In this document: in pieces, positions 1 to 52,237 of the stretch
How positions within the stretch are numbered: position 1 is the first letter of the stretch
How the letters are laid out: every line of letters starts with the position of its first letter
IMG/VR virus record: IMGVR_UViG_3300025087_000090
Coordinates: 1-52,237 of that record
Length of the DNA stretch: 52,237 nt
Source: a virus
Taxonomy: Duplodnaviria; Caudoviricetes
Direction: 5' to 3' (one strand)
Program-made: the position numbers and the translations under genes
Notes under the pieces: model-generated
What the model saw: the letters and a program-made list of their open reading frames with translations, nothing else
Told to the model about the DNA's origin: nothing
The model's database searches: none

Positions 1-5
1 CACAG

Positions 6-131
6 AGGTTGCAAGCGTGCTTATTTCTTCCGCCACCTCTGTGGCATCCGCAAGGTCACAGCCGACTCTCCAGGCTTTTCCTTTGGCTCGGCTTTCCATT
101 CCTCCTCCGAAGTACTCGACATGACCGGGGA
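6..131 (+). repeat. Terminal direct repeat, left copy (126 bp; circular assembly overlap)
   Basis: Positions 6-131 (AGGTTGCAAGCG...ATGACCGGGGA) are identical to 52112-52237. Confidence 0.95.
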
Positions 132-876
132 CATAAACCTCGCAATGGCTACCTTTTCGGATATGTTTAATTTCATAGACGACAAGGTGAGAACCCTCAA
201 TCGAGCGAGAGAGATTCTCATTGCTTATGAGAAATTCATCAAACAAAAAGGTTGGAAGTTTTCTCAAACCTCTGAAACCACCATGGAGATCGCCTTTAAT
301 GCCCCACTTACTTCAAGAATCAATTACGCTGGACGGTGTGATCGTCAATTTGAAAATGGAGATATCGGTGAATGGAAGACCACTTATTATCTCTATAATT
401 CCTCCGGAAATCCCATGCCGTATTTACAACAGTGGTGGGGACATAACTCTATCCGTGGATACGCATGGGCTCAAAAGGCTTCTCATGTGCATATCCTCGG
501 AATCGGGGTCTATCCTCAAAAGCAAGAACGGGGAGGTGATCCATATCCTGGGGTGGAGAGCTTAACCATTCCTATCCAAGAATGGGAGATTAAACAATTT
601 GCCTATGAGGCTGAGGTTATAGGTGAGGAGATAATTGCTTATGCTTCTAAGAATGGTCTCTCTATTGGCAAAGACTTCCAAGAGAATCTTGATAAGACCT
701 TTTATGACAAGCTCTGGCATGGGTTTCCTACAAATACGAGTAGGTGTTACTTCAACTTGAATAATGCCTGTCAATTCGTGGACCTGTGTACGAGGAATGT
801 TCCTAAAGGTTTGGTTCTTGGAAACTACGTGATTGATCCTTTCCTGCCGTGGCTTGAAGACAAGGAGGTAGAGTGA
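121..876 (+). CDS. PD-(D/E)XK (Cas4/RecB-like) exonuclease, C-terminal portion; true start at 52062 across the circular junction
   Basis: E...GRCDR...GEWKTT nuclease motif and a C-terminal Cys cluster (CYFNLNNACQFVDLC). The N-terminus across the junction supplies SSWQGCKRAYFFRH and FGSAFH. Confidence 0.8.
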   Translation: MTGDINLAMATFSDMFNFIDDKVRTLNRAREILIAYEKFIKQKGWKFSQTSETTMEIAFNAPLTSRINYAGRCDRQFENGDIGEWKTTYYLYNSSGNPMPYLQQWWGHNSIRGYAWAQKASHVHILGIGVYPQKQERGGDPYPGVESLTIPIQEWEIKQFAYEAEVIGEEIIAYASKNGLSIGKDFQENLDKTFYDKLWHGFPTNTSRCYFNLNNACQFVDLCTRNVPKGLVLGNYVIDPFLPWLEDKEVE

Positions 877-1091
877 TGAAACTCTCAATGTTTATCACAG
901 AAGGAGCGATATAAATCAACATACAACCTGAAAATAAGTATGAGAAGAAGTTTATAGAAGCTCTTGAAGAGTATGATGGGGTTGTTTCTATAAAGAAGGG
1001 TGTCAGTATCCAAGAATGTCGAGGTGGATACCTCAGAGATTTTGGTTATGAGCAAAGTACAGTGGCAATTTATATACCAAAAAAGGACTAA
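876..1091 (+). pseudogene. Small phage protein interrupted by an in-frame TAA (912-914)
   Basis: SD AAGGAGG upstream. Reads MKLSMFITEGAI*INIQPENKYEKKFIEALEEYDG...QECRGGYLRDFG...KKD* in a single frame and fills an otherwise empty gap. Confidence 0.6.
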
Positions 1092-1127
1092 CCCATGTCC
1101 CACAAACAAGCTAAAAAGGAGCGTCGA

Positions 1128-1358
1128 ATGACAGACAACACCAAGCCTATCCATCCCATGAACCAACAGCTGCCTCCCATTCAAGCACAGATTACTATCA
1201 ACTTCCATGGGAACAACGTTGTAACCTCTAACTTTCCAACCAACATAGCCCTCACCCTCTTCATGATAGGACAGACTCTTGCTCTACTTGGTAGTAAGTG
1301 TGAGTTCAAAGAGGAAAGTCCCATTGTAACTTTACCGAAAGGAGCGAAGTTGATATGA
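1128..1358 (+). CDS. Hypothetical protein
   Basis: SD AAGGAG before ATG 1128; coupled to the next ORF by ATGA. Confidence 0.6.
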   Translation: MTDNTKPIHPMNQQLPPIQAQITINFHGNNVVTSNFPTNIALTLFMIGQTLALLGSKCEFKEESPIVTLPKGAKLI

Positions 1359-1618
1359 TTACCAAACTCTCTCAGAGGTCTACAGTAGGAGAGACAACTT
1401 TGACAATCGAAGAGGCTGAGCACCCTTGCTTAATCATAACATCTAACAAACAAAAAGTTGGAGACTTTGATCTTTTTAGTGTGTGGAGTATGTTGGTTGA
1501 GTTTTTTGCCACCATAGATGCTTCAGAGCAGAACTTGAGTCTTTTAAGAAGAAAGCGTGAGGCTCTTGGAGCTTTGAAGGAAAGAGAGATTTACATACAG
1601 GAGCAAAGGAGGTTGTGA
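1355..1618 (+). CDS. Hypothetical protein
   Basis: Translationally coupled ORF in the operon. Confidence 0.55.
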   Translation: MITKLSQRSTVGETTLTIEEAEHPCLIITSNKQKVGDFDLFSVWSMLVEFFATIDASEQNLSLLRRKREALGALKEREIYIQEQRRL

Positions 1619-1619
1619 A

Positions 1620-1952
1620 ATGAGCAAACGAAACCAATATAAATCTCTTAAAGACGTCCTCCACCTTGCCTACCTCCAAGCCTCTGAGGGCAAGGGCAAA
1701 GAGCGCCATGCCTCAGGTGAGCCTTTCGAGGACCAGCCCATATGCACCATAGCTCGAAAGGTAGGCATTGGGTTCTGCCTTGGTCAAGCTCTTAAGAAGA
1801 TAGAGGAGAGCCGAAGGCTCTCTCAGTATCCAGGGAGGGAAATCGGAGAGCTTCTTGGGGCAATTAATTACATCGCTGGAGCTATTATTGTGATTAATGA
1901 AAGAGCAAAGGAGCGTGCAAGTGCAAAGCCTACTCCGCCTCTCTCAAATTAA
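1620..1952 (+). CDS. Conserved phage protein, probable all-alpha (MazG/dUTPase-like) nucleotide-handling domain
   Basis: GKGKERHA..F..QP...GF.LGQA.KK..E...ELLGAINY pattern; SD AAGGAGG. Fold assignment is inference. Confidence 0.5.
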   Translation: MSKRNQYKSLKDVLHLAYLQASEGKGKERHASGEPFEDQPICTIARKVGIGFCLGQALKKIEESRRLSQYPGREIGELLGAINYIAGAIIVINERAKERASAKPTPPLSN

Positions 1953-3243
1953 AGTCGGCTTTAGGTTCAGAGAGGATCTTGGTGACCTCTCTGACCTTGC
2001 AGAGAAGATAAGGTCCACTAAAGGGTTGAAGTTTAACTTTGTAGTAGTTGAAGAGGTTGAAGAGGGTGGAGACAAAGTCTATCACCTCCTTGCCGGCGGA
2101 CGTCGGGTTAAAGTCTACGAGCTTCTTTCCACCGGACACTCAGATGTGTGGGGTTCTTATACTCCTACTCAAGAGGAGATGGACCACTACCTTTTCGTCC
2201 CATGTACTATCCTCAAAGACCTCACCCCTGAGGACAGACTCAAGGTCGAATTCATCGAGAACATGGGTCGAAAGGACTTCACTTGGCAAGAGGCTTGTAT
2301 GCTTGTGAGTGAGTTGCACAAGAGAAAGGTTGCAAACTTTGGAAACCCCTCTGGAGGTCGAGGCAAATCAGGTTGGTCCATTCGAGACACAGCAGAGTTC
2401 CTTGGTCTTTTACCCTCTCAAGTGGTTGACTACCTCAAACTTGCAGAGGGACTGACCTCATCTCCCAAACTGGCAGAGATTAAACAAAAATCCAAAGCCC
2501 TTTCCAATGTAAAACGTCAAAAGCAAGTGGACCTTGCTAACCTCTTGAATATTACAGACTATACTTTGGGCGATGTGAGAGTAGTCTGTGGCGACTCCAG
2601 TGAGGTTCTACTGGAGGTAGAGGATGAGTCTGTTGATCTCATTATAACTGACCCTCCATGGGGGATTAACTTTGAGGAGGTTACAACAGATGCTCGTACA
2701 GACGCTTATATCTCCTATGACGACAAGTTTGACCCTATGGAGAATCTTGAAATCTTAACTCTATGTTACCAAAAGCTCAAAGAGAACTCTCCCCTCTACA
2801 TGTTCTACTCAGCCATTCCAGAGAAGGTCGTAGAGGGTGTAGAGCTCCTCACCACTACCGGCTTTAAGGTGGAGAGAATTCCTCTTATCTGGTACAAAAA
2901 GCACGTCCTTTCCCATATGAGCGGAGAGACACGCCATATGATAAACTACGAATCCATTCTCTACGCCTGGAAAGGAGAACGTCCATTCCTTAACCACACC
3001 TCTCGAAACATCTTCGAGCATCAAGTGGCCTATCTCAATCGGATTCATTCTGCTGAAAAGAGTGAAGCTCTTTTGGCTGAATTGATTGAGCTTCATACGG
3101 AACAAGGAGCTATGGTCTTAGACCCATGGGGAGGTAGTTGTAAACTGGCTGATGTATGTCGTAAATTACTTCGCCGCTGTCTTGTGGTTGAAAGAGAGCC
3201 TGATTTGGTCAAGATGGCGAGCATGAGATTGGAGGGGGTGTAA
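1921..3243 (+). CDS. ParB-N domain fused to a beta-class N6-adenine/N4-cytosine DNA methyltransferase
   Basis: ParB motifs RFREDLGD, LLAGGRR and ENMGRKDF, then an HTH. MTase motif IV ITDPPW, HSAEK, and SAM-binding VLDPWGGS. GTG 1921 chosen from SD spacing (ORF track starts at 1897). Confidence 0.88.
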   Translation: MQSLLRLSQIKVGFRFREDLGDLSDLAEKIRSTKGLKFNFVVVEEVEEGGDKVYHLLAGGRRVKVYELLSTGHSDVWGSYTPTQEEMDHYLFVPCTILKDLTPEDRLKVEFIENMGRKDFTWQEACMLVSELHKRKVANFGNPSGGRGKSGWSIRDTAEFLGLLPSQVVDYLKLAEGLTSSPKLAEIKQKSKALSNVKRQKQVDLANLLNITDYTLGDVRVVCGDSSEVLLEVEDESVDLIITDPPWGINFEEVTTDARTDAYISYDDKFDPMENLEILTLCYQKLKENSPLYMFYSAIPEKVVEGVELLTTTGFKVERIPLIWYKKHVLSHMSGETRHMINYESILYAWKGERPFLNHTSRNIFEHQVAYLNRIHSAEKSEALLAELIELHTEQGAMVLDPWGGSCKLADVCRKLLRRCLVVEREPDLVKMASMRLEGV

Positions 3244-3509
3244 TGAAAAGACTAATTTTAACCTGTGTGTTTATCCTCATCGCTTCAACCTCCTATGCCA
3301 GAGACAAATGGATAGGTCCAACTTCATCTATTGATCCAATGTGGGGAATGAAAGGTTCTTCCATTATGGTCGAAGCCTTGAGAGACAAACCAAAATCTAA
3401 CCCTCAAGATGACCCTTATTACATGGTCGACCAAATGAACAAAGAAAAAGAACTCAAGAACCTCAAGAGAGAAATCAACAGACTCAAGAGTGAAAGAGGA
3501 GAGTGGTAA
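3243..3509 (+). CDS. Small exported protein with a Sec signal peptide
   Basis: MKRLILTCVFILIASTSYA has an n/h/c-region pattern with S-Y-A cleavage; C-terminal coiled coil. Confidence 0.6.
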   Translation: MKRLILTCVFILIASTSYARDKWIGPTSSIDPMWGMKGSSIMVEALRDKPKSNPQDDPYYMVDQMNKEKELKNLKREINRLKSERGEW

Positions 3510-3510
3510 T

Positions 3511-3702
3511 ATGATCAAACGACAATCTGATCCTATTTTACCAAAACGAAGAGCAAATAGTTCAAGAGTGCTTTCCGTCGATATTGGCATCTGTGTTAGC
3601 TGTAAGGAGATTGCCATGGTCAATATGGATGAGTTGTGTTTCTACTGTTGGAGAGAACGAGAAAATGCTAAGAAGACAAGTCTGGCTCATAAAACACCCT
3701 GA
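3511..3702 (+). CDS. Small Cys-rich (CxxC...CxxC) protein
   Basis: CVSC and CFYC; SD GAGGAG. Confidence 0.5.
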   Translation: MIKRQSDPILPKRRANSSRVLSVDIGICVSCKEIAMVNMDELCFYCWRERENAKKTSLAHKTP

Positions 3703-3832
3703 GAGGGAAATAACTACAACATACAAAATCCATAACTGTAAAAGGCTCGTCAGCCAAAACGATTGGTTCATTGTATCTACAACCTATTGTCCATTCTGCA
3801 AGGAGATTCTTAATGCTCCGACGACAAGTTGA
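3665..3832 (+). CDS. Small zinc-ribbon protein
   Basis: HNC...YCPFC; begins MLRRQV like the downstream polymerase. Confidence 0.5.
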   Translation: MLRRQVWLIKHPEREITTTYKIHNCKRLVSQNDWFIVSTTYCPFCKEILNAPTTS

Positions 3833-5555
3833 AGGCTCAGGCCCACTTGACTCACCAGTACTCTTATTGGGGGAGGCTCCAGGCTCTACCGAAGTGGCAG
3901 GGATTCCTTCTAAGAATATCCTCCCCTCTCCATTCATAGGTTGGAGTGGTCAGTTTCTCCAAGAAATGTGTGAGAGGGCAGGCATAGACTTCTGGAACGG
4001 AATTAGACGAGACAATGTCGTCCAAGAACAGCCCTATAAAAACGACTTCTCTATCTACTACCGAGACAAAGCTCAAAGGGAGCCAACCCCTGAGCTCTTG
4101 GCTTGGTATGCTGACCTAAGGCGTCGTATTCTCCTCCAACGCCCAAAGGTTATAATTGCAGCAGGGGATCAACCTTTGTTTGCCTTGACAGGGAACAAGA
4201 GCTCTACCAAATGGCGAGGCTCAGTTGTTCCATACCAATCCCAAGACCTCAACTGTTGGATAGTGCCCATAGTCCATCCATCCTATGCTCGTCGATGTTT
4301 CAATATGACCTCCTCGAAAAGGAAGGAAGTTCGTCAGCCTTGGTTTCATATTACTGTCTTTGATTTGATCAAGGCTAAGAGGGTGTCTCAAGAGGGATGG
4401 AAGCCTTTGGAAAGGGTGGAGAAGATATTCCCATCTTACTATGAAGTTATGGAGTACCTCGACCAACTTCTCTCTATGCCCTCAGACACTTTAATCACCA
4501 CTGACGTTGAGACAATTCGACGAGAGCATATTAAATGTGTGGGCCTTACTCACTCCAAAGACTACGCCATGTGCATCCCCTTTGTAGCGAGTGGAGCAGG
4601 GAAGCCTTATTATTCCATCGTCCAAGAAGCTGAAATTTGGCTCATGCTTGAGAAGGTGTTCTCTACTCATCTACTCTGCGGCCAAACCATAGCCTTCGAC
4701 GCTGCTATGTTTTGGAGAGACATAAAAGGGTTTGAATTAGAAGAGTCTGTCCACATAGACACAGCGATCCTTCACTCTCTCTTATACCCCGAGCTCAAAC
4801 ACGATCTTGGTTTCCTCGCTTCTATCTACACCGATATGCCATACTTTAAGTACCTCGGTCGGCTCTCTGAGAGCAAGTCCAACATAGGCCAGACTTTTGA
4901 GTATAACTGCTTCGACGTCCAATCCACCCATGAGTGTGCGGAGGAGCTTATCAAAGAGGCCAAGCGAGAAGGTATGTGGGATTATTATCTCTCAAAGAGA
5001 TTGCCTCTTGCTAAATGGGCCATTCGACAGCATAGACATGGGCTAAGTATAGACGAAGGTCGAAGAGAGACCATCCTCAAGAGCCTTTGGTATGAGGAGA
5101 TCCTTCCTCTCCAAACCATGCTTGATGAGTGTCTATGTGAGGTAGGTTGGCTCGGAGCTTGTACTTTTACCAAGACCAAAGTTAATAAACTTCAAGCTCT
5201 TGGCCTTGATGTTGATGGTACTCAAGAGGGGTTGAATACAAGCTCCCCTCAGCAGGTGGTGGCTTTGCTTAGAGCTTTGGGGTATGTGGTCTCTGATTCA
5301 AGCGAGGAGACCTTAACCTCACTTGCTGAGAGTTCAGTAGTGGCAAAGGCCATCTTGCAACTAAGGTCAGGATTCTCTCTCCTCACCTCCGTTGCTAAAC
5401 CTACCGATAAAGATGGAAGGTTTAGAACCTCTATTAATCTCCATGTTACTGAAACCACTCGGTTGTCATCTACCAAATCCCACTATGGTGGAGGAGCAAA
5501 TATGCAAAATGTGACGAGAAAGGCACGGCCTTTGTTTTGTGGAGGTGTGGAATAA
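3813..5555 (+). CDS. polA: Family A DNA polymerase, N-terminal gene: UDG family-4-like domain, 3'-5' exonuclease, thumb and start of palm
   Basis: LLGEAPG..E, PFIG.SG and HPSY (UDG-like); TDVET, AFD and YNCFDV (Exo I-III); TTRLSS and NMQNV (PolA). Ends just before motif A. SD AAGGAG before ATG 3813. Confidence 0.9.
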   Translation: MLRRQVEGSGPLDSPVLLLGEAPGSTEVAGIPSKNILPSPFIGWSGQFLQEMCERAGIDFWNGIRRDNVVQEQPYKNDFSIYYRDKAQREPTPELLAWYADLRRRILLQRPKVIIAAGDQPLFALTGNKSSTKWRGSVVPYQSQDLNCWIVPIVHPSYARRCFNMTSSKRKEVRQPWFHITVFDLIKAKRVSQEGWKPLERVEKIFPSYYEVMEYLDQLLSMPSDTLITTDVETIRREHIKCVGLTHSKDYAMCIPFVASGAGKPYYSIVQEAEIWLMLEKVFSTHLLCGQTIAFDAAMFWRDIKGFELEESVHIDTAILHSLLYPELKHDLGFLASIYTDMPYFKYLGRLSESKSNIGQTFEYNCFDVQSTHECAEELIKEAKREGMWDYYLSKRLPLAKWAIRQHRHGLSIDEGRRETILKSLWYEEILPLQTMLDECLCEVGWLGACTFTKTKVNKLQALGLDVDGTQEGLNTSSPQQVVALLRALGYVVSDSSEETLTSLAESSVVAKAILQLRSGFSLLTSVAKPTDKDGRFRTSINLHVTETTRLSSTKSHYGGGANMQNVTRKARPLFCGGVE

Positions 5556-5773
5556 TGTTGTCTAAAAAATATTTCATATCAGGTACGTACTTTACAAGAC
5601 AAGAGATAACTCAAGACGAATTTGTTAAAGCTGAGCGAGCTCATGGATTTTATCCAAAATATGGTCTTGGTCCTGAGGCAACAGGAGGCTTTTCATGCGG
5701 TTTGATTTGGTACTCTATTGAATACAATGATATGGAGGAGAAGGATGAAACGCAAGCTCCTAATCGAAGCTGA
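5555..5773 (+). CDS. Small hypothetical protein inserted between the two polymerase genes
   Basis: TAATG stop/start overlap, SD GGAGG, 72 aa (EITQDEFVKAERAHGFYPK...ATGGFS). Confidence 0.65.
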   Translation: MLSKKYFISGTYFTRQEITQDEFVKAERAHGFYPKYGLGPEATGGFSCGLIWYSIEYNDMEEKDETQAPNRS

Positions 5774-6521
5774 CCTCTCCCAAGCTGAGGCAAGAGCAGT
5801 AGCCTACTACTGTGGTGATGAAGGCATGAAAAACCTCTTCAAACAAAAGATCGACATCCATGTCGACAGAGCCTTGATGATCTTAGAGGTCGAGGAGAAA
5901 CATTATGAATATGAGGACTTTAAACAAATGTACGTTGATGGAAACAAACTTGCAAAACAATATCGACAAGGAGCTAAAGCTGTTGGTGTCCATGCTACCA
6001 ACTACGACGTCGGCCCTCGCACAGTTGTTAATTCTCTTAGACACCATGGGATCTTCCTTAGCACACGACAAGAAAAATGTCTCCGAGCTAATACACACAA
6101 CAGATTTCCTGGTATCCGATTATATCAATATGGTGTACAGCAAGCTCTCAAATCCTCTCGTACTCTCCATACCGCCAAAGGAATGAAACGCTACTTCTTT
6201 TCCAAACTTGACGACAACACCTTCCGTCGAGCCTATGCCTTCCTCCCTCAATGCACCGTGGCGGAGATAACCAATGATGCCATTGTAAAAATGGAGCCTT
6301 TGATTCGAACCTTGGATGGCTTTGTTCTCCTCCAGGTCCATGACTCTGTATTGGTTGAAGTGCCTGAGAGAAATGTCCAAGAGGCCTATGAGATCATAGT
6401 GTCCTCCATGACTCAACCCATAGATGTCTACCCCTTCTATGGAGACTCTGATGTTATGACCATACCTGTGGATGTCAAATGGGGCACTCATTGGGGGGAG
6501 CTAAGAGATTGGACAAACTAA
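5745..6521 (+). CDS. polA: Family A DNA polymerase, C-terminal catalytic gene (motifs A, B, C)
   Basis: ADLSQAEAR (A), RQGAKAVGVHATNY (B), LLQVHDS (C); own SD GGAGGAG before ATG 5745. Confidence 0.9.
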   Translation: MKRKLLIEADLSQAEARAVAYYCGDEGMKNLFKQKIDIHVDRALMILEVEEKHYEYEDFKQMYVDGNKLAKQYRQGAKAVGVHATNYDVGPRTVVNSLRHHGIFLSTRQEKCLRANTHNRFPGIRLYQYGVQQALKSSRTLHTAKGMKRYFFSKLDDNTFRRAYAFLPQCTVAEITNDAIVKMEPLIRTLDGFVLLQVHDSVLVEVPERNVQEAYEIIVSSMTQPIDVYPFYGDSDVMTIPVDVKWGTHWGELRDWTN

Positions 6522-6695
6522 AAACCCACTCTCACCTTTGGAATAGACAAACAACCTATCCAAACATCAAGTCGCTTTGTGGGCTTTTGTTTAGAGACGT
6601 TGTTGCAGGAACACCATGGGGTTCTACCATCACAGGAGTCAAACAAGATATCACTTGTCCCATTTGTCTTTTGAGGCTTAAGTGGAGGAGATAAA

Positions 6696-6905
6696 ATGCA
6701 ATCACATAAAATTAACATAAGCACCCATACAAAAACAGAAACTGGATATTGCAGACGTTGCAAATCTTACAATTGTCGAATGATTATGTACATACCAAAG
6801 TATGATAGAATATGGACTTGGGAAGAGAGGTATAAAAGAATTATGATAGGTGCTACTTATAATCCAAACTACGATGAGAACTCTGAATGGAACCCTGGCT
6901 CCTAA
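6696..6905 (+). CDS. Hypothetical Cys-containing protein
   Basis: SD GGAGGAG; CRRC. Confidence 0.5.
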   Translation: MQSHKINISTHTKTETGYCRRCKSYNCRMIMYIPKYDRIWTWEERYKRIMIGATYNPNYDENSEWNPGS

Positions 6906-7201
6906 TGCGGATGCTTGAGGACCACTCATGTCCAAGCTATAAACACTGTTTCAACAAAGCTGCCCATGACCCTATCAACGACAAATACGTACCCTGCTAT
7001 GAGTGCATGGGAGGTAAACTCATGGATCAAACATTCCACTGCTCCAACTGCAAAACAGTTTGGAAGCCTGACAATAACGACTGGACTCTTTCCAAGCTCA
7101 TCCAATGCCCTTTTTGCAACAAACGCTACCTCGTCGCTGTCTTTATAAAAGAAGGAAAATTGGCAGGAGAAATCCTTCATGCAACAGCGACTACTAAGTA
7201 A
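6887..7201 (+). CDS. Zinc-finger protein (possible internal in-frame start at 7022)
   Basis: Several CxxC pairs; internal SD GGGAGG precedes MDQTFHCSNC. Confidence 0.5.
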   Translation: MEPWLLMRMLEDHSCPSYKHCFNKAAHDPINDKYVPCYECMGGKLMDQTFHCSNCKTVWKPDNNDWTLSKLIQCPFCNKRYLVAVFIKEGKLAGEILHATATTK

Positions 7202-8381
7202 CTGGATCGAATCATATTTACACTTCACTCGACACGATGAATCACCAGAGCAATTCCACAGGTGGACAGCTTACACCATCCTCGCTGCAGCTGTCAATCG
7301 AAACATATGGATGAGTACAAGAGGCTATTATAAACTCTTTCCAAACTTATATGTGCTCTTCATTGGTCCAAGTGGAGTGGGGAAGTCAAGTTCATCTGGT
7401 ATAGGGGTTGAGGTTCTGAGAGAGACAACGCTTAAGGTTAATATCTATAAGGACTTTATAACTCCTCCAGCTTTAATGGAGTTCATGAGTCGTTCTTCTG
7501 TCTCTACAGAGTTTCAATTTGGAGGCAAGACTGTTATTACACAGAAGACTCCATTACTCCTATACGCCAGTGAGCTTGGAAACCTTCTTTCTATTCGTTC
7601 GGGGATTAGAGAACTTACCCTTTTACTCACCGAGCTCTTCAATAAACAAGGAGACCATGAGGACACCACCAACAAAAGAGGCACTATTAAGATAAAAAAA
7701 CCAAGTGTCACCTTCTTTGCCTGTTGCTTTCCAGAGTGGATTGAGGAGGAATTAGTTTCAATCTCTCTCAGGTCTGGATTCTTAGGAAGGATGTTAGTAG
7801 TAACAGGAAACGCAAAGAGGCATAGATCGTCTAGTATCAAACTAACCCCTCAAGACATGACACTTCGAAAGGCTCTCATCCATGACCTTGAAATCATAGG
7901 AGCTCTCTACGGAGAATTCAAATGGAGTCCAGACGCAGAGACTATGTGGGACACTTGGTATAATGATCAGCCTATGGACATGTCTTCTGATGGCATGGAG
8001 ATAGCAGGGTTTGGTTCTCGACGAGAACAATTTGCCCAAAGGCTTGCTATGCTTACAGCGGTGGGGAGGGGGAACGATCCCATTATTGAAGTTTCCGACC
8101 TCAAAACTGGAATCGGTATGGTGTCCTACTGTGAGAGGAATATTAAAAAGATGGGGTCCTCAAGTGATGAATATAAAACAACGGCAAAGGTAAAAAAGAA
8201 CCTAACCACCTTTTGTAAACACGTACCTCATACTGAAATTGACTTAGGCTTGTTAATGAAACGGGTTTCTAAATGGGCTAATAAGAGAAAGTTGGAAGAG
8301 GTCTTAGATCAACTGTCCCTTGAAGGGTTCATCAATGTTCGAGGCAGGAAAATTATAATTGAAGGCCCATTTGAGGATTAA
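7179..8381 (+). CDS. DUF3987-type AAA+ ATPase, putative replicative helicase
   Basis: ESPEQFHRW, PNLYVLFIGPSGVGKSS (Walker A), ASELG (Walker B-like), GFLGR arginine-finger region, winged-helix-like C-terminus. Confidence 0.78.
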   Translation: MQQRLLSNWIESYLHFTRHDESPEQFHRWTAYTILAAAVNRNIWMSTRGYYKLFPNLYVLFIGPSGVGKSSSSGIGVEVLRETTLKVNIYKDFITPPALMEFMSRSSVSTEFQFGGKTVITQKTPLLLYASELGNLLSIRSGIRELTLLLTELFNKQGDHEDTTNKRGTIKIKKPSVTFFACCFPEWIEEELVSISLRSGFLGRMLVVTGNAKRHRSSSIKLTPQDMTLRKALIHDLEIIGALYGEFKWSPDAETMWDTWYNDQPMDMSSDGMEIAGFGSRREQFAQRLAMLTAVGRGNDPIIEVSDLKTGIGMVSYCERNIKKMGSSSDEYKTTAKVKKNLTTFCKHVPHTEIDLGLLMKRVSKWANKRKLEEVLDQLSLEGFINVRGRKIIIEGPFED

Positions 8382-8385
8382 GGAA

Positions 8386-8406
8386 AGTGTTCATAATTTG
8401 AGCACT
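8386..8406. promoter_or_regulatory. 21-bp palindromic element AGTGTTCA-N5-TGAACACT, copy 1
   Basis: AGTGTTCATAATTTGAGCACT directly followed by AAGGAG. Confidence 0.75.
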
Positions 8407-8418
8407 AAGGAGAGCTAC

Positions 8419-8583
8419 ATGATAACAACCTTAGGCATGTCTAAACACAGAAAGAGTGGAACACCACCAACAAACACCCATTTTACAGGAAAGAGAAAAG
8501 GTCCTGGCGGCACTAAGAAAAGAGTAGTACGACCACAAAAACAAAAACACAAAAATAAGTATGAGCATAAAAGGGGGTTATAA
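8419..8583 (+). CDS. Small, highly basic protein
   Basis: SD AAGGAG; 54 aa, K/R-rich. Confidence 0.5.
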   Translation: MITTLGMSKHRKSGTPPTNTHFTGKRKGPGGTKKRVVRPQKQKHKNKYEHKRGL

Positions 8584-8924
8584 TGGAAAGACCACAAAGA
8601 GTTTTGGGTTCCACACCTCGTATCAGAACTGGCTGTGGATATTTATATATGACAGAGAGCAATCCCAATGAAGAATACCAAGAGATTTTTTGCAAGCTTG
8701 GGAAGTCAGGTTGCTGCGCTTGTGCTTTTCTTGATGGAATTGGAAGGCTTATAACATTTGCCCTCCATGCTGGTGTGACAAGAGAGACTATAGGAAGAGC
8801 ATTCAGAGGAATACAATGCCCATCCCCCATATTTGATGGCCCAACTCAGGTACTAAGCTGTCTCGATGGGATAGCTAAACTCATAGAAAGCTATAAGGAG
8901 GAAAAGAAAGATGTCAATCCGTAA
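8583..8924 (+). CDS. Stand-alone TSCPD-domain protein (class II ribonucleotide reductase C-terminal/NrdJb-like)
   Basis: RP..L.G.T.RI.TGCG.LY, FCKLGKSGCC, GRLIT.AL..G, RGIQCPSP, LSCLDGIAK. Confidence 0.85.
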   Translation: MERPQRVLGSTPRIRTGCGYLYMTESNPNEEYQEIFCKLGKSGCCACAFLDGIGRLITFALHAGVTRETIGRAFRGIQCPSPIFDGPTQVLSCLDGIAKLIESYKEEKKDVNP

Positions 8925-9231
8925 TCGTTGGCTGGCTTTTATAAACTCCATGGCAGAGAGGATGGAGCGGAGTGATCCTAAGTTTGCCGAGCATTTTCGT
9001 TCTATAAATGAATTTAATATACCACCTGATGAGAACTCTCTCCAATGGGGTATGGCCTATGTGAGATCCCAACAGGCTATGGGAGAATTCATTGAATTAC
9101 TCATGGAACAAGGTAGGCCACATGAGGCTTTACTTGTCTCAGAGGCTATGATAGAGTTAAATGACAAACTAAAAGGGGGGAAGGATATTGTCAGGATTCC
9201 AATGGAGTTTGTAAAAGAGGCGTATTTTTAA
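8911..9231 (+). CDS. Hypothetical protein (last gene of the plus-strand arm)
   Basis: SD AAGGAGG; ends at the terminator. Confidence 0.6.
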   Translation: MSIRNRWLAFINSMAERMERSDPKFAEHFRSINEFNIPPDENSLQWGMAYVRSQQAMGEFIELLMEQGRPHEALLVSEAMIELNDKLKGGKDIVRIPMEFVKEAYF

Positions 9232-9234
9232 GCC

Positions 9235-9278
9235 AAAAGAGGGCCTCTCTGAGAGTATCCAAAGAGGCCCTTTCTTTA
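9235..9278. terminator. Bidirectional intrinsic terminator between the converging arms
   Basis: Stem GGGCCTCT (9241-9248) / AGAGGCCC (9263-9270), flanked by an A-run on the left and a T-rich run on the right. Confidence 0.8.
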
Positions 9279-12200
9279 ATCAAGCAATTGCAACAACTCT
9301 TCAAGAGATGTATCAACAGGCTCTTTCAACCCTTGCATGAACCTCTTCTCAGGACTTGGGCCACCTCCTCTCTCACTCTCATACCTCTCCTGAGTTTTTC
9401 CTGCAAGAGCTGCTTTCCAGTTTTCAACATTAGACTCCTCGTCTCCTGCCATCATGGGCAGAAACTTTTGCAACTGATTAACCCCTGGCACCCCAAGCAA
9501 CTTTCCAGCAGCAATAGGCAAAGACTCCTGGCCTCTCATAGCTCTCTCTGCGAAGTTCATCATAGGCCCACCAAGACTTCCTCCAAATCTTGCAGCTCCT
9601 CCTATTACTGGAAGCTTCTGAGCAAGTTCAACGCCTCCAGCTTTGAGAATGTCAAGGCCCTCTTTGCCTTCCTCCCTTGCCCTTTTCATAGCCTTGATAG
9701 GACTTGGTATGGGAGTAGGAATCCCAGCCTCCTCAGCTATAGTATTAACCAAAGTGCCGGCCAAGACATAGTTAATCACCTTTCTTAACTGATCTCTCTT
9801 AGTAATATCAGGATTCTTAATACCAAGAAGCTCCTTTGCAATGTAATTAAAGTCATTGATTACAAAGGTTTGAAATTGTGTCATGAATTTACCAATAGCA
9901 TGGGTTTGAATATCAGAGATATCACTACTTGCTGCAGAGCCTTGGGTCTTTAACACCACCTCATCAGCGTATTTAGATGGATCATTGAAGTTTTTAGCAA
10001 TAGCTCTTCGATAAGCACCAAGTCGAGTTACTCTTGCAGCCCATGCATCCATCCACCGCAAGGGTAAATACGAAGCCGCAACAGCACCTCTCTTAACCCT
10101 CCCAGCTAAAGTGTCTCCAATCATCCTCTCCATAGCGTCCACAATGCTTACATCAAACTCACGAGTCTTTAGCACAGCACTATCAGAAAGTGCAAACCTA
10201 ACTTTGCTTGGCGACATAGAGTCTATAATACCTTGAATCAAGTACTTTGGTCCTATCTCTCCCACACTCCCCACTAAGGATGCTGGCTGAGCAAGAGCGG
10301 ATCTTACATACCCTCCAAGAGTAGACACAGACACATTATTAGTAAGCTTCCTCAATGGTCTGTCAAGCCTCCCAAGCTGTCTTGGAATATCAATCCCTTG
10401 AATATTATTAACCCACCGTCCAAGGGCAAAGGAGAGGTTAGGGTGAGTCTCTAACAACCCTCTCGATAGATCACTTACTTCTTTAAGGTGTGGAGCTTGG
10501 TGAATCCATGGAACTACACCACGAGCATAATTCCTAAACACTCTAAAAGCGTCAGTGACAAGAGCTAAATCGCTCCTTGTTCTTTTCTTAGCAAAGTCAA
10601 GATCATTTACCCGAGGGTTGAAAAAGTCCTTACTCTCTGTTAGTATATTTAAGTTCTCTTTTCTTGCTTCGTCCAGCCTTCTAAAGAATGTAAAATAATT
10701 CTCTACCTTATCAATAGGCTTCTTTCCAGCTGCAACTCTGGCCTCATTGAACCGTATGAATAGATCATCAAAGACATCTCTAAGCTGTCCAAGAGCAGCC
10801 TCTTGTTCTGGCATGAGCTTAGGAACATCTGCCACGCCCATGGCCTTTAATATCTCAGGTCCTCCCTTCTGTCGAGCAATGGCATTAAGCATAATAGCCT
10901 CACTCGACCCTTTAGGCAAAGCCTTTTCTATGGCTCGACTTTGTCCTTCAAGGAGGTGAACCTCTTCAAGACCCCTCTTCTCATTCATCTTATGGGGCCA
11001 ATAGATAGAGTCTTTAGCTCCTGGCAACACCCTGTCAATCCTGTCAAACATATAAGGCTTAGTCTCTGTACTAAAAGAACCAAGATTCCGAGCCTCAATA
11101 TCCTTAACTGGCTCTCCCAAATCCAATGGACTCTTAGGTACCCCTCCAATACTCCCCACTGGAGGTACAACCCCCTTTCCACTACCTCCTCCAACTCCTC
11201 CTCTCAAAGCAGAGTACGCAGCTTCTGGACTAATCTTAAACTTATTTGCCACCTGACCAACTACTGTCAACAAAGGAGCACCTTCCTCAAGAGCGTTCTT
11301 TGCAAAGGCTTTTATCTCCTCAGTGGATGGACCACCTCCATACATGAAGGTGCCTTTCTCTCTGTTCCATTTAGTAGGTGCTGCAGCTATAAGAGCTTCA
11401 TTCTCTCTATTAAGAGCACTTACATACTTCTCAGTAGCTAATGGGGTCAGTTTCTCTGAAAGTGGATATGTTGGATAAGACTTATCAGCATAGGCTTTAA
11501 TAACACCTTCTTTGAGTTGACTCTCTAAACTTGGTCCAACAGCTTCAACCTCAGGAGCTAATTCACTCAACCTCTTACCAGGAGTCAAAAGCTTCCCCAC
11601 CTTCGCCAACGCTCCATATACAGGAAGGTCAGCTGCAAGCCCAGCTCCAGTTACAGCAAGGTCTCTAAGAGGGGCTTGGATATTTCCTTCAATAGCAGGT
11701 CCACCCACTTGACCAAACTCACCAGGAGTCAACATAGCTTCTAATGGAGTCTCTTGTGTAGCCGGAACTCCAGCTTTTTGAAGAAGATAGTCTAAAGGCT
11801 TTTCGACTAAGGGTTTGGTAATATACTTATGAGGCAAGCCAAGGACTGTCACTGCTCCCTGAACACCTTTCAAAGCCCCAGCTCCAATGGCTGACTTAAT
11901 GGGGTCAGGCACTTGGGAAAAGGTCGCCTCAGGGAGACCAGCGTCTACAATAGGTTCCTCTGGAACACGAGCTTCAACCTTTGAAGGCATCTCTACGGGA
12001 CCTAAATCTTTAAACTCATCACTATTTACAGGTCCAAGGTCTTTAAAATCAGAAACCTTTGCAGCTATCTTTCCTACCTTCTCACCAGTTCTATCCAACT
12101 CAACATGCCAGTTCTCTCCTTTAGACAAAGCAGGAAGGGATAGCCCATGTTTGTTCAACATTCCTTGCCAAGCATCCAATCCAAGTTTGGCAACTTGCCC

Positions 12201-12455
12201 TTGGTCTACATCAAAAGCAGCCCCATGTTCGTGTCTTGACGTCCCAGGTGGCAGAGCCAACTTGGGTTTTCTCCTATGGGCATCTGCTTGTTCGTCATAG
12301 GTACGAAAGGTGTCTGTTATTTTAAGAGGCTCTCCAGTCTGATTATAATAATCCAATGCAAGAGCAGAAAGTTTCTCTCTCAATAGAGGCTCAATCCTTT
12401 CCTCTCTTGGAGCTTTATAGTGCAGTGGACCAAGGTCTTGAAAATCTTCTGTCAT
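9276..12455 (-). CDS. Large internal virion/ejection protein with an N-terminal M15 (VanY-like) zinc peptidase domain
   Basis: FRTYDEQ...PGTSRHEHGAAFD...ENWHVE; long helical remainder typical of podovirus ejection proteins; last gene of the structural arm. Confidence 0.75.
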   Translation of the reverse strand: MTEDFQDLGPLHYKAPREERIEPLLREKLSALALDYYNQTGEPLKITDTFRTYDEQADAHRRKPKLALPPGTSRHEHGAAFDVDQGQVAKLGLDAWQGMLNKHGLSLPALSKGENWHVELDRTGEKVGKIAAKVSDFKDLGPVNSDEFKDLGPVEMPSKVEARVPEEPIVDAGLPEATFSQVPDPIKSAIGAGALKGVQGAVTVLGLPHKYITKPLVEKPLDYLLQKAGVPATQETPLEAMLTPGEFGQVGGPAIEGNIQAPLRDLAVTGAGLAADLPVYGALAKVGKLLTPGKRLSELAPEVEAVGPSLESQLKEGVIKAYADKSYPTYPLSEKLTPLATEKYVSALNRENEALIAAAPTKWNREKGTFMYGGGPSTEEIKAFAKNALEEGAPLLTVVGQVANKFKISPEAAYSALRGGVGGGSGKGVVPPVGSIGGVPKSPLDLGEPVKDIEARNLGSFSTETKPYMFDRIDRVLPGAKDSIYWPHKMNEKRGLEEVHLLEGQSRAIEKALPKGSSEAIMLNAIARQKGGPEILKAMGVADVPKLMPEQEAALGQLRDVFDDLFIRFNEARVAAGKKPIDKVENYFTFFRRLDEARKENLNILTESKDFFNPRVNDLDFAKKRTRSDLALVTDAFRVFRNYARGVVPWIHQAPHLKEVSDLSRGLLETHPNLSFALGRWVNNIQGIDIPRQLGRLDRPLRKLTNNVSVSTLGGYVRSALAQPASLVGSVGEIGPKYLIQGIIDSMSPSKVRFALSDSAVLKTREFDVSIVDAMERMIGDTLAGRVKRGAVAASYLPLRWMDAWAARVTRLGAYRRAIAKNFNDPSKYADEVVLKTQGSAASSDISDIQTHAIGKFMTQFQTFVINDFNYIAKELLGIKNPDITKRDQLRKVINYVLAGTLVNTIAEEAGIPTPIPSPIKAMKRAREEGKEGLDILKAGGVELAQKLPVIGGAARFGGSLGGPMMNFAERAMRGQESLPIAAGKLLGVPGVNQLQKFLPMMAGDEESNVENWKAALAGKTQERYESERGGGPSPEKRFMQGLKEPVDTSLEELLQLLD

Positions 12456-13492
12456 TTTCCAAGTCCTCTCTTAAGAGCATCATACTCATCTTGAGTATTT
12501 ACAATAGTCTCAACACCTTTTACAAGAACTCTGCGAGGAAAGGTTAGAGGAGCGGGTGTGGAAGCTGTCTTTGGAGTCCTCTTTGACTTCTGTCCAACTG
12601 GAACTTTTTCTTTGGTCCCAAACCAATTTGACCCAAAGACTCCAGTCCCAGGAATGGTGACGTCCTCTTCCCACATGGGGTAGCCTTTAAGAGCTGGACT
12701 GTTCTTAATAAGCTCATTCGCTTGAGCCATGAACAGCTTCTTTTCTTCTGGCTTCTTAGCACTCACAATCTTAGCCTCAAGAGAAGTCAGCTTTCCAAGC
12801 TCACCCTCCATCTGACGCCTTTCATTTACATCCTTCAAGAGTCCCAGCTTTTCAGTATAATTCTGTTTAAGAAAGTCTCTCCACTGTTGAGTCTGCATCC
12901 GAGCCTGTTCCTGCCCTGCTTGGTGCATGCCAGTTATCATCTGTTGCATGGTGAGACGATCTTTTGACATGTCCTCTCGACTAGCTCTATTGAGAGCACC
13001 CTCTTGCTCTCTCAATGCTAAAGTAGCAAGAAGGTTTTCTCTCGACGCTTGTAGAGAGGCATCCTTTGGAAACGCAGCAATGGTACGTGCTTCTTGAGGT
13101 AGGCTTGTAAGAATCTTACTTTTAATAGCCTCCAAAGAAGGCACTGGAGCAACTACTCTCTCTAATGTAGCAGGAGTATAACCAGCCTCAGGGTATGTAA
13201 GACCTTTCCTCTGTCCAAGATTTTCCACCGTCGGGGTCTCTCCACGAGGAACCATACCACTCTCTTGTATAGCAGCTAAGTTCAAAGGTCCTTTGAGCTT
13301 CTGTAAAATTTGCTGTTGTACATTTGGATCAGATTCAACACTTGCAGTTTCAAGATTTGTTTTCAGTCCTAAGAGTTTCTCTTGAGCTCTTTCCTTTAAG
13401 TAGTCTCCAAGGAATTGTGCTCCTACATTACCAAGAGTACTAATCCCCCCATGGGCCAACATCCTAATAAGATCACCACCAAGAGTAGCCAT
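12452..13492 (-). CDS. Putative internal virion (ejection) protein
   Basis: Gly-rich N-terminus, helical Q/E/K-rich body, position in the ejection cluster. Confidence 0.55.
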   Translation of the reverse strand: MATLGGDLIRMLAHGGISTLGNVGAQFLGDYLKERAQEKLLGLKTNLETASVESDPNVQQQILQKLKGPLNLAAIQESGMVPRGETPTVENLGQRKGLTYPEAGYTPATLERVVAPVPSLEAIKSKILTSLPQEARTIAAFPKDASLQASRENLLATLALREQEGALNRASREDMSKDRLTMQQMITGMHQAGQEQARMQTQQWRDFLKQNYTEKLGLLKDVNERRQMEGELGKLTSLEAKIVSAKKPEEKKLFMAQANELIKNSPALKGYPMWEEDVTIPGTGVFGSNWFGTKEKVPVGQKSKRTPKTASTPAPLTFPRRVLVKGVETIVNTQDEYDALKRGLGK

Positions 13493-13494
13493 AT

Positions 13495-13614
13495 CTATTT
13501 ACCTCTCTTCTTAGTCTTACTCTTACCCTTTTTCTTCTTACCAACCTTACCAATCTTTCGACTTTCCTTTGTCGAAATGGCCCATGTTGTTCGAGTTTGT
13601 TCTTTCTTTTTCAT
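13495..13614 (-). CDS. 39-aa Lys-rich basic peptide
   Basis: MKKKEQTRTTWAISTKESRKIGKVGKKKKGKSKTKKRGK; ATGA overlap with the upstream stop; fills the gap exactly. Confidence 0.55.
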   Translation of the reverse strand: MKKKEQTRTTWAISTKESRKIGKVGKKKKGKSKTKKRGK

Positions 13615-14444
13615 CTAAATAACCTACCAAACCACTTGCCAAGAAGTCCACCACCTGTACCTCCAAGCAACCCTCCAAGTGCAGTACCAACTCCCGGAAA
13701 GATCATAGACCCAAGTGCAGCACCACCAAGCATACCACCTGTACCTCCAATGCTCTCAGCAGGTCTTCGAAACATCTTACCAGTTAAAAGATCGCTTATT
13801 GTCTTCAATCCAGCTCCAGCATATGGAATAGAACCTGTTGCTTCTGCTCCTGTCTCTGCTCCAGCTCCAGTTATTGTAGATGCTAATTCATCTTGTGCTG
13901 GTTCCATCATATTACTAAGAAGCTTATCATACCCTCCCAGATCCATGCCAGAATCTACTGGAGTTATAGTCTTTCCTATATCTGAAACCCCCTCAGCATA
14001 TCCTTGCATCATGGGGCTAAGCTCACTATATTTATCAGGCCCTTGCAACCAATCTGCAATAGACCCTCCCAACAATTTTCCCCCATACCCTGCCAATGGT
14101 ATGCCAAGAGTGCCAAGAGCACTTTGGTCTCCGCCTGATGTCGTAGCAGACATGGGCATAATAGTTGGCTTAGAAGCCTCTGTACCTTTATTCAAGAGTT
14201 CAGGTAGCATAGACAACCCCTCACTCTGATTCATACCCCCCTGGTCCCCACCACCTTGATTGTTCCCTCCAAGGAAACCAAACTTAGCATTGCTCGAATC
14301 CCTACCTGCCCATGGATTAGTCCTCTCACTCCTCGCCACAGAGTTAGCCCCAAAGACATCATCAGGATTAAACTCCCTCTGAAACTCTGGCCTCTTCATC
14401 TTTTTTAAATAAGAGTTATAAAAGAGCTCCTTTGCAGTAGCCAT
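13611..14444 (-). CDS. Putative DNA pilot/ejection protein with a C-terminal glycine zipper
   Basis: GGTGGMLGGAALGSMIFPGVGTALGGLLGG. Confidence 0.6.
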   Translation of the reverse strand: MATAKELFYNSYLKKMKRPEFQREFNPDDVFGANSVARSERTNPWAGRDSSNAKFGFLGGNNQGGGDQGGMNQSEGLSMLPELLNKGTEASKPTIMPMSATTSGGDQSALGTLGIPLAGYGGKLLGGSIADWLQGPDKYSELSPMMQGYAEGVSDIGKTITPVDSGMDLGGYDKLLSNMMEPAQDELASTITGAGAETGAEATGSIPYAGAGLKTISDLLTGKMFRRPAESIGGTGGMLGGAALGSMIFPGVGTALGGLLGGTGGGLLGKWFGRLFR

Positions 14445-14989
14445 TATTTACCTCCACCACCACTCGAACCAACGGTGGTGTTTTGACTTGCTCCATGTGC
14501 TTGTTGATAAGCATCAGTTGTATGTCCAATGGCAGAAGGCGATGGAGAATACAAAGCAGTCATCAACTGTCCCAACGCTGTATCCTTAGCTCCCATCTTC
14601 ATCTTAACAAAGTCTAAAGCGGCCTTGGAGGTAGTTGTCATCTTATCCCCAGCCAAGTCAGTATACCCACCTACAGCAGCAGGGCTATTAGCTCCTATCC
14701 CACTTGTGGCAAGCACTCTCGACAAAGCCTTATTAGCATCTTGACTTGACCCTTCAATAGTTTCCTTTGCTTGGCCCCATGTCTGTTGTTCCTCTTGAGG
14801 AGTCATACCAGTCTGAGCTCTATTCATAAGAAACGGCACGAGCTTCTCTTGGCTACTTGATACCCATGGAGGCAATATCTGTCTCCAATTATAAAGAGTT
14901 GGAGTTGTTCTTGTCCACCCTTCACTATCATTCCAGCTCCAACCCGACCCACTCTGAGATTGCGTTTGGCCTCCACCGCCCATACCCAT
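14444..14989 (-). CDS. Putative internal virion protein
   Basis: MGMGGGGQTQSQS...GSSGGGGK termini typical of podovirus ejection proteins. Confidence 0.55.
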   Translation of the reverse strand: MGMGGGGQTQSQSGSGWSWNDSEGWTRTTPTLYNWRQILPPWVSSSQEKLVPFLMNRAQTGMTPQEEQQTWGQAKETIEGSSQDANKALSRVLATSGIGANSPAAVGGYTDLAGDKMTTTSKAALDFVKMKMGAKDTALGQLMTALYSPSPSAIGHTTDAYQQAHGASQNTTVGSSGGGGK

Positions 14990-14991
14990 GA

Positions 14992-15492
14992 CTAAGCCTC
15001 CACTTCATCCATTATAACAGGACGATAAAATTGAGTATAATGATGATTAAACCCCATCTTTTTAACCGTTCTAATACTTGGTTGATTACCAGGATGGACA
15101 TTTGCATAGAAATGTCCAGCTCCCATATCCTTTGCCCAATTATGCAACATCTCCCACATCTTAGTTAATACCTTTGGTCCTGCAAAAGAGTCCTCATCTA
15201 AGAAACTTGCAGCGACACGGATGCATTTTAAGTTCTCTGCAATAGGAGAACAAAACTCTAAGATTCCAATCAAAAAAGCTATCACCTCTCCATCCTTCTC
15301 CGCAAGCACACAATACCAGTTTGGATTGGAGAATCCATTGCCTACCTCAATAGCTATACCTCCCCATAATACATCAGGGTCTTTATTAATATCCTTACAC
15401 CCCTTTCCAATTTGAATCTCGTAGAATTTAAAAAGTTTCTCTTGAAGCTGTCTTATGTCAGACACCTTAGCCCTTCTTACTTTGATCTTCAC
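14992..15492 (-). CDS. GNAT-family acetyltransferase-like protein
   Basis: KVRRAKVSD, LAEKDGEVIAF, NQPSIRTVKKMGF; GTG start after AAGGAG; T7 gp13-like position. Confidence 0.7.
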   Translation of the reverse strand: MKIKVRRAKVSDIRQLQEKLFKFYEIQIGKGCKDINKDPDVLWGGIAIEVGNGFSNPNWYCVLAEKDGEVIAFLIGILEFCSPIAENLKCIRVAASFLDEDSFAGPKVLTKMWEMLHNWAKDMGAGHFYANVHPGNQPSIRTVKKMGFNHHYTQFYRPVIMDEVEA

Positions 15493-15512
15493 GGTTGCTC
15501 CTTTACGGATGG

Positions 15513-16220
15513 TTAATGGACAATACAAACAGTATCTGGATCTCCATTAGTTCTATAAAGATCTCCAGCTGCTAAGCCTCCTACAATAGCAGCAGCATTA
15601 TTAGCATAGACTGGAAGGTCTAAGTTTATAATTCCAGAAAAGGTATGAGTATCACCTCCAGCATCATACCCATAGGCAACCCCAGCTGTCTCTTTAAAGA
15701 TGCTAAAATCACAATCCTCAGCGTCATAATTCCAAATGACATTACCTGCTGAATCCATGGACAATGCAACAGAGGCACCAAGAGTTCCATATTGAAGTTG
15801 AAAAGGGACGTTGACAATGGAGAATACTACTCCTCCAGCTCCTCCTATGACATAACAATAGGTTGTAGAATCACTTGCGTCTCTCCATCGGATATAATAA
15901 TTTCCAAGAATGTTAGAGTTTCCAGTAAGTTTCAACCCTGCAAACTCAGGCGTTGCTCCGGTGTGTATACTCTGAGGCAAGCTTAGGGTAACATCTTTAT
16001 TATTAGCTGTAACATTTGTCCCATTACTCACTACAACCTGATTTGCAGTTCCAACTATGTCTCCAGTTTCAGTCTTGAGCACAGTGATTTTATTAACATA
16101 AGTCTTAGTAGATGGATGAGTAACCACCCTATATAACTTCCTAAGCTCCGAGCTCAAAGCATTTATCTGAGCTTGAATTCTTTCAATCTTCTTATTAAGT
16201 CTTACCTCAGACTCATCCAC
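15513..16220 (-). CDS. Tail-associated structural protein
   Basis: Coiled-coil N-terminus, GTANQVVVS...LSLPQSI fibre motif, C-terminal YANNAAA..GGL..GDLYRT. Confidence 0.6.
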   Translation of the reverse strand: MDESEVRLNKKIERIQAQINALSSELRKLYRVVTHPSTKTYVNKITVLKTETGDIVGTANQVVVSNGTNVTANNKDVTLSLPQSIHTGATPEFAGLKLTGNSNILGNYYIRWRDASDSTTYCYVIGGAGGVVFSIVNVPFQLQYGTLGASVALSMDSAGNVIWNYDAEDCDFSIFKETAGVAYGYDAGGDTHTFSGIINLDLPVYANNAAAIVGGLAAGDLYRTNGDPDTVCIVH

Positions 16221-19032
16221 TGTGGTAAACTCCTATGGGGAAGTAAATCTTTGCAAAGGATTTATAATCTCCAGTTATTACAAACTGGAAGTCATAGCCA
16301 GAATGGGGGCCAAAGCGAAGATTAGCTCTTGTCCTTGAGGTGGACATAAAGGGAAAGCTATTCCTTAGTTCTCCATCAATATAAACCTCAAACCTAAACC
16401 AAGTGCCTCCAGTATTGTGATGAAATTGAACCCTCGTCCATGCTACACAACCTCCTGGTCTGTAGACCTTGGACTTCAAATAGGCAAATAGCTCCTCACT
16501 TGGCTCAGAGGAATTAACATATCCTGAATCTATAATATAAACCTCTCCATTATAGATTCCATAGACGAGATTATTAATCTTATCATAAAACAAACACTCA
16601 AACAAAATATCATTCAAGTTAGAAAACCTTGGTTGACCTCTATATAAATCAACCTTTGCCGTTCTTGTACCTACCAAACTACTTGAATATGTAAAGTAAC
16701 TCAACAACCCCGCATTAACCCCTATAGCCTTCTCCATTCCCACATCAATCAACGGCTCTATCTCCGGCAGAATATACCCAACCTGCTGTCCATTAGACTG
16801 AACAAAGCCTCCATTTGTAGGATAGATATGAGCATCTGGCAACTCTACCACTGCATCCTGTCCTATCAACCCTTTGTCAGAAATCCTCTTAGCAGAGACT
16901 TGGAGATAGTCTGTAGGGTCATTAATCACCACAAGCCACTCTCCAAACTTTCCTTTAACTGACAAAGCTTGATTCAACACTCTAATACTGTTCAACACCC
17001 CATGATTCCCATCCAGCTCATACCCATTCCTTGGAGGCCAACTCTCAGGAGACACCGTTCCATCGTCTAAGATATCAGAGCTCCTTAAAAGCGTCGGATA
17101 CCTATCATCCCCCACCATCCAAATCTTATTATACAACATAACAATATCAGTACCTGGAGGGGCAGGCTCGCTTCTCTTGCTCACTAACTTCCTTTGAGCT
17201 GTGGACTCTCCTAAACCATAGAGTGTGTCTGTAATAGTTGTGTTGTCAAAGATCTCAGCTATAGCCCAAAAGTCCACCAACCCACCACCAAGTCCATATA
17301 AGACTCCACAATCAACTTGAGGGTCAGAAGAGAGTGGTCTATTTGAATACACGATGGGATGCCTATCAAAGCTCACAGGACCGATTATGTTCATCTGTTT
17401 GGTTGTAGTATTTCTGGAGGGTGCAGATTCATGGACTACCGTACTCCCATCACTCCTCCCCCATGTATAAACAAACCAATAATCTCCCATCAAATCACTA
17501 CCACCAACCAACTTCAATCCATCTATATAAACATTCACAGCTCCTACAGAGGTAGCCAACACCTCAATCTTAGTAGCTACTACATCACTCCAAAGAAGTC
17601 CCTCATCTCCGGTTTGGAGGAAAAGGCTCTTAGGAATCTTCATAGCAATCCAAGTATCATCCTTTAGTCTAAAAACCTGACTCCTTCTCCAGAAGGCTAA
17701 AGTTTGGTCTGTTAAGACAGGATCAATATGAGTACTCACAGGATTCTTTGTAATTACATTAGTAAAATGCTCAACAGTCTTCTCCTTTCCTTCATAAATA
17801 AGATTTCCAAATTGGTCCTTTTCAAAATAGGTAGACACCTGCTCAGTTATACTTGAAGACGTAGTCTCCTCAGCCAGAGTCTCCGCCGTGCTCCCCATGC
17901 CTAACATCTGGAGACCTTCGGTTCCATTTATAGTATAAGAGAAAAGATTGGTCTCAAAAGTCCCATCACCTGCATCGAAGATAAGAGTCATGGATTGAAG
18001 ATTAAGAACATTATCCACCCTCAACCAAAATCTAATATAATCCTTCTCCGAGGAAACCTCTCCAGTGGTAAACTCTGTAAGGTCCAAACTTCCTTCTATG
18101 TAGGTAGACCCAAGAGTGCTCGCTGCTACATTGATTGCCATGCCATTAGAAGCCTCTGCTTCTTTACTCAAAGACTCATAAACAGTAACTGTATCTATGG
18201 TAAACCTTGAATGCTCTGTCGGGGTAAAGGTCAAAGCCCCTGTCGTGGTCGGAATTATAATCTGATTATAAGTCCCATTCGCACCAACATAAACTCCATC
18301 CTCCCCACCAAGAGAAACCAAAACCCCTCCAGAGGATAGATTTGATATTGTAAAAGTTACTCTATACTTCCTTCCAATAGTATGTCCAATGGTTTGATAT
18401 AAAGGATCAACTCCATCAGCATCTTTGTCCATAGCGTTGGCGTTGTACGTCCATGGGTCAGTATCAAATGTCCAACTTGCACCACTACCAGTAAACGTTC
18501 CATTGGTGACTAAATTGCTTCCTGTTGTTGGAACAGAAACAGTGCAATCAGATTGGTTCGCAATCCACTCAGTCAAAGCAGTCAAAGGGTCTATAGCCTT
18601 TTCAAGATAACTTCCAGCAGCTATCGTGGGCACACTGGTTGGAGCCTGTATGCCCCATCTAAAAGCAGCAGTCCCATCAAACCTACGAGCTAAAGACCCA
18701 TTCACCAAAAATATATTATTCAAAAAAGGCAGAGCCTTAAATCTCCCCCTAAAATCAGCATCTACCAAAACGCCATTTGCATACAACCCATCAGCTGTAG
18801 TTACTAAGACATACAAATCAGTCCCGAGATAAACCTTAGCCATCCATTGCTTCTCACCACTTGGAACTAAAGCTGCAACATCATTAGCTGCAAGACCTTG
18901 GCAAACTTCTAATACTCCCTCCTTAGAGAGGTCAAAGCCAACAGCGTCAACCACTCCACCCTCTGGAAGAGCGGATGGATCATTTTTAACATTAATTCCA
19001 TCGTTTAGATTATTAATCACAATAGTTTTCAT
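16213..19032 (-). CDS. Tail tubular/stabilisation (nozzle) protein with an inserted carbohydrate-binding-like domain
   Basis: N-terminal GINVKNDPSALP, 939 aa, beta-rich, internal NLVTNGTF module, downstream of the adaptor. Confidence 0.65.
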   Translation of the reverse strand: MKTIVINNLNDGINVKNDPSALPEGGVVDAVGFDLSKEGVLEVCQGLAANDVAALVPSGEKQWMAKVYLGTDLYVLVTTADGLYANGVLVDADFRGRFKALPFLNNIFLVNGSLARRFDGTAAFRWGIQAPTSVPTIAAGSYLEKAIDPLTALTEWIANQSDCTVSVPTTGSNLVTNGTFTGSGASWTFDTDPWTYNANAMDKDADGVDPLYQTIGHTIGRKYRVTFTISNLSSGGVLVSLGGEDGVYVGANGTYNQIIIPTTTGALTFTPTEHSRFTIDTVTVYESLSKEAEASNGMAINVAASTLGSTYIEGSLDLTEFTTGEVSSEKDYIRFWLRVDNVLNLQSMTLIFDAGDGTFETNLFSYTINGTEGLQMLGMGSTAETLAEETTSSSITEQVSTYFEKDQFGNLIYEGKEKTVEHFTNVITKNPVSTHIDPVLTDQTLAFWRRSQVFRLKDDTWIAMKIPKSLFLQTGDEGLLWSDVVATKIEVLATSVGAVNVYIDGLKLVGGSDLMGDYWFVYTWGRSDGSTVVHESAPSRNTTTKQMNIIGPVSFDRHPIVYSNRPLSSDPQVDCGVLYGLGGGLVDFWAIAEIFDNTTITDTLYGLGESTAQRKLVSKRSEPAPPGTDIVMLYNKIWMVGDDRYPTLLRSSDILDDGTVSPESWPPRNGYELDGNHGVLNSIRVLNQALSVKGKFGEWLVVINDPTDYLQVSAKRISDKGLIGQDAVVELPDAHIYPTNGGFVQSNGQQVGYILPEIEPLIDVGMEKAIGVNAGLLSYFTYSSSLVGTRTAKVDLYRGQPRFSNLNDILFECLFYDKINNLVYGIYNGEVYIIDSGYVNSSEPSEELFAYLKSKVYRPGGCVAWTRVQFHHNTGGTWFRFEVYIDGELRNSFPFMSTSRTRANLRFGPHSGYDFQFVITGDYKSFAKIYFPIGVYHSG

Positions 19033-20159
19033 TACTTAACCCTGCTCTGGAGAGCATAGTCTCCTCTGTATTGAGAGCTCACAAACCCAGCAAGGAGAAC
19101 AGTTTGGCCTATATACTCCTTCTCATATTCCAAAGCTTGAGTATATTCTGCTGAATCCACTGGCTCTTCTTTTCCCAAAAGAGAGGCTGCGCCGAGGGCT
19201 ATATATGGATGGAACATGGGAGGCAGTTCGGGATATTGATTCTTATCTACCATCAAGGCGGGATAAAAAATCCCTTGTACTAAAAGGTTCCCTGCTGCCA
19301 TGGTAATTCCAGGACTCGGAGTCTGTCCTGCATTGGGGGACAATAAGAACTCTGCTTCTATATCTCCGATCTCTACAAAGCCCCCATACTCCCCACCAAC
19401 AATTCTCATTTCATCCCCTGGAGTCCATATATTAGTAGACCCTCCAGAGAGATTAGCAGAGCAAGTGAGTGTGTCATTGGTTGAGTTGGTAGTAGAGATC
19501 GAAGTAATAACCCCCTTTGACCCATCTGTTATGTTTAAAATAGTAAGCCCAACAATTACACCCAACTCGTCAAAATTCTGCCCATGGGCGTCTACATAAA
19601 TATTAGTCCCCGAGTCTGGATTAGCAGAGCCCGAAACGCCCTCCACCACCCCATACGGTTGAGTCTTCGAGTACAACCCACTTCCCAAAGTTATCGCTGT
19701 TCCATCTGCATTGGGAGCAGGAGCCACACCCAATTTAACCACCATCTTATTCCTATCTGCCGAGTAGGCATACTGAGGAGTTCCTGGAACAGTTCTCCAC
19801 CCTGAAATGAGCTCCTCAATATACTCCTCATCATTCACTTCAAGCTCTGTATAAACAGTGGCAGAGGTGAAATAGTAAACAGAGTTTATATCAAAACAAT
19901 TCAAAGGAATAGGATATTGAAAATACCCATTCTTAAGAGTAACTATAAACCAAGACCTTAGAGCTTTACTCTGTGCTACCATATACCCATATGCTTGGTT
20001 GATTTTCTTCCTCACTCTATACCTTGAATACTTATTAACAAACGCCGCATCAGCAGCAAAGCCGTTTGAATCCTCTTGAACATCAATCCAGAGTTTTCTC
20101 AAAACCTCTGTCTCAAGCTCTCCAAGATTCATAGCAAAAACATTTATGTTCTCTGGCAT
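19032..20159 (-). CDS. Head-tail adaptor / tail tubular protein A-like
   Basis: KKINQAY, GTPQYAY, VAPAPN, PELPPMFHPYIALGAA. Confidence 0.65.
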   Translation of the reverse strand: MPENINVFAMNLGELETEVLRKLWIDVQEDSNGFAADAAFVNKYSRYRVRKKINQAYGYMVAQSKALRSWFIVTLKNGYFQYPIPLNCFDINSVYYFTSATVYTELEVNDEEYIEELISGWRTVPGTPQYAYSADRNKMVVKLGVAPAPNADGTAITLGSGLYSKTQPYGVVEGVSGSANPDSGTNIYVDAHGQNFDELGVIVGLTILNITDGSKGVITSISTTNSTNDTLTCSANLSGGSTNIWTPGDEMRIVGGEYGGFVEIGDIEAEFLLSPNAGQTPSPGITMAAGNLLVQGIFYPALMVDKNQYPELPPMFHPYIALGAASLLGKEEPVDSAEYTQALEYEKEYIGQTVLLAGFVSSQYRGDYALQSRVK

Positions 20160-20175
20160 GGAAGTTTTCCTCTAA

Positions 20176-20196
20176 AGTGTTCATAATTTGAACACT
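20176..20196. promoter_or_regulatory. 21-bp palindromic element, copy 2
   Basis: AGTGTTCATAATTTGAACACT; on the minus strand it directly precedes SD GAGG of the 20159 gene. Confidence 0.8.
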
Positions 20197-20568
20197 TTAT
20201 GACCTCTGAGATTTATCAATACACACACAACAAAGACCCCGTGTGAGCTCTTTACTTGGATATGAGAATCCACACCGATTGCACTCAACCTCTATAAGAG
20301 GCCCATCACTATTCTGCATAGTCCAGTCTGCATTGAGACTAACCACGTATGGATCTCCCCTCTTAAACCCAACTCCCGTCGCATCAATTCGATCCTCTGT
20401 TACATCAGTAACAAGACCAGAGGCATTTGTTTCCTTATTATAAAGAGTGGAAACTCCAACTACAACCCCCTTGGTAACAAACTCTCTGTTAGCATCCTCA
20501 ATAAAGTCTCCATTACTTTGAGCTCTATTGTACCCACTAAGTTGGTCTATGGTCCAAGTATGCTTCAC
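20197..20568 (-). CDS. Virion-associated protein with a C-terminal zinc finger
   Basis: ECNRCGF...CCVC; N-terminal beta domain resembles the insert in the adaptor. Confidence 0.55.
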   Translation of the reverse strand: MKHTWTIDQLSGYNRAQSNGDFIEDANREFVTKGVVVGVSTLYNKETNASGLVTDVTEDRIDATGVGFKRGDPYVVSLNADWTMQNSDGPLIEVECNRCGFSYPSKELTRGLCCVCIDKSQRS

Positions 20569-20574
20569 TTTTGA

Positions 20575-20829
20575 TTATCTCCAATGGTCTCGAATCGCTT
20601 CAACTCCTTCCCATGCCTTAATGAGTCCCCTCATATCAGGATCATTCATCCACCACCCTGGTTCATTCGTCTTCGGGTGTTCTATCTTTTCTAAACTTGA
20701 CAGGTGGGGTTTCGGGGGCAGAGGCGGCTTTACGATCACGGTCTTTGTCCCGCAACCGAGAGCCCCAATAGTTAAGAATGTCATCAGTAGACTTGTCATC
20801 AACAGCATCCTGACGCTTTTTAATTTCAT
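20575..20829 (-). CDS. Outer-membrane spanin (Rz1-like lipoprotein)
   Basis: Hydrophobic signal with lipobox ALGC, Pro-rich linker, overlaps the i-spanin in another frame. Confidence 0.7.
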   Translation of the reverse strand: MKLKSVRMLLMTSLLMTFLTIGALGCGTKTVIVKPPLPPKPHLSSLEKIEHPKTNEPGWWMNDPDMRGLIKAWEGVEAIRDHWR

Positions 20830-20980
20830 CTTTTACCTCCGCAACAGTCTCAGCCGCATATAGTTTCTCTTCGGCTTCGACTCGTTTAGCTTTTTGGTGT
20901 TTCCCATAAAACCAGAGTGCCAGGACTCCGAGAATCCCAGCTCCGATTGCGCCGAGTTTGGAAAGTAGAAATTCAATCAT
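20663..20980 (-). CDS. Inner-membrane spanin (Rz-like)
   Basis: Single N-terminal TM followed by a coiled coil; downstream of holin and endolysin. Confidence 0.7.
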   Translation of the reverse strand: MIEFLLSKLGAIGAGILGVLALWFYGKHQKAKRVEAEEKLYAAETVAEVKDEIKKRQDAVDDKSTDDILNYWGSRLRDKDRDRKAASAPETPPVKFRKDRTPEDE

Positions 20981-21222
20981 CCTTTCGCCTCCTCATCAGG
21001 CTTACAACAGTGATTGTGCTCTACCGGGGGCAGATTAGCAATAATCTGATCCTTGTCCTGACTGCCCTTGCTGGAACCAAAGTAGAACATGAGCACAACG
21101 GTTATCATCCCAGCAATTTCAGTTTTCTGCTCCGGTCTAAGATACATCATGACAAAACCACCAACTACCACCAGGATCGCCAGGAGAGGGGCCACGCTGT
21201 CTTTAAGCCAAGGGGGAATCAT
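20977..21222 (-). CDS. Holin
   Basis: Two TM helices and the FYFGSSKGS motif. Confidence 0.75.
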   Translation of the reverse strand: MIPPWLKDSVAPLLAILVVVGGFVMMYLRPEQKTEIAGMITVVLMFYFGSSKGSQDKDQIIANLPPVEHNHCCKPDEEAKG

Positions 21223-21845
21223 GCTGGCCTCCGTAGCCCTCTAAACCGCTCTAAGCTGAATGTAGCGATGTTAACCTCGTCGCTTTGATTGCCCCCCAGG
21301 ATTTTAATAGAGGCATTGTCGTGGCTTAGATGAAACCCTACATGGTTTCCCCCGGTTCTGGAAAATACCGCAATATCGCCCGGCTTGCCCTGGCTAAGGG
21401 GCACCGCCACTCCCCATGACATCCAGGAGATTGCCGCTGCTGAGTTGGTTCCCTTGAGGCCCGCTTGTTTGATACACCAGTTTACGAAGGAGCTACACCA
21501 TGGAGTGTCGTCATCGGTCGCTTTAAAAGTAGTGGTCTGGTGGTATTCTACTACCCTGGGGTTATCCCTATCCCCGGTGATCTCCTTAACCCCTAATTCC
21601 TTGCGGGCGACAATCAGCCAGGGCGGTTCCTTGGTAGAGGGCAAGACAACAATAGGAGCCTCAACCTCACCAGAGTACGCCTGGAGGTATTTTCCAGAGG
21701 CCAGGCCATATTCCCCACCCTCAAGCTCAACCTCATGCCAGACGACACCTGAGACGGTTAAAAGCGTACCTTTAGGCACCGTCTCGATGATATCTCCCCG
21801 CTCCCGGACGTTCAGGTTAGCGGTTGTTTCCATGTATTTATTCAT
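21219..21845 (-). CDS. Endolysin: SH3b-like domain plus TIGR02594-type NlpC/P60 (CHAP-like) peptidase
   Basis: ANLNVR (SH3b); PPWLIVARKELGVKE, DDTPWCSSFVNW, GNHVGF, LGGNQSD. Start at ATG 21845 by ATGA coupling. Confidence 0.88.
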   Translation of the reverse strand: MNKYMETTANLNVRERGDIIETVPKGTLLTVSGVVWHEVELEGGEYGLASGKYLQAYSGEVEAPIVVLPSTKEPPWLIVARKELGVKEITGDRDNPRVVEYHQTTTFKATDDDTPWCSSFVNWCIKQAGLKGTNSAAAISWMSWGVAVPLSQGKPGDIAVFSRTGGNHVGFHLSHDNASIKILGGNQSDEVNIATFSLERFRGLRRPA

Positions 21846-22105
21846 TTTTTCAACCAAGCTCCTATGATAGAACCTAAAAACGCAAGCACTCCCGCCCCTC
21901 CAGCGCCCATAGCCACAACCCAACGCAGCTTGTTGATTGCGGTCCATTGTTCTCTATTATCTAATTTGACCTCACCCATATCTTCCCTCAGATGAAATAT
22001 ATCAGATTCATGTAGAACACATCTCCTTCCATCTTGCTTTGTTTTAATCTCTCCGATGTCCTCTTGCATCCGTCCATGGATGGGACAAAATAGCTCCTCT
22101 GACAT
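21842..22105 (-). CDS. Small membrane protein (holin/antiholin-like; coiled coil plus C-terminal TM)
   Basis: C-terminal hydrophobic helix; first gene of the lysis cassette. Confidence 0.55.
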   Translation of the reverse strand: MSEELFCPIHGRMQEDIGEIKTKQDGRRCVLHESDIFHLREDMGEVKLDNREQWTAINKLRWVVAMGAGGAGVLAFLGSIIGAWLKK

Positions 22106-22142
22106 CTCATAAATCCCCCTTATTGTGCTGCTTGGCTGTAGG

Positions 22143-24311
22143 TTAAATCACACACCCTGCCACATTCCCCACTCTTGCCCCAGCTACACTCGCTGCATTG
22201 ACACCCCCGCCGATGCTGCCCAGGTGAGGCATTTCCGGTCCAGGATCGGGGTTCGCCGTCGCTGGAGTGTAAAACATCTCCGGCACATAGTAGAGATTCT
22301 TCCCGTTGCCATAAAGCATCAGGTCGTAAACTGACTGATCCCCGGCAGTGTCCAAGAACTTGAGCATGTAATAGGTGTCGAATGATTTCACCAGCATCGG
22401 GGCCAGTGTGGTGGGATGAATCTTGTAAAGTCGGCTCCCGAAGAACATCCAGGCATAACCATCCGGCCCAATTTCCATTTTGTACTTCATCCTGGGATAG
22501 GTGGAGTTGACGAACCCAAACGGAGTATAGGCTGCCAATCCAATAGACGCCGGAGCCGTAATCATGGTCTGGTCGCTGGGCTTGAACAGAAAGACATTTC
22601 CGCCTGGAGTCACTCCCAGGACCGCATCGTTGGCCACTTCCACCATGTAGGCGTTCTCGCCCAGGTTATAAGACCCATCAATGGTAGCATCGGCGCAGTT
22701 CACGACGTAGAGGTAACCGTTGTTGCCTGAAACCACCATCTTGGTACGGCTCAAGGCAGGGCACAGGGACCGGAAATAGACCTCCAAATCATCCCAATCC
22801 GGTTTGCCGCCGGTCCCATCGAAGACGTAGCCGGAAGAGCCGTCTGAGGGGTCATACCAGTAGACGTTGCCTGCTCCCGGATTAGCCAAAGATCTGGTGG
22901 CGTTACCTCCACCCCAGACCTTACCATCGGCGTCATAGTCCATGCCGAAGCGATAATGATGCACAATCCCTGATCTGGCAATATTGAGGAAATAGGGATT
23001 CGGAGCGTCCGGGTCTCCGTAGTCAAACGGCGTAGAATTACCACTGTGTAAGGTCCACGCCTCTGCCGGGTTCCAAAGTAGCGTCCCGCCGGAATAGCCC
23101 GAAAACAAAGTCATTCCGGAGGGCAGCTTAAGCCCTCCGTAGGGCGATACTTGGCTGAAACCCAGAGCCGCAATGATTGACGATGCATAACTAACCGATG
23201 CAACCGGCCCATAATCGTCATCGGTAGGAATATAAACGCCGCGGCCTGTGTTATGCACCAGATGGCCGACGTCGAAACTTTGCCAAGGCCCCGTGTAATC
23301 TTTTTGTGAGTAAGACCAATCACCTTCCCCACCCTCCCGATAGCCGATCTTGCTGTATTCCTGGGAAGAGGGGAGTGGGGCCATTTTTGAGGCATCAACT
23401 TCCCAATTCAGAACGCCGGTGGCAGGTGGGGAACTCGTGGCATAACAAAAAGGAGTATAGTCAAAGATGGTGACTCCATAGTTGCCAGTTATAGAAGTCC
23501 CGGCCTCATTCCACGCATACTCGGGATTCAGTGCCTTGGTAACTTCAATAAGCACACCAGCGGCAAGGGAGTAATATTTGTAAGTAACCTGATCTACTAA
23601 GGTGCGTCTCAGCAAAAGCTCTTTTGTATTGTAATCTCGTTGAAAAGCCACCCTGAAGTCATGCTCGGCAGTAAAATCGTAAGAAACAAAGTCCTCTTTT
23701 GCAGCACCGATCAAACCAATCTTCAAGTCAAACCAAATGGCACCTTCGTAAGTCTCTTGCTTGACAATACCAAAATATATGTGGGTAGCATCCACCCAAA
23801 GAGAGTTGTAATTGGTTTCAGATGCACTGGGAGAGAAGTCGCCGTACTCCATCAGACCGTCGGCGTCGTTGTAACTGTAGAGCTTAAAAGGCTGTTCAAT
23901 AAAATAAATCTTGCCATCATCGCCTTTCAACAACCCGCCGATCAGACTGTATTGGAAATCGTTTTTGATGCTGGTAATAGCGCCAGTAGTCGGATTAAGG
24001 TAACCAAAGCTGCCAGAATAAGACCCGCCCATGTAGAAGCGGTCAGTGGCCGGATCATAAAGCTGTTTGCCCAAATAGCCTTTTAACCCCGTGGTCAGAT
24101 GACTTACTCCGGCAGTCATGTTGACATGGTGAACAACGTAGCTTTTGGTGGAATAATTACTGGCCTCACCATTAAACGAAGCCACCAAGTGAATATTATC
24201 AGACCCGTCCCGCCATTCCGTAAAACCGTGCTGCCCGCCGACCGATACCGCTTGACAAACCTCACCCGCCGAAACTGCGTTAGGGACCGGATTTCTTAAT
24301 TGGACAGCCAC
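22143..24311 (-). CDS. Beta-propeller tail/receptor-binding protein
   Basis: Repeated YDP..G / D.DGK.W blade-like motifs; 722 aa. Confidence 0.55.
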   Translation of the reverse strand: MAVQLRNPVPNAVSAGEVCQAVSVGGQHGFTEWRDGSDNIHLVASFNGEASNYSTKSYVVHHVNMTAGVSHLTTGLKGYLGKQLYDPATDRFYMGGSYSGSFGYLNPTTGAITSIKNDFQYSLIGGLLKGDDGKIYFIEQPFKLYSYNDADGLMEYGDFSPSASETNYNSLWVDATHIYFGIVKQETYEGAIWFDLKIGLIGAAKEDFVSYDFTAEHDFRVAFQRDYNTKELLLRRTLVDQVTYKYYSLAAGVLIEVTKALNPEYAWNEAGTSITGNYGVTIFDYTPFCYATSSPPATGVLNWEVDASKMAPLPSSQEYSKIGYREGGEGDWSYSQKDYTGPWQSFDVGHLVHNTGRGVYIPTDDDYGPVASVSYASSIIAALGFSQVSPYGGLKLPSGMTLFSGYSGGTLLWNPAEAWTLHSGNSTPFDYGDPDAPNPYFLNIARSGIVHHYRFGMDYDADGKVWGGGNATRSLANPGAGNVYWYDPSDGSSGYVFDGTGGKPDWDDLEVYFRSLCPALSRTKMVVSGNNGYLYVVNCADATIDGSYNLGENAYMVEVANDAVLGVTPGGNVFLFKPSDQTMITAPASIGLAAYTPFGFVNSTYPRMKYKMEIGPDGYAWMFFGSRLYKIHPTTLAPMLVKSFDTYYMLKFLDTAGDQSVYDLMLYGNGKNLYYVPEMFYTPATANPDPGPEMPHLGSIGGGVNAASVAGARVGNVAGCVI

Positions 24312-25430
24312 TTACCACCTCCGGGGGAAAAACAGGGCCTGGGGAGCTTCAACGGTCAAATCCAGAGCGTCCCAATACTGCTCATTATCGGTATCATTAA
24401 ACCAGACAAAATCCATGAGATTGCTGTTATAGCTGGGGTTATTCCTCATCCCCCAGCGCACAATGGGGGAATATTGGGAAGCAGCGGTGACTACCTGAGC
24501 ACTAACCCAGCTTCCAGTTGCATTTGTCCAGTACCAGATACCGGCATCGGCAGAGGTCTTCTCGCAAAAGATATAGATGTTGTTGCCATTGACGGCGATT
24601 GAGGGTTGTTGGTTTTCGTTGTTCGCATTGATCGTCTCTTCCACCTGCCAGGTAGAAGAGACGATCAATGCCAAGTGGCGCAGGAGGGTGAGGGGACGGG
24701 GGTCTATATCAGTTGCATTATTAGCCCTGGCAATAACAATATCTCCGTTAGCACATTGAGCCATACTGGGCATACGATAACGAGGATTTGTGCCTGCATT
24801 TGAGACAGCAGTTTGGGTGAAAGTCGTGGGATTGTTTGCATCCCCAAGACAAGCCATTATATAGCCATTGTTCGGATCAGCATAAGGCAGATAAGCAACG
24901 ACTGGTATGTTGTTGCTATTAATAATTAAATCCGGCCAGCGCCCATAAGTATGCAGCGTAATAACCCCAGGCTGCGCTGTTGTCCAGGAAGCCCCGACCT
25001 TGTTGGCGTAGAACAAATCAGAACTGGTCTCATCAATCCAACAACAATGCGGCTTGTTGTTGGAATCAAATGCAAAAGCAAGACCACGTGTACCACTCGT
25101 TGTTACCGTCGCTACTGTCTCCGGCGAACCCCAAGTGTCAGTAGCTGTATCAAAGGGAACGTAGCTCAGGGTCGTGTCATTAGACCAATACACCACTCCA
25201 ATCAGGCCGTTGCTGTCAATGTCGGCGGCAATGAAGGGTTGCCCTGTAGAAGCAGGCTCTCCCGCCGAATCCTGCCGGGCGAAGGAGGTCAGGGGGTCGG
25301 TGGCTTTCCAGATAGCAAGTGTAGCGCCAGCAGTTCTAACAACCACATAAACCGCTGATGCCGTTCTAAACACCGTCCTGCCACCCCGGTTACGTAGGCC
25401 CCCATCGAGAGTAGTAATTACTGTAGACAT
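24312..25430 (-). CDS. Beta-propeller (BNR/sialidase-like) virion protein
   Basis: Repeats of the type IDSNG, FDSNNKPH, INSNNIP, W...ETV. Confidence 0.55.
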   Translation of the reverse strand: MSTVITTLDGGLRNRGGRTVFRTASAVYVVVRTAGATLAIWKATDPLTSFARQDSAGEPASTGQPFIAADIDSNGLIGVVYWSNDTTLSYVPFDTATDTWGSPETVATVTTSGTRGLAFAFDSNNKPHCCWIDETSSDLFYANKVGASWTTAQPGVITLHTYGRWPDLIINSNNIPVVAYLPYADPNNGYIMACLGDANNPTTFTQTAVSNAGTNPRYRMPSMAQCANGDIVIARANNATDIDPRPLTLLRHLALIVSSTWQVEETINANNENQQPSIAVNGNNIYIFCEKTSADAGIWYWTNATGSWVSAQVVTAASQYSPIVRWGMRNNPSYNSNLMDFVWFNDTDNEQYWDALDLTVEAPQALFFPRRW

Positions 25431-26665
25431 TAGAAGCCCCCAGGTGCGCCGGTATAATTGAACAGCGCAGTGGAGAGTTTGTAGGTAAACTGGTGGTAAG
25501 CCGTCTCGGAAGCCACGGTTATAACCGGCAGGACATTAACCGCCGAGCCGTTGTAAGCAGCGTCCCAGGTTATGGCTCGGGGAGTACCGTCATCGGTGAA
25601 GATTGCTATAAAACTGGCACCATTTACCGGAGTGCCAATCGGCTCATTGACGGTCAAATCCTCATCCAGGGCTGTGAGTTCAAAAGCCGTGTAGTAATCC
25701 AGGTTCGGCGTGATCGCCAGGACACAATCCGCCGTGGCCTCCTGGTGCTGACTCCCGGCATCATGGGCCGTTGCGTCAGCGTCATGGGCGTTAAACTTCG
25801 CCTTGAGGTCCAGGAGCCGGGTGACACACTCCCCCGCCGTGGTGGGCGCAACCGCAGAGGCCAAGCTATGGTCTTCCGCCTCAGTTGCGTCATGGTAGGT
25901 CGGAGCCACTTCCTCCGCATCAGCGTCATGGCCGTCATAGGCAGTCAACAAGGCCGAAGTCAGGGCAATCAGAGTCGTAAGGTCGCTGGCGGCAGCCGTG
26001 GCTACCGGGAAGTTCACGTCATCGGCAGCGGCGTGCTCCACACCGTCGGCAGCATGGGCGTTCATGACCGTCTTGAGGCTGTTCGCCAAAGCAATGGGTG
26101 TAGTCAGGTCATAATCATCAACTGCGGCGGTCGTGTACCGGCCCACCTGCACCTTGATTTCCGGGGCGAACTTGCAAATCTTGGCTGTGCCCGTGACCAC
26201 CCCCAGGATCTTCATCTGGTATCCGGGGATGGTAGGCTGAGTAACGGTCAAGCCCCCAGGGGTTGCAGGATCGGCGTAGAAAGTGGTATGGGCACTGAAC
26301 CCGGCAGCCAGAGCATCATCCCGGAAATAGCCCCTGGTCATTACCGTGTGCTGCTCATCGGCGTCGCCTGCCGTCAAGACCAAGAAGCCGCCAGCGTCCG
26401 GGGTCTTTTCAGTGTCGGTAGAGTCGATTTTATAGAGCTTCCCGTTGGTGGCCCGATAGCAGGTACTGAACTTGGCGACCGTCTCGCCGTAGGTCGCGAC
26501 TTCGCCCTCGGTGATTTGGTATTCGCCGTCATCAAGAGTAGTGGGGTCGAAGATCGGCAGGGCATAATCCGTCCCTGCCGCACCAGTTGACGGTGTAGCC
26601 ACCCCAGCCGCTACAGTAATCTTCAACAACCCTGTAGTCAACGCCCCAATATTAGTTTCGCCCAT
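25430..26665 (-). CDS. Tail fibre-like protein with His-rich helical repeats
   Basis: SD AGGAG before ATG 26665; three L..LK..NAH.AD..H repeats; C-terminal GTPVNG...DDGTPRAITW fibre domain. Confidence 0.55.
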   Translation of the reverse strand: MGETNIGALTTGLLKITVAAGVATPSTGAAGTDYALPIFDPTTLDDGEYQITEGEVATYGETVAKFSTCYRATNGKLYKIDSTDTEKTPDAGGFLVLTAGDADEQHTVMTRGYFRDDALAAGFSAHTTFYADPATPGGLTVTQPTIPGYQMKILGVVTGTAKICKFAPEIKVQVGRYTTAAVDDYDLTTPIALANSLKTVMNAHAADGVEHAAADDVNFPVATAAASDLTTLIALTSALLTAYDGHDADAEEVAPTYHDATEAEDHSLASAVAPTTAGECVTRLLDLKAKFNAHDADATAHDAGSQHQEATADCVLAITPNLDYYTAFELTALDEDLTVNEPIGTPVNGASFIAIFTDDGTPRAITWDAAYNGSAVNVLPVITVASETAYHQFTYKLSTALFNYTGAPGGF

Positions 26666-26675
26666 GACTTTTCTC

Positions 26676-28796
26676 CTATTCTTCTTTAACTGACCACAGA
26701 TATTGCAAAATAGTATCACCAGCATTTGCACACTCGCCAGTGAGTTTAATGGTTACGTCAGCGGTTGTGTCCTCTAAGGGATATACAACTCCACTATTTA
26801 CTGTTGCTGGTGCGCCGTCTACTGTAAGTCTCCAAAAGAGAGCTTGGGCTCCGGTAGTAATGTTCCAAACTTTTACCTCAAGCTGCCAAGAGGTGGTAAG
26901 TGCCCCAGCAGGAAAAACGGATACAACTTCTGAGCCAAAATAGAACTTAATCGTTTTATCCCCAGCAGCTCCTGTAACAGTGCCAGAGGCATAGACGCTT
27001 ATACCACCATGGGTAGACAACAGGCTCGCCGGCAAAGTAACAGAGTTTAAATCATCCTCTCCAGTACCACTGGTTTCTACCTCTTCACCAACAGAGGCAA
27101 GGACAAACCGTCTCCGATCTAAGACCAAATCTGTATTTATGTTGATCCGAGAGTCTGTATCAAGATAATAGCTATTACTATTCATATCTGTCCATACTCT
27201 GTTCCGTGGACAAGTGGCAGTATCAATAGTAATCTCTTGGGCAACAAGAGAGAAGTTATTGTTGGTAATCAAATGAGTATGAGGCCCAAGAACCGGACCC
27301 TCTATTTCAATTCCAGTTCCTCCATCGGTATTATTGGTAAAAATACAATCATTAACAGTCATAAACCCATGACCAGCAAAGTGAATACCAATATCACCAG
27401 CCACCATGTACTCAGCGATCATTACGTTTTGAATCGTAATATCCTGGTTTGGAAATCCATCAGCTCCATCAAATCCACTAATCTTAAATGCTTTAGTGGA
27501 ATAAGTCCCAGCCTCTTGACTCTTCTCACACTTGCCACCTATAAAGAGGATGTTGTGATTCCCACCAGTGTCCGTCCCGGCTGCACTTGAGTCGATCCAA
27601 ACATCATCACCATAGTTGATCTCACCGTGGAAGGAGTAGAATCTTAAATTATTACAATTCCCTACCGTTCCGTTATAAATATGGAGCCCAACTTTCCCTG
27701 TTCCTTGAGCGCCACAACTTTCAACTTCAAGATCATAAAAGGAGCTATCCCATACTTGCTCCATATAGACCCCATCATCATAGCACTCATTAACCCAAAC
27801 ATTTCGAGAGCGAAAATTAGAGACCCACTTCAGAGACAATCCTATAACTGTCTCTTGTTGACCATCTAAAGCAATGTCATTTATCTGACAACTATCAACA
27901 GGCGTCGCAGCAGCCACACCCTCAAAGGCTATGAGCGCACCAGTTCCAGCAGCAGACTTGATTGAAGTTCCAAGAATGGTTCCTAAACCATCAGTTGCTT
28001 CTGCTTTGCCATTGAGGAGCACACCAGCGTCGGAGACTACAACCTCTCCAGGGGTTACAAGATAAGCTCCAAAGTCGAAATCTACTATACCACCAATGGT
28101 CGACATTGAGGCGATGGCTGCTTTAATGGGGTCGGTGCAATCAGTAGTCCCATCACCTACAGCACCAAACCACTCTGGATAAGCTTTATCTAACCCTGCA
28201 ACAGCTCCGGTTCCAGTCAGAGTAAAACACTGATACCTACCAGCCTCGAAGTTATTTCCAGCAAAGGTGAGAGTCTTTGTGTTGGCTATTTGAATATCTG
28301 CACCAAATTGTGCAAAAACATAACAAGTGCTCGGCACACTCAAATCTGCTGCAACTGGCCAAGCACCTCGGGGGATTACGAGAAAATGTTCATTCGTACT
28401 CGCAGCAGCTACAGCAGCGGTGAGAGAGGCAAACCAATGAGGCTTTATTTCTTGTTTAAAAGTAGATTGAAAGATTACAGAACCATTTCCTGTGAAGAAC
28501 TGAGATTGAGGACCGTTGATAGGACAGCCTATTGTCAGAGTAACACCAAGGTCTATAGAGATCATAGAGCCGGCTTCTCTTTCAATGCTCATTCCAGTTG
28601 GGATAGTGAGGTTGGTGGAGAGCTTGTAAGTCCCATGGGGGAAGTAGATGGTTCCTGTATTACTCTGGTTAGCCTTTATCAACTCTATCGAGGCTGCAAT
28701 ATCCACAACCCCTGTGTTATCACAAGAGTATGGACTTGCCATGACACTGGTGTAGGGGTATAATTTATGATGCTCTGTAGTGGTAGGATAGGCCAT
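26676..28796 (-). CDS. Tailspike with a pectate-lyase-like beta-helix (putative depolymerase)
   Basis: PEWFGAVGDGTTDCT, TIYFPHGTY, Asn-rich beta-helix rungs. Confidence 0.78.
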   Translation of the reverse strand: MAYPTTTEHHKLYPYTSVMASPYSCDNTGVVDIAASIELIKANQSNTGTIYFPHGTYKLSTNLTIPTGMSIEREAGSMISIDLGVTLTIGCPINGPQSQFFTGNGSVIFQSTFKQEIKPHWFASLTAAVAAASTNEHFLVIPRGAWPVAADLSVPSTCYVFAQFGADIQIANTKTLTFAGNNFEAGRYQCFTLTGTGAVAGLDKAYPEWFGAVGDGTTDCTDPIKAAIASMSTIGGIVDFDFGAYLVTPGEVVVSDAGVLLNGKAEATDGLGTILGTSIKSAAGTGALIAFEGVAAATPVDSCQINDIALDGQQETVIGLSLKWVSNFRSRNVWVNECYDDGVYMEQVWDSSFYDLEVESCGAQGTGKVGLHIYNGTVGNCNNLRFYSFHGEINYGDDVWIDSSAAGTDTGGNHNILFIGGKCEKSQEAGTYSTKAFKISGFDGADGFPNQDITIQNVMIAEYMVAGDIGIHFAGHGFMTVNDCIFTNNTDGGTGIEIEGPVLGPHTHLITNNNFSLVAQEITIDTATCPRNRVWTDMNSNSYYLDTDSRININTDLVLDRRRFVLASVGEEVETSGTGEDDLNSVTLPASLLSTHGGISVYASGTVTGAAGDKTIKFYFGSEVVSVFPAGALTTSWQLEVKVWNITTGAQALFWRLTVDGAPATVNSGVVYPLEDTTADVTIKLTGECANAGDTILQYLWSVKEE

Positions 28797-28805
28797 TTTG
28801 ATCTC

Positions 28806-28967
28806 CTAAGTCGTACTTACCCAATAGTCTCCGCCTGCACTTGAGACCCAATAATCTCCACCAGCTGAGGAGACCCAAATGGTGTCAGGGAGTGCACTTG
28901 ATTCTTCGAGAGTGAGTTCTACTTTGCCACTAATAGGTCTCAGCTTTTTACCTTTCCTCTTTTCCAT
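28806..28967 (-). CDS. 53-aa protein with a WVSSAGGDY tandem repeat
   Basis: MEKRKGKK...IWVSSAGGDYWVSSAGGDYWVSTT; fills the gap between structural genes. Confidence 0.6.
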   Translation of the reverse strand: MEKRKGKKLRPISGKVELTLEESSALPDTIWVSSAGGDYWVSSAGGDYWVSTT

Positions 28968-28979
28968 CACACACCACCA

Positions 28980-29306
28980 TTAATCATATTCAAAAATAAT
29001 CCTAACATTTGCAGCGGTGTCCCACACATTCTCACCAGCAGCAGGGGCTTTGATATAGGGCTTGTAGGTGAGACCAGTTTGGATGTACTCCTTTACTACC
29101 CCACCAGTGGTAGAATTCAACTTAGTAATAACCGTCCCTGTAGCTGAGCCATCCCTAACCTCAAGTACATCATTTGCAGCAGAGGGATAGAATAGAATTC
29201 CAGTAAGCCTCACTCCGTTGGTGAAAACAGAAGTGATGTCATAAGCAGTGGCCCCATCAGGTACAATATGAATCTTTCCAGGAGCATAGGTTATTGTATT
29301 AGCCAT
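28980..29306 (-). CDS. Virion structural protein
   Basis: SD GGAGGA; small beta protein in the head/tail cluster. Confidence 0.55.
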   Translation of the reverse strand: MANTITYAPGKIHIVPDGATAYDITSVFTNGVRLTGILFYPSAANDVLEVRDGSATGTVITKLNSTTGGVVKEYIQTGLTYKPYIKAPAAGENVWDTAANVRIIFEYD

Positions 29307-29315
29307 ATCATCCTC

Positions 29316-29669
29316 CTACATGTTGTCAAGCTGTGCTTTTGATTCAAGAGCTCTTCGCTCTTGGTGACCAAAGTCAGTTTCATAGACTTTAATGTCTTTA
29401 CCACAGTCAGAGGGTAGAGGTGGTAGGTTCTTATATTTCCTCCTCACCATAGCATCATGGGCCTCTGCCCGAGCCATCCTTTGTTTCCAATCAGGAAGCC
29501 TGTGAGTGGCTCGTTCGTCAAAGATTTCGTAGATAATGGCTGGAGCAGAGATCACTCTTGTCCCCACTCCAGCACAGAGTGGACATTGAGAGGTTGGAAT
29601 GTCTTGGATAGAGAGTTCCAACCTCTCAAAGAGGTTTCCACAATTACATTGGTACTCGTAGATTGGCAC
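29316..29669 (-). CDS. FmdB-family zinc-ribbon protein
   Basis: MPIYEYQCNCGNLFE...CPLC...RVISAP. Confidence 0.75.
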   Translation of the reverse strand: MPIYEYQCNCGNLFERLELSIQDIPTSQCPLCAGVGTRVISAPAIIYEIFDERATHRLPDWKQRMARAEAHDAMVRRKYKNLPPLPSDCGKDIKVYETDFGHQERRALESKAQLDNM

Positions 29670-29678
29670 AAAAACTCC

Positions 29679-30659
29679 TTATGCAGCAATTTCTACAGAC
29701 TTGCCAGTGGTAGCCGCAGTCGGTACAGCACCTTGGACATAGATGTTCAGGTTGGCACCACCAACAGCGGTGACGTTGATCGAAGCGTGGTCGATGATCA
29801 AAACATCACCATCAGTCTGAGCTGCTGCAAAATTAACAGCATCAGCAGGATCTGCGGTGGCTAAGACACAGTTCCAGAAGATGGGACGAATGAAGAGCAA
29901 ACGCCGTTCAACATCAGTGGCGTTTGGGCCATAGACAAAACAAACGTCCACATGAGCCGCTTTCCGCAAGAAAGTGCAGTCAACAAAGGAGCAATCTCGA
30001 GCTACCTTACCAGAAATTATCTCTCTGGTGAGCAGAACATTAGGCAGCTCTATACCAGCTGCGCCCTTTTCGTTTACTAAATCCCCAAAGGTGCAACCAT
30101 AGAACTGACTGGAATCACCATTGAGGAGAACTTCCGCAGTGAGGTCGGTGGTGAGCAAGGCAGACTTATAGAACTCACAGTTGTTGTACCGAGTATACTC
30201 ACCAGCCTCGGCCACGGTAAAAAGGTTTGTAGCTAAGGTGTTAGAGTTGCTAAACTTAATACCCGTGAAGGTGTTCCTAACACCTGTGTTCTTCAACGTA
30301 GCAATATCCGTAGCTGCTGTAGTAACACCAAGACTAACTCTTGCACCAGCCCCATAACCCAACCCAGGAGGCGGTCCATTACAACCAAATACATGGACAC
30401 GGCTCTTGGAGAAGTCGATCATGGCTGTTTCGACAACCTCAGCATAGCCATTGATGAAGATATAGTCGTTGTTGTTAGTGGTACAAGCATCATGGGCAGC
30501 GCTGAGGGTTTTAAACGGAGTCTCAGGAGACTTACCATCCCATGCATCACTACCAGCACCATAATCAACAAACCAAATGTTGCCAAAGGTCGGAGGAATC
30601 CCACCAAATGCAGGCATCCCAAACGAGGTAATTCCATTAGGAAAGTTAGTGTAGCCCAT
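29679..30659 (-). CDS. Head fibre/decoration protein with a beta-helix
   Basis: TNFPNGITSFG, WFVD..GSD..DGKSP..PFKT; directly after the MCP. Confidence 0.6.
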   Translation of the reverse strand: MGYTNFPNGITSFGMPAFGGIPPTFGNIWFVDYGAGSDAWDGKSPETPFKTLSAAHDACTTNNNDYIFINGYAEVVETAMIDFSKSRVHVFGCNGPPPGLGYGAGARVSLGVTTAATDIATLKNTGVRNTFTGIKFSNSNTLATNLFTVAEAGEYTRYNNCEFYKSALLTTDLTAEVLLNGDSSQFYGCTFGDLVNEKGAAGIELPNVLLTREIISGKVARDCSFVDCTFLRKAAHVDVCFVYGPNATDVERRLLFIRPIFWNCVLATADPADAVNFAAAQTDGDVLIIDHASINVTAVGGANLNIYVQGAVPTAATTGKSVEIAA

Positions 30660-30670
30660 AACGATACCCC

Positions 30671-31585
30671 CTATGCTCCAGCATTGCCATACAGGCCGAT
30701 GGGGTAATTAATCTCCGTCGAGATACGAAAACGAGTTTTAAACTTAGCATCGCCCGTGTCGAAGTCGCCCTCTTTGCCAAAGGTTACGCCGACACGCTCG
30801 AAGTGGATGAGCCCAGTGGACATACGAGCATTATCCCCAATGAGGAACCATGCGGTGGAGGAGGTCAGATACGGCCAAACCACCAAGCGCAGGGAGGGAC
30901 GAGCCCGTTTAGTAGCGTTAATAACGTTGTTGGCATTTTCAGGATTGCCAACAGATTCGAGGAGCTCAAGGGCCTTGTACTCAAGAGCCGGCGGGACGAG
31001 AAGGGTCATGGGAGTCTGCATAATCTTCTTCCCACGGTTGTCAACCTGAGATTCAAAGGCCAAGATAGCGTTCTGGAGGGTGGAGTAAGAGAGAGCAGAG
31101 GCAGTAGCGAGGTTGCTCCAAGTACCTCCGTCGAGGCGGACATGGGTGCCATAGAAAATAGCAAGACCACCGCCAGTGGTGTGGTAAGTCGTCACAAAGC
31201 CAGTGTTGAAAATCTCAGCAACGGCAATATGACGAGTCTCACGAGCGGAAACTCCAAGCTCCCGAGCACCGTCTTTCATCACGTTGTAGAGATCGTCTTC
31301 AATGGCCTCCTCAGTGATCCGCATCCCAAGAGCATAAGTATCATGCACCCAGGTTTTCTTCGGACCTTGAATACGAGCGTCGAAGGTAACAGGATCACCC
31401 TCACCCTTCTTAGGAACAGTCCCAAGACCGGAGAGATATGAACACTCTTCCTTGGCCTTTTCAGACCGTTCGACCTTAACCAAATCCCGCCATACCTCCG
31501 GGTAGCGTTTGTACTCTTCGGTCATAAGAGCAAACAGCCCCGGGACATATGCCTGGGAGAACATGGACCGATTTTCACGAGACAT
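30671..31585 (-). CDS. Major capsid protein (HK97 fold, Mu gpT-like)
   Basis: PGL, SGLG...K.EG..V.FD, YALG..ITEEAIEDDLY, LLVPPALE, WPYLTSSTAWFL, DFDTGD.KFK. Confidence 0.88.
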   Translation of the reverse strand: MSRENRSMFSQAYVPGLFALMTEEYKRYPEVWRDLVKVERSEKAKEECSYLSGLGTVPKKGEGDPVTFDARIQGPKKTWVHDTYALGMRITEEAIEDDLYNVMKDGARELGVSARETRHIAVAEIFNTGFVTTYHTTGGGLAIFYGTHVRLDGGTWSNLATASALSYSTLQNAILAFESQVDNRGKKIMQTPMTLLVPPALEYKALELLESVGNPENANNVINATKRARPSLRLVVWPYLTSSTAWFLIGDNARMSTGLIHFERVGVTFGKEGDFDTGDAKFKTRFRISTEINYPIGLYGNAGA

Positions 31586-31603
31586 AGTTTAATCCTCCCT
31601 CGC

Positions 31604-32233
31604 CTACGCTAATGCCACGGCCAGAGAGCCGGACCCAAGTTGAGAGTTGAAAATACGAACAATCCATTTGCCATAGTTCGAGGCTGCGCCAGCGGCAGAG
31701 ACTGCCATATAAGCACCGGCGTCGATGTCATAGTGGTTCACAGCGGGGAAGATGAGCTGGATGGGACGAGTAGCAGTGTTATCTGCCGAGTCGGAGTCGA
31801 TTTGACAATTGCCAATACCAGTGGTGGTGTTGGCGGTGCCAAAGGCTACGTCACAAGCACCCCAGTTGTCGGTGATCATCAAGCTCGAAGTGTCTCCATC
31901 CTCCATCATGATGAAGAAGAGGTTGGGGTCCATGGTGACAAGAGCGAAGTATTCATACGTAGCCCCAGGAGAAGCGCCCATGTACTGAACAGGAAAAAGC
32001 CGTTCAGACCGCAGACTCTTGGGAGTCTCTTGACGATAAAGTCCCAAAATAACACCCAACCAAGCACCAGTGGTACCACCACGCTCAATCCGACCTGCGG
32101 TTACGCCAATAGCAGGGTCGAAATGGTAGAGAGCAGTGCCATAGTTATTGGTAATGGGCAGAATCATTGCCGTTTTTTGGGCCTCTGCCATATACAGAGG
32201 CTTGATCCCAATAGGGATATTGGTGTTGGCCAC
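31604..32233 (-). CDS. Capsid cement/minor head protein
   Basis: MANTN.P.G.KP N-terminus, immediately upstream of the MCP. Confidence 0.6.
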   Translation of the reverse strand: MANTNIPIGIKPLYMAEAQKTAMILPITNNYGTALYHFDPAIGVTAGRIERGGTTGAWLGVILGLYRQETPKSLRSERLFPVQYMGASPGATYEYFALVTMDPNLFFIMMEDGDTSSLMITDNWGACDVAFGTANTTTGIGNCQIDSDSADNTATRPIQLIFPAVNHYDIDAGAYMAVSAAGAASNYGKWIVRIFNSQLGSGSLAVALA

Positions 32234-32250
32234 TTTTAGTACCTCTCTTT

Positions 32251-32271
32251 AGTGTTCAAAATCTGAACACT
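32251..32271. promoter_or_regulatory. 21-bp palindromic element, copy 3
   Basis: AGTGTTCAAAATCTGAACACT; on the minus strand it precedes SD GAGAGG of the 32233 gene. Confidence 0.8.
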
Positions 32272-32272
32272 T

Positions 32273-32848
32273 TTATTTTCCTTGAAGATTTCCAGGTTTT
32301 AAGTCTTTAGCTTCTGGAGCATGGACGCCAGCTTCTTCATAGGCATAGACATCAATGCCAGAGCCTCCACGGTCCTCTTCGGATTTAGTGTAAGTAATCT
32401 CATAGCCCCTATCTTGCTTTCCAGCAGAGATAGAAGAAACGTTCTCTGCATGCCTTTGTACTGGATAGGTTCTGAGCTTATCATCTAAATCCTTAGGACG
32501 AAACATTAAAAACATTCCTTGCCGTTCTACAGCTCCATGGTCTCTGAAATCACGATCGTTGATTTTGCCCTTTGTACAAGAGCTGGTCCGAGTAACGATC
32601 TTGAAATGACCAACCTCCATAGCTCTGTAGCGTCCGATGTCGTCTCTAAGATCGACCCATGCGAATCCATACTCCTTTTGGTTGCACCAGCTGGGAAACT
32701 CATGGGGGTCTCTGTGTCTGTATTCAACCTCAATCTCTGAGGCTGTAGGAAAATCCTCATCATCTTGATCCATGACCATGCGGTTGATAAAATCCTTATC
32801 ATTCGGCTTGGTCAACGCTTTATCCAGAACTTCTCTCTCTTTAGCCAT
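32273..32848 (-). CDS. Conserved head-module protein
   Basis: Between scaffold and capsid genes; SD AAGGAGG. Confidence 0.55.
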   Translation of the reverse strand: MAKEREVLDKALTKPNDKDFINRMVMDQDDEDFPTASEIEVEYRHRDPHEFPSWCNQKEYGFAWVDLRDDIGRYRAMEVGHFKIVTRTSSCTKGKINDRDFRDHGAVERQGMFLMFRPKDLDDKLRTYPVQRHAENVSSISAGKQDRGYEITYTKSEEDRGGSGIDVYAYEEAGVHAPEAKDLKPGNLQGK

Positions 32849-32849
32849 T

Positions 32850-33650
32850 TTAAGACCTCCTTACAAACTTAGCATAGGTTTCGGGTTTTACTCCAAACTT
32901 CCGTGCTGCATCTAATTGGACCTGAGTAAGCCCATGCCCTTTGCCAACCTTCTCAGAGGTCCGAGTTCTATCAAGAACTCTCTTGTTAACGACATCCTTC
33001 GTCCCTTTGGGTTTGTCACCCTCTTTAGACTTAGCCTTAGCTGCGTTGGTGAGTCGATATATTGCATAAGCTGCAAGTTTGCCAATGGGATGGTCTCTGA
33101 GGCCTAAGTTCCCTGCCATCTCCTCAAGGCCAACTCCAATCTTTGGATTTGCAGCAAGGTAGCCATCTTCGTCATCAGCGAGGACTCTATTAGCAACTCC
33201 AGAGAGCTCAGAAGACCAACGCTGATGGTTCATGTCCTTTACAGTGGAGTCCTTAATCTCCAAAGCCTTTTGTTCGGAGAGGTATTCTATTACATTAAGG
33301 AGCACCTCAGGGTCATCTTTATGCTCTGTGAGAATCTTGGCAATTTGACTCCGAGTGAGCTTTTCAGATTTTTCCTCAGTTGCTTTCTTAGGCTCTTCTC
33401 TCCGAGTGGAAAGTTTAATAATTTGATCTTTGAGTTCACCAATCTCTCTTCTAAGTTGATCAGCCTCTTTTACATCTGATTCAACCTCTTTGTCCTCCCC
33501 TTCGACTTCAACCTCAAAGTCCTCCTCAGTTGTTTCAGGTGTAGTCTCAGCCTCAGTTTTCTCCTCAGTTTCAACCTCAATTTCATCTACAGAGAAACTT
33601 TGAGGCTCATAAATCTCTTCCTTTCTTGCAGCTTCGGTCTCGCCGGGCAT
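32850..33650 (-). CDS. Capsid scaffolding protein
   Basis: Very acidic N-terminus, coiled coil, basic C-terminus LT..Q...A.KFGV..E.YAK. Confidence 0.7.
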   Translation of the reverse strand: MPGETEAARKEEIYEPQSFSVDEIEVETEEKTEAETTPETTEEDFEVEVEGEDKEVESDVKEADQLRREIGELKDQIIKLSTRREEPKKATEEKSEKLTRSQIAKILTEHKDDPEVLLNVIEYLSEQKALEIKDSTVKDMNHQRWSSELSGVANRVLADDEDGYLAANPKIGVGLEEMAGNLGLRDHPIGKLAAYAIYRLTNAAKAKSKEGDKPKGTKDVVNKRVLDRTRTSEKVGKGHGLTQVQLDAARKFGVKPETYAKFVRRS

Positions 33651-33653
33651 GGA

Positions 33654-33962
33654 TTAGCTCCTTTTAAAGATTCTATCAAGAAGGCGTTTGAAGCGAGAGG
33701 AGTATTGTTTGTCAACAACGTCTACCTCCTCCGGCTTTACAGCCATCTGATGCTCGTAGTCATAAGTTATGTTGCGAAGTTGGTCTATACGACCTTTCAG
33801 TTCCACGAATTTGATAAAGGACTCAGGCTTTGAGCTATCGAGGAAGAACATTTGTTGAAAAGATTTAAGCATCTCATCCTCAATGAGATCCAAATAAACC
33901 TGCCATCCTGGATGGTTGAGGAGTTCTTGAAATTCCTCAAACCGCTCTTGGTTAGGTTCCAC
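33654..33962 (-). CDS. Conserved small protein downstream of the portal
   Basis: LLNHPGWQ motif; GTG start after GGAGGA. Confidence 0.6.
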   Translation of the reverse strand: MEPNQERFEEFQELLNHPGWQVYLDLIEDEMLKSFQQMFFLDSSKPESFIKFVELKGRIDQLRNITYDYEHQMAVKPEEVDVVDKQYSSRFKRLLDRIFKRS

Positions 33963-35925
33963 TCTTTTCCTCCTTTGGCGGGTTAAATTGCGCCTCTCCA
34001 GCTTGAGCACCAAGCTGAGAGATAAAAGTTTCAGCGTTTTTAGCGGTGAAGCCTTGGGCGACGGCTTGCTTGGCCATGTCCTCAGGGATGCCCATTTGGA
34101 CCATGGCTTTGATCTCTGCTTGTTGCATCATCCATTGCTGGACGATTTGAGCCAATTCGGGGTTGATGTACTCTTGAGCCTCTTTGCCATAAGAATGGAG
34201 GAGGTCCTTGACCACTTGCATGGGATTGAGGATGTCCATGAAGGGTTGCATAGTGGCGACGAGGGACTCTGTTTCTTGCCTGTCTACAAAGCGGTTGGAG
34301 GTGATGTCGGAGCCTACGAGTTCAAAGAGGAACTCGTCGGTAGAGGAGTACTTTAGAATAGGAGCCCCTGTGATTTTAATCTGATCCTCTATAGACATGT
34401 TAGAGACACAGAGGTCATGGATGTCTTTGAATAGTTCGACGAATTCTAAGTGAGTAAGCCCACCTCTGTACTCAAACTTAATCTTTCCCTCTTGGAGAAT
34501 AGCCAAAGTGCCAGTGGCAGTGGAGCCCTTCTTTCCAGCGACTTGAGACTCTCGACCTTGCATATAGTCAGTGACGTTGAGAGTACGCTCGAAGAAGGAT
34601 ATGAATTGCATGATGAGAGGGATGAATTGAGTTGGTTGGAACATGGAGAGGTTGGGGAAGTTAATGGCTTCGGGGTTGTCTATTTCGATGAGATTACCAG
34701 GGAAGACTTGGACTTTGTTTCTCTTGAGGCCAGACATGCCCCTCTTAATAAACCCCCATGGAGTCATGGTAATATCAGCCGAGTTGACACACCGATTCCA
34801 CATGGCGTCAACGCCAATTTGAATTCCACAGATGAGAGTATAGAGGGGATAGCCCCATGATATACCACGGCGTTTGAGGAATCTCATCCGTCGAATGGGC
34901 TTCTTGTTTTCGTCTATAACCTCTATTTGTTCTCGAATGCGGAAAATCTTAAAGGTGGTCCGCTCGACAAGAACTATGAGGTTCTCATCAATTTGATCGT
35001 CCCCAAAGAAGTCGTATTTGATATAAGCTTCGAGGAATTCAATGGGTTTTTGACGCTCGGTGTAGGATTGAAAGTAGTCTTGAACACCTTCGGTTTCTTG
35101 CTGAGTAGTCTTAAGCGTCTCAGTGGCGACGTACCGAGAGAGGTTCTCAGGAAGAACCCAACCTTCCTCGGTCTGAGCCCTCTGTTCCAACTCACCTATC
35201 GTGAGGTTGCCTATGTAGCGAATGACAGGAGCAGACTCCCAATCTTCATCATTGACGTCATCGGCCATCCAGACATACTCTACGGGGACCATCTGGATAT
35301 CAGGGCCTTGGGAAGTAAGCTCTTGGATTTGTTTGGAGTAACCGTTGGAGGCTGAAGGGTCTGGAACGTTGCGACGGATCTTTTTGCTCTCAACCTTCCA
35401 TCCGAGGACGACGAAGACGGTGCCGTCGATGAGCTTCTCATGGACTAAGTCGGGGACAAGACCCTTGACTTTCACTTTGTGCTCAAGGATGAAGTTGTCA
35501 AAGAGGTCTATCTGATGAGCCTCATCGTCAGTAGAAGCACCCAATAAACGTTTGGCCTTTATGTAAGGCTCTTTGCCTATGACAGCTGCAACGAGGCGAG
35601 GTTCAACTTCGTCGACTCCCATGGTGGTGAGGGGAGCTATCATGTTAGAAGCGTTGGGCCATGGGAAATCTGTCTTCTCTGTTTCTTGGTAGTAGGCCCT
35701 TCGACTCTCTTTAATAGTAGCAAGCATCTTGGCCCGGACGGGAGAGCCATCGAACTCATCGAAGAGAGAACGAATGTATAGAGAGAGCTTATTGAGCTTA
35801 TCCTCAAGCTCTCTTTGGGCCTCTGCTTGGAGTTGAGCCTCTTGCTCAGGATCAAGCATGGGGTCCATGGAAGGTTCAAGCTCTGAACCAAAGATGTTAC
35901 CTACTGGAGAAATTAAATCAGGCAT
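33952..35925 (-). CDS. Portal protein (P22-like)
   Basis: FPWPNASN, GYPL, STATG..AIL, Q-rich barrel tail, 657 aa, upstream of the scaffold. Confidence 0.85.
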   Translation of the reverse strand: MPDLISPVGNIFGSELEPSMDPMLDPEQEAQLQAEAQRELEDKLNKLSLYIRSLFDEFDGSPVRAKMLATIKESRRAYYQETEKTDFPWPNASNMIAPLTTMGVDEVEPRLVAAVIGKEPYIKAKRLLGASTDDEAHQIDLFDNFILEHKVKVKGLVPDLVHEKLIDGTVFVVLGWKVESKKIRRNVPDPSASNGYSKQIQELTSQGPDIQMVPVEYVWMADDVNDEDWESAPVIRYIGNLTIGELEQRAQTEEGWVLPENLSRYVATETLKTTQQETEGVQDYFQSYTERQKPIEFLEAYIKYDFFGDDQIDENLIVLVERTTFKIFRIREQIEVIDENKKPIRRMRFLKRRGISWGYPLYTLICGIQIGVDAMWNRCVNSADITMTPWGFIKRGMSGLKRNKVQVFPGNLIEIDNPEAINFPNLSMFQPTQFIPLIMQFISFFERTLNVTDYMQGRESQVAGKKGSTATGTLAILQEGKIKFEYRGGLTHLEFVELFKDIHDLCVSNMSIEDQIKITGAPILKYSSTDEFLFELVGSDITSNRFVDRQETESLVATMQPFMDILNPMQVVKDLLHSYGKEAQEYINPELAQIVQQWMMQQAEIKAMVQMGIPEDMAKQAVAQGFTAKNAETFISQLGAQAGEAQFNPPKEEKSGT

Positions 35926-36783
35926 TTAGTACCTCGATAGGATGTTCATAAGCTCTTGTATAGCATCTCGTTGGTCTGGAATGTTACCACCTTTTATACT
36001 ATTAGCAACATCCACTCCATGATAGCCAGAGGCGGTGTAGACATCCTTAAACCCTGGCTTGGCACGATACTCCCACCAGTATGGAGCAAGTACATCTTTG
36101 TTGAACTTGTTTAAAAGGGCGTGGCTAAAACCCTCGGCAAAGCCTTCTACAGAGGGCCTTGCAAACTCATCAAGATCACTTGTCCATCCTGCTAAGTTTC
36201 CAGAGCCACCAGTAAAAGCATGGGCTCCTTCATGGGCGTAAGAGATGGCAGGACTGGAGAGCTTCTTTTCAAGGGGGTGGGTATAATATTTTGGATACGT
36301 TAGAGTGATCTCTCCTGGCTTAGCTCCTATCAACTGTTCAGGGAGGTTTTTATACTGATCTCTGAAAGCGTCTTCGAGACCCGTGATCAAAGATGAGTTT
36401 CTCACAGACGGATAGCTCTCAGTGAGAGTCTCAAGAGCCCTTTTGTCAGACTTAGACAAACTTGCAAAATGTTCAGGGCTTAGTTTTTTAAGAAAAGGCT
36501 CTGTCCGTTTCCAAAGAGCTGCTATGGGGATTCCATAATCAGCTCCGGTTTCTGTCATGGCCTGAACCCCTTGAGCAACAGCCTTACCCACTTTACTCTC
36601 ATTCACCCATGTGGTGAAGTCTTGAGCTTGAATGTTCAACCCCTCCTGCCCTGGAATGGCAGTAGCCTCTGACAAAGCACCAAGAGCCCCCATGCCCTTT
36701 TGTTTCAAGACCTCAAGGCCCTTTTTGAAAAGCTCCATATCGGGCTTTTGGGTGAGGACTTCTGAGAGGTAGTCAAATGGCAT
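35926..36783 (-). CDS. Putative zincin-like metallopeptidase (HExxH)
   Basis: SYAHEGAHA with downstream EGFAEGF. Confidence 0.55.
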   Translation of the reverse strand: MPFDYLSEVLTQKPDMELFKKGLEVLKQKGMGALGALSEATAIPGQEGLNIQAQDFTTWVNESKVGKAVAQGVQAMTETGADYGIPIAALWKRTEPFLKKLSPEHFASLSKSDKRALETLTESYPSVRNSSLITGLEDAFRDQYKNLPEQLIGAKPGEITLTYPKYYTHPLEKKLSSPAISYAHEGAHAFTGGSGNLAGWTSDLDEFARPSVEGFAEGFSHALLNKFNKDVLAPYWWEYRAKPGFKDVYTASGYHGVDVANSIKGGNIPDQRDAIQELMNILSRY

Positions 36784-36794
36784 GGGACAGTCCT

Positions 36795-37025
36795 CTAAAG
36801 TGTTCGAAATATGAACACTTTTGTTTTCACTTGTGGCTTTATATCCTCAAGAGCCTCAAGAGCATCTTGGAGTCCCCAATAGGCGTCTTCGAGGGCGGAG
36901 ACGTTGAAGCGCTCTTTCTCGGAGGGAATCTCTTTAGAATAAACTGTCGCTGTCAACCCATCAATGAGCCATTGGAGAATGTGTTTGTATAGCCTAAGTT
37001 TCCAGTTAGACATGAGTATGCTCAA
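36795..37025 (-). CDS. Hypothetical protein
   Basis: Coupled ORF between terminase and portal. Confidence 0.45.
   Translation of the reverse strand: MSILMSNWKLRLYKHILQWLIDGLTATVYSKEIPSEKERFNVSALEDAYWGLQDALEALEDIKPQVKTKVFIFRTL
36799..36819. promoter_or_regulatory. 21-bp palindromic element, copy 4
   Basis: AGTGTTCGAAATATGAACACT; on the minus strand it precedes SD GAGGA of the 36783 gene. Confidence 0.75.
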
Positions 37026-37272
37026 AGGCCCAATCCATCATGTACTCATCCTTTGCTCGAGACAACAAGCCAAGGTGTTCTCTCCTTGTAGTTCCTACCA
37101 CGTGCCAAAGGATTTGTTTGGTATACTCAGCCGTTTCATCAAAAAGTATGACAACGGCTTTTTTGATTTGAGGGTTTTCTTGAACCCTCTCTTTAACCTC
37201 ATCAAGCATATCTTCGATGGTATACAAACGAGCATCATTGTATTTGTCTGAAAGCTTAATTAGGTTAGACAT
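37006..37272 (-). CDS. Hypothetical protein
   Basis: Overlaps the terL stop; MSNLIKLSDK. Confidence 0.5.
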   Translation of the reverse strand: MSNLIKLSDKYNDARLYTIEDMLDEVKERVQENPQIKKAVVILFDETAEYTKQILWHVVGTTRREHLGLLSRAKDEYMMDWAFEHTHV

Positions 37273-38836
37273 TAGCAAACCTACTCTTCGCCTTAAGTTG
37301 ACTCCAATTTCCAAAATTCACCACGTTGTCATACTCTTCATCCTCTTCAAGAGGAAAGCCCATGGGAGCATAGCACTCACACTTCTCATCCCTTATTCGA
37401 CTTGCAGCGTCTAAACAGTCATCGTGGGAGGCGTATGGGAACAAAAGATACTCCTCCTCAAGGAACTCTTTGATAAGGTCTCGTCCATCAGTTTCAGAAG
37501 GGAGGACTTCAGGGAGGTAGACCTTATCATCTTCGAATAAGCCGATGAGCTTCCTAATACGATCTTCTTTTTTAAGAGTGCCTCCCATGGGCTCAATAGA
37601 GAAATAGATGCCATCAGAACGCATCTTAGATTCAAAGTATTGGATGTCAACTTGCATTCCATATTGCTCATAGTAGACCTTGATGATATGGGGGTATTTC
37701 ATCATAAAGCGTTTGAGAGTTCTCCACCTATCATAGATATTCAAACGCTCTCTGATAAGGTCTATAAGGAAGTAATTTCCAAGAGGATCAAGGCCCCATA
37801 GCCACATGACAGTAAAGTCCGACCCCTTTTTCTTAGCATTAGCAGGATCAACAAAGAGATAATAATTCATAGCCTGATTAGGCAACTGTCGATAGTACCT
37901 CAGCCAACCTCTTTTAAACTCCTGGGCCTCCTCTGCGACTGGGTCCAAAAGCATCTGGCAGTTGTAGATGTAAGTATTCCCATCACACACTACCTTCTTA
38001 AATTCATCCAATTCTCCTTGCGTCAAAAAAACACTGATTCCATTCTCTACCCCTTTTCTCACCCGTACTTCCCATGCCCCTGAGGAGATCATCTTAGCAT
38101 ATTGATCTGCAAAGTGGTAACGTGTGCCCACGGCCCATACTATACCACCTCTTGCACCCAAGAACTGAGAGAGTTTGAAAGCATCGTCTGTCTTTTTGAT
38201 CTGTTCGGGAGTGGTTACTGAGTCCTTGGTGACTACATCATCATAGTCCCGGATGGTGTAATGGCGGGAGGTGGGCATGCCGTCGACCAAGCCCCAGGCT
38301 TCAATAGAGGATTCGTTGTAAACCCCCTTCCTTTTGATAATAATCCCATCATCAAGAGACCATTTAGGAGATTGATTCTTAGGGTCTGAATAAAGAGCAT
38401 CAGGGAATAGGAGCTTTAAGAGCTCGTTGGTTTCAAAGGTGAGCTTAATGCGGTGAAGAAAAGCTTTGGCTATGCCGCGAGTATGGGAGAAGATGCAGAT
38501 CCGTTCCTCGGAGTTGAGGAGAAGCTTTTGGATGATTAGACCATAGGTGAGGATAGTGGACTTGAAATGCTCCCGAGACCAGAGGTCTAAGGTTCTATCA
38601 TGATTCTCTTCAACCTCTCTAATCCGAGCTACAATCCATGGATGATTAATGGCCTCTACGCCTAAGACAAAGTAGAGGAGAAAAAAGAGATCAGTTTGAC
38701 AAAGCCTTCGAGCCTCAGTGGCTATCTTATCGGGTTGATTATAGAGCGAATAGGCCATGAATTGATCACAGATAGAGCTATAGTCATTCTTGTAATCGGC
38801 TCCTTCTTGAGGACTAAATGAGAGTGTGAAGGTCAT
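37265..38836 (-). CDS. terL: Terminase large subunit
   Basis: SREHFKST (Walker A variant), YDDVV (Walker B), VGTRYH, FVDPA...SDFT, YYEQYG, HDDCLDA (RNase H-like nuclease). Confidence 0.92.
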   Translation of the reverse strand: MTFTLSFSPQEGADYKNDYSSICDQFMAYSLYNQPDKIATEARRLCQTDLFFLLYFVLGVEAINHPWIVARIREVEENHDRTLDLWSREHFKSTILTYGLIIQKLLLNSEERICIFSHTRGIAKAFLHRIKLTFETNELLKLLFPDALYSDPKNQSPKWSLDDGIIIKRKGVYNESSIEAWGLVDGMPTSRHYTIRDYDDVVTKDSVTTPEQIKKTDDAFKLSQFLGARGGIVWAVGTRYHFADQYAKMISSGAWEVRVRKGVENGISVFLTQGELDEFKKVVCDGNTYIYNCQMLLDPVAEEAQEFKRGWLRYYRQLPNQAMNYYLFVDPANAKKKGSDFTVMWLWGLDPLGNYFLIDLIRERLNIYDRWRTLKRFMMKYPHIIKVYYEQYGMQVDIQYFESKMRSDGIYFSIEPMGGTLKKEDRIRKLIGLFEDDKVYLPEVLPSETDGRDLIKEFLEEEYLLFPYASHDDCLDAASRIRDEKCECYAPMGFPLEEDEEYDNVVNFGNWSQLKAKSRFANV

Positions 38837-38837
38837 A

Positions 38838-39440
38838 TCACAATCCGAACTTCTTCTTAAGATCTTCAATCACCATAACAGGCATATCTCTAAGACCCAA
38901 TTTTTCAGCAACCATAGCTCTATGCCTACCTTCTTGTTCCCCATACATTCTATCAAGTACAGGCATGGGCATCTTTTCACCAGCTTGAGCCCTTTGAGTA
39001 TACTTACCTACTGTGGTTGTGTCTACTGCTCTCAGCTCCTGCTCTATACTTTTAGTACCACGACCTTCAAGTTTGAGTAGGTTCCTAATATAATCCATAG
39101 GTCCCATGATTTCAATGCTGACATTACGACCCTTCTTACTTGCATGGTATCCAGCATTTGTGAGCATATTATCATACATGGGCATATCGGTCGTTTCAGT
39201 ATTAAAATAGTTCTTCCATTTCATCTTTGGATCACTACCAAGAAATCCACTTAAGAAGAGTCCCATACCACTACCCATGCCTCCTACCAAATCTGTCCCA
39301 CTCGGAGCAGCTTCTCTCCAATCAAACTCCTGAGCATTAGTCCTCCCTGGCCATGGGCCTACATCCCCAAGAGTCTGTTTCCTATCCTCATAAACCCCTG
39401 GGTCCATAAGAGCCAACATTTTTTCCAGACCAGAGAGCAT
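38838..39440 (-). CDS. ParB/Srx-like domain protein
   Basis: GEKMPMPVLD...QEGRHRAMVAEKLG..DMPV. Confidence 0.6.
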   Translation of the reverse strand: MLSGLEKMLALMDPGVYEDRKQTLGDVGPWPGRTNAQEFDWREAAPSGTDLVGGMGSGMGLFLSGFLGSDPKMKWKNYFNTETTDMPMYDNMLTNAGYHASKKGRNVSIEIMGPMDYIRNLLKLEGRGTKSIEQELRAVDTTTVGKYTQRAQAGEKMPMPVLDRMYGEQEGRHRAMVAEKLGLRDMPVMVIEDLKKKFGL

Positions 39441-39444
39441 CTCT

Positions 39445-39771
39445 CTACTCCACCTCTTTCGCCACCGGAAACATCCCTATCAAGGCCATGGCAGTGATAG
39501 AGTGGTCTATCTTTACATCTCTTGAGTTATCCAACGAAGATATAACCTTCGCCGCCCTCTCTAACCCCAACCCTGCCGCTTCACTCTCCACATCCGTAGC
39601 CTCCACCCCATCAAGCACCCGATGTAACAACCTCTCCCTTCTCTGCTTGACACTCTTTTGGGTGACTACTATTGGCCCCGATGGGCTCCCACACGCTTCC
39701 AGGAACTCATCCTCTGTTTGGACCACTATACACTCTTGGACTTGAGGTTCTTCTTCCTGTTGCATGGGCAT
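39445..39771 (-). CDS. First gene of the late arm, possible terminase small subunit
   Basis: Position upstream of terL and size only. Confidence 0.35.
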   Translation of the reverse strand: MPMQQEEEPQVQECIVVQTEDEFLEACGSPSGPIVVTQKSVKQRRERLLHRVLDGVEATDVESEAAGLGLERAAKVISSLDNSRDVKIDHSITAMALIGMFPVAKEVE

Positions 39772-39804
39772 CTCTCTACCCCTCCCCATAACTAAGGATA
39801 ACAC

Positions 39805-41050
39805 ATTTGAATTCCAATGGGGAGGGACTTAATGTTCAAAAAATATAAACACTTTATAAAGCTATATTGCAAGATGAATGGGCCTTTTCCTCTCCCCACC
39901 CCCGGTCCTATCCTGGGGGTCATGGGGTGGGGTAGAGTACTATGGTTCATTAGAGTACTCTTGCTTGTAAACTTTGGTCTTTATGTTTTTATAGTTATAT
40001 ATAAAACACTCTATGTTATGAGGACTATAAGGCAGTAGGATGTGGTTGGAATTAATGGGGAATTAATTCCTACCATGCTGGTATGGATTGCTTAACCCAC
40101 TTAGCCCATGGGTTCCCTATGTAACCCCTTTATATCATTACCTTTTTAGCGTAATAAAAACGGATAATTGGTAAGCTATGGACTTTACTCACCTTTCTCC
40201 TTTTTTTCTCAAAAAATATCCAGCGTAATAAAAAATTAATACAAGAGCCCCATGGGGTCTAAGTGTCTAATATCACTCCCCTTTACCCCAAATAAAATTT
40301 AAAATTAATAAAATATCCAGTTTTAGGTCGGATATGCCCCTTTTTCGAACACTTTCTTCGAATCTGAACACTTTAAGGCCGCTCTACCCATAGCGCTCTA
40401 CTGTTCACGCAGAGCACTCTTAGTGTTTAAAATATAAAAAAAAATAAACAAAGAGTAATATATACCTGGATAATAGCCCTCTTTAGTGTTCAAAAAAAGG
40501 CCCTTTTCGGAGAGTGGAGATATTTTATTATTCTTAGTGATATTAAGGGGTTAGTGTGTTATTGCATTGGATATTTTTTACTACACCGATAAAATGAAGG
40601 ATTTCAGGGGGTTAGGGAGGGAGGATTTTGGAGAATTGTGGACTTTGGTGCGATATGATGAACCTATGTTCATAAAACGACTTTTCAGAAAAAATTAGTT
40701 TACTAAATAAAGTGTTTACAATGGGGTAAGTAAGTGGTTTCACTAACCTTTTCACCCATTTTTGCCGTAGAAAATGGGGCTTTGAGGTCTAACTGTTTTA
40801 TTTTTTTGAACAGGATTTAAAATGACGTAAAATGTTCTTAAGATATCATAGCAATTTGATATGAATTGATTTAAGCCCCATGACAAGCCTGTAAGGACCG
40901 GCCTGGAGATTTGCCCGCCTTGCGCCCCATGCGCCCAGCCACGCCAGCCAAACGAAGGATTCTGACCCATTTAATAGCCCATTATAGGCAATAAAAAAGG
41001 GCCGCCCGATTAGCGGCCCTGGAACGGATAACACTTCCTATATAGTAACA
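39805..41050. other. AT-rich non-coding control region (candidate origin, packaging or genome-end region)
   Basis: No credible ORFs; A/T tracts; four copies of an 18-bp motif; half-sites of the 21-bp palindrome. Confidence 0.55.
40993..41020 (-). terminator. Intrinsic terminator of the small leftward operon
   Basis: Minus strand AGGGCCGC-taatcgg-GCGGCCCT followed by TTTTT. Confidence 0.8.
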
Positions 41051-41054
41051 ATTA

Positions 41055-41294
41055 TCAAATAGCCTGTAGCACTCTGGCCGTTTCATACAGCCTATCCCTA
41101 ATAGCTCTCAGCTTAGGAATAGCTACCTTGTCATATTCACTCTTTTTCATTCTCCCATTCTGCCACAAGGTCTTATAGTACTCTGTTTCAGCGTGATAGC
41201 TCTCCCATAGGTAGGCGAATTGTTTACTCAAAATCTCTTTATCAGAGAGTGGTAAGTTTTCCATGGCCTTTTGAAGCCGTTTAGCGGATAGCAT
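41055..41294 (-). CDS. Hypothetical early protein
   Basis: SD AGGAGG. Confidence 0.6.
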   Translation of the reverse strand: MLSAKRLQKAMENLPLSDKEILSKQFAYLWESYHAETEYYKTLWQNGRMKKSEYDKVAIPKLRAIRDRLYETARVLQAI

Positions 41295-41297
41295 CTT

Positions 41298-41447
41298 TCA
41301 ATCCTCCTGTTTAGGTTGGGGCCAAATGATAATAAACCTACTTCCAGGAATACCGTTTATACAATAGGAAAGTAAAATACCATTCCTATCATAATGGGTA
41401 TCAAAAAACCAAAACTTTCCAATTTTAACCTTTTTAAAACCTCTCAT
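41298..41447 (-). CDS. Hypothetical 49-aa protein
   Basis: SD GGGAGG; MRGFKKVKIGKFWFFD... Confidence 0.5.
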   Translation of the reverse strand: MRGFKKVKIGKFWFFDTHYDRNGILLSYCINGIPGSRFIIIWPQPKQED

Positions 41448-41461
41448 ATTTCCTCCCATGT

Positions 41462-41494
41462 AAAAGGGGAGAGTGCTATAAAAGCCACTCTCCC
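41462..41494 (-). terminator. Intrinsic terminator after the 41891-41502 gene
   Basis: GGGAGAGTG / CACTCTCCC stem, followed by CTTTT on the minus strand. Confidence 0.65.
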
Positions 41495-41501
41495 TATTGG
41501 A

Positions 41502-41891
41502 TTACACCTGGGCCAGCAAGTCCTTTGCACTCTGTTCCGTGGTGGCGCACATAGCCGTGATTTTGTCGGTGGTCAGCTCATGGCTCGGGTTCTTAATCAT
41601 ATAAGCCTTGAGAACCCTATCGACATCACCCTTTGCTAACTTAAACAAGGTTTGAATCAAAGCCTTGTCTATGGTCTTACCCGCCGGTGCAGCAGCACCC
41701 AGGGGCTTCACATCATAGAGCTTACAATACTCCCGAATCCTCTCACTTCGGAATTTGTTCGTAAGCTTGATATCCCCTTTGCTCTCATCGGGAACCGGGA
41801 AGCGGAAAGAGACCGCTTCAAAATTCCCGTCAGACTCCATGCCGGGTTTATAATTCTCCACTTTGAAAGAAACATAATCGCCTTTAGCCAT
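41502..41891 (-). CDS. Hypothetical early protein
   Basis: SD AAGGAG; first gene after the leftward sigma-54-type promoter. Confidence 0.7.
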   Translation of the reverse strand: MAKGDYVSFKVENYKPGMESDGNFEAVSFRFPVPDESKGDIKLTNKFRSERIREYCKLYDVKPLGAAAPAGKTIDKALIQTLFKLAKGDVDRVLKAYMIKNPSHELTTDKITAMCATTEQSAKDLLAQV

Positions 41892-41942
41892 AAATAGAAC
41901 TCCTTTTAGAGAAATTAGGTTTTTGAATCTGATATATAACTA

Positions 41943-41958
41943 TGCACACACCATGCCA
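41943..41958 (-). promoter_or_regulatory. Sigma-54 (-24/-12) promoter, leftward
   Basis: Minus strand TGGCATGGTGTGTGCA, GG-N10-GC, about 50 bp upstream of ATG 41891. Confidence 0.6.
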
Positions 41959-42128
41959 TAGGACTATGGAGAGAGGGAAATAATTCTTTCATAAGTGCCT
42001 AATATCATTACAGAAAACAAACCACTTTTGCCAAACTGCTCAAAATTTAATCTAAATGTTTCAAAATCTTAACATTCATTTTCAAGAAAGTTTACAAATT
42101 AACCCATTTCAGCCAAAATCCCCAATAA

Positions 42129-42141
42129 AATCAATCACTTA
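42129..42141 (+). promoter_or_regulatory. IHF-binding consensus
   Basis: AATCAATCACTTA matches WATCAANNNNTTR, midway between the divergent promoters. Confidence 0.5.
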
Positions 42142-42296
42142 CCTCAGTATTACTTTTTGAACCAAAATCACCCCCTTTGTTCACCTATTAAAACATAGAG
42201 CACTATTTTGCCCATACTCTCCTGGATAACTCGGTTTAGAGTGGTAAACTATTGAAATCATTAAAGAAATTGAATTTTGCCTAATTTTGCCCATTT

Positions 42297-42312
42297 TGGC
42301 ATAACCCTTGCA
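42297..42312 (+). promoter_or_regulatory. Sigma-54 (-24/-12) promoter, rightward
   Basis: TGGCATAACCCTTGCA matches TGGCAY-N5-TTGCW. Confidence 0.72.
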
Positions 42313-42451
42313 ATTAAGATTATCCATTATATGTGCGCCCCATGGCCGGGTTCAGCCATGGCAGGGAATCAAATGTTCATAAAAGATAAACACTTTAAGA
42401 GTGTTATAATATTGGAAAGAGCACAAGGTAAGCTAAAAGGAGCCCTTTAAA

Positions 42452-42649
42452 ATGAACTCTTCAAATCCGACTCGCTTTGTCAGACTCTCCAAAGCGACAA
42501 GAGAGGAGGTGCATTTCTCAAAGAGTACTTTGTACAAGTGGCATAGTAAAGGAATTTTTCCAGGGCTGTTTAGTTTGGTGAAAGGCACTCTATTTGTGGA
42601 TAAGATGGCTTTGGAGGAGTTAATTTTAAGCGGGGTTAAACCAAGGTAA
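42452..42649 (+). CDS. AlpA/excisionase-like helix-turn-helix protein
   Basis: FSKSTLYKWHSKGIFP; first gene of the early arm; SD AAGGAG. Confidence 0.7.
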   Translation: MNSSNPTRFVRLSKATREEVHFSKSTLYKWHSKGIFPGLFSLVKGTLFVDKMALEELILSGVKPR

Positions 42650-42662
42650 GAAGAGGCAATAG

Positions 42663-42995
42663 ATGAATAAAGAACTCATAATCTGCGAGTGTCTCCGCGA
42701 GCTCCAAATCTCCGAAAAGTCAACCTGCCCAAAGTGCAGCAGAGAAATCCTCACCTCCAAGGAATTAAGAGAGTTGCAGAGAGGGCTTGACACTCAAATC
42801 TGTAACCTCAAGATTCAATCCCAAAAGATAACTATAGAGTTATCTCTCCGCTCCATGAGAAAACCTTCAAGACCATATCTGGTCGAGAGCGACTTCTATG
42901 ACAAACTCCGAGGAAAGAATAATCCAGTGACTAAGAAAGAAAGAACAAGACAGGAATTAAGTGCCGAGGCCAGGACGTTGTTGGAAATGGTGTAA
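42663..42995 (+). CDS. Hypothetical zinc-ribbon/coiled-coil protein
   Basis: CEC...CPKC. Confidence 0.55.
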   Translation: MNKELIICECLRELQISEKSTCPKCSREILTSKELRELQRGLDTQICNLKIQSQKITIELSLRSMRKPSRPYLVESDFYDKLRGKNNPVTKKERTRQELSAEARTLLEMV

Positions 42996-43015
42996 AAGAG
43001 AAAAGGAGAAATAAG

Positions 43016-43282
43016 ATGAGTTCTAATCTGCCTCCTGGAATCACAAACTCCATGATAGAAGATCAAGTTCCCTCTATCGAGGATGATAATAAGTTCGAAA
43101 ACCTTTGCAATGAGCTCGAGGCCATAGTAGACAAACATTGTCTCTATGAAGTTGTTCAAGCCTTGTCCTATATAGCATGGACAAAGTCGGACCATGTGTT
43201 AACTACTTGGCAAGACACCCTCTCGTCAGAGCTTTGGAAAAGTGCTGCCTTTAAACTTGATGGTCTTAATATTCAAGTCTAA
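43016..43282 (+). CDS. Hypothetical protein
   Basis: SD AAGGAG; MSSNLPPG. Confidence 0.6.
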   Translation: MSSNLPPGITNSMIEDQVPSIEDDNKFENLCNELEAIVDKHCLYEVVQALSYIAWTKSDHVLTTWQDTLSSELWKSAAFKLDGLNIQV

Positions 43283-43303
43283 AGTGTTCATATTATGAAC
43301 ATT
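43283..43303. promoter_or_regulatory. 21-bp palindromic element, copy 5
   Basis: AGTGTTCATATTATGAACATT followed by AAAGGAG. Confidence 0.75.
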
Positions 43304-43318
43304 AAAGGAGCCTATATA

Positions 43319-43708
43319 ATGGGAAGAATAATCTCTAGAGAGGATTTAAAAAACTTGGATGATAAGTATCCAGGTTGGCCTACTGAGCATGATGACTTTT
43401 TTCGCACAACTTGTTACCCAAATATTAAACCCTCTATAAAACCAGAACTTACAAACATTCTTATAGTTTGGCACCATGGCCCATGTGAAGAGGCAGAGCA
43501 AGTTTTTTGTACCTGTGAAATGAAAGATCGCACTTTAGTACAACATGATTCCCATCTGTTGGTAAATGCCCATTTTGTGACTATGAAGATTAAAGGAGAT
43601 TCTTATGCCCACCCGCACCATCCCCTCAAAGGACCAAGTCCTCAAAGCGGCCGCCTCTTGTCCTCAAACCAAAGAGGCATTGAAGATTTTGTTTCCTCAG
43701 GATTTTGA
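43319..43708 (+). CDS. Hypothetical protein
   Basis: SD AAGGAG; 3' end overlaps the next ORF by about 100 nt. Confidence 0.5.
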   Translation: MGRIISREDLKNLDDKYPGWPTEHDDFFRTTCYPNIKPSIKPELTNILIVWHHGPCEEAEQVFCTCEMKDRTLVQHDSHLLVNAHFVTMKIKGDSYAHPHHPLKGPSPQSGRLLSSNQRGIEDFVSSGF

Positions 43709-43925
43709 GGAAGAGAAGATTGTCTTTGGCCTGTACAGAGACCAAGATGGCGTTCCTTATATGTTAGCTCCTGCCGGCGACTCTGGATTCGACATCGCTC
43801 GATTAGTGACTCCGGAAGGGTCTATAAGGTGTCCCCACGATGCGACATTTGTGTTCAATCTGAGATCTCCTAAAGACCTCACCACTCTAAAAACCATCCT
43901 CAAAGATTTAAGAAGGGTGGACTAA
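43605..43925 (+). CDS. Hypothetical protein
   Basis: SD AAGGAG; KDQVLKAAASCPQTKEALKILFP. Confidence 0.6.
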   Translation: MPTRTIPSKDQVLKAAASCPQTKEALKILFPQDFEEEKIVFGLYRDQDGVPYMLAPAGDSGFDIARLVTPEGSIRCPHDATFVFNLRSPKDLTTLKTILKDLRRVD

Positions 43926-43929
43926 TTCT

Positions 43930-44745
43930 ATGAAACTCCCCACCTCTCCTCAATCGCCCAACCTCTCTCCGCACGCCTTCAACTGGCTCTTCATGGGAGC
44001 CACAGATGGTATAGGGAAGAGCTCCATGTTGGCCTCTGTAAATTACTCACTCTCAGATAATGAGCCCAAACCACTCTTAATCCTTGATCCCGACCAATCC
44101 TGCAAAGCTCTCCCTGGTTATATCCTCGACATCTTAACTTGGAGAGACGCCTTAGAAGTCCTCCGCATGGTTAAAAGTGGAAAGGAGGATTTGTCTCTTT
44201 ATTCAGGAATTGGAATAGATAACCTCAATATATTCCATGATAAGCTCTTTGAGGACTTCGTTCGTCGTGAGAAGCACCCTGGTGACGCTAATGACATGGG
44301 GAAAACTTGGAATAAGCTTACAAGAGAGTGGACCTCATGGCTCAGGGACATACGCATAGCCTCCCCTGGACTCTTCATGGCCACTTGCCACTCTAATATC
44401 ATAGAGCTCAAGATCAAAAACACTCCCTTCAACCGCTACGTCCCTGCCATTCCTGGAGGTGGGCCAAGGGGTGCCTACCGGCAAACCATGGAAATGTTTG
44501 ACATCATTGGGTTCCTCACCAAAGAGGGTAGTGAAGAAGCAACCAAACCACCCAAAGACGCCAGAGCAGATACACTTGCCATCGTAGCTAAGGAGCAGGT
44601 AGTTATCCACTTCCTCCCATGTCAATATTGGGAGGCAAAGGATAACTCTCGTCAACTGCCCCATAAGATAGTGCTCTCAGAGGATTGGAAAGAGGATTGG
44701 AATGCTATTCTTGGTAAATGGGGACCAGAGAATTGGGAGAAGTAA
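43930..44745 (+). CDS. AAA_24 / Sak4-like ATPase (single-strand annealing recombinase)
   Basis: GATDGIGKSS (Walker A), LILDPD, GIDNL (Walker B), TCH, FDIIGFL, AKDNS. Confidence 0.8.
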   Translation: MKLPTSPQSPNLSPHAFNWLFMGATDGIGKSSMLASVNYSLSDNEPKPLLILDPDQSCKALPGYILDILTWRDALEVLRMVKSGKEDLSLYSGIGIDNLNIFHDKLFEDFVRREKHPGDANDMGKTWNKLTREWTSWLRDIRIASPGLFMATCHSNIIELKIKNTPFNRYVPAIPGGGPRGAYRQTMEMFDIIGFLTKEGSEEATKPPKDARADTLAIVAKEQVVIHFLPCQYWEAKDNSRQLPHKIVLSEDWKEDWNAILGKWGPENWEK

Positions 44746-44757
44746 GCTCTTTGAAAA
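44746..44757 (+). promoter_or_regulatory. boxA-like antitermination element
   Basis: GCTCTTTGAAAA resembles rrn boxA (TGCTCTTTAACA); heads the non-coding array. Confidence 0.55.
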
Positions 44758-44769
44758 CCGAATAAGAAT

Positions 44770-45400
44770 TGCGCTGAGGGGTGGATGGGAAAGCCCATGG
44801 GAGTTGCGCCTGACAGCAACACACCCCAAGGTGCATACGATTTTGCGCTAATGAAGCGGCGGGCGTGGACGTGCCACGCTGAATAACGGCTAACCCTGGA
44901 TACTGGCTCGGGTCTTGAGGATGTGCTTGAATGCCAGGCCCGCTTCGGAGGCGCATACGATTTCCTGGACCTGGCTCTTTTTCTACCCCTGAAACCGGGA
45001 AGTCCGAGCCGTAAGAGACATGCAGCCCGTAAGTGAGGGTAGCCCCCGGGGGACGCCCTGGGCAGGCAGAGGCTGAAAACGGGGAAATGTGCCGGTGAAC
45101 TATTCCAGGTCCAGGGATTCATTTCAAAGTTTCCTATCGTCTGGCGGCGTGGCAGGCATGTTCACGCTGGGTAAGGGTAGGGCAAATATGCCTTATTAAA
45201 CTGTGGATGGTGGTGCCAGAGTGGGGAATCCTGGCCTAAACGATAGGGAAGTTTTAACGAAGTACCCCGTTATGATTTGTGGGGTGGATAGTAGAAATCT
45301 ATTGCAAGCATGGACGAGGTGCACCAAATCCATGCCCAGAGACTCTGGGTTAATGACCCGAACACCCCAGACCCTTTAACGAAGTGCCCCAACGGGCAAG
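44770..45400 (+). ncRNA. Tandem array of five structured non-coding RNA units
   Basis: Each unit is closed by its own long-range stem, and units are separated by short repeated A/U-rich linkers. No SD-led ORF on the plus strand. Confidence 0.7.
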
Positions 45401-45542
45401 TGGCTTATTTTATTAACTCCTAAGAGGAGCCCATGAGGACGTGCCAGAGCTCATGAGCTCCAAGGAGGAAAAGAAGATGAGATATGTTTATGGACAGAGT
45501 GGAGGCATTGAAAGCGAATACTAAAGCCAAAAGGAGAAACCC

Positions 45543-45770
45543 ATGTCCCTAACCAACGAACAACTCCAAGACATTCAATCCCTACTCGACGACGGTAACG
45601 AACTTACCATGTGGAAAACCTCAAAGGACGCAACCGGAGATTTAAAGGACAAATATGGTTGTGCTTTCTTCAACCCATCCTTTGAAGACCCCCCTCAGAC
45701 CTCTGATGATGCTGAGTATGGGTTTACTGTTCAAAGTGCTATTGAAAGAGCTTTAAGGAGGTGGAGGTAA
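45543..45770 (+). CDS. Hypothetical protein
   Basis: SD AAGGAG. Confidence 0.6.
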   Translation: MSLTNEQLQDIQSLLDDGNELTMWKTSKDATGDLKDKYGCAFFNPSFEDPPQTSDDAEYGFTVQSAIERALRRWR

Positions 45771-45772
45771 AA

Positions 45773-45988
45773 ATGGAAAGAAACACTACTACATCAGCTC
45801 ATATCCATGCCGAGGGCGACTCTCACTTTTGTTGTTTTCAATCAAGTGACAGAGCTACTATACACCTTGGAGAAGGCTACAGTGCAGCACTTACTATGAA
45901 CATAAGAGACTTTTTGCAACTTGCTTCACTTTGTGAACGCACAGCAAAACTAATTGCAAATAGACCAACAGAAGAGGAGGCCCTATAA
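45773..45988 (+). CDS. Hypothetical protein
   Basis: SD GGAGGT. Confidence 0.55.
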   Translation: MERNTTTSAHIHAEGDSHFCCFQSSDRATIHLGEGYSAALTMNIRDFLQLASLCERTAKLIANRPTEEEAL

Positions 45989-46206
45989 TGAAAATAACTG
46001 TTTACTCTCCAGAGCGTGTTGAAAGCTCACGCACTCACGAACGTATTATAGACATTAACGTGTATGGCATGGTAGACGTTAACGTGCATGGTATAGGTCA
46101 TGTAAGAATTTGCCTCTTCGAAGAACTGGCCATAGAACTCATCCACAAGATGCTTACTGCATTATCAACTCCATTTAAAGAAGAGGAGGCCACAACCGTG
46201 AAATGA
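45988..46206 (+). CDS. Hypothetical protein
   Basis: TAATG coupling; SD GAGGAGG. Confidence 0.55.
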   Translation: MKITVYSPERVESSRTHERIIDINVYGMVDVNVHGIGHVRICLFEELAIELIHKMLTALSTPFKEEEATTVK

Positions 46207-46542
46207 TCAATCGAGAATCTCTACTCGAAGAGCTTCAAAAGCTCCGGCAAAGTCGTGAAAGACCATTCACACCTAAACAAACCAAACTTAAACAGTCCAA
46301 AAAGGACAAGCTGTTGGAAGAAGCTGCGGCTCTTTTGGACAGCGTGGAGGAGGAGACTTAAAAGTGGACGTACGAGGAGCCATACTTAAACTCATCGAGA
46401 ACATTACATATCTCGAAAGTTTAGGAGCGTCAGGAAAAGTTGTCAAAGAAGAGGCTAAGACAGCTAAAGATGGATTAAATAAGTTATTACAAACGCTCTC
46501 AGAAGAAGAGTTAAACAAAGAGTTAAAGGAGATCAACTAAAG

Positions 46543-47019
46543 ATGGCAATTTTGGAAGGTCTTGGACCGAAAAGAAAGGTGTTTGAGGACTTGGAACCTG
46601 GAGACTATCTCTTCGAGATTGCAGAGCCTGGGGAGAAGGGGTGGACAAATACATACGCCGATGAGGAGGTCCCTGAGGCCACCATCTCCTATATCAATTG
46701 GAGGCTGAGAGTCCTCCGCCCTGACCAATTCGAGGGTAAACCCTTTTTCCATTCCACCATGTATGACGCCTCTCCAGAGAAAATCGCCATGGCCAAGAAG
46801 CCCTATGACCCTGCTGGGTTTACCTACCAATTCTTTGCAGGGATTGGAGTTGGGTTGATGGAGAATGGGGAGGTTACCATCCTCGATGACTACCTCACCG
46901 ATGGTGAGGTTGACCTTGACAAGATGATTGGGGTTACTTTTTGGGGCTCCATTCGGAAGGGAATTAATAAGAAGCAACCCGATCGAGTGGGGTTGGATAA
47001 GGTTTGGATGGATAATTAG
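46543..47019 (+). CDS. DUF669-type single-stranded DNA-binding protein
   Basis: FEDLEPGDYLFEI, DLDKMIG; near the Sak4-like ATPase; SD AAGGAG. Confidence 0.65.
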   Translation: MAILEGLGPKRKVFEDLEPGDYLFEIAEPGEKGWTNTYADEEVPEATISYINWRLRVLRPDQFEGKPFFHSTMYDASPEKIAMAKKPYDPAGFTYQFFAGIGVGLMENGEVTILDDYLTDGEVDLDKMIGVTFWGSIRKGINKKQPDRVGLDKVWMDN

Positions 47020-47026
47020 AGATTTA

Positions 47027-47121
47027 GCTGCGGCGGCGTGGAACGGGAGCACACGCAAATGATGGTGGGTCACCGACCGATAATCTGGTGGTTGTGGGGT
47101 TCGACTCCCCACCTGTAGCCA
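47027..47121 (+). tRNA. Atypical tRNA-like RNA (95 nt; UCA at the apex of an imperfect central arm)
   Basis: Acceptor-like GCTGCGG/CTGTAGC, D-like GCGTG/CACGC, T arm GTGGGG-TTCGACT-CCCCAC, 3' ...GCCA. Confidence 0.6.
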
Positions 47122-47179
47122 AAACGCCCGACGCCCCAGCGGGTAATCTGGGGCACTTACTTTAAAAGGAGGATAGATA

Positions 47180-47389
47180 ATGTTTACTTGTGATCACTGT
47201 GGCGACAGATTTATTACCTTTCGTGATTATAATCACCACGACACGACTGATTGTTTAAGAAGCCAAGTTGATACATTACAAACCAATTTACAAAAGGCAG
47301 AAGGCTTCATTGCCCTTTTTCTCCACGGTGACATAGATGAAGAATCATATAAAGATGCTCTCAATTTTATACAACGCCCCACCGGGTAA
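47180..47389 (+). CDS. C2H2-like zinc-finger microprotein
   Basis: FTCDHCGDRF...YNHH; SD AAGGAGG. Confidence 0.6.
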   Translation: MFTCDHCGDRFITFRDYNHHDTTDCLRSQVDTLQTNLQKAEGFIALFLHGDIDEESYKDALNFIQRPTG

Positions 47390-47418
47390 TCCGGAGCACT
47401 TTTAAAAGGAGTCGCTAT

Positions 47419-47604
47419 ATGATGACTACAAATCAATCGGTGATCATCAGAACCAAAACCTTTGACGATGGAACTACTTGCGGAAAAACCGTGCACCAAA
47501 CAGCAGATGGTAGGTGGTGGACAGAATCCCCTTATCTAAATCCTGATACTCTCGGTACTGGCGAATCAATGGCCTACAAAATAGGCAATATTGTCAGGTG
47601 GTAA
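47419..47604 (+). CDS. Hypothetical protein
   Basis: SD AAGGAG; flanked by repeat elements. Confidence 0.55.
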   Translation: MMTTNQSVIIRTKTFDDGTTCGKTVHQTADGRWWTESPYLNPDTLGTGESMAYKIGNIVRW

Positions 47605-47638
47605 TCCGGGACACTTCGCTACTGCGAGAAGACAAAAG

Positions 47639-47818
47639 ATGAAAAGATTTTTTGAGTGGCTATGGTTTCGAAAATATCCTGCATATAAGAGAAAATACCT
47701 GTCTTTGAAAATTGTCAAGATACTCAACTGGCGCACCTTCTTAGTTGATAACCATGATGGAGCGGGAAGAATGACCGTTCAAAAATTAATGCCTTGGGAA
47801 AGACAGTTTTGGGTGTAG
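47639..47818 (+). CDS. Hypothetical protein
   Basis: Between the two ACTTCGCTACTGCGAGA repeats. Confidence 0.45.
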   Translation: MKRFFEWLWFRKYPAYKRKYLSLKIVKILNWRTFLVDNHDGAGRMTVQKLMPWERQFWV

Positions 47819-48476
47819 AGACTTCGCTACTGCGAGAGGAGGGGGTGATCAACCTGAAACGGGTTCCTCAATGTGAAAAGTGTTTACTTCCTCATTATCC
47901 AGAGCAACCTTGTCAGTAACCTCCGCCACCCCTGCGGCGGCGTTATAAATAGCAGGGGGAGGAAATAATATTATGTGGTCAATATCCTTATCATACACCT
48001 GCTGGAGTTGGGTTGAAAAAAGCCTTCAATACGACTTTGCTTGGTTCATGCTTCAATACGACGACGTGTGGTCATATTTTGATGATTCTGCTTATGGAGA
48101 CATTTTAGGTGTTTGAAACCATCCTCATCCTAATCGCCGTCCGCCTGCTCCTGGACCTGATCAGTGTCCTGTGTGGGGCGTTCCGGGCCAGCGAGCCGCC
48201 GGACGTGCGGTTGGTGAAGTGGATGGTTAGAGAATTTGGGAGGCGAGATGATAGAAGTTAAGAGACCGTTGCTTTTAAACATATTCTGTCCTTATTGTGG
48301 GCATGAAATCATTCGCCCTAATATTATCAAGAGAGCGATTATTTTAAGCCGCATAAGGAATTTATCTACCAGTTTTCTCAACTCGGTTATATTATGCTGC
48401 AAAACTTGTGCGGATTTAAGATGAATTTATTAATCAACCTCCAGGTCAAGCGGCCTGAAGCGTGGGAGGGGAAGTG

Positions 48477-48800
48477 ATGGTAGATTATAGCTTACCAGAT
48501 GGTGAATGTCCATTTAATGAATGTCTTGTGAGTGGATTGGAAACCCAGATTGCCGCCCTCAAGGAACTGATGGGGGAGATGATAAATATCGTTAAAGACC
48601 CGATGCTCAACTTTGAAAAAGCCTATGTAAATGAAGGCAGCGAAATTGACGAAGTTTTTCCTGTTTGTGATTATTGCAAAGGGATCGGCGTAGATCAAGG
48701 CGGTCCTAAAACCATAATACACATGGGTAGTTGTATCGTTGGGAGGATTAATAAAATCCTCAACCGCCCCGAAGTCAAGGCAATTGTGGAGGAGAAGTGA
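48477..48800 (+). CDS. Hypothetical accessory protein
   Basis: SD GGGAGG; CDYC...H...C; ends AIVEEK. Confidence 0.55.
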   Translation: MVDYSLPDGECPFNECLVSGLETQIAALKELMGEMINIVKDPMLNFEKAYVNEGSEIDEVFPVCDYCKGIGVDQGGPKTIIHMGSCIVGRINKILNRPEVKAIVEEK

Positions 48801-49240
48801 TAGAAAATTTAGGAGATGATGAACTCATGACCGAGAACCGATGCAAATACAGCCTGACATGCCTAAGAGACGACCCATGTATTTATTGTGAGCGGGATAA
48901 GTTGCTTGTGTTGCTGCGAGAGGCGTTGGAGATTATAGAAGCAACAGCCAACGCTAAAACCTTGATTCCAGAAGAGTATAATCAAATTTATGTATTCATG
49001 CTGAAAGAGTGGAAGGCAAAAGCCCAAGCCCTCCTCCCCAAACTGGAGGCGGTCAGAGAGGAGCAGAAAAATGAATTGCATGATTATGTTTTGATACGGA
49101 AAGTTATTGCTAAGGATGCTCTTAGTGCCTTCATAAAAATAAAAGAAATTTCGATAAAAATGCCCATACAATACCCAGAGTTAATAAAAAAGTTAGATAT
49201 TGAAATTGCAGAGCTTAAAGGTGCATTAAAGGAGAAATGA
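48797..49240 (+). CDS. Hypothetical accessory protein
   Basis: GTGA coupling. Confidence 0.5.
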   Translation: MIENLGDDELMTENRCKYSLTCLRDDPCIYCERDKLLVLLREALEIIEATANAKTLIPEEYNQIYVFMLKEWKAKAQALLPKLEAVREEQKNELHDYVLIRKVIAKDALSAFIKIKEISIKMPIQYPELIKKLDIEIAELKGALKEK

Positions 49241-49397
49241 TGCACATCACCCTTGAATATCACCCGGACTGTAAATGTAAGCCGTTTAAACCTATAGTCT
49301 TATATACGCAGGTAGTAATTTGTGCAAACTGTGGGACAAGGTATTTACCTCAAATCGCCTATCACAATGTTAACTGTGCGGTTGAGGAGCAAAGGTC

Positions 49398-49628
49398 ATG
49401 ACCCCGGAAGAATACATGAAACGGCCCTATCATTTCATCTTGGTTTGGGATGAAGAAAGCCATACTTGGAGCGGGAAGATCAAAGAGTTTCCAGGGTGTT
49501 TTGCTCAGGGTGATGGTTGGAGTATAGTTTTCAAACTACGCCATGCCGCCCTGGACTGGATCGCCGCCGCTTTGGACCTGGGGCAGGAGATACCGGAACC
49601 TCTGGAGAGTGTTTGGAGAGAGCCATGA
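49398..49628 (+). CDS. hicB: HicB-family antitoxin (toxin-binding domain only, orphan)
   Basis: YMKRPY...EFPGCFAQGD...ALDWIAAALDLGQEIPEP. Confidence 0.8.
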   Translation: MTPEEYMKRPYHFILVWDEESHTWSGKIKEFPGCFAQGDGWSIVFKLRHAALDWIAAALDLGQEIPEPLESVWREP

Positions 49629-49786
49629 TACACCGTTTAATGCATTTTATAGGATGGAATACAGGGACCATAGAAACCTGGTGGGAAAATAGAAGGCTTT
49701 ATGTGGGATTTAAATGTGCAACATGCGGTAAAGTCTCAGGCGTAGAAGATATTACGGATAATATGAGAAGGAGCTTTAAGCAATGA
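49625..49786 (+). CDS. Small zinc-ribbon protein
   Basis: VGFKCATCGK; ATGA coupling. Confidence 0.55.
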   Translation: MIHRLMHFIGWNTGTIETWWENRRLYVGFKCATCGKVSGVEDITDNMRRSFKQ

Positions 49787-50250
49787 CTCCAACACCGGAA
49801 GAGTTGAGAGATTGGAGCGCCGAAAAGGTAATGGGATGGTGGTTAAAAGAATCCATTGATGAATATGGAAATAAAACAGGTGAGTGGTATAGTGGAGATG
49901 AATATACCGGATACGATAAATATTACATTCACTCCGATGGTGAAGATGTTAGTAATGATTTAACTTGGCTGTGGCGCCCCGACACCGACCTGAACCAAGT
50001 CTTCATGGTGGTGGAGAGGATGAGGGAGTTGGGGTGGTATTTATACTGTGAACCTGAACCCAATATGACTTTTCCAAACTATAAAAAAGCAGCTATTATT
50101 TACGAGATCGGCTTTTATCATCCAGAAAACATGAAATTGGAATTAAAGCCATCCAGAGGATTTGTTATGTACGATAGAATAAACGCCCACGCCATCCTCC
50201 TCGCCGCCCATGCGACCGGAGAGGGACAAGGAGAAAAATCATGCAAGTAA
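49783..50250 (+). CDS. Phage ABA-sandwich domain protein
   Basis: AEKVMGW...WRPDTDLNQVFMVVERM...AILLAA. Confidence 0.7.
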   Translation: MTPTPEELRDWSAEKVMGWWLKESIDEYGNKTGEWYSGDEYTGYDKYYIHSDGEDVSNDLTWLWRPDTDLNQVFMVVERMRELGWYLYCEPEPNMTFPNYKKAAIIYEIGFYHPENMKLELKPSRGFVMYDRINAHAILLAAHATGEGQGEKSCK

Positions 50251-50453
50251 TTAAAAATGGAGATCATTTTTATAAATGCCGCGGTTGCTTTGCTACTCAA
50301 ACACCAGGAGTGAATTTCTCTGGCATAGAAATAAACTTTGATGGAATAGTATTTACGCAGTCTTATTTTTTGTGTAAACGCTGCTTAGTTGAGGCAGTAG
50401 GTTATCTGATGACTATGACGGGAGAGGGACGAGAAACTAAGGAGGTAGAGTGA
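50241..50453 (+). CDS. Small Cys-rich protein
   Basis: CRGC...LCKRC. Confidence 0.55.
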   Translation: MQVIKNGDHFYKCRGCFATQTPGVNFSGIEINFDGIVFTQSYFLCKRCLVEAVGYLMTMTGEGRETKEVE

Positions 50454-50707
50454 TGCTTGAAATTGACAAATCCGGCAACTGGTGGCTTGATGGTTCAATA
50501 ATTGAACCATGGGAAATTACCGAAAGATGGACAGTGCTGGTAAATGCAATGGAGTCCATGGGTGACAGACAAGAAGAACTTCATGACCTCATCTGTGAAC
50601 TCTACGCCGTAGCCAACCTGGGCTTCTACGGCACCATGGCGAACGCTGAGAGAAAAACCAGGATCGTTACTAACCCAACGGTGCTGGCGATTGTGGAGGA
50701 GAAGTGA
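50450..50707 (+). CDS. Hypothetical accessory protein
   Basis: SD AAGGAGG; ends AIVEEK. Confidence 0.55.
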   Translation: MMLEIDKSGNWWLDGSIIEPWEITERWTVLVNAMESMGDRQEELHDLICELYAVANLGFYGTMANAERKTRIVTNPTVLAIVEEK

Positions 50708-51060
50708 AAACTACCTATAAATGGAAAGCAGACTCAATCCGCAACCCAAGACAACATAAAATAAAGAGGTTTAATCACATGGATAAGGTCCCACCCAAAG
50801 GCTCTATTGACTATCCGGCTGTTATCAAACAATATAATAAAGCTCTTGCCGACCTCAAAGCTGGGAAGGTTGACACATGGATAAGTGTTTCTGATGATTT
50901 AAAGACCGAACTCGCCGCCCTCAAGAAGCTGATAAAGGAGATGGCCGAAATGTTGGACAACGAACTCGAATACGGCTACCAAATGCCAAGGTGGGAGGCT
51001 TTAAAAAATCACCCTAAAATCAAAACGATTGTGGAGGGAAAAGATGATAACACCACTTAA
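50704..51060 (+). CDS. Hypothetical accessory protein
   Basis: GTGA coupling. Confidence 0.55.
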   Translation: MKTTYKWKADSIRNPRQHKIKRFNHMDKVPPKGSIDYPAVIKQYNKALADLKAGKVDTWISVSDDLKTELAALKKLIKEMAEMLDNELEYGYQMPRWEALKNHPKIKTIVEGKDDNTT

Positions 51061-51241
51061 TTTTGCTGCAATACTAACATGGGAAGAGGCAAGAACCTTA
51101 GTTTTATTTATACAAAAAACTTTAAACGTTCGTAGAGCCTTCATAAAGGAGGATATTAAAAAACTACAAGATCATAATCTCTTGGAGATATACAATTCAT
51201 TAAGTTCCTTTATAAATTTCATGGAAGAAAAAGATGACTGA
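51044..51241 (+). CDS. Hypothetical protein
   Basis: SD GGAGGG. Confidence 0.45.
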   Translation: MITPLNFAAILTWEEARTLVLFIQKTLNVRRAFIKEDIKKLQDHNLLEIYNSLSSFINFMEEKDD

Positions 51242-51509
51242 CGATCTCCTCTATCTCCTCGAAGAAGCTGACAGCATTCTCAAAGAGAAGAACCCATATA
51301 CCCATGAGCTTAAGATGACCATCTTTTGCAACAACTGTCGCACGAGCTTCATTGGTCATATCGAAGGAGCTAAAAAATGGTACAATGCAAAGGAGAAGTT
51401 TAATTACATTACATACTTTTGTCCTCAATGCCCTCCTGATGTGGGAAATAAATGGCTTGAAAGATCCTTTGGGATGGTACTTGAAGAGGTCAAACCTTCA
51501 AAATACTAA
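51234..51509 (+). CDS. Zinc-finger protein
   Basis: CNNC...CPQC. Confidence 0.55.
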   Translation: MTDDLLYLLEEADSILKEKNPYTHELKMTIFCNNCRTSFIGHIEGAKKWYNAKEKFNYITYFCPQCPPDVGNKWLERSFGMVLEEVKPSKY

Positions 51510-51515
51510 ATGAAA

Positions 51516-51536
51516 AGTGTTCATAATATGAACACT
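51516..51536. promoter_or_regulatory. 21-bp palindromic element, copy 6
   Basis: AGTGTTCATAATATGAACACT directly followed by AAGGAGG. Confidence 0.8.
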
Positions 51537-51550
51537 AAGGAGGCAATAAA

Positions 51551-51757
51551 ATGAAAAAAGAGCACCTATCTCAAATTGTCAATTGGATAAACCGCCTTGA
51601 GCTTGCAAGCATGGACGCATTCAATGCTATCAAAGAGTTTCTAATTACTGACAACAAAGAACCTCTCGTATCTTATTTTGGAGCCTTTCAAATACTACAT
51701 GGAAGACCTGATGAGGCAATAAAAGCGATGTATAAAGAGCTCAAAGAGGAACACTAA
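51551..51757 (+). CDS. Hypothetical protein
   Basis: SD AAGGAGG. Confidence 0.6.
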   Translation: MKKEHLSQIVNWINRLELASMDAFNAIKEFLITDNKEPLVSYFGAFQILHGRPDEAIKAMYKELKEEH

Positions 51758-51879
51758 GGAGCTCTACTAATGTCCAAAGCCTTCATCGAGACCCGAGGTC
51801 TTTAAGAAGGTTTCAAATTTGCTCACTGATTATAGGTCAGGAGCTATTAAACAAATAACCTTTGAAGGGAGGAGATGAG

Positions 51880-52062
51880 ATGATAAATGATGAGAAGGTT
51901 TTAAAGTTACAAACTCAGGAAGAATGCTTCACAGAGATGTGTAAAGCCCATCACCACATTTATGGATACATATTGAATACTAATCCAATTCAAAAGGAGT
52001 TGGCCGATATGATCTTAGTATTATCGAGACAGATGTTTCTTATGGTTAAAGGAGGCTCCTAA
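51880..52062 (+). CDS. Hypothetical protein
   Basis: SD GGAGGAG; TAATG-coupled to the exonuclease. Confidence 0.5.
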   Translation: MINDEKVLKLQTQEECFTEMCKAHHHIYGYILNTNPIQKELADMILVLSRQMFLMVKGGS

Positions 52063-52237
52063 TGACAAATCCCATTCTCACATTTGACCACACCCAACGT
52101 AGCTCCTGGCAAGGTTGCAAGCGTGCTTATTTCTTCCGCCACCTCTGTGGCATCCGCAAGGTCACAGCCGACTCTCCAGGCTTTTCCTTTGGCTCGGCTT
52201 TCCATTCCTCCTCCGAAGTACTCGACATGACCGGGGA
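52062..52237 (+). CDS. PD-(D/E)XK (Cas4-like) exonuclease, N-terminal portion (continues at the window start)
   Basis: SD AAGGAGG; MTNPILTFDHTQRSSWQGCKRAYFFRHLCG...FGSAFH...DMTG, in frame with ORF 121-876. Confidence 0.8.
   Translation, partial: MTNPILTFDHTQRSSWQGCKRAYFFRHLCGIRKVTADSPGFSFGSAFHSSSEVLDMTG
52112..52237 (+). repeat. Terminal direct repeat, right copy
   Basis: Identical to 6-131. Confidence 0.95.

Follow-up and report, generated by a model that had tools for sequence, protein, structure and literature searches.

The locus

The window analysed here is the whole of a virus record, 52,237 bases long, with an estimated completeness of 61%. On its minus strand, between ~9.3 and 39.8 kb, lie the structural genes (large terminase, major head protein, SU10-type adaptor and tail spikes in Pfam and PHROGs scans). 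A plus-strand arm, which starts at ~42.3 kb, runs to the end and continues through 1–9.2 kb, is densely filled with small genes led by Shine-Dalgarno (SD) sequences. In this otherwise tightly packed arm, directly 3' of a Sak4-like gene, we find a block of about 660 nt that has the same orientation as all neighbouring SD-led genes. Its GC content is 0.56–0.60 at 44800–45199, against ~0.42 in the flanks, and the GC skew is positive in every window of 44700–45399 (+0.03 to +0.28), the plus strand being G-rich and C-poor. According to the initial annotation, a GC-rich block lies behind a Sak4-like gene, in the sense orientation of an early arm dense in genes, and both descriptions are confirmed. 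The Sak4 protein has 11 homologues with 47–90% identity, all of which contain PF13479. The features of the block, together with its upstream neighbour, are:

43930–44745, plus strand: gene of the Sak4-like ssDNA-annealing protein, 271 aa (phrog_124, E 2.7e-21); upstream neighbour, outside the cassette
44746–44757, plus strand: boxA-like word GCUCUUUGAAAA (GCTCTTTGAAAA), with which the cassette begins and which adjoins the Sak4 stop codon
44746–44781, plus strand: leader module, in which 12 nt of spacer separate the boxA-like word from the start of the first hairpin (UGCGCUGAGGGG); three contigs of soil run X13 cover 44745–44781
44770–44835, plus strand: Unit 1 (U1), predicted Y-shaped fold with a 6-bp outer and a 6-bp inner stem and two hairpins
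44829–44843, plus strand: linker repeat A, copy 1 (AGGUGCAUACGAUUU), in which the outer stem's 3' strand is extended by a U-rich tail; direct repeat family D2
44844–44955, plus strand: Unit 2 (U2), UGCGCU..GAAGCGG/CCGCUUC..GGCGCA, with the outer frame of U1 and another interior
44949–44963, plus strand: linker repeat A, copy 2 (AGGCGCAUACGAUUU), family D2, 93% identical to copy 1
44959–45120, plus strand: Unit 3 (U3), inverted repeat I4, whose interior includes a hairpin at 45045–45062
45130–45250, plus strand: Unit 4 (U4), 10-bp closing stem UUCCUAUCGU/ACGAUAGGGA with one G·U pair, and a variable inner hairpin at 45215–45235
45253–45268, plus strand: linker repeat B, copy 1 (UUUAACGAAGUACCCC), direct repeat family D1
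45280–45369, plus strand: Unit 5 (U5), 7-bp closing stem and three hairpins in a cloverleaf-like outline; family D4
45375–45405, plus strand: linker repeat B, copy 2, and terminal module, family D1; right end of the cassette

Coding potential and insertion

The stretch without an SD-led ORF had been put at about 800 bp. Such an ORF is indeed absent, and the true length is ~730 bp (44746–45476), limited by a 15-codon mini-ORF with a strong SD at 45477–45524; the cassette proper ends near 45405. In 44746–45476, no plus-strand ORF exceeds 58 aa and none is preceded by a Shine-Dalgarno sequence. Each plus-strand frame is interrupted by 9–16 stops of at least two kinds, and an alternative genetic code was rejected, since no single stop reassignment opens any of these frames. 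The sole long ORF of the block, 156 aa on the minus strand and overlapping the 3' end of the Sak4 gene, matched only itself among 5.8 billion clustered proteins, and again only itself in a full HMMER pass over 1.84 billion representatives. Pfam searches with five ORFs of the block yielded no matches for any of the five. Based on the frame stops, the two protein-database searches and the Pfam result, we rejected a protein on either strand. The block from 44746 to ~45405 is without a plausible ORF on either strand, and the proposal that it is non-coding, against which a conserved protein would have spoken, holds.

Neither a sigma-70 promoter nor an intrinsic terminator of the cassette's own was found on the plus strand within the block. 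Promoters and terminators were also not found between the modules, nor a terminator after the block, inside the operon. We identified no processing enzyme for the cassette. Scans of 10 proteins with Pfam, 10 with PHROGs and 10 with PADLOC, plus the neighbours, which together represent a subset of the small ORFs in the window, revealed no toxin, Cas, reverse transcriptase (RT) or nuclease gene nearby; the PADLOC search, on 10 neighbouring proteins, gave no match at all.

For a comparison with related loci, an alignment of Sak4 homologues recovered nine (one viral, eight metagenomic); a search with a single Sak4 protein recovered none, nor did the alignment recover any in genome_contigs. Nucleotide similarity to 44746–45410 was absent from all nine loci, a comparison outside which lie the contigs of the two closest Sak4 proteins, P0001 (90%) and P0002 (82%). 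Small ORFs are located directly 3' of Sak4 in all eight loci with readable downstream DNA, the ninth (L014) being uninformative, as it ends 123 nt past the gene. One locus, L015, is the decisive case for an insertion: it matches the window at the end of Sak4, then in the intergenic stretch from ~45410 and then in the downstream 75-aa ORF (84%), and its slot contains a 59-aa CxxC-rich ORF in place of the 660-nt block. Judged from these alignments, the block is evidently a discrete accessory insert, absent from the relatives compared. A homology of U4 to an ORF-free block in locus L008 was considered and rejected, as the two share only an 8-mer, which is found four times in the window.

The boxA-like leader

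The first word of the cassette resembles boxA. In the available text of PMC13753749, the boxA consensus is given as UGCUCUUUAACA for E. coli and AUGAUCUUUGAAA for B. subtilis, and the available text of bioRxiv 10.1101/091223 gives GYTCTTTAANA, with a critical C at position 4, for gamma-proteobacteria. The window sequence GCTCTTTGAAA agrees with the latter consensus, which is gamma-proteobacterial and may not be that of the host, in 10 of 11 positions and keeps C4. The sole mismatch of the word (AAGCUCUUUGAAAA) is a G at position 8, as in the quoted B. subtilis consensus, and the word contains UCUUUGAAA of the B. subtilis rrn consensus.

A pattern uniting both forms, GMTCTTTRAMA, occurs twice in the window (0.44 expected; 6 of 100 shuffles have at least two), the word at 44746 being its only plus-strand match. 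Matches to the E. coli boxA 12-mer with up to two mismatches were uninformative (11 in the window against 5.9 expected). The boxA-like word owes its weight to its position: it directly follows the Sak4 stop, opens the untranslated block and marks the point at which conservation in X13 begins (44745/44746). Occupying the opening 12 bases of the ORF-free block in sense orientation, it would be placed upstream of a long untranslated stretch. The view that a boxA-like word heads the array thus stands, with a 10/11 consensus fit at the left edge of the cassette.

Modular architecture and predicted folds

All stems, repeats and coordinates listed in the initial annotation are present in the sequence, and its division of the block into stem-closed modules was borne out. 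U1 has an outer stem UGCGCU/GGUGCA and an inner stem GGGGUG/CACCCC. U3 is closed by an 11-bp perfect stem (44964–44974/45105–45115), extendable to 16-nt arms (44959–44974/45105–45120), and the arms of U4 include CCTATCGT/ACGATAGG at 45133–45140/45240–45247. Linker repeat A (AGGYGCATACGATTT) starts at 44829 and 44949, linker repeat B (TTTAACGAAGTRCCCC) at 45253 and 45375; these direct repeats have two copies each, are 15–16 nt long and are spaced 120 and 122 nt apart, and TRF detected no tandem repeats in the block. Several units resemble each other. U1 and U2 have a common outer frame, UUGCGCU ... AGGYGCA-UACGAUUU, around different interiors, U1 has UGNGGGGUGGAU and the closing CACCCC in common with U5 (direct repeat family D4), and the same 16-mer follows both U4 and U5 on their 3' sides. 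These internal likenesses look as if the array had grown through duplications that kept one frame and replaced the interiors. A MITE or IS was dismissed by eye, as terminal inverted repeats are lacking at the cassette ends.

All five units had been proposed to be self-folding. In a comparison with 200 shuffled controls, in which the z-scores are flattered by unit bounds that were set at stems, the plus strand of U1 reached an MFE of −32.7 kcal/mol (z −3.73, 0/200 shuffles as good), that of U4 −47.1 kcal/mol (z −3.42, 0/200) and that of U5 −31.7 kcal/mol (z −2.93, 1/200). For these three units the proposal was upheld. It was not for U2 (−46.6 kcal/mol, z −1.75, 13/200 shuffles as good) and U3 (z −1.04), which fold no better than shuffles. 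The minus strand folds worse for U1 (z −0.87) and U2 (z −1.0), whereas U4 (z −3.7) and U5 (z −2.8) fold equally well on both strands; U3 has a minus-strand z of −1.0.

In unbiased 120-nt windows, the mean z was −0.67 inside the block and −0.25 outside, peaks being confined to windows over U1, U4 and U5; the whole block, folded as one, had a z of −1.5, and 2 of 20 shuffles were as good. We counted seven long-range perfect inverted repeats of at least 7 bp, against 3.9 ± 2.0 in shuffles (32/300 shuffles reach seven), and the length of the 11-bp U3 stem was reached in 21/300 shuffles. The closing stems are thus only mildly above chance. The statistical case for predicted self-folding is good for U1, U4 and U5 only, and the overall structural case is, in our judgement, suggestive, not proven.

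Variants in other sequencing runs

In a k-mer search, parts of the block were found in 17 DNA runs from 10 studies of groundwater, soil and sediment. Nine of these runs hold half or more of the words of the block, and two may be the source sample; no RNA run holding the block was listed among the sequencing runs found by this search. The comparison at contig level covers four of 19 listed runs (X8, X11, X12 and X13), with contigs of 31–266 nt. Near-identical copies are present in X8, X11 and X12.

The pieces in the soil run X13 are found in another context. Three contigs cover 44745–44781 with one difference each, and the sequence is unlike ours before 44745/44746 and after 44781, where the hairpin following the leader is shorter. 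One contig covers 44959–45117 with six differences (96% identity) and has unlike flanks on both sides. Another covers 45316–45400 with five differences and then enters a GAGG-ATG gene start, and two deeper contigs (depth 21.8 and 16) cover 45375–45405. The interior of U1 and the sequence preceding U3 differ and are unalignable. As these pieces are short unitigs on separate contigs, they are informative on module borders, not on module order or linkage. Because of the contig borders, the left edge of the cassette can be placed exactly at the boxA-like word and the right edge near 45400–45405, as far as sequence comparison tells, and U3 appears as a separately conserved block, whose X13 copy ends within 3 nt of the predicted closing helix. 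Support from beyond the window is, on these alignments, real but thin.

Some of the natural changes preserve predicted structure. Of five differences listed for the U3 of X13, two replace C45047-G45060 by U-A, on both sides of one predicted pair, and one turns U45074·G45081 into C-G; A45031G is in a loop (GUAA to GUGA), and U45059G breaks a G·U pair. On the reference structure, the X13 variant has an energy of −65.3 vs −65.5 kcal/mol. Among 2000 random sets of five substitutions in U3, 1.2% preserve the energy to this degree and 1.7% include a compensatory double. X11, in an otherwise near-identical copy, has a 30-nt patch in U4 with six changes. In the hairpin at 45215–45235, which was picked after the changes were seen and is absent from the reference MFE, these turn C45217-G45233 into U-A, A45218-U45232 into G-U and A45220·C45230 into G-C. 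The X11 variant fits the reference MFE of U4 badly (−37.4; MFE control 0.20), and the alifold controls were not significant (0.09 for U3, 0.12 for U4). The variants come from short contigs of four runs, and no full-length homologue was found.

Database searches

Sequence searches for the block in assembled collections of phages, plasmids, IMG/VR viruses and species-representative or sampled genomes were negative. We obtained no homologue with blastn against phages and plasmids. In IMG/VR, the exact linker pattern gave six loci with no extended similarity, and patterns from U3 and from the leader gave no homologue. One pattern of the U1/U2 frame had a single match there, within coding sequence on a 360-kb contig, and another had none. 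The two-linker pattern found 58 loci in genome_contigs, none of them with blastn similarity to the block. The whole record of L008 and five named genomes contained no useful match to it, and 802 genomes from two phyla yielded only matches of 24–41 nt, whose E-values of 0.0007–0.009 per genome are at chance level for 400 genomes.

The initial annotation did not recognise the block as a named RNA family, in agreement with our search of Rfam 15 (4227 models, including ROOL, GOLLD, OLE, group I and II introns, ribozymes, riboswitches, RNase P, 6S and Y RNA). It gave no match in the window at the gathering score. With E up to 10, the only match was mir-1306 at 44603–44644, outside the block; the block itself had none, and neither had two sub-stretches searched separately. 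ARAGORN detected no tRNA or tmRNA in the whole window. At thresholds lowered to 90%, 80% and 70% it made zero, one and four calls, respectively, the four overlapping and on both strands. A tRNA-like nature of U5, with which one of the 70% calls coincides, was rejected, and the call treated as noise, since both strands give calls. Short words reminiscent of RNase P-like, group II domain V-like, hammerhead, twister and HDV-like cores were noted by eye and rejected for want of covariance model support. A CsrA-type GGA sponge, likewise judged by eye only, was dropped.

Interpretation

We propose that the block is an array of modular structured RNAs, co-transcribed under Nus protection and carried in an accessory, exchangeable non-coding cassette, a tentative reading to which we give a probability of about 0.4. 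Most likely, the insert yields several folded RNAs of an undescribed family. The block (44746 to ~45405) would be a horizontally exchangeable accessory element, read on the plus strand within an early transcript. The boxA-type word and the hairpin following it may load Nus factors, by which the polymerase would become resistant to Rho across ~660 untranslated bases, and the transcript would fold into five stem-closed modules of 66–160 nt that act as structured RNAs. Conceivably, a host endoribonuclease frees the modules at the U-rich linkers (UACGAUUU; UUUAACGAAGURCCCC). The analysis shows that the block lacks coding capacity and is an insert, where its modules end, and that a few natural changes spare the structure; transcription, Nus dependence, linker cleavage and any role in trans are here inferred. 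The processing into separate small RNAs put forward in the initial annotation is unsupported. The idea that the RNAs serve as decoys, which the initial annotation had raised for anticodon nucleases, type III toxins and CRISPR effectors, is without support, as there is no toxin, Cas, RT or nuclease gene nearby and no repeat array of the ToxI or CRISPR kind.

A more specific form of this proposal, which we consider doubtful, is an 'RNA moron island': a portable cassette with its own Nus-loading site and with exchangeable RNA modules in a shared frame of stems and linkers. Such a site would allow insertion into any early operon without cut-off by Rho, and the modules could be swapped, shortened and diversified between phages, as genes for counter-defence proteins are. 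The variation between modules is cited for it, with U3 at 96% identity in another context, the interior of U1 replaced and a hypervariable hairpin in U4. Phage early regions are the site of host-takeover and counter-defence functions, and to our knowledge almost all of these are proteins.

The same modules might instead be five domains of one large, ornate RNA of ~660 nt, perhaps multimerising in the manner of ROOL and GOLLD, which the block resembles in size, GC-richness and phage location as far as the accessible descriptions of these RNAs go. No promoter or terminator separates the modules, and X13 keeps the leader, U3 and the 3' end, though on separate short contigs. Several 7-nt complementarities cross the unit borders, but they are at chance level. 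Further, no Rfam family, ROOL and GOLLD included, is matched even at E up to 10, no tRNA is nearby, and the unequal conservation of the modules in X13 (U3 at 96%, U1 interior unalignable) is better accounted for by independent modules than by a single RNA, which we regard as unlikely. Quite unlikely, too, is a leader that acts in cis, in which boxA and the first hairpin form a nut- or put-like antitermination site and the remainder stabilises or times the downstream early genes. Lambda nut sites have a boxA followed by a hairpin, the order seen in the cassette leader, where the hairpin comes 12 nt after the word. The leader is a piece that is kept in X13, with a shorter hairpin behind it, and the block is inside an operon without a terminator after it and adjoins a GAGG-ATG gene start in X13. 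Yet a nut or put site needs ~50–70 nt, not 660, U1 is not a simple hairpin of the boxB type, U3 is 96% conserved in another context and distant from the leader, and eight relatives express the same downstream genes without the block.

Functionless DNA, acquired as a fragment from a GC-richer donor and decaying in a variable slot, with stems that arose by chance, would be in keeping with a composition that differs from that of the phage, with the modest fold statistics and with the lack of a homologue in any assembled collection searched. Against such an origin, which we deem improbable, the block shows no protein trace on either strand, sits in an arm otherwise tightly packed and is nearly unchanged in runs from several studies; its modules are 94–97% conserved in a different setting, where their borders fall at the predicted edges of the units, and the predicted U3 structure is disturbed less by the observed changes than by 98.8% of random sets. 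An element acting at the DNA level through its inverted repeats, such as a replication origin or a recombination or packaging site, seems highly improbable to us. It could account for the adjoining recombination gene, for the presence of both inverted and direct repeats and for U4 and U5 folding equally well on both strands. However, the block is GC-rich, not AT-rich, its direct repeats have two copies only, with neither iterons nor tandem repeats, and it is absent from eight related phages that must also replicate. A replication origin with DnaA boxes was rejected, as DnaA-box-like words show no enrichment (18 found, 13.9 expected), and changes to G-U (A45218G) and from U·G to C-G fit an RNA read from the plus strand.

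The proposed array of structured RNAs would be of interest in that 660 nt of protein-free, modular sequence, headed by a putative antitermination word of their own, are kept in a tightly packed genome and recur in data from soil, sediment and groundwater. If confirmed, it would offer a compact test system for the protection of untranslated RNA inside phage operons; if untranscribed, the block would merely be an oddly composed insert.

Relation to known systems

Lambdoid nut sites consist of a boxA, a short boxB hairpin with a GNRA-like pentaloop following it, and an N-type protein that belongs to the system. As in these sites and in rrn leaders, the boxA-type word of the cassette opens a long structured untranslated stretch, with a hairpin 12 nt later. 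Unlike in rrn leaders, no rRNA or tRNA follows the word, and unlike in lambdoid nut sites, the hairpin is a predicted branched fold of 66 nt, not a 15-nt boxB; an N-like protein was not recognised among the neighbours.

CRISPR arrays and RNA anti-CRISPRs have direct repeats of ~28–37 nt with regular short spacers, and ToxI-like type III antitoxins are tandem repeats of ~36 nt that adjoin the gene of an endoribonuclease toxin. As in CRISPR arrays, phage RNA anti-CRISPRs and ToxI, short conserved sequences recur between variable segments of the cassette, which suggests processing signals. In contrast to them, the cassette has no tandem array, only two pairs of 15–16-nt repeats, 120–122 nt apart; TRF reported no tandem repeats, and PADLOC gave no match in 10 neighbours. 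A retron, a DRT or another RT-associated non-coding RNA finds no counterpart here, as no RT domain is present among the proteins scanned.

In T4, small stable RNAs are co-transcribed with tRNAs in the phage tRNA cluster. The cassette would resemble such clusters in having stem-closed units head to tail without promoters of their own, and in the predicted cloverleaf-like outline of U5 with its 7-bp closing stem. It differs from them in that ARAGORN found no tRNA at the default or 90% threshold and the Rfam tRNA model gave nothing at E up to 10.

The accessible descriptions present ROOL and GOLLD as RNAs of phages and prophages whose function is unknown, GOLLD often exceeding 800 nt, with a conserved 3' and a variable 5' region. 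As far as these descriptions reach, the cassette is like them in being phage-borne, GC-rich, hundreds of nucleotides long and composed of multiple helices. It is unlike them in lacking a covariance-model match and an adjacent tRNA island, and in consisting of separately closed, separately conserved modules with repeated linkers. In the literature on large RNAs of phages, and on boxA in connection with non-coding phage RNA, our search, a thin basis, found nothing like the cassette. On this basis, a phage-borne structured RNA behind a boxA is of a known kind, whereas this particular family and its form as a modular cassette are not described in the literature and databases searched. If confirmed, the cassette would join ROOL, GOLLD and the few other large RNAs of phages as a new family of structured RNA.

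A variable hairpin in unit 4

A sequencing run, X11, contains a near-identical copy of the protein-free, GC-rich cassette that lies directly 3' of the Sak4-like gene, apart from a patch in unit 4, one of the five stem-closed units of the cassette. In this copy, 6 changes fall within 30 nt (window 45207-45236), whereas the neighbouring X11 contigs show 0 differences to the window over 151 nt and 2 over 108 nt. Such clustering is unusual for drift alone, and the patch is a local hypervariable hairpin.

Flanks of the cassette

Repeats in the Sak4 gene and the intergenic stretch 3' of the cassette
44601-44647, plus strand: inverted repeat inside the Sak4 3' end (19 nt, 84% complementary, 9-nt gap)
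44679-44702, plus strand: two identical tandem copies of the 12-mer AGAGGATTGGAA inside the Sak4 C-terminus
45410-45542, plus strand: intergenic stretch 3' of the cassette (counterpart L015 4985-5044)

Folding windows across the inverted repeat reached z-scores (folding energy against shuffled sequence, more negative being better) as low as −2.4 on the plus and −4.2 on the minus strand. Its left arm contains the DnaA-box-like TTATCCACT; words of this kind showed no enrichment across the window. The 12-mer duplication codes for a repeated EDWK/EDWN in Sak4.

On the right, the intergenic stretch is 85% identical over 46 nt to L015, a related locus that has both cassette flanks without the cassette, and a folding window across it had a z-score of −4.0. 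It includes a 16-nt palindrome, GGAGCTCATGAGCTCC, a 7-codon ORF and a 15-codon ORF led by a Shine-Dalgarno sequence (45477-45524); the place of this small-ORF stretch is taken in L015 by a 75-aa gene.

Other regions of the window

Polymerase ORFs and the region between the arms
3771-5555 and 5718-6521, plus strand: family A DNA polymerase, two ORFs (domain matches)
40039-42451, where the structural and early arms diverge: AT-rich stretches with few ORFs (GC 0.34-0.35)

The polymerase is divided between two ORFs with a gap of about 160 nt, which may reflect a true split gene, a frameshift or a small insertion. An N-terminal uracil-DNA-glycosylase-superfamily domain is present in the first ORF as well. 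Several promoter-like sites occur on the plus strand of the AT-rich region, which is likely the early control region.

An ORF-free block in a related phage

Block in L008, a related phage whose Sak4 is 60% identical to that of the window
L008 4642-4900, plus strand: ORF-free block, GC 0.51, about 0.9 kb downstream of Sak4

An Rfam search with this block gave no match, and its similarity to the units of the window was not convincing. Its closing stem pairs UUCCAGGG with CCCUGGAA at long range, and the block folds with a z-score of −2.44, with 5 of 200 shuffles folding equally well. The block may be an RNA cassette analogous to that of the window.
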